Assembly: GCF_000970855.1 (NCBI RefSeq)
Contig: NZ_KQ034055.1
Coordinates: 25,633 to 49,632, forward strand
DNA: 24,000 nucleotides
DNA from: Lactobacillus helsingborgensis
GTDB lineage: Bacteria > Bacillota > Bacilli > Lactobacillales > Lactobacillaceae
Direction: 5' to 3'
This document shows positions 1 to 24,000 of the stretch, one piece after another (position 1 is the first letter of the stretch; every line of letters starts with the position of its first letter). The notes below the pieces were generated by a model that did no database searches, was not told the DNA's origin, and saw only the letters and a list, made by a program, of their open reading frames with translations. The position numbers were made by a program, and so were the translations under genes.

Positions 1-1
1 A

Positions 2-151
2 TCTAGAGTTTTTAAAACACTCAAAATAGCAATTTGGGAGAAATTAACAATTGCGGTAAAAGTTGCAGTGATACAAATTGGCGTTTTAGTAGTTTTAGCA
101 TTCCTATATATATTATTGGATTTAATAGTTATGAGATTTATAGTGAGATAA
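2..151 (+). CDS. 3' end of an unidentified membrane protein (partial, enters from upstream of the window)
   Basis: The frame is open from the window edge to TAA at 149-151. The translation ...KIAIWEKLTIAVKVAVIQIGVLVVLAFLYILLDLIVMRFIVR ends in a hydrophobic helix. No family could be assigned. Confidence 0.35.
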   Translation, partial: SRVFKTLKIAIWEKLTIAVKVAVIQIGVLVVLAFLYILLDLIVMRFIVR

Positions 152-189
152 GAGCGTTGACTAAAATGAGGGATGAAATATAACTAGAA

Positions 190-2646
190 ATGAGTTTACG
201 AGCATTAATAGAAAATAATAGGTCAAAGATAAAGAAACTGCAGAAATTAGTTGAAAAAATCGAAATATTATCTGGCCAGTACTCGCAACTGAGTGATAAT
301 CAATTACAAACAGAAACGGATAGGTTTAAAACACTTTATGCTAACGGAACAAGTCTTGATCAATTATTACCTGAAGCCTTTGCAGCTATAAGAGAAGCTG
401 ATAAGCGCGTCTTAGGTATTTATCCTTACCCTGTGCAGTTAATGGGAGGTATAGTTCTTCATCAGGGAAACCTAGCAGAAATGAAAACTGGAGAAGGCAA
501 GACGATAACTGAGACTATGCCTACTTATTTAAATGCACTTGCTGGAAAGGGAGTTCACGTAGTAACTGTGAACGATTATTTATCAAAAAGAGACTTTGAA
601 GAAATGAGTTCAGTTTTCACTTTTATGGGATTAACTGTTGGGCAAAATGGAAATGATATGTCAATTGAATTAAAGCAGAAAGCCTATAACTGTGACATAA
701 CATATTCTACTAATGATGCTTTGGCTTTTGATTATTTGAGAGACAATATGGCTCTATTTAAAGCCAATCAAGTCCAAAGACATTTAAATTATGTAATTGT
801 TGATGAAATAGATTCAATCTTAATAGACGAAGCAAGGACACCGTTAATCATAGCTGGTGATGCAAAAAGCTATAAAACTATGTATAAACAGGCTGACGAG
901 TTGGCCAAACGAATGACAAAAGAAGATTATGAAATTGATCGAGAAACTAAGACTGTCACTCTAAAGCGTTCAGGTATTTTAAAAGCAAATAATGCTTTAG
1001 GATTAAAAAATGTCTACGGTAAAGATTCTTATGTATTAGCTCACTATCTTGATGTAGCTATGAAAGCTAATTATACAATGGATAAAGATAAGGACTATAT
1101 CGTTAAAGATGGTCAAGTATTAATTGTAGATACATTCACTGGTCGCGTAATGGAAGGTAGGCGGTTTTCCGATGGACTCCATCAGGCACTAGAAGCGAAA
1201 GAAAATTTAACAATCAATGATGCTAATAAAACAGAAGCAACAATAACTTATCAGAATTATTTTAAATTATATAAAAAATTAGCTGGAATGACAGGGACTG
1301 CTGCAACTGAAAGCCAGGAATTTTATGAAACATTTGGGATGCAAGTAATTTCTATACCAACAAATAGACCAAATATTAGAAAAGATATGAATGATGAGCT
1401 TTATCCAACCGAAAAATCAAAGTTTAGAGCTGTGGTTAAAAAAATAGAAAAGGTACACGCAAGCGGTCAACCAATTCTAGTAGGAACGGCATCAGTTGAA
1501 CATTCAGAGTTGATTTCAAATTTGTTATCTAGTAAAAACATTCCACATACAATGCTTAATGCTAAAAATAATGAAAAAGAAGCCGAGGTTATAGCAATGG
1601 CTGGACAGCTTGGCGCTGTGACTATAGCTACTAATATGGCTGGTAGAGGTACAGATATTAAATTGGGACCTGGGGTAGAACAACTCGGAGGGTTATTTGT
1701 CTTGGGAACCGAAAAACATGAGTCAAGAAGAATTGATGAGCAGCTGAGAGGAAGAGCAGCAAGACAAGGCAATCCAGGAATTACTGTTTTCTATATGTCG
1801 TTAGAAGATGAGGTGGTAACTAGATTTGGTGGAAAACAAGCAGAAAAAATCAAAAAAAAATGCATTAGCAATAATACAGAAATGCAGTCAATAAAAAGTA
1901 ATAGGATAATTGATAGAACAATAGAAGAGGCTCAGAAACGAGTTGAAGGAAATAATTTTGATCAGCGTAAAGAAACATTAAGATACGATGATGTATTGAA
2001 TGAGCAAAGAAAAGATTTTTATAACGAACGTCAGAAAATTATTGACTACAAAGGCGATCTGACTTCTTTCATTATAGGAATGCTAGCTAGAACAATAATA
2101 AGAGTAGTTGATAAATTCTACCTAGATTTTGAACATGCTAATTATAGAGGCCTAGTTACATACGTAAGAGAAAGCTTAAATTTAGACCTTGATCCTGAGG
2201 GGACCCTTGAAGAATTCAAATTAGCAGATAAACGGGGCGAAAAAATTAAGCGCAATCTTAAAGAAAAAATTGAAAAAAACAAGAGGTTCCATCGAATAAG
2301 TTTAAGCAGACTTAAAACATTTAGTAAAAAAGAGTTGAGAGAATATATTTTTTCACAAGTCAAAAAAGAAGTTAATGATAAAAAATCATTATTAGTTGAT
2401 GAGAGAAGCTTAAATGATTTTGAGCGAATAATAATGTTAAGACAATTTGACTACAATTGGAAAAGTCATATTTATGAAATAGAGCAATTGCGTGAAGCAG
2501 TGACTCTACGTGGATATGGCCAATATAATCCATTAGTTGAATATCAAAAAATGGCTCATACTTTGTATCAGCAAATGGTTAATAACATAGAAAAAGACGT
2601 TAGCGAGTTTTTCTTAACGGCTGAAATAAGAGAAAGTGTTCAATAA
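190..2646 (+). CDS. secA2: SecA-family preprotein translocase ATPase, accessory (SecA2-like) copy
   Basis: 818 aa. DEAD-motor motifs: MKTGEGKT (Walker A), VIVDEIDSILIDEARTPLII (Walker B), TNMAGRGTDI, and RRIDEQLRGRAARQGNPG. The protein ends just after the helical scaffold (..YGQYNPLVEYQK..) and has no C-terminal Cys/His zinc tail. It is followed 3 nt later by a SecY paralogue and is not in a housekeeping context. Confidence 0.85.
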   Translation: MSLRALIENNRSKIKKLQKLVEKIEILSGQYSQLSDNQLQTETDRFKTLYANGTSLDQLLPEAFAAIREADKRVLGIYPYPVQLMGGIVLHQGNLAEMKTGEGKTITETMPTYLNALAGKGVHVVTVNDYLSKRDFEEMSSVFTFMGLTVGQNGNDMSIELKQKAYNCDITYSTNDALAFDYLRDNMALFKANQVQRHLNYVIVDEIDSILIDEARTPLIIAGDAKSYKTMYKQADELAKRMTKEDYEIDRETKTVTLKRSGILKANNALGLKNVYGKDSYVLAHYLDVAMKANYTMDKDKDYIVKDGQVLIVDTFTGRVMEGRRFSDGLHQALEAKENLTINDANKTEATITYQNYFKLYKKLAGMTGTAATESQEFYETFGMQVISIPTNRPNIRKDMNDELYPTEKSKFRAVVKKIEKVHASGQPILVGTASVEHSELISNLLSSKNIPHTMLNAKNNEKEAEVIAMAGQLGAVTIATNMAGRGTDIKLGPGVEQLGGLFVLGTEKHESRRIDEQLRGRAARQGNPGITVFYMSLEDEVVTRFGGKQAEKIKKKCISNNTEMQSIKSNRIIDRTIEEAQKRVEGNNFDQRKETLRYDDVLNEQRKDFYNERQKIIDYKGDLTSFIIGMLARTIIRVVDKFYLDFEHANYRGLVTYVRESLNLDLDPEGTLEEFKLADKRGEKIKRNLKEKIEKNKRFHRISLSRLKTFSKKELREYIFSQVKKEVNDKKSLLVDERSLNDFERIIMLRQFDYNWKSHIYEIEQLREAVTLRGYGQYNPLVEYQKMAHTLYQQMVNNIEKDVSEFFLTAEIRESVQ

Positions 2647-2649
2647 GAG

Positions 2650-3936
2650 ATGGTTACTCCAAAAAAAGAAAGTCGCCAAAATTTGATAAGGAGATTTGCG
2701 ATTACCATATTTGTGTTAATTATATACGATCTTTTAACATATGTGACAATTCCTGGCGTAAATCCTAGACAGCTAGTTCTACTAAGCAATAATGCAACTC
2801 TTACCATGATTAGTTTGTTATCTGGAGGTGGTTTTCAAAACTTTTCACTAATGTCAATGGGGGTCAGTTCTTATGTATCATCACAAATTATAGTCCAGCT
2901 TTTACAGTCAAACGTAGTGTCAACGTTTACTGATTGGAGTAAACAAGGAGAAATAGGAAGAAGAAAATTAGGCCAACTAGTAAGAAGTTTTACAGTTATT
3001 TTAGGCTTAGTGCAATCTGTTGGCATAATTTCCGGGATTAATACTTTAACCAACTATGGTTTTGTTTTAATAAATAGTTGGTGGAACTACTTAGTAATTG
3101 GTTTCTTGTTAACGGCTGGCACATTTATTGCAATGTGGCTAGGGGATCAAATTACACAATATGGATTAGGAAATGGGATATCAGTAATTATTGCAGCAGG
3201 TATTGTCAAGCAATTGCCGAAAAGCGTTAAATCATTCATATTAAATGTGTCTGATACAGCTGGCACAAGCTGGGACAAGATTTTTTTTGTGTGTTTCTTA
3301 TTAATTAGTTTGGTTGTTTTTATTACTTGGTTTAATCGATCTGAATATAGAGTTCCTATACAGTACACCAGAAGGATAAGTCAAACTTCTCCCTACAGTT
3401 ACTTACCATTGAAAATAATTGTGCCGTCGGTTGTCCCGGTTATTTTTAGCAACAGTATTTTAATGATTCCGCAAACATTTTTAATGTTTTTTCAGAATGA
3501 CCAAAAAAATAATTGGTTTAGAGTAGTCAATAATATTTTTTCTTTAAGTACAACTACTGGCATTGTTTTATATATTATTTTAATAATATTTTTTACTTAT
3601 CTTTATTCTCTGATTCAAGTTGACCCAAATATTCTAGCAGACAATCTTTCTCGTCAAGGAGCTTATATACCAGGTGTGTGGCCTGGGGAACCCACAGCTA
3701 TCTATATTCGTAATCTCTTATATGATTTAGACTTGCCAGGATCAATTTTTTTAACAACAATTTCTGTAATTCCAATAATATTATCAAATAGTATTTCACC
3801 AAACCTAAGAACCGGTTTAAGTGGCTCAAGTTTATTAATTGTTATTGGGGTTTTAACAGATATTGGCAGGCAAATAGAGGGATTAAAGTTTAAAGAAAAT
3901 AATCCAAAGATATTAAATGCAGAATATGAAATTTAA
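2650..3936 (+). CDS. secY2: SecY-family translocon channel paralogue (SecY2-like)
   Basis: 428 aa and polytopic, with roughly 10 hydrophobic segments. SecY signatures: IPGVNP, LLSGGGFQNFSLMSMGVSSYVSSQIIVQLL and DWSKQGEIGRRKLGQ. It is not in an rplO-secY-adk ribosomal context. The start lies 3 nt after the secA2 stop. Confidence 0.8.
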   Translation: MVTPKKESRQNLIRRFAITIFVLIIYDLLTYVTIPGVNPRQLVLLSNNATLTMISLLSGGGFQNFSLMSMGVSSYVSSQIIVQLLQSNVVSTFTDWSKQGEIGRRKLGQLVRSFTVILGLVQSVGIISGINTLTNYGFVLINSWWNYLVIGFLLTAGTFIAMWLGDQITQYGLGNGISVIIAAGIVKQLPKSVKSFILNVSDTAGTSWDKIFFVCFLLISLVVFITWFNRSEYRVPIQYTRRISQTSPYSYLPLKIIVPSVVPVIFSNSILMIPQTFLMFFQNDQKNNWFRVVNNIFSLSTTTGIVLYIILIIFFTYLYSLIQVDPNILADNLSRQGAYIPGVWPGEPTAIYIRNLLYDLDLPGSIFLTTISVIPIILSNSISPNLRTGLSGSSLLIVIGVLTDIGRQIEGLKFKENNPKILNAEYEI

Positions 3937-4330
3937 AAATAATGTAAAAATCTTTAGAAAAGTAAAAAATATGCACCATTTTATTGAAATAGCATTGCTT
4001 GTAATAGGAACTAGATATATTTTTTTGCCTTATACAAGATATGTAATTTGGGAGCAAAATACTACTTTTAATAAAATTAGTTCTAATTCGAATAAATTAG
4101 CAATCATTTACCGTAAAGATTGTATTCGGTGTAAAAAAACTTTACCTAGGCTAATGATAAAACATGCTTTAGACAAAAAGTATGTATACATAATTAATGT
4201 CAATAATTTAACTAAAAGGCAATTAAAGAGACTAGATGTCAATAGTACGCCGGTATTTAGACTGAAAAACCTAAGTTATAACACTGTAGACCAAAGGAAA
4301 ATACAGGATCTTTGGTTGAATTCAAAGTAA
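3917..4330 (+). CDS. Small membrane-anchored thioredoxin-fold-like protein with a CxxC motif (start codon uncertain: 3917, 3926 or 3971)
   Basis: There is one N-terminal hydrophobic helix (HHFIEIALLVIGTRYIF). It is followed by LAIIYRKDCIRCKKTLP (beta-strand then CxxC), VYIINVN and STPVF, an order typical of a thioredoxin fold. The ORF overlaps the secY2 stop, and no clear SD precedes it. Confidence 0.5.
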   Translation: MQNMKFKNNVKIFRKVKNMHHFIEIALLVIGTRYIFLPYTRYVIWEQNTTFNKISSNSNKLAIIYRKDCIRCKKTLPRLMIKHALDKKYVYIINVNNLTKRQLKRLDVNSTPVFRLKNLSYNTVDQRKIQDLWLNSK

Positions 4331-4385
4331 ACGAGATTTAAGTCTTTGGTTAATTTTAAAAGAAGAAAAAGTTACACTCAATTTA

Positions 4386-4424
4386 TAAAAAAACAAAGGA
4401 GCGCGTCTTATTTCTAAGACGCGC
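4386..4424. terminator. GC-rich hairpin, possible terminator (U-tract only on the minus-strand reading)
   Basis: Perfect 10-bp stem GCGCGTCTTA/TAAGACGCGC (4401-4410 and 4415-4424) with loop TTTC. An A-run at 4386-4393 precedes it on the + strand, which reads as a T-run after the hairpin on the - strand. No T-run follows it on the + strand. Confidence 0.4.
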
Positions 4425-4531
4425 CAGTTACAGCGAGGTCTGTACACAATAGTTAAGTTATTAAATAATAAACAAAAGGCAAATTTTACTTTTAATTTGA
4501 ATTAGAAAGCTTGAACCAGAGTGTAATGAGA

Positions 4532-4564
4532 TAAAAAAGAAGTGCATTGTGAGCAATGCACTTC
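4532..4564 (-). terminator. Rho-independent terminator of the helveticin-like gene
   Basis: Perfect 11-bp stem GAAGTGCATTG/CAATGCACTTC (4539-4549 and 4554-4564) with loop TGAG. On the minus strand it is followed by TTTTTT (4533-4538). It lies 35 nt downstream of the stop at 4599. Confidence 0.7.
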
Positions 4565-4598
4565 TCAATATAGATAGATTATTCTATTTTATTTATAT

Positions 4599-5756
4599 TT
4601 AATTTGTCACACTTTCTACGGGGACCCAATCCCAGTTTAATTCGTAAATCACGTTTAATACTGTCGTGTTTTTACCTTTTACTAAAGCATGGTAAGCAAC
4701 AGTTACATAAGCATGATCTTCATCAATTATTTGAATACCTTCAACTTCACTATGCTTACCGGCGATGTCGATTTTTTTCCATTTACTTAGGTTGACTGCA
4801 AACCAATTAGACATATCAGCTCTTTCTTCTTCTGATAATTTTTCCCCATTTTCACTTCTTGAAGGAATTTTTATAATTTGTTTGTGATATGTTGTAAATT
4901 TCTTTTTAACTTTATCGTAAAATGGGGATTTTTGACTGGTAATATAAATGTTACCGTCATTGTCTAAATCGTATCCCTGAACAGACTCAATATTTCCTTG
5001 ATAGCGTATTACATCGATAGGTTGCTTAGTTTTTTTGTCTTTACCCTTCTTATACATGTTTAAAAAGGGTTTGACAGTAAAACTTTCTATCTCACTTTTA
5101 TCTGGATCTTTTAATTTATCCGTCAAATCACCTATATTAATAAGACCATGTTCACCTTCTTTTTTATCAAGTTCCTCGTTAATACAATGAGTAGGATAAA
5201 TTGCAAAATGTCCAGTACCATTTTTCTCTACACTGGCAATTAAAAACTTTTTATAATCAGGTGAAAGGGCAATTTCAACTCGATGCATATATTTGCCAGC
5301 AAATCTATCTTTTTCATTTCCTGCTCTGTTTAAATATCCTAATCGTGTAAGCTGAGCATTAGAACTATATACAGGCTTGGAATTTTTGATATCAATTCTA
5401 GCTATTTGAGTATCCCATTTACTTGAACCTTTACTACTCTTTGTTCCAACAAACCATTTATTTGTAATACCAGAATATTCCCATGTCTCTGAATGTCCTC
5501 CAGCCTTACTTTTAAGAATTAATAAAGGTGAGGATTCATTCATTGGTATTTTAAAGTTTGTTCCTTCTTCATTTGATTTTGGCCGTTTGCCTCGTAAAAT
5601 ATAAATGTTTTTACTTTGACCTCTCAATTGAAGAGCATAGATAAAAGATGTACCAATATTACCTTTCTGTACAACAGAATGATGTTTTATATCTAGTTCA
5701 AACTTTTTAATTTTATTTATGTGCGTTGCATATGACTTAAACTTAAATTCTACCAT
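4599..5756 (-). CDS. Helveticin J family (class III bacteriocin-like) protein, no signal peptide
   Basis: 385 aa. Blocks I recognise from helveticin J homologues: VVQKGNIGTSFIYALQLRG, AGGHSETWEYSG, LSPDYKKFLIASVEKNGTGHFAIY, SVQGYDLDNDGNIYITSQKSP, HKQIIKIP, GKHSEVEGIQIIDEDHAYVTVAYH and IYELNW. The SD is AAGGAG, 8 nt before the ATG. The N-terminus is hydrophilic. Confidence 0.85.
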   Translation of the reverse strand: MVEFKFKSYATHINKIKKFELDIKHHSVVQKGNIGTSFIYALQLRGQSKNIYILRGKRPKSNEEGTNFKIPMNESSPLLILKSKAGGHSETWEYSGITNKWFVGTKSSKGSSKWDTQIARIDIKNSKPVYSSNAQLTRLGYLNRAGNEKDRFAGKYMHRVEIALSPDYKKFLIASVEKNGTGHFAIYPTHCINEELDKKEGEHGLINIGDLTDKLKDPDKSEIESFTVKPFLNMYKKGKDKKTKQPIDVIRYQGNIESVQGYDLDNDGNIYITSQKSPFYDKVKKKFTTYHKQIIKIPSRSENGEKLSEEERADMSNWFAVNLSKWKKIDIAGKHSEVEGIQIIDEDHAYVTVAYHALVKGKNTTVLNVIYELNWDWVPVESVTN

Positions 5757-5874
5757 TTTAAATATCTCCTTCTAAAATATACGAACACGTGTTCCTATAT
5801 GTGAATATATCATTTTTCTGGGTTAAAAGCAAATCTAAATTTGGGGAAATATAAAAGTGTGAAAATACTTATTT

Positions 5875-5918
5875 ATTAAAAAATGAGACCCGAAAGTTAG
5901 ACAACTTCCGAGCCTCAT
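5875..5918 (-). terminator. Rho-independent terminator of the SLAP-domain gene
   Basis: 15-bp stem (5884-5898 / 5903-5917). Its three + strand mismatches all become G-U wobbles in the minus-strand RNA. On the minus strand it is followed by TTTTTTAATAAA. Confidence 0.6.
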
Positions 5919-5945
5919 TTCACTTTTACATAACTTCACTAATTT

Positions 5946-7040
5946 TTATTTTTTATGAAAATTTTTAATTGCTTCTTCAGGAGTATTACTTGGACTTAAT
6001 TTTAGGCCATCAATAAATTTGACATCTTTTTTCTTAACATAACCTTGACCTACATTTATTACATCAGATCCACTGCTTCCGTTTGGCAAATCTGTAGCAT
6101 AAAATTGATGACCTGCTAAATGATAAAACAGCTCTACTTTGTTATCATTTTGCACCCATATATAAAGCAATTTGTTTACTTTTATAAAACCTCCTTGTTT
6201 GATAATTTTTTGCCCATGATGATCTTGCTTTGTACCGTCAGCATTATAAACATCAGTATCTTTATAAAACATAATATAAGTATAATGTTCAAATTTATAA
6301 TCATGTATTGGTATTTTCTTATCCGCTTTGACATCGCGGTACCATATCCAAAAGTCTGTACCTTTAATATGATATTCATATCCATCAGGATCGTCTATAT
6401 CCATGGAAGAATATTGAGCATAATCAACTTTGAATTTGGTTCCTTTCTTGACTCTCTTTACAATGTCTTCATCGTCACTATCAATATAAGCATAATCAGT
6501 AATATCAGCACCTTTTTTTGCAGTTACTGTCACAGTTGTTTCTTCTGTATTAGAGCCAATAATTTTACCCAAGTTAGCAGCTTTGACGTATTGTTTTTTA
6601 GGTCCACCAATACGGTAATATCTTAGACCGTTCTTAAATTTGAAGGAATTGCCATAAGTTGTAATCGTCTTACCTTTTTTAAGTAAGCGAGAATCGGCTC
6701 TACGTGAACTCGTAGCGTAAACAAAGGAATTATGTTTGATTTTACGTTTAACGCCATCTATGTTGCTGGCCTTGATATATTTATTTTTACCGCTAATTTC
6801 GTAACCTGGTGCAAACGGTTTAAATCTAAAAGAAATTGGATCGTCGTCCACCGTAACTTGAGTATAAGCCGTATATTTTCCTTTGACTTTATCACCGTAT
6901 AAGTCGCAAGCTTGAGCATTATGCATTATAGTCTTAACAATACTTTTGGCGTCTACAGTATTAACATGTTGGTTTAATATCAAACTTACAGACGCGCTTA
7001 AGATAGCAACTAGTAAGTAGCGAAAAAGTTTTTTATACAT
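5946..7040 (-). CDS. Secreted surface protein with two N-proximal SLAP-like repeats and an uncharacterised C-terminal half
   Basis: The signal peptide is MYKKLFRYLLVAILSASVSLILNQHVNTVDA. Two repeats fit the SLAP pattern: IMHNAQACDLYGDKVKGKY...GKNKYIKASNIDG and IKHNSFVYATSSRRADSRLLKKGKTITTYGNSFKFKNGLRYYRIGGPKKQYVKAANLG. Confidence 0.7.
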   Translation of the reverse strand: MYKKLFRYLLVAILSASVSLILNQHVNTVDAKSIVKTIMHNAQACDLYGDKVKGKYTAYTQVTVDDDPISFRFKPFAPGYEISGKNKYIKASNIDGVKRKIKHNSFVYATSSRRADSRLLKKGKTITTYGNSFKFKNGLRYYRIGGPKKQYVKAANLGKIIGSNTEETTVTVTAKKGADITDYAYIDSDDEDIVKRVKKGTKFKVDYAQYSSMDIDDPDGYEYHIKGTDFWIWYRDVKADKKIPIHDYKFEHYTYIMFYKDTDVYNADGTKQDHHGQKIIKQGGFIKVNKLLYIWVQNDNKVELFYHLAGHQFYATDLPNGSSGSDVINVGQGYVKKKDVKFIDGLKLSPSNTPEEAIKNFHKK

Positions 7041-7162
7041 ATAACTTTTACTTCTTTCTTTAAGGCACTAACCAAACTAATTATAACGCTTTTATTTGAG
7101 TAAAATTAAGAGTAAAAGATTTTATCTAAAGTATCAAGCTAGTTAATCATAAGATATCACAG

Positions 7163-7888
7163 TTAGATAATGTCTGGATCAGAGCACCATCTGACTTCAA
7201 AGACCCGGTTACAAACTGGTACGATTGATCTAATAAAGTGCTTGTCAATTTTGAGGCTGTAATAAGAAACAGTTAAAAAAATATGATCTTCACTAATTAC
7301 TTGGATACTTTTAAATTCAGTTGTGCAGTGCTCATGATCCAAAATAGTGTCATCTAGCATATCTAAGATTCTCCATTCAGAAGGATCCGTGCTGTTCCAA
7401 GCTATTTTGATAATTTTACGGTCATGCGAAAAATAATTACTTACGGTTGGAGGATATTCGCTAGCGATATATATATTAAATCTATTATCAATTCCAAAAC
7501 CTTGGAAAGAGCCAACTAAACTACTAAAGTTTTTAATCATAAATTTACTAAAATAATCTACATTTTCAAGGTTAAGAACATCATCCTCATTATCATCAAT
7601 AAGTGATGCTATATTATTTAAATCGTAAGAAACGAAATAAGCAGTGCCACATTTGTCAATTACCATCAAAACAAAAGAGCCATAGTCTGGTGTGATTGTA
7701 ATACGTGAAGAAAGTATGTCAGACTTTTCAATATTAAAGTTACCAGCCTTATTTAAACCTGATAGATGCTTTAAAACAATACTCGAATCGTACTCGATAT
7801 AATTTGTAGGAGTAGTTTTATCTGTTAACAACTTACTATATAAAGACTTACTTATTTTATATTTAGGTATAATTAGTGCTTTACTCAT
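7163..7888 (-). CDS. Divergent, shorter helveticin-J-family paralogue, no signal peptide
   Basis: The start was moved to ATG 7888 (MSKALIIPKY..; SD AAAGGA 10 nt upstream). Blocks are collinear with the 4599-5756 product: ITPDYGSFVLMVIDKCGTAYFVSY vs LSPDYKKFLIASVEKNGTGHFAIY; SFQGFGIDNRFNIYIASE vs SVQGYDLDNDGNIYITSQ; DRKIIKI vs HKQIIKI; TEFKSIQVISEDHIFLTVSYY vs SEVEGIQIIDEDHAYVTVAYH; VFEVRW vs IYELNW. Confidence 0.65.
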   Translation of the reverse strand: MSKALIIPKYKISKSLYSKLLTDKTTPTNYIEYDSSIVLKHLSGLNKAGNFNIEKSDILSSRITITPDYGSFVLMVIDKCGTAYFVSYDLNNIASLIDDNEDDVLNLENVDYFSKFMIKNFSSLVGSFQGFGIDNRFNIYIASEYPPTVSNYFSHDRKIIKIAWNSTDPSEWRILDMLDDTILDHEHCTTEFKSIQVISEDHIFLTVSYYSLKIDKHFIRSIVPVCNRVFEVRWCSDPDII

Positions 7889-7964
7889 AAATATCACGTC
7901 CTTTAACATAAAAAACATTAATATTAACATATCTTTCCAATACCAATATAGCATAATTTTATAT

Positions 7965-7990
7965 AAAAAGCAAACGTACGTTTGCTTTTT
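7965..7990. terminator. Symmetric hairpin with A-run/T-run flanks (bidirectional terminator-like) in a divergent intergenic region
   Basis: The sequence is AAAAAGCAAAC-GTAC-GTTTGCTTTTT. It has 11 complementary positions on each side around a 4-nt loop. Confidence 0.45.
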
Positions 7991-8120
7991 GCGGAATTTA
8001 GTGCTATATTATCCATTAGTATAGATTTATTATTTAAATATTTGTGGAAATTATAAAAACCAAAAAAGGAGGTAATTGCTCAAACTAAGATGATAATGAT
8101 AGATTCGAAGTTTAAAACGT

Positions 8121-8157
8121 AAGCCTCTTGGTTCTTCTACCAATAGGCTTTTTGTTT
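8121..8157 (+). terminator. Rho-independent terminator-like hairpin just upstream of the 8180 gene
   Basis: Stem AAGCCTCTTGG/CCAATAGGCTT (one mismatch) with an 8-nt loop, followed by TTTTGTTT. Confidence 0.45.
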
Positions 8158-8179
8158 AGAAGAAGGGGAAGTGAGAAAT

Positions 8180-8440
8180 ATGACAAACAATATAATTATA
8201 TTGTTAACTTCTACTGCTTTTGGAATACTTATATCAATGTTTATTGGTTTATACCAATGGCATGTTAAAACTAAACTGGAAAGTTACGAAAAGGAGAGGG
8301 AACGCTTATATGGTGATATAAAATTCTATCACCAAAAATATCAAGAAGATGAAGATGAAATAGACCTATTAAAAAATGAAATAAGAGAATTAAAAATGTC
8401 TCATGGTAACGAAGAAGAAGGAAGATGGAAAAATGATTAA
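8180..8440 (+). CDS. Small bitopic protein: N-terminal TM helix plus acidic coiled-coil tail, unknown function
   Basis: Start at ATG 8180, with the purine-rich stretch GAAGGGGAAGTGAG upstream. The TM helix is IIILLTSTAFGILISMFIGLY. The tail, ESYEKERERLYGDIKFYHQKYQEDEDEIDLLKNEIRELK, is charged and heptad-like. The stop overlaps the next start (ATGATTAA). Confidence 0.5.
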   Translation: MTNNIIILLTSTAFGILISMFIGLYQWHVKTKLESYEKERERLYGDIKFYHQKYQEDEDEIDLLKNEIRELKMSHGNEEEGRWKND

Positions 8441-8738
8441 TTTCAAAAATCTACTAGATATAATAGGCATATTAATAGTTGTATTGGCTTTTTTATTTGT
8501 AGGAATTTATCCTTATATCCAAATTCATAACAGAAATTTGGCTGATAAATTAAAAGTTTGGTATATTATTGCTAAAGAAATAGTTAAGGATGAATCTAGC
8601 AAAAACAAAACAGGAGCAGAAAAAAAAGCTTCTGCCACAAAAAAGTTAGTTAAACATGCAGCAAATTTGAAAGTACCTGTTAACAAAGATTTTGCGAATG
8701 ATTTGATTCAGCATGTTTATAATGAAACAAAAAAATAA
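8433..8738 (+). CDS. Phage holin-like protein, LL-H family type
   Basis: Start at ATG 8433 (SD GAAGGAAG; translationally coupled to the upstream ORF). There is one N-terminal TM helix (LLDIIGILIVVLAFLFVGIY). The helical tail carries ..KTGAEKKASATKKLVKHAANLKVPVNKDFANDLIQHVY.., which I recognise from Lactobacillus LL-H-type holins. No endolysin gene follows. Confidence 0.55.
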   Translation: MINFKNLLDIIGILIVVLAFLFVGIYPYIQIHNRNLADKLKVWYIIAKEIVKDESSKNKTGAEKKASATKKLVKHAANLKVPVNKDFANDLIQHVYNETKK

Positions 8739-8842
8739 AAGCTATTAAATTTAGCTTTGTAAATGTTGAAATGATAAAAAGCAAAAAATTACATGTTTAT
8801 TCAAGTTAGAAATATGGACAATAATTAATGTTTTAAAGCTAA

Positions 8843-9667
8843 TTATAAAGAGTCTTTTATCTCTCGGCTTAAACTTTTAGCTAATGCATCTGCACCAATC
8901 TTATGTAGTAAGTTAATTTGGTCTAGTGCTTCTTTCCTATTATTTTGACAAATTGCCAATCTAGCATTAACTACAAGCAACTTATCGTATTGTTTCAAAT
9001 CTTTAAGAAGTGGCTTTAAGCTAGTTAGGGTAGTTATAGCCAATTTAAATTTATGCTTTGTTATTTCCATAATTGCTTGATTAATAAGTGTATCGGCTTT
9101 TAATGACCTCAAAAATGGGTAGTATTGATTTATATCTGAAATAATTTTTGAAATAATCTCCTTTGCTGTTTGATAATCAAACGCAAATAAGATTGAGTTC
9201 AAAATTGTAATGTCAGTGGCTGTAAGAACTTTGACATTTCTAAGTGAACTAAACCAAATCGGTTGAACGAGTTCTCGAGCTTTATTAAGGCCGTTAGGCT
9301 TATCCACCATCAATAAGGATCTAAGAATAATTGAAATATTTTTAATATCGTTATCGTTTTTCACTAGCAGACAGTCATTTAATAAATTATTGATTTTATT
9401 TTTATCAATGCTGCCAGCAAGGTTTAAAAAACGATGTAATAATTGACTCTTAGTACTAATATGATAGCCATTACAAATATATTCAAACTCATTCGGCGTT
9501 AATCCAAGACGTTTAATTAATTTGATTTCATTTTCATAAGTAGTGGAAAGTTCAGCATTTTCAATCTTAGAAATTTCACTACGGTCAAATAAATCTTTTG
9601 CTAATTCTTGTTGAGATATTTTTTGAGCTAATCTCATATTATGTATAGTTTTTCCAAAATTACTCAT
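8843..9667 (-). CDS. XRE-type HTH transcriptional regulator with a helical-repeat C-terminal domain (Rgg/RNPP-like)
   Basis: Start at ATG 9667 (MSNFGKTIHNMRLAQKISQQELAKDLFDRSEISKIENAE.. is an XRE HTH). The ~210-aa all-helical C-terminal region and the ~275-aa total length are typical of Rgg-type regulators. Confidence 0.7.
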   Translation of the reverse strand: MSNFGKTIHNMRLAQKISQQELAKDLFDRSEISKIENAELSTTYENEIKLIKRLGLTPNEFEYICNGYHISTKSQLLHRFLNLAGSIDKNKINNLLNDCLLVKNDNDIKNISIILRSLLMVDKPNGLNKARELVQPIWFSSLRNVKVLTATDITILNSILFAFDYQTAKEIISKIISDINQYYPFLRSLKADTLINQAIMEITKHKFKLAITTLTSLKPLLKDLKQYDKLLVVNARLAICQNNRKEALDQINLLHKIGADALAKSLSREIKDSL

Positions 9668-9705
9668 AGTTTCACTCTTTTGTAAAAAGAAAAGTCTTAA
9701 AATAA

Positions 9706-9722
9706 TGTGCAAAAATTGCACA
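9706..9722. promoter_or_regulatory. Perfect palindrome TGTGCAA-AAA-TTGCACA, candidate operator of the adjacent HTH regulator
   Basis: The arms are 7 bp and the site lies ~40 bp upstream of the regulator start, inside the divergent intergenic region. A second palindrome, GTGCGCAC, sharing the GTGC/GCAC halves sits at 9771-9778. Confidence 0.3.
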
Positions 9723-9885
9723 CAATTAATTGTAAACTAATGATATCCTAATGCTAGGAATAAATCAAATGTGCGCACTGGATTAATTCCTAGAAAAACA
9801 AAAATATATTTTCTAATTTATTTTTTAATAGAAAAGTTTGGGTTCTTTAAATCAAAAGGGCTGAAAAATATATGAGGTAAACAAA

Positions 9886-10524
9886 ATGAAAAAGTCAATT
9901 AATATTTTAACTGAAGTTGTTACTGCAGTAAGTATGGTTGCTCCATTTGCTATTTCAAATGTAAGCCAGACCTTTGCTGACACAGTAGAAACTTCACAAC
10001 CAAGTAAGAGTACTGTTCAAAATCAAGTTAATGGAGAACTTGGAACCACCGCAAATTTATCTCCAGAAACTGTAGATGTAGCTAAAAAATATATTAGTGT
10101 AAAAGATAACCAATATGTTTTGGACCCATCTATTAAAAATGTATTGAACCCACAGCAATATCAAGCATTACAGGATAAGGTTAGTGAATCTAATTCAAAT
10201 GTAAAACTGAGTAATGCTGTAATAGGTAAAGATCTATCTTATACTTCTACTCCGTTATTAAGAAGCTCTAATAGGCATTATACATGGAAGAGCTTTGCAT
10301 GGGGCACACGTTACTACTTTAGAAGTAATGCAGCAGTTTATGAAATGGATCATGACCTTGAAACTATGCAAGTAGTTGGTGGTGTTCTTTCACTAGGCTT
10401 ATTTTCTGCATATTATGCAAAAATTGAAAGTGATTTAAATTACATGAACAACACTCATCCTCACAATTATCTTTACATGGATATTAATCAATGGGTAGGA
10501 AATTATACCATTGGTGTTTTGTAA
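9886..10524 (+). CDS. Secreted protein of unknown function (candidate exported toxin/bacteriocin-like factor)
   Basis: The Sec signal peptide is MKKSINILTEVVTAVSMVAPFAISNVSQTFA|DT. SD GAGG lies 7-8 nt upstream. The C-terminal region is aromatic-rich (YTWKSFAWGTRYYFRS...NQWVGNYTIGVL). I recognise no family. Confidence 0.6.
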   Translation: MKKSINILTEVVTAVSMVAPFAISNVSQTFADTVETSQPSKSTVQNQVNGELGTTANLSPETVDVAKKYISVKDNQYVLDPSIKNVLNPQQYQALQDKVSESNSNVKLSNAVIGKDLSYTSTPLLRSSNRHYTWKSFAWGTRYYFRSNAAVYEMDHDLETMQVVGGVLSLGLFSAYYAKIESDLNYMNNTHPHNYLYMDINQWVGNYTIGVL

Positions 10525-10544
10525 TTATAGGTGAGGTTAATAAG

Positions 10545-10790
10545 ATGTTATGGATTATTTTTCTATTAGCTATATTATTTGCAGGTATGGAATATGGGGG
10601 ACATGTAATAAGTAAAATATTTGTTCCAGCAGCAATTGTAATTATTGCTGTACCACCGATCATATATTACTTGATATTCAAGAACTTTACGGCTTTAACT
10701 ACCGTAAGTATAACTCTGGGAATAGTTCAAGTGATTGTACTATTAGGTCTGTATTTTGTAATGAGAAAAATTGTTGTAAATAGTAAATAG
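10545..10790 (+). CDS. Small polytopic membrane protein (about 3 TM), immunity-protein-like
   Basis: Start at ATG 10545 with SD GGTGAGG, 20 nt after the previous stop. The 82-aa product is almost entirely hydrophobic (LWIIFLLAILFAG / VPAAIVIIAVPPIIYYLIF / ITLGIVQVIVLLGLYFV). It is followed by a terminator. Confidence 0.6.
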   Translation: MLWIIFLLAILFAGMEYGGHVISKIFVPAAIVIIAVPPIIYYLIFKNFTALTTVSITLGIVQVIVLLGLYFVMRKIVVNSK

Positions 10791-10807
10791 TTAATCATAT
10801 AAAGGAA

Positions 10808-10837
10808 AGTAGCACTAAATTAAGTGCTACTTTTTTA
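10808..10837 (+). terminator. Rho-independent terminator of the 9886-10790 operon
   Basis: Stem AGTAGCACT/AGTGCTACT (9 bp) with loop AAATTA, followed by TTTTTT. Confidence 0.7.
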
Positions 10838-10950
10838 TCTAAGCAGAAAGAGTTATATGAGTAAGGGCAAAAGTTGAGTTTACAAAATGTAGAAAAAAAT
10901 TAAACTGGTATAGAAGTTAAGAAATAATATAAAATTCAAGTAATAAGATG

Positions 10951-10991
10951 ACTCTTTAATTAAAGTAAAAACTTTAATTAAAGAGTTTTTT
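10951..10991 (+). terminator. Long perfect AT-rich hairpin with T-run (terminator-like, no obvious upstream gene)
   Basis: Stem ACTCTTTAATTAAAGT/ACTTTAATTAAAGAGT (16 bp) with loop AAAA, followed by TTTTT. Confidence 0.4.
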
Positions 10992-11286
10992 ATATATAAG
11001 GAAAATAATTATCTAAATCAAAAGAGTAGTGAATTGCTTTTAGGCCTAAGTTTATTTTAAATTAATTTTTTACCTATACAGAAGAGACAGATACTGGTCT
11101 ATAAGTCCCAGTGAATGATATTTACTGATTTATGACTTCTTTTTTTGCATGTTTTACTGGCTATAAAGCTAATTAATTTGTCTTTGTAGGCAAACAAATA
11201 AATAATTAAGGTCTATAATTGGTAAATTTATTAGATCAACAAACTTTCATATCAAATAAACTGAAACTTAAGTTCAAAATCTCAAA

Positions 11287-11334
11287 TCTCAAACTCTTTT
11301 ATTAAAACACTAATTTTAATAAAAGAGTTTGAGA
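11287..11334 (-). terminator. 21-bp perfect hairpin ~100 nt downstream of the first KAP-like gene (possible terminator / palindromic element)
   Basis: Stem TCTCAAACTCTTTTATTAAAA/TTTTAATAAAAGAGTTTGAGA with loop CACTAA. The T-tract is weak on both strands. The core ACTCTTT(A/T)ATTAAA resembles the 10951 hairpin. Confidence 0.35.
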
Positions 11335-11434
11335 CTTACCTATTAGAATTTTGCTTACTTTTTATTAATTACAAAGTGGTATAAAAACTATTGTTACTAG
11401 GAAATTAGACTATAGCTTTATCTTCTATATATTT

Positions 11435-13762
11435 TCACAATATTTTTTTTATGAATGATATCCAGTCGGGATCATTTTGAACTTGACTTAATAAATCTTG
11501 TAAGTGCATCAACTTATATGAATCCAATAATTGAGCTAACTTATTTAATATCACCTTTTGGGAAAAATTATTTCGCACATTGTATTGATGTGTAATAGCG
11601 GCAATTCTTAAGAAAAAGGCGAACCATTCACGAGAATTAAGCATTTTTTCAAGTTCAGAACCTTTATTTGACTTAAGTAAGTTACAAGCAGTTTGTTTAA
11701 TTTCTTTATATCTGTTATATACATAATCACCATATATTTTATTTTTGTATTCAAAATTGAGAATTCTTTCACCTTTTGCTCTTGTTCCAAGTCCAAGATA
11801 GCAATCCCAAAAAGCCACATATTCAAAATCTGCAAGTTGCTCTATTTTTTCAACCTTTTTTTCTATTGGTTGGATGTTTAGGTTGTCATATGCTTCGTCT
11901 GAAATATCTGGACTTGGTGATTTAAAACATAATTGAACGAGCAAAGCTTCTGCATCATATAGCTTTTTACCAAAATTTTTTTGATTTTCTATTTCATATG
12001 CTCTTTTAGAATAGTACCTAGTAAGTGAGTATCTATTAATATTGTTAAGCTGTATATCTGAAATAGATCTATCGGCATTGTTAAAACTGTGCGTAACAGT
12101 TCCATAAATTGGTAAACAGGCTCTGTAAATATAAAGTAGTTCTGTTAATAAGGCTTCGTTATTTGGTTTTTTAGCCATTTCAGTTATTGCTTTACTCATT
12201 TTAGAAAAAACGATCTTATTTCGCTCTAACGGTGATTTCATAGGATTTGTGTTAAACTCGGTTTTTTCAAGTTTAATTTCGTAATTAAGAAATATTTTTT
12301 TGATCAGCAAGTTGGGCTTATGCCGTGGCTCAGCATACATTGCAGAAATAGCAGCTATCAATAACTTATTCGAATAACTTTCATTGTTTATTGAAACAGA
12401 ATATAATGAAAGCTCATCAATAAGACTTGCTTTATCAGTATCATGGCCAAAAGCCAGTTGACGAATTTCTTTCGAGTTATTAATAATTTTATTTAATTCT
12501 CTAACTGAATGAGTATAAGTTAAATCATTAATAAAATAATTTACAGGTAAACTTACAAAAGGTTCAGGAAATGATATGTTATCACTATCTTCTTTAAAAA
12601 TATTGTTAACATATTGCTTTATTTCTTTTTGGGCTTGATCATCATTACTTGATATTTCAAATGCTTTTAAAGTTTCTATACTTTTCTTTTCCTGAATCTT
12701 TTGCCAATTATTAATTAAAATCTCATACATATTTCTATGGAATAAAAATAAGTAAATGATAAAAAGTTGTTGATTTACTTGTACTCTACCTATCTTTTCT
12801 TGTCTAAAGAATTCATTTTTTACATAAGATAAAAAATGATTTGCTTGACGTAACGTAAGGTTTTCAAGTTCGAAGAGCTTGAAAATTTCCATATCATCTA
12901 TTTCTTCTTTTAAGTTTTCAGAAATAATTAGCATTATTTCCTCTCCAAAAAATTCAGGCTTTAATATGATTGGTAGCGATACTGTTTGATCAATTATTTT
13001 TTCTAAATAATTATGTTTTACTTTGACTATGTTTTTCCAATCCCCTACGAATACTATTCTTGCTTTCCTATTTTCACTAAATTCAACAATTTTTTTACAT
13101 AGAAAAATTATCGGTCTAAATAATTTTTTTGGTTTTTTATCGTACCACTTAATAATCTTTTGAGGGTATTTTAGACCTTCTTCATGGATAGCATTAAAAA
13201 GCTTATAGAGTTCTTTTTGTGTAACTTCATCTAACCGATCAAAATCATCGATTATCAAAACTCTACTTTTTCTGTAAAATGGCCAACGTAATTTAAAAAG
13301 GCTCAAATTCATTAGAATAGTATCAACATTTATTAATTTGTTCTTAGATAAGTTAAACAAAGTAGTCACAATTACAGTAATTACAGTAACTAATAAAAAC
13401 CATGCGTCAAAATTAACATAATTAAAAATACCTATACCTGTTAGCCAAGCGCTACCAAATATCATCCAACCGACTAGTGCAGAAGTGAAAAGCCCTTTGA
13501 AGAAATTTAATATAGGATTGACCTTAGAAAATACTTGTTTTGCTAAGCTTTTTTCATTTTTAGGATGCCATAAACTTAAATAAATAAATTTTAGTGTATC
13601 CTTTGATAAAGTTTCTGTTTTTTGCAAATATCTAGTTTTTCCACTACCCCATTTGCCCTGTAAAAAATAAGTTTTATTACCGTTATTTACTAATAAATCG
13701 GCAAACTTTTTTGCCCAATCAGATGTATCAATCTCCTTGATTTTCCATTCGGTATCTTTCAT
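11435..13762 (-). CDS. KAP-family P-loop NTPase-like membrane protein, paralogue 1 (distal gene of pair)
   Basis: 775 aa. Walker A is FLQGKWGSGKT. Two hydrophobic helices follow (TSALVGWMIFGSAWLTGIGIF; AWFLLVTVITVIVTTLFNL), and only then Walker B VLIIDDFDRL. TM helices inserted inside the P-loop domain are the KAP hallmark. The helical C-terminal half (~430 aa) has no motif I recognise. SD AAAGGAG lies 7 nt before the ATG. Confidence 0.8.
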   Translation of the reverse strand: MKDTEWKIKEIDTSDWAKKFADLLVNNGNKTYFLQGKWGSGKTRYLQKTETLSKDTLKFIYLSLWHPKNEKSLAKQVFSKVNPILNFFKGLFTSALVGWMIFGSAWLTGIGIFNYVNFDAWFLLVTVITVIVTTLFNLSKNKLINVDTILMNLSLFKLRWPFYRKSRVLIIDDFDRLDEVTQKELYKLFNAIHEEGLKYPQKIIKWYDKKPKKLFRPIIFLCKKIVEFSENRKARIVFVGDWKNIVKVKHNYLEKIIDQTVSLPIILKPEFFGEEIMLIISENLKEEIDDMEIFKLFELENLTLRQANHFLSYVKNEFFRQEKIGRVQVNQQLFIIYLFLFHRNMYEILINNWQKIQEKKSIETLKAFEISSNDDQAQKEIKQYVNNIFKEDSDNISFPEPFVSLPVNYFINDLTYTHSVRELNKIINNSKEIRQLAFGHDTDKASLIDELSLYSVSINNESYSNKLLIAAISAMYAEPRHKPNLLIKKIFLNYEIKLEKTEFNTNPMKSPLERNKIVFSKMSKAITEMAKKPNNEALLTELLYIYRACLPIYGTVTHSFNNADRSISDIQLNNINRYSLTRYYSKRAYEIENQKNFGKKLYDAEALLVQLCFKSPSPDISDEAYDNLNIQPIEKKVEKIEQLADFEYVAFWDCYLGLGTRAKGERILNFEYKNKIYGDYVYNRYKEIKQTACNLLKSNKGSELEKMLNSREWFAFFLRIAAITHQYNVRNNFSQKVILNKLAQLLDSYKLMHLQDLLSQVQNDPDWISFIKKIL

Positions 13763-13838
13763 TTAATTTGCTCCTTTACTTCTAACCAAAGTAAAACCTT
13801 TTTTCAAAGAATTTTTAAAAAATATAGTGGCTTAGATT

Positions 13839-16130
13839 TTATTTAATCTTTTTTGTCCAATAAGGATCATTAGCCACATTGACCAGTAATTTTTGCATAA
13901 TTTCTTTTAGTCTTTCATTACTTATTGAATTTTTTCTGTGTTTAATTATAGCTTCAGCTTTAGTGCTTTTATACGAACTTAGCAACTGATTTATATGTAT
14001 AAATATTGTTTGCTGTGAAGAAATATTTTGTAAATCATATTGATGGGTAATGGCAGCAATTCTTAAGATGAAATGGAACCATTCTTTTGAATCAAATAAA
14101 TCAACAAGTTCTGAACTTTTATTCGATTGGATCAAGTTGCAAACAGCTTGTTTAATTTTTTTATATCGGTCATATACATAATCACCATATATCTCATTTT
14201 TGTATTCAAAATTGAGAATTCTTTCACCTTTTGCTCTTGTTCCAAGTCCAAGATAGCAATCCCAAAAAGCCACATATTCAAAATCTGCAAGTTGTTCTAT
14301 TTTTGCAACCTTTGTTTTTATTGGTGGAATCTTCAAACTGTAGTATGATACATCTAAAATATTTGAAGATGTCGGTTTAAAAAAACATAATTGGACAAGT
14401 AAAGCCTCAGCATCATATAGCTTTTTACCAAAATCTTTTTGATTTTCTATTTCATCTGCTTTTTTAGAGAAATACTTTGTAAGTGCATACTTACTGATTA
14501 AGCGATTATTTTTACTATTAAAAATACGAGTGACACTATAATCAGATTCGGGAGAACGAAAATTTAATAAGCAGGATCTGTAAATATAAAATTGCTCTGT
14601 TAGGGACATTTCGATATCCAAATTTTTTGTAATATTAGAAATTATTGTATGCATTTCGGAAAGAATATCCTTAATAGGTTTTGAATCCCTTTTATCATAA
14701 GAAGATTCCGGTAATGAATTTTCAATTCTTATTTCACAGTTCTCAAGTATTTTCATAACTAGTGAATTAGGCTCATGACGTGGCTCAGAATGCATTGCAA
14801 AAATTGCTGCCTTTGCTAGCTGAGGAATTATTTCCGCAATATAATCTTCCAAGTTTACAGAGCTTAAAAATTCAAAAATCTCTTGATATAAAGCTTGATC
14901 ACTATCTTTAGAATATGCTAGTGGCTTAATTATTTCATCATTTTGTATGGAAATAATTAGATTGTTGACAGTTGGAATATAAGATTTTTCGTTTAAAAAA
15001 TAAGCAACTTGATGTCTTTGAAACTCTGGTGGATATTTCACAGTATCAGCAAGGATTTTATTAATATATTGTTCTAATTCATCTTCATCATCCTGCTTAG
15101 TAGCAGTTTTAGTTAGATTATTAGAGTCCATACAGTAAGCAATAGTACTTAATTCTTTTTTATTTTTTTCTTTTTGCCAATCTTCATAAAGTTTTTGGTA
15201 TCTATCTTTATGAAAGAGATAAAGATAGATAATAAGTAGTTCTTGGTCGGTTTGTACTCTTCCTTTTTTCTTTTGTCTACAAAATTCGTCTTCAACATAC
15301 GATAGAAAATGATTAGCTTCACGTAGAGTCCTGTGTTCGTATATGAATAACTTTCCTATTTCAACTCTGCTCAAATCTTCATTTAAATTACTTGAAATTA
15401 TTTCTACAAGTCTATTACTAAAACTTTGAGGATTTAAAACAAACGGTAGGGCAATCACTTGGTCAATAATCTTGTCTAAAAAATTATTTTTATTGTCCTT
15501 TATATTGTTCAAATTACCCACAAAAATAATTCGACATGAGCTCCTACCTTGTTGAATAGCATTGAAAAGTCTATAAAGTTCCCCTTGCGTTTTTTGACTT
15601 AAACGATCAAAATCGTCAATAATTAGGACGTTAGGACAGATTTTGGGGTTTCCTTTCAACATTTTTATGCTTGATGACATAAGGATTTTATCTACATTTA
15701 TCACTTTGTTCTTTGTGAGACTGAATAAATTAATTACTACAGTTGCTATTATAGTTGTGATTGTAAATGCATAATTGGGTAAATTTATGGAAATAACTCC
15801 TTTTATAGCTAAAATAAGACTGCAAACTATTGTCAAGGCAACCAATGTATGACCTACTATTGTAGCTCTCTTAGCCAATTTTGGATGGGTTGCATCAAAA
15901 AGTTGCTTACTCAAGTTTTCGTTAAAGTTTGGCTTCCATAATTCTAAATAAATAAAATTTAAATTGTCTTTTGCTTTTTTTTCTACGTTTTTTAAATATT
16001 CTGTCTTTCCACTCCCCCACTTACCTTGTAAGAAAAAAGTCTTATTACTTTCGTCCCTAAGTAAATTTGCAAATTCTTCAGCATACATATCAGTTGAAAT
16101 AGTAGGGATACGCCATTTATTTTTTGTCAT
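13839..16130 (-). CDS. KAP-family P-loop NTPase-like membrane protein, paralogue 2 (promoter-proximal gene of pair)
   Basis: Start set at ATG 16130 (MTKNKWRIPTIS.., parallel to MKDTEWKIKEID.. of paralogue 1); the track start at 16145 is a GTG. Walker A is FLQGKWGSGKT. The helices are HTLVALTIVCSLILAIKGVI and AFTITTIIATVVINLFSL. Walker B is VLIIDDFDRL. It lacks the ~40-aa insert that paralogue 1 carries after NAIHEEG. Confidence 0.8.
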   Translation of the reverse strand: MTKNKWRIPTISTDMYAEEFANLLRDESNKTFFLQGKWGSGKTEYLKNVEKKAKDNLNFIYLELWKPNFNENLSKQLFDATHPKLAKRATIVGHTLVALTIVCSLILAIKGVISINLPNYAFTITTIIATVVINLFSLTKNKVINVDKILMSSSIKMLKGNPKICPNVLIIDDFDRLSQKTQGELYRLFNAIQQGRSSCRIIFVGNLNNIKDNKNNFLDKIIDQVIALPFVLNPQSFSNRLVEIISSNLNEDLSRVEIGKLFIYEHRTLREANHFLSYVEDEFCRQKKKGRVQTDQELLIIYLYLFHKDRYQKLYEDWQKEKNKKELSTIAYCMDSNNLTKTATKQDDEDELEQYINKILADTVKYPPEFQRHQVAYFLNEKSYIPTVNNLIISIQNDEIIKPLAYSKDSDQALYQEIFEFLSSVNLEDYIAEIIPQLAKAAIFAMHSEPRHEPNSLVMKILENCEIRIENSLPESSYDKRDSKPIKDILSEMHTIISNITKNLDIEMSLTEQFYIYRSCLLNFRSPESDYSVTRIFNSKNNRLISKYALTKYFSKKADEIENQKDFGKKLYDAEALLVQLCFFKPTSSNILDVSYYSLKIPPIKTKVAKIEQLADFEYVAFWDCYLGLGTRAKGERILNFEYKNEIYGDYVYDRYKKIKQAVCNLIQSNKSSELVDLFDSKEWFHFILRIAAITHQYDLQNISSQQTIFIHINQLLSSYKSTKAEAIIKHRKNSISNERLKEIMQKLLVNVANDPYWTKKIK

Positions 16131-16173
16131 TTTTCCCTTTAACACCTTATACTAACCATATAATATAACCTAA

Positions 16174-16201
16174 ATTATAGAACTAAATATAAGTTTAGCA
16201 A
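16174..16201 (-). promoter_or_regulatory. Candidate sigma-A promoter of the KAP pair
   Basis: The minus strand reads TTGCTA (16201-16196), a 16-nt spacer, then TATAAT (16179-16174). This lies ~45 nt upstream of ATG 16130. Confidence 0.4.
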
Positions 16202-16271
16202 AATGAATTTTGGAAAAATAATATGAATAAGTTTAGTATAAAGATTTTTAAAAAAATCGAACTGTAATAAC

Positions 16272-16309
16272 AAAAAAGTGGATACTTTTATGTAGTATCC
16301 ACCTTTTTG
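16272..16309. terminator. Bidirectional rho-independent terminator separating the TA module from the KAP operon
   Basis: AAAAAA-GTGGATACT-TTTATGT-AGTATCCAC-CTTTTTGTTT. The stem is a perfect 9 bp with an A-run on one side and a T-run on the other. Confidence 0.65.
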
Positions 16310-16446
16310 TTTGATAATTTATTAATAAGTCTAAGTTTAGAAAAACTTATGCGGAAAGAAATTATTCTGAATAAATATGCATTATCTGTTTAGTGCTTTA
16401 TTACGAAGAATTAAATTAGTCCAAATTGTTTTGAATTTTAAATGGT

Positions 16447-16821
16447 CTATTTAGGTATTTTAGATAAATCAATTCTATCATAGGCGCCATTTTTGTTGTT
16501 TTCAGGATGTGGATCTAATCCAATAATGGTTATATCTCCTACATTAGGTGCGTAAACCCAAAACATCCTTCTTGCATTGCTAGTCTTATTTTCTAAATAA
16601 GACTGCCACACTTTCATTCCATATCTATTTGTTAGTGATGAAATTTCATGTGTATGAAGACCAGGATGTTTTGGATTTTCGGATAAAAATTTTAAAGCTT
16701 TACCCCATTTTTTATATAAGTTTGCGTCAGCTTTACTAATTGATTTACTACGATAAGATGTCTGTAACTTTTGCCATAACTCATCCATGTATGGCACTCC
16801 CATTATAATGTTAAACCGCAT
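16447..16821 (-). CDS. RelE/ParE-superfamily-like toxin (type II TA); start may be internal (16803 or 16788)
   Basis: The C-terminal pattern is HPGLHTHEISSLTNRYGMKVWQSYLENKTSNARRMFWVYAPNVGDITIIGLDPHPE. It fits the RelE/ParE core (H..L.G....W......YR..Y.....I.I..I..H). The gene directly abuts the upstream small gene (TAAATG). Confidence 0.55.
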   Translation of the reverse strand: MRFNIIMGVPYMDELWQKLQTSYRSKSISKADANLYKKWGKALKFLSENPKHPGLHTHEISSLTNRYGMKVWQSYLENKTSNARRMFWVYAPNVGDITIIGLDPHPENNKNGAYDRIDLSKIPK

Positions 16822-17061
16822 TTAAAAGTCCGATAAGTCTACTGGTGCAGACACTCTTCCTTTTTTTAAATTAGCAACAGATTCATCCATTACTTTTAAT
16901 GCTTTATCGGAAATATTTTTTGGTTTAACTAATTCTCTAGGCTCCAGAACTAAGCAGCCGTTGTCATATTCTTTTACGTGGTAATAGTCATATTTAGATT
17001 TACGAAGTGTAATCCGTTTTTTACTATCTGTATGAGCATTGTAATTGTTGATAACTTGCAT
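16822..17061 (-). CDS. AbrB/SpoVT-like antitoxin candidate
   Basis: Start at ATG 17061 with SD AAGGAG. The 79-aa product begins ..DSKKRITLRKSKYDYYHVKEYDNGCLVLEPRE.. (swapped-hairpin-like) and has an acidic tail. It sits upstream of and abuts the toxin-like ORF. Confidence 0.5.
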   Translation of the reverse strand: MQVINNYNAHTDSKKRITLRKSKYDYYHVKEYDNGCLVLEPRELVKPKNISDKALKVMDESVANLKKGRVSAPVDLSDF

Positions 17062-17076
17062 AATATATCTTCTCCT

Positions 17077-17100
17077 TTTCTGTGGGATTTCCCACAGAAA
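17077..17100. promoter_or_regulatory. Perfect palindromic operator between promoter and SD of the TA operon
   Basis: TTTCTGTGGGA-TT-TCCCACAGAAA has 11-bp arms. It lies immediately upstream of the SD of the antitoxin gene, the position typical of TA autoregulation sites. Confidence 0.5.
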
Positions 17101-17227
17101 GTATATCATATTAAAACAAGTAAAAAAAGAAAATTATACTCAATTGCAAGAATGGAATACGAGCAAATATATATTTAGATAGTATTGCATGCAAAAATCT
17201 ACAGACGTTTGGTTTAAATTTTAGCTA

Positions 17228-17839
17228 CTACCCAAAATCAATTGTGTCTAATATATGTTCACGTGTTTCTTGGTCTAACCCCAGGTATCGAAATGTTACT
17301 TTTTCCGATGAATGATTTAATAATTCAGACACTAGGGCAACATTGTAATGAGATTGTACATATACCCGATAAGCACCAGTTTTTCTCATGGTGTGTGTGC
17401 CAAGGTAATCAATTTGTAGTATTTCACCAACTTTATGCATTATCATGTAGAATCTACGTTCATCGATGTGCTTGTTAGGATGCGTCATTGAAGGAAATAA
17501 CCACTCACTCGTGAAAATAGTTTGCTTAGGATGTTCAGATTCGTATTTCTCAAGCCAATCATAATAATCTTCTAAATCTCGTTCAATTGGACGTAGATAT
17601 AAGATATTCCTTTTCTGAGTTTTTTTATCAATAGTATACGCATTTCTCTTAACACGACCATGATGATCGAAAACATCTTCTTTTTTAAGCCTAAGAACAT
17701 CGCTCACTCTAAGTAAAGTTGCCTTACCTACCTGAAAAATAGTGTAATTTCTTCTGCCTGTGTCAAATTTATGAAGAAGACAATCTTTTACTTGTTCTAA
17801 TACATTCGAGTCTTTAATTGGCTTAACTATCTGCTTCAT
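17228..17839 (-). CDS. Short tyrosine recombinase (catalytic domain only, 203 aa)
   Basis: The catalytic signature appears in order: TLLRVSDVLRL (Arg I), GTHTMRKTGA (His-x-x-Arg), LLNHSS (His/Trp position) and FRYLG (Tyr nucleophile). There is no N-terminal core-binding (SAM-like) domain. Confidence 0.8.
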   Translation of the reverse strand: MKQIVKPIKDSNVLEQVKDCLLHKFDTGRRNYTIFQVGKATLLRVSDVLRLKKEDVFDHHGRVKRNAYTIDKKTQKRNILYLRPIERDLEDYYDWLEKYESEHPKQTIFTSEWLFPSMTHPNKHIDERRFYMIMHKVGEILQIDYLGTHTMRKTGAYRVYVQSHYNVALVSELLNHSSEKVTFRYLGLDQETREHILDTIDFG

Positions 17840-17867
17840 AAGTTACTCTTTCTTTCTAAAATCCTAA

Positions 17868-17989
17868 TAGTGTTATTTTTATAAATATCTATATTATAGC
17901 ACTAGTTGTTTTTGCTAACTTATAAAAGTACTGATATAATAGCTTTTTTCACTTAATCAGCTAGTGTTATTTTTACAAAATAACACTAG
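17868..17989. repeat. Cluster of TAGTGTTATTTT repeats upstream of the short recombinase gene
   Basis: Direct copies lie at 17868-17880 and 17962-17974, with an inverted copy at 17977-17989. The latter two form the 13-bp perfect inverted repeat CTAGTGTTATTTT-TAC-AAAATAACACTAG. A degenerate copy, ACTAGTTGTTTTT, lies near 17901. Confidence 0.55.
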
Positions 17990-18116
17990 TAAGATTCGAA
18001 GAAAAGTAAATTAAGAGCAAAAACGCAAATTAGCATTTAAACAATTTAAATTAATAATTATCTATAACTCAAGTTGAACTTGGCCTTAGAATTGCGATCT
18101 CAGCATAAAAATAGTA

Positions 18117-18152
18117 TAAAAAAACTTCAATGCTTTTAGATTCATTGAAGTT
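18117..18152 (-). terminator. Rho-independent terminator of the MazEF-like operon
   Basis: Stem AACTTCAATG/CATTGAAGTT (10 bp) with a 10-nt loop. A run of seven T follows on the minus strand (18118-24). It lies 45 nt after the toxin stop. Confidence 0.65.
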
Positions 18153-18196
18153 TAATATCAATAACTGACTTATAGAAATAATTTGGGTAAATTTAA

Positions 18197-18586
18197 TTAT
18201 TGATCTAATTCTATAATTGCATTCGCGAAATTGATCAAAGTTTCTAAATATTCCCTTTTAACGCAATTTACAACTTTTCCATGTCGGTGAACAAAATCAA
18301 AATTTTGAATTTGCCACAAGCAAACAAAGCCCTTTATTCCGTTTTGTTTGTCTGGGATCAAAATAGGATAAAATCTTTTATCATTTTTTAGCCTAGATAC
18401 AGTAGAAATCGGCATGGCCACAATCATACCTGTCTTTTTGTTATATGAAGAGTTACTGATTACTACCATATACCTTCTAATATTATTTTTTTGTGGATCA
18501 TGTCCTCCGTATTCTCTACCAGCGTGTGGTTCAGCATCTATGATTATTACGTCTCCTTGACTTGGAAAATCAAATTCTTTACTCAT
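18197..18586 (-). CDS. MazF/PemK-family endoribonuclease toxin
   Basis: 129 aa. The N-terminus is PSQGDVIIIDAEPHAGREYGGH...RRYMVVISNSSYNKKTGMIVAMPISTV. This matches the PemK pattern GD(I/V)..(V/I)D..P..G.E..G.RP.(V/L)V(I/L)S....N...G...(V/A).P(I/L)(T/S). Confidence 0.8.
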   Translation of the reverse strand: MSKEFDFPSQGDVIIIDAEPHAGREYGGHDPQKNNIRRYMVVISNSSYNKKTGMIVAMPISTVSRLKNDKRFYPILIPDKQNGIKGFVCLWQIQNFDFVHRHGKVVNCVKREYLETLINFANAIIELDQ

Positions 18587-18608
18587 TTATAAAAGAACTC
18601 ACCTTATT

Positions 18609-18872
18609 TTATTCAAATCCCCAACCTTCATTTCCTACTGATTTAACTTCCGAAAGCTCAGGATTATTTACTAGTTCAGATTGAAAATCATAGTTACCAA
18701 AATCAGTATCATAAAGATTTACTTTTTTTGAGATCTTGAAGTTACTATGTTTTTGATCCTTTTCAATAGTCAATAAAGTACCTGGATTCCAATCTTCCTT
18801 CTTTCTTAGCTCTGCTGGCAAAGTAATTTGCCCTTTCTGGCTTACTTTCATGACATAACCTTGCTTTTGCAT
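18609..18872 (-). CDS. MazE/AbrB-type antitoxin
   Basis: Start at ATG 18872 with SD AGGAGG 9 nt upstream. The product begins MQKQGYVMKVSQKGQITLPAELRKKEDWNPGTLLTIEKD (SpoVT/AbrB swapped hairpin) and has an acidic C-terminus. It ends 22 nt before the toxin gene. Confidence 0.65.
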   Translation of the reverse strand: MQKQGYVMKVSQKGQITLPAELRKKEDWNPGTLLTIEKDQKHSNFKISKKVNLYDTDFGNYDFQSELVNNPELSEVKSVGNEGWGFE

Positions 18873-19305
18873 GGCAACAAACCTCCTCTTGGTAAACCGC
18901 CTTATCTTAAGAAGTAAACGGTAAACCTGCTTACATGATACTATAAAACATTGTAAAGATAAAGTTTTTTGTTGCAAGTATAACTACTGAATAGATTTAT
19001 GCTTTTTATTACTGCATGGTAATCTATAGTGGTCATAAATAGCACTACTAATAGTTTAGCTAAAAAATTAACTAATAAGTCTTAAGTAAGCATGATAAGG
19101 CATTTCTATGCTGTTTACCACCTTCTTAGATTTTCTTCAAGTTTAAGTGAGTCCTAAAAGTTGAGTTAACTGATTTTTCTACGTTAAATTTTTAGGAAAC
19201 ATTCATTTTCATAAAGATGGAGTATTACCAATAATTTTTTAAATTTACGATAAAGTATTATTTATAACATTAATGGAACACTTTTTTTGAGAAAGGTAAA
19301 CAAGT

Positions 19306-19992
19306 ATGGAAATAAAGTTTAGTAAAAAGGGCAGAACTCTTCTTTTTTTAGGAGGTTCAGCAATGCTTATGGTTGGCGAAACTCAAAGTCATGATACCGC
19401 AATTGCTACTACTCAAAAATCAAATCTAAATAAAACTTATGAAAAAACTAATTTTAACAAGAATAAGAAAAAAAAAGTCAAACTAGTTAGAGTTAAGTAC
19501 GGAGATACAACTTGGGACATAGCTCAAAAATACGACTCTTCTGTTCAGCAAATAGTTAATGATAATAAGCTTGAGAATGGTGGAAATTTAATTCATGTTA
19601 ATGATGAATTGAAAGTACGTCCACATTCTGGCAAAAGTGTTCCAAATTCGATACAACAAAAATACGACTCTTCAAGAAGTAATTATGATAGTAGTCAGAC
19701 TGCTAATGTGAATGATTCAACTTCAATAAACATTAATAAAGAAACAAAGAGTATTTTTTTAAGTAATGAAAAAGAAGCTAAAGAATGGATCGCTCAACGA
19801 GAGTCTGGCGGTAGTTACACAGCACGCAATCCATCATCAGGCGCCTACGGCCGTTATCAGTTGACGCCAGATAAATTACAAGGTGACTATTCAGCTGCAA
19901 ATCAGGAAAGAACAGCTGATACATATGTAAAAGCGAGATATGGTTCATGGCAAAATGCCAAACAATTTTGGATGGTTCACAATTGGTATTAG
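19306..19992 (+). CDS. Secreted LysM protein with APF-like (aggregation-promoting-factor type) C-terminal domain
   Basis: The N-terminus is signal-like. The LysM domain is VRVKYGDTTWDIAQKYDSSVQQIVNDNKLENGGNLIHVNDELKV. A Ser/Asn-rich linker follows. The C-terminus, WIAQRESGGSYTARNPSSGAYGRYQLTPDKLQGDYSAANQERTADTYVKARYGSWQNAKQFWMVHNWY, matches the conserved APF end of the L. johnsonii/gasseri/crispatus type as I remember it. Confidence 0.75.
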   Translation: MEIKFSKKGRTLLFLGGSAMLMVGETQSHDTAIATTQKSNLNKTYEKTNFNKNKKKKVKLVRVKYGDTTWDIAQKYDSSVQQIVNDNKLENGGNLIHVNDELKVRPHSGKSVPNSIQQKYDSSRSNYDSSQTANVNDSTSININKETKSIFLSNEKEAKEWIAQRESGGSYTARNPSSGAYGRYQLTPDKLQGDYSAANQERTADTYVKARYGSWQNAKQFWMVHNWY

Positions 19993-20025
19993 ATTTCGAA
20001 AATAGGTTGCTGTTGCAAAATCGCT

Positions 20026-20070
20026 AGCCTAGCAGTAATTTTAGTTTAAAATTACTGCTAGGCTTTGGTT
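20026..20070 (+). terminator. Rho-independent terminator of the LysM/APF-like gene
   Basis: Perfect 18-bp stem AGCCTAGCAGTAATTTTA/TAAAATTACTGCTAGGCT with a 3-nt loop, followed by a T-rich stretch. Confidence 0.7.
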
Positions 20071-20147
20071 TATGTTTTTTGAGTGTAACTTTTTCTTCCC
20101 ACTTTTTAAATAATGCTAAAATATTGTATAATTAGAAGTAAGTTCTT

Positions 20148-21221
20148 ATGCAAAGAGGTTTTGATTCAATGGATAGAGCTCATTATGTCAAATTAATAAA
20201 TGTAGAATTGAGACAACTTCCCTTTTATGTTCAAGAATTTTATCTAGAAAAAAATCTATCAATAACTACTAAATATCAGTATTTAACTGAAATTAGACGT
20301 TTTTTTACTTGGCTAAGACAAGAAGGAATTAGTTCGGCATCGGCAAACAAAAATGTTGAGCTTACAACGCTTGAACATCTTAAAAGAGACGATATTAAAC
20401 TATATATAGATTTTTTACGTAATAGTAGGAATAAACAAGGAAAATTTAATTCCCCTACTACGGTGAACAGGTCTATAGTTGCATTACGTTCATTGTTTCA
20501 CTATTTAACTGTCATTGCTGATAATAACAAAGGAGAACCTTATTTTTATCGAAACCCTATGGCCAAAATAGAGGCACTTCCTGCATCTAAGACATTGAAT
20601 TTCCGCGCGCATGAACTACGTTCACATATGTATCGTGGAAAGGAAAAACACGATTTTCTTAACTTCTTAGAAAACGAGTATGAAAACCACGTAAATAATT
20701 ATGTTAAAGGTCATTTTATTAAAAATAAGAAAAGAGACATTGCAATAATTGCTTTGATGTTAGGAACAGGAATTCGAGTTCAAGAAGCTGCTAATACGGA
20801 TACAAGCGATTTAGATTTAAAAAACGCAATGATAAAAGTAACCCGAAAAGGTGGTCAGAAAGACGCTGTTCCAATATCGGAATGGGTTATACCCTATGTT
20901 TCAAACTATTATAAGTCAAGAAAGGTAATATATTCTCCAGCAGCTGATAATAAGGCTCTATTTCTAGTCCGTTACAAAGATAAAGCAAAAAGAATTACTT
21001 CAAATGCTATAGAATCCTTTGTAAGTAAATATTCTGCTGCATTTGGAAAAAGGCTTACGCCACATAAACTAAGACATACTTTAGCTTCAGAATTATACGA
21101 GCAAACTAAAGATAAGGTTCTAGTTTCTCAACAATTAGGGCAACGAGGAACTACAGCAACAGATTTATATACTCATGTAGATCAGACAAAACAGAAAGAA
21201 GCATTAAATCGGACAAAATAG
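20148..21221 (+). CDS. Tyrosine recombinase, XerS-like architecture (start 20148 or 20169)
   Basis: 357 aa. The N-terminal pattern LPFYVQEFYLEKNLSITTKYQYLTEIRRFFTWL resembles the XerS N-terminus (..WYVLEYYQSK..T...YL.EYRRFF.WL). The catalytic residues are GTGIRVQEA (Arg), HKLRHT (His-x-x-Arg) and DLYTHV (Tyr). Confidence 0.7.
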   Translation: MQRGFDSMDRAHYVKLINVELRQLPFYVQEFYLEKNLSITTKYQYLTEIRRFFTWLRQEGISSASANKNVELTTLEHLKRDDIKLYIDFLRNSRNKQGKFNSPTTVNRSIVALRSLFHYLTVIADNNKGEPYFYRNPMAKIEALPASKTLNFRAHELRSHMYRGKEKHDFLNFLENEYENHVNNYVKGHFIKNKKRDIAIIALMLGTGIRVQEAANTDTSDLDLKNAMIKVTRKGGQKDAVPISEWVIPYVSNYYKSRKVIYSPAADNKALFLVRYKDKAKRITSNAIESFVSKYSAAFGKRLTPHKLRHTLASELYEQTKDKVLVSQQLGQRGTTATDLYTHVDQTKQKEALNRTK

Positions 21222-21536
21222 TATCTTATTTCTATTACTTAATGCCGTAAAACCGACTAAAATGCCATAACTATTATTACTACTAAATTATCTTAACAAA
21301 AAATATTTTATGTCTTTGAAAAGCAGTTCTAAAATCTAACTAAACTAAAATACAAGATACTGATTAAAAATCGGAACCGTGTACTAAAAGCTAAAAAAGC
21401 TAAGAGGGTACATTTTTATATTCTTTAATAAAAATACTTTCTGTTCACCATAGATTTGTAAAAAAACTGTTAAAACTTTTAAGTATATCATAATATTTTA
21501 TGTTGTTAAACGATATGATATGAAGAAGGAACTTAA

Positions 21537-22827
21537 TGTACTGAGCCCCAAAAGTTGGACAAACTTTTGGTTTTTTATGACTAAACTATCTAAACCGAAA
21601 AAATTGAACTTTAACAAGATTGGAAAATTAAGGGTATTTCGGTACTAACTATTGCTAGAAGAGAAAATCTAAATCCTACAGCTTTAAATTATAAAATTAA
21701 ACTAATTGATCGTAACGGCCCAGTTATTTTAGATTGTTCTCACCAAACTTATACCTAAGAATTCAAGGAAAATGCAATTAAGCATGCACTATTTGGCGCT
21801 AAATCTATTATTCAAGTATCACTATATTTGAGCTTGAGAATCTACGGTATGTTAAACTATTGGCTACGCGAATACAAAGAAAACGGGTACGATATCATTA
21901 TCAAACCCAAAGGACGAACTGCTCATAAACAAGAAAAAAGGAACTATTGCGACAGCAACTGCAACAGAAGATTCAGCATCTAGAAGAAGAGAGCTTGCAA
22001 TTGTGTATCGTCAATGCCTACAAAAAAAATAAATGCCTTGGAGCATAAAACACCCAAGAAATAATTTAGACGAATACTAAGCTAAGGTGCATCTTTAAAG
22101 TCAGCTTAGATTATATTTTTAAGACTTACCCTTATTTGCCCGCAGCATCTACTATTATGCTATTTCTCACTTGTTAAACAAAATAAGCAACCCAAATTAA
22201 CCGCTGGAATTAAAGAAGTTTATGACTATCATCAAAAACGTTATGGCTACCGACGGATTGCTCTGCAACAGATTAAAGAAGGCTAGCAAGCTAAATTAAA
22301 GTGGTCAGAAGGATTATGAATAAACTGGGTTTAAAAGCTAATAAATGAAATCGACATAAATATTCTAGTTATCGCGATACAGTGGGCAAGATTACACCCA
22401 TTTTAATTAAACCCAGCCTTCTTGCTTTAAGACCAAATATGAAGTGGTACGCCGATATTACTAAATTTTATCTTAAGGGGCAAAAGCTTTATTTGTTACC
22501 TGTCACCGATTCTAGATGGCTGAGCTGAGGAGATTGTTTTCTACTCAATTACATGGCATTACTCAAAGCGTGTCATGCAAGGAAAATTCAATGGACAACA
22601 GCTTAATAGAAAACTTCTTTGGCTTGCTTAAAATGGAAATGTTTTACGGTCAAGAATATAAGTGCCATAATCTGCAAAAACTAACTAAAGCATTCACAAA
22701 ATGCATTCGCTACTAAAACGAAGAAAGTATTAAAGAAAGACCAAAAGGCCCGATCTCGAAAGAACATCGAGCACAAGCCTTAAAGAAATGATATTAACTT
22801 TTTGTCTAAGTTTTTGGGTCCAGTATA
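21537..22827 (+). mobile_element. Decayed IS3-family insertion sequence (about 1.29 kb) with imperfect terminal inverted repeats
   Basis: The left end is TGTACTGAGCCCCAAAAGTTGGACA (21537-21561). The reverse complement of the right end (22803-22827) is TATACTGGACCCAAAAACTTAGACA, matching at 19 of 25 positions by my count. The interior encodes OrfA- and OrfB-like transposase fragments. Confidence 0.75.
21567..22791 (+). pseudogene. IS3-family transposase (OrfA HTH + DDE OrfB) disrupted by multiple stops and frameshifts
   Basis: Recognisable fragments are MTKLSKPKKLNFNKIGKL.., ..LREYKENGYDIIIKPKGR.., ..HQKRYGYRRIALQ.., ..MKWYADITKF.., and the C-terminal ..CKENSMDNSLIENFFGLLKMEMFYGQEY...NEERIKERPKGPISKEHR. 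That C-terminus matches the IS3 end pattern (GNC.DN...E.FF..LK.E..Y........Y.N..R.K..L.G.SP.E.R). In-frame TAA/TGA codons occur throughout, and the longest open piece is only 66 aa (22516-22716). Confidence 0.75.
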
Positions 22828-22858
22828 TAAACTAGATAGTAATTAAATCCAAAATAGG

Positions 22859-24000
22859 TCAATTTTTCTTTCTGTTTTCAAGGTGTATTTCATCGTCAAA
22901 CATATTTTTTAACCTTTGTTCAACTTTATGAGCAATAAAAACGATAGTTATATTTTGTTTTGTTAAATATTGCATAATGCTGTACATAGCATTAGAATCA
23001 ATGGCACTAGTACCCTCATCAATCAATAGAAAAGTAGAATGGTTAAATAAGCTTCTTGCTAAAACAATCTTTTGACGCTGACCACCTGAAATTTTTTCTG
23101 AGCTAATTACCGTTTCAAGTCCCATAGGTAAATCATCAATATCCTGATTTAGTTTTACATGATTACATATATGCTTAATATTGTGGTCAGATTGAGGTGA
23201 AAACATTGTAATGTTTTCACCTATAGTTGCTGGAAAAATAACCGGTTCTTGTGGTAAATAATCAATACTACTCAAATCTGGTTTTATTATTTTACCTTCG
23301 TGATTAATATAACTTATTTTTCCGCTTGTTGGATGTGTTAGCCCTTTAATAACTCTCAATAAAGTTGATTTTCCAGTACCATTGTCTCCAGTCAACAAAA
23401 CTTTTGTTCCAGGTTTAACTGTAAAATTCGGATAATTAATTACTTGCCCGTTCGAAAAAGTAACTTTCAAATTTGTCACTTGCACTCCCGTTACTACTTT
23501 ACCAGTTTGATTTTTAGTAACAACCTTTTTACATGAATCTTCCATCTTTTCTCTGAGTGGGCGAACGGATTTAATTAAACCCCAGCAGGTAGCTATATTC
23601 TTAATTGATCCAAAAAGATAAGAATCAAAATTACTTATACTAAAAATTACACCAAAGCGAATTATATTTTGTGTTACCAAAACGCTTGTTAGAATTAGCA
23701 TAATTGCATCCCCTACTAGATAAAGCAAACTACTAACATAATCAAAAATTTGGTTAACCTTATCATTACTTATATATGCTTGCTCCATATTTTGACTAGT
23801 ATCAGATAAAACTTTGAAAAATTTTTGACCAGAAAAATACTGGCGAATTTCGTTTAATCCAATTAACCATTGTCCCAAAGTTTTTAAATAATGTTCGTTT
23901 TCTTTCGACAAATTATTCATCGCTTTACTCAATGGTCTTTCAAAAAAATAAGGAGCCAAAATCTGTATGGCAACGATTAATAAGGACGTCAATAATAACA
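22859..24000 (-). CDS. ABC exporter, fused permease/ATP-binding protein (3' portion; N-terminus lies beyond the window)
   Basis: Walker A is LTGDNGTGKSTLL, the signature is ISGGQRQKIVLARSL and Walker B is FLLIDEGTSAID. These are preceded by type-I exporter TM helices (AIMLILTSVLVTQNIIRFGVIFSI). The frame stays open to the window edge. Confidence 0.85.
   Translation of the reverse strand, partial: LLLTSLLIVAIQILAPYFFERPLSKAMNNLSKENEHYLKTLGQWLIGLNEIRQYFSGQKFFKVLSDTSQNMEQAYISNDKVNQIFDYVSSLLYLVGDAIMLILTSVLVTQNIIRFGVIFSISNFDSYLFGSIKNIATCWGLIKSVRPLREKMEDSCKKVVTKNQTGKVVTGVQVTNLKVTFSNGQVINYPNFTVKPGTKVLLTGDNGTGKSTLLRVIKGLTHPTSGKISYINHEGKIIKPDLSSIDYLPQEPVIFPATIGENITMFSPQSDHNIKHICNHVKLNQDIDDLPMGLETVISSEKISGGQRQKIVLARSLFNHSTFLLIDEGTSAIDSNAMYSIMQYLTKQNITIVFIAHKVEQRLKNMFDDEIHLENRKKN

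Follow-up and report, generated by a model that had tools for sequence, protein, structure and literature searches.

A tandem pair of diverged KAP-family membrane NTPases on a Lactobacillus helsingborgensis plasmid: candidate defence proteins with single-gene relatives

The KapA/KapB locus, its operon signals and its neighbours

The window (the whole stretch of DNA analysed, 24,000 nucleotides) is 100 % identical to the Lactobacillus helsingborgensis plasmid pIBH002-1, and the carrier of the two genes studied here, KapA and KapB, is a 125-kb plasmid of a honey-bee gut Lactobacillus. The sequence-only reading had described two co-oriented ORFs lying 76 bp apart, and this arrangement was confirmed on the minus strand. 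The main features of the locus, by position in the window, are:

11287–11334, minus strand: AT-rich hairpin downstream of KapB, seen in the sequence
11435–13762, minus strand: KapB (downstream copy), 775-aa KAP-family membrane NTPase, RefSeq WP_046325822.1
13763–13838, minus strand: 76-bp intergenic spacer, with the SD AAAGGAG at 13771–13777
13839–16130, minus strand: KapA (upstream copy), 763-aa KAP-family membrane NTPase, RefSeq WP_046325823.1
16174–16201, minus strand: candidate sigma-70-type promoter TTGCTA-16-TATAAT upstream of KapA, 10/12 matches
16278–16302, no strand assigned: hairpin with T-runs on both strands, found by the scan, between the upstream small-gene pair and the KapA promoter

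For KapA, RefSeq places the start at the ATG at 16130 (763 aa); an alternative GTG start at 16145 would yield a protein of 768 aa.

The SD proposed for the second gene was located 8 nt ahead of the KapB ATG (13777–13771), and a terminator scan of the spacer returned no terminator-like site, in agreement with the earlier remark that no convincing hairpin separates the genes; co-transcription of KapA and KapB is therefore probable. The tight spacing, the SD and the lack of a terminator fit a two-component operon equally well, which is a point against reading the two proteins as single-gene systems.

The signals at the borders of the operon fared less uniformly. The proposed promoter is present at 16201–16174 and is the top-scoring site; however, promoter-like sites are not enriched over shuffled sequence (36 found in the region, 36.3 expected), and the match is therefore weak evidence, with position as its sole support. 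Hairpins had been suggested to insulate the operon on both sides. The one at 16278–16302, which contains G+C, was returned by the scan, whereas that at 11287–11334 is visible in the sequence but falls outside the scanner's criteria.

The context described from the sequence was confirmed: the window contains a pair of helveticin-J genes, MazEF, tyrosine recombinases (two) and the remnant of an IS3-family element, and it also holds SLAP and SecA2/SecY2 genes. MazEF, a TA-like pair and two tyrosine recombinases, of which one is XerS, lie next to KapA and KapB, and the neighbours in the window are of the bacteriocin, secretion, TA and tyrosine-recombinase classes. Within the window, no R-M, Abi or serine recombinase genes adjoin KapA or KapB, and on pIBH002-1 the 14 kb flanking the pair on each side holds no hsd genes. 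The left flank differs between two L. helsingborgensis plasmids, being a bacteriocin cluster in one and a dlt operon in the other, and homology to pIBH003-1 stops at the hairpin after KapB (break at query position 288). For the two small genes that lie upstream of KapA, neither Pfam, NCBIfam, PADLOC nor the PDB yielded a match.

Domain architecture of KapA and KapB

KAP NTPases are characterised by two (or four) TM helices within the NTPase domain, as summarised in 10.1101/2022.08.21.504612 (citing Aravind et al. 2004). The sequence elements that bear on this description are:

16002–16025, minus strand: KapA Walker A, sequence motif GKWGSGKT
15711–15884, minus strand: KapA helical hairpin (residues ~83–140, ATG numbering), from hydropathy and AF2
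15600–15629, minus strand: KapA Walker B, sequence motif VLIIDDFDRL
13842–15086, minus strand: KapA C-terminal all-alpha region (residues 349–763), from AF2, family-specific
13634–13657, minus strand: KapB Walker A, sequence motif GKWGSGKT
13349–13513, minus strand: KapB hydrophobic hairpin region (residues ~84–138), from hydropathy
13232–13261, minus strand: KapB Walker B, sequence motif VLIIDDFDRL

Membership of the KAP family, proposed on motif order, was borne out by Pfam KAP_NTPase (PF07693), for which KapA scores 54.1 bits and KapB 36.8 bits against a curated gathering score of 20 bits. Both proteins also possess Walker A GxxxxGK[ST], Walker B hhhhDD(F/L)DR and two predicted inserted helices. 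The order given for the motifs and helices was likewise recovered: Walker A lies at residue 41 in KapA and 36 in KapB, Walker B at residues 173 and 168, respectively, and between them are hydrophobic 19-mers at 96–114 and 126–144 in KapA and at ~95–113 and 120–138 in KapB (these KapA residue numbers count from the GTG start). Among the relatives, the DDFDR of Walker B is invariant (95 sequences) and two hydrophobic segments of the same kind are found in 87/93 family members. In the AF2 model of KapA (pLDDT 84, pTM 0.79), the hairpin consists of helices H83–113 and H120–140 joined by a short outside loop; the two-helix hairpin between Walker A and Walker B is predicted, in both proteins, to anchor a cytoplasmic NTPase domain in the membrane. 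A helical lid and then an all-alpha C-terminal region of ~415 residues follow the NTPase domain, and, relative to KapA, KapB has 35 extra residues inserted beyond the Walker B helix. A Foldseek search of the PDB with the full KapA model returned only generic AAA+/ORC/Cdc6/RuvBL/FtsH/RdrA NTPase matches (TM ≤0.25).

The sequence-only reading had noted no nuclease, protease, TIR or SIR2 motif in the C-terminal halves, and Pfam and structure searches likewise revealed no recognisable enzymatic effector. The AF2 model of the KapA C-terminal region (pLDDT 83, pTM 0.83) found no fold match in the PDB using Foldseek (best E value 0.33, weakly ARM/HEAT-like), a profile search against PDB sequences yielded no E value under 0.06, and no Pfam or NCBIfam domain was detected in this region, with no NCBIfam match of any kind above cut-off. 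Only 21 related representatives of the region were found among 1.84 billion proteins. The exhaustive search also turned up an RTX repeat protein (P0125) and a tandem-repeat ORF (P0128), both of which were rejected as repeat artefacts. The C-terminal region is the fastest-evolving part of KapA and KapB, and the locus thereby points to it as the variable portion of the protein; it may act as a sensor or a scaffold, and is probably a sensor.

Duplication, copy number and gene conversion

Full-length identity between KapA and KapB is 45 %. Mosaic alleles and gene conversion were seen between the copies, with one tract, covering KapA residues ~599–660, marked by an exact repeat:

14196–14294, no strand assigned: 99-nt exact repeat common to KapA and KapB, KapA copy (gene-conversion tract)
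11741–11839, no strand assigned: 99-nt exact repeat common to KapA and KapB, KapB copy (gene-conversion tract)

Between plasmid alleles, dN/dS is 0.30 and 0.40 for the two copies, indicating that both are maintained, and the non-synonymous changes cluster in the C-terminal halves, with none in the flanking genes.

An obligate two-component system, in which KapA and KapB would function only when co-assembled into a hetero-oligomeric membrane NTPase, could be accommodated by several of these observations. Both genes are intact and under purifying selection in a tight, co-oriented arrangement, the exact KapB sequence follows KapA in each of the 6 contigs in which it was found, and on four contigs a 395-aa protein homologous to the KapB C-terminus is encoded 24 bp after an A-like gene of the chromosome. 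Mixed dimers are also conceivable, since Tmn is built from dimers (PMC13001434). However, the family member is present as a single copy in ~76/80 related loci from other species, and the A-like and B-like sub-clades both occur as singletons, with the B-like P0008 standing alone at a chromosomal site. The A-like P0003, a KapA orthologue on a related plasmid backbone, has no KapB and instead faces a convergent, third-type KAP gene of 628 aa. Relatives also show stepwise erosion of the downstream copy, first to 395 aa and then to 139 aa, and published KAP defence proteins act as single genes (PMC13552941). The dedicated two-gene hetero-oligomer module suggested by the sequence-only reading is not supported, given these single loci and partners that are replaced, truncated or absent; both copies do not co-occur adjacently across the relatives as an obligate two-gene system would, and we consider such a system unlikely.

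Rather than a new two-gene system, the locus appears to be a defence gene of a recently recognised type that has undergone lineage-specific duplication. The relatives range from the full-length pair through a pair with a truncated partner to singletons and a convergent third copy; this natural duplication series shows birth-and-death evolution with gene conversion, as is typical of immune receptor families. It is conceivable, if improbable, that KapA and KapB nevertheless form mixed membrane oligomers (e.g. KapA–KapB dimers). Were this the case, one NTPase/TM hub would carry two different C-terminal sensor arms, and the gene-conversion tract would hold a shared interface identical in the two proteins.

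Relatives, known systems and probable function

KapA and KapB belong to a sub-family of Firmicute/Actinobacterial KAP P-loop NTPases, relatives of which are found in a defence-island context in at least five genera. In the streptococcal loci, the KAP gene adjoins HsdS or HsdM in 33/58 and is positioned between hsdS and hsdM of a type I R-M operon, on the same strand and with gaps of 10–27 bp, in 16/58. The gene order is hsdR-M-S-KAP at a Lactobacillaceae locus (L081) and KAP-AbiH-hsdMSR in Erysipelothrix; Bifidobacterium relatives adjoin type II R-M genes for a C5-MTase and an MvaI/BcnI REase, and an Enterococcus sp. relative (L013) adjoins a NACHT NTPase. Relatives in E. faecalis overlap a small serine recombinase gene, including plasmid copies just downstream of the recombinase, which matches the bait design of PMC13552941. 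A tblastn search of phage genomes for relatives returned no match. None of the PADLOC (2023) models matched KapA or KapB, with only marginal P-loop matches to PifA, QatA and PDC-S49 (including four relatives). The family goes unmentioned in the defensome papers on S. thermophilus and lactococci, and literature searches found nothing for COG4928 and no description of the hsdS-KAP-hsdM embedding.

KAP NTPases were reportedly proposed as defence proteins in 2004, and they have been tested only in 2025–26. The suggestion of a conflict or defence role for the pair is supported by the contexts of its relatives and by experiments on the E. faecalis KAP NTPase (EF_KAP), a potent single-gene antiphage defence that reduces EOP by up to 6 logs (PLoS Biol 2026, PMC13552941; preprint PMC12632615). 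EF_KAP defence is abolished by Walker B mutations or by deletion of the C-terminal region and is not abortive (PMC13552941); the earlier statement on the lack of a characterised two-paralogue KAP system is outdated as far as the single-gene form goes. A candidate match for EF_KAP among the relatives is the serine-recombinase-linked E. faecalis P0106, to which KapA residues 11–401 are 33 % identical (E value 7e-42), although the DD of its Walker B lies at 244–245 rather than the published 246–247 and a longer P0106 ORF is impossible. Like KapA and KapB, members of the EF_KAP class are single polypeptides with a KAP_NTPase domain and membrane helices followed by >300 aa without a known domain or fold, and they are present in lactic acid bacteria and frequently plasmid-borne. 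Unlike them, KapA and KapB have no extra N-terminal TM helix and no adjacent serine recombinase, and they are two diverged tandem copies as opposed to one gene. The C-terminal region of the pair is also without sequence relation to that of P0106 and only marginally similar to those of the streptococcal proteins, such that function may not transfer from these relatives.

Tmn was reportedly described by Gao and colleagues in 2020 as a single-gene system. Its description as a KAP transmembrane NTPase was verified (10.1101/2022.08.21.504612), but a 2026 preprint reassigns it to a separate YobI family (PMC13001434). The likeness to KapA and KapB is accordingly one of architecture, not family: a P-loop domain with two TM helices inserted in it and a long helical/solenoid C-terminal arm, which in Tmn varies between homologues and senses a phage protein, with ATP turnover leading to a membrane-level response (PMC13001434). 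Tmn defence also depends on its Walker motifs. KapA and KapB match Pfam KAP_NTPase and have no YobI Pfam or PADLOC Tmn match at E ≤1. For Tmn, the mechanism involves a decamer, RIIB sensing and Mg2+ export/plasmolysis. PifA, which the F plasmid carries and which excludes T7, is likewise a plasmid-borne KAP-family NTPase that acts against phage at the membrane (PMC13552941, PMC13001434); however, it is reported to lack TM helices (PMC13001434), and the similarity is marginal (PADLOC PifA, E value 0.001 over ~50 residues around the KapB P-loop, with no match to KapA).

On balance, we favour the reading that KapA and KapB are tandem-duplicated, co-transcribed members of the KAP sub-family, each of which is probably an autonomous single-gene defence protein directed against phages or mobile elements. 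By analogy with EF_KAP and Tmn, the C-terminal region would recognise a phage or plasmid component, recognition would switch the NTPase and its oligomeric state at the membrane, and the switched NTPase would then block phage replication. The pair probably originated by tandem duplication within bee-gut Lactobacillus, with segments still being swapped between the copies through gene conversion, and it would be kept because the diverged C-terminal and TM regions probably broaden the range of invaders recognised.

A role that serves the plasmid and not host antiviral immunity, akin to PifA, would have the pair exclude rival plasmids or conjugative elements or contribute to plasmid maintenance. 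The 125-kb plasmid location beside MazEF, the TA-like pair and the recombinases would suit this, as would the presence of relatives on 52 plasmids (32 Enterococcus, 18 Lactococcus; 22/52 conjugative), the placement of Tmn in plasmid leading regions (10.1101/2022.08.21.504612) and the frequent occurrence of KAP NTPases on plasmids (PMC3387028). Yet many relatives are chromosomal and lie inside R-M operons, and those examined experimentally target phages (PMC13552941); we rate this role as having a low probability, while noting that it and an antiviral role are not mutually exclusive.

PrrC is a guard of R-M whose gene is embedded in a type I R-M operon, and the streptococcal KAP relatives between hsdS and hsdM share this embedded layout with PrrC/RloC-type genes. 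The KapA/KapB family, however, has no sequence or domain relationship to PrrC/RloC and no HEPN nuclease, and the pair adjoins no R-M system in the window. Recurrence of the streptococcal embedding makes a guard-of-restriction hypothesis testable, and we offer this function for the embedded genes as a hypothesis only; the broader notion that the whole sub-family guards R-M, with the plasmid pair as a freed duplicate, is doubtful.

A non-defence membrane role, in bacteriocin export or immunity or in accessory Sec-dependent handling of surface proteins, is very unlikely: members do lie near bacteriocin/export loci in three unrelated contexts (the window, an E. faecalis chromosome with a C39 ABC exporter and LcnD, and L. 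cremoris pCIS7 with lactococcin ABC/HlyD genes), but the left flank of the pair is not conserved, the E. faecalis gene is part of a recombinase cassette inserted beside the exporter, the pCIS7 copy is disrupted and the neighbours of most relatives are R-M or Abi genes.

Preferring the single-gene defence reading, we flag the genes annotated as "P-loop NTPase fold protein" as unannotated defence content of bee-gut Lactobacillus megaplasmids, dairy Lactococcus and clinical Enterococcus plasmids.

The KapA/KapB locus and its plasmid setting

The KAP-family NTPase genes KapA (RefSeq WP_046325823.1) and KapB (WP_046325822.1) lie in the same orientation, separated by 76 bp, within the following features:

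16278-16302: hairpin with T-runs, upstream of the unit
16201-16174, minus strand: promoter-like TTGCTA-16-TATAAT, the best-scoring site of the region
13839..16145, minus strand: KapA, 768 aa from GTG, or 763 aa from the RefSeq ATG start at 16130 (ORF and RefSeq record)
11435..13762, minus strand: KapB, 775 aa (ORF and RefSeq record)
~11287-11334: AT-rich hairpin, downstream of the unit

The spacer carries AAAGGAG 8 nt 5′ of the KapB ATG, and a terminator scan found no terminator-like site within it. The layout described in the sequence-only reading (two co-oriented ORFs, a Shine–Dalgarno sequence, no separating hairpin, a promoter-like site and flanking hairpins) was therefore confirmed, although the promoter-like site counts by position only, as such sites are equally frequent in shuffled sequence (36 found across the region vs 36.3 expected). 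The order of motifs also stood: in both proteins, GKWGSGKT is followed by two 19-residue hydrophobic segments and then by VLIIDDFDRL. Both exceed the Pfam KAP_NTPase (PF07693) gathering cut-off of 20 (KapA, 54.1 bits; KapB, 36.8 bits), and the pair shows all sequence-level characters of the family. Full-length identity between KapA and KapB is 45 %; after the Walker B helix, KapB has an insertion of 35 residues rich in lysine, EEGLKYPQKIIKWYDKKPKKLFRPIIFLCKKIVEFSENRKA (residues ~195-230, window 13075-13180), that KapA lacks.

Positions 11000-16400 match two plasmids of L. helsingborgensis, a honey-bee gut bacterium: pIBH002-1 (124.7 kb) at 100 % identity and pIBH003-1 at 97 %. In the plasmid records, both genes carry the sole annotation 'P-loop NTPase fold protein'. 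The two plasmids share the right flank (a small abutting gene pair, a 203-aa tyrosine recombinase, MazEF, a LysM protein and XerS), and their homology stops at the hairpin 3′ of KapB (window ~11287). The left flanks are unlike, with helveticin J, holin and HTH genes in one and a dlt operon and a third, split KAP copy in pIBH003-1. This third gene (L002 7667-9552) is convergent and split into 362+263 aa, while plasmid L083, a metagenomic relative, has it intact at 628 aa and directly facing the KapA orthologue. No R-M, Abi or serine recombinase gene adjoins KapA/KapB in the window, and the neighbourhood is an accessory antagonism, toxin–antitoxin (TA) and recombinase region.

Two small abutting minus-strand genes of 79 aa and then 124 aa (window 16447-17061) lie 5′ of KapA; the pair occupies this position on all plasmid backbones seen (L001, L002, L083 and L093) and has a TA-like layout, with no match in Pfam, NCBIfam, PADLOC or PDB sequences. 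Window 21700-22800, a stretch with no listed gene, holds a degenerate IS3-family transposase remnant with fragmented ORFs and ~70 % DNA identity to IS3 copies on other Lactobacillus plasmids. An accessory Sec-like SecA/SecY pair (window 190-4330), preceded in the record by SecG-annotated and small genes, adjoins SLAP-domain and helveticin genes and is unusual plasmid cargo.

Single genes, tandem copies and gene conversion

One genome per species was scanned with the family alignment, and all ORFs of 80 loci were searched with the family HMM. A single family member of 590-680 aa was found in ~76 of the 80 loci; among surveyed loci, the full-length tandem pair was confined to L. helsingborgensis plasmids. 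The family tree has a 'long-form' clade from bee-gut Lactobacillus, in which KapA and KapB belong to separate sub-clades; each sub-clade also occurs alone. The B-like relative P0008 stands alone at a chromosomal site, with RelB/YoeB upstream. A KapA orthologue, P0003, shares the plasmid backbone of KapA/KapB but has a convergent 628-aa KAP gene of the third type downstream in place of KapB. Downstream of the chromosomal A-like P0005, a 395-aa ORF begins after 24 bp, with homology restricted to the C-terminal ~300 residues of KapB (33 % identity, E value 2e-44), and in L. kimbladii Hma2, 139 aa of the downstream copy are left.

The family shows birth-and-death evolution through duplication rather than a constant pairing; the singletons and the replaced or truncated partners across relatives speak against an obligate two-component system. 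The dedicated two-gene module of the sequence-only reading was thus not upheld, and it is unlikely that the adjacent KapA and KapB form a hetero-oligomer, as was also proposed. More probably, the pair represents a tandem duplication within a class of defence proteins that act as single genes, rather than a novel system of two genes.

Both window copies are maintained. Between the plasmid alleles (pIBH002-1 vs pIBH003-1), dN/dS was 0.30 for KapA and 0.40 for KapB, with zero non-synonymous changes in flanking genes; replacements cluster in the C-terminal halves (KapB: 44.5/47.5 beyond residue 340). A 99-nt exact direct repeat is common to both genes (14196-14294=11741-11839), inside a ~300-nt tract of 78-100 % identity. 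As this tract matches at synonymous sites too, while the paralogues are otherwise so diverged, it indicates recent gene conversion, and KapA and KapB still exchange sequence. P0002 and P0003 are mosaics in which the N-terminus is A-like and the C-terminal tail B-like.

Predicted structure and nearest known systems

A confident AlphaFold2 model (95-sequence alignment; pLDDT 84, pTM 0.79) has a five-stranded P-loop core, with a long helical hairpin (83-113 and 120-140) between the post-Walker A strand and the Walker B strand, followed by a helical lid and then an all-alpha region. Two hydrophobic segments separate the Walker motifs in 87/93 relatives, and the lysine/arginine-rich flanks and ~6-residue loop would fit an N-in/C-in hairpin with a cytoplasmic NTPase. 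Foldseek matches to the full model were limited to ORC/Cdc6-type AAA+, RuvBL, FtsH and RADAR RdrA (TM-scores ≤0.25); hence, the predicted NTPase-plus-lid module looks like a switch or oligomerisation ATPase.

Modelled alone (pLDDT 83, pTM 0.83), the C-terminal 415 residues returned no significant match to PDB structures (best E value 0.33), the top non-significant matches being ARM/HEAT/Pumilio-type solenoids. An exhaustive HMMER scan of the region against 1.84 billion representatives retrieved 21 relatives, essentially all KAP proteins of the KapA/KapB family; two repeat-protein matches were artefacts. Streptococcal C-termini have only marginal likeness to this region (hhalign probability 25 %). 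The family thus combines a conserved N-terminal module of ~400 residues with a C-terminal region that varies.

The closest known kind is the class of KAP NTPase fusions that includes EF_KAP of Enterococcus faecalis, which has the same general layout. EF_KAP comprises TM helices, a KAP domain and a 322-aa C-terminal region of unknown type; it cuts plaquing by up to six logs, requires its Walker B aspartates and C-terminal region, and protects at MOI 10 and so does not act by abortive infection, and three more gut-metagenome KAP fusions are also protective (PMC13552941). KapA shares 33 % identity with the E. faecalis homologue P0106 over residues 11-401 (E value 7e-42), whereas the C-terminal parts are unrelated in sequence. 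The Walker B aspartates of P0106, a candidate for EF_KAP itself, fall at 244-245 in the longest possible ORF, vs 246-247 published for EF_KAP.

The single-gene anti-phage NTPase Tmn, whose variable solenoid arm sets specificity through sensing of T2 RIIB (PMC13001434), has a similar architecture, including the conserved-module and variable C-terminal layout. Despite this, assignment of KapA/KapB to Tmn was rejected, as neither the PADLOC Tmn model nor the YobI Pfam model matched at E ≤1. The literature on Tmn is inconsistent: a 2023 preprint places Tmn among the KAP NTPases, with two TM helices within its P-loop domain (10.1101/2022.08.21.504612), in line with the sequence-only reading, but a 2026 preprint moves Tmn to a separate YobI family (PMC13001434). 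PADLOC similarity to PifA, the F-plasmid phage-exclusion KAP NTPase, was marginal.

Genomic context of relatives and a possible mode of action

Neighbours of the relatives were clustered with Pfam identification. In streptococci, the single KAP gene directly adjoins HsdS or HsdM in 33/58 loci, and in 16/58 it lies between hsdS and hsdM, encoded on the same strand as both and separated from them by 10-27 bp, which places it within the type I R-M operon. These islands, variable and located between scrK/PTS and metE (L015-L082, e.g. L056 7971-9851), also contain RhuM, Fic, HigBA-like, UvrD/AAA_30 and ResIII-helicase genes. In 11 Streptococcus loci, the KAP gene is followed by a conserved 251-aa ORF (cluster c16) with no Pfam match. 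Elsewhere, the order is hsdR-M-S-KAP in a Lactobacillaceae bacterium and KAP-AbiH-hsdM-S-R in Erysipelothrix, with a large serine recombinase upstream; AbiH adjoins a KAP copy in Bifidobacterium asteroides, three other Bifidobacterium copies adjoin a C5-methylase and MvaI/BcnI endonuclease, and an Enterococcus copy adjoins a NACHT NTPase. Relatives were found on 52 plasmids (32 Enterococcus, 18 Lactococcus) and in no phage genomes.

On E. faecalis chromosome and plasmids (L089-L092, L101-L104), a small serine recombinase gene lies just upstream of the KAP gene or overlaps it, and in some cases another such gene lies downstream, an arrangement that looks like a recombinase-bounded cassette. This linkage is exactly that used as bait in the published screen (PMC13552941). 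One enterococcal relative cluster is mis-named 'protein MraZ' in NCBI.

Together, the relatives' contexts and the published experiments lend support to the conflict/defence role first proposed from sequence, and we consider it rather probable that KapA and KapB are autonomous defence NTPases. Since the variable C-terminal layout matches those of Tmn and the EF_KAP class, the C-terminal region may sense an invader component; such sensing would act as a switch on both the NTP turnover and the assembly state of the membrane-anchored NTPase, and could thereby stop phage replication. Candidate outputs are Tmn-like ion export and plasmolysis, PifA-like leakage or an EF_KAP-like non-abortive block.

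Experimental recognition of this class of single-gene defence proteins dates from 2025-26. Apparently new are the duplication and decay series with gene conversion, the concentration of rapid change in the C-terminal region and the embedding of the family in streptococcal type I R-M operons, the last of which suggests a testable guard hypothesis.

Finally, bacteriocin or bacteriocin-export loci lie near family members in three unrelated settings, probably a coincidence of accessory regions:

Window 4599-7954: two helveticin J genes, near KapA/KapB
L089 1907-5443: C39 ABC exporter and LcnD, near the KAP gene of E. faecalis
L100 9661-14340: lactococcin cluster of L. cremoris pCIS7, where the KAP gene is disrupted
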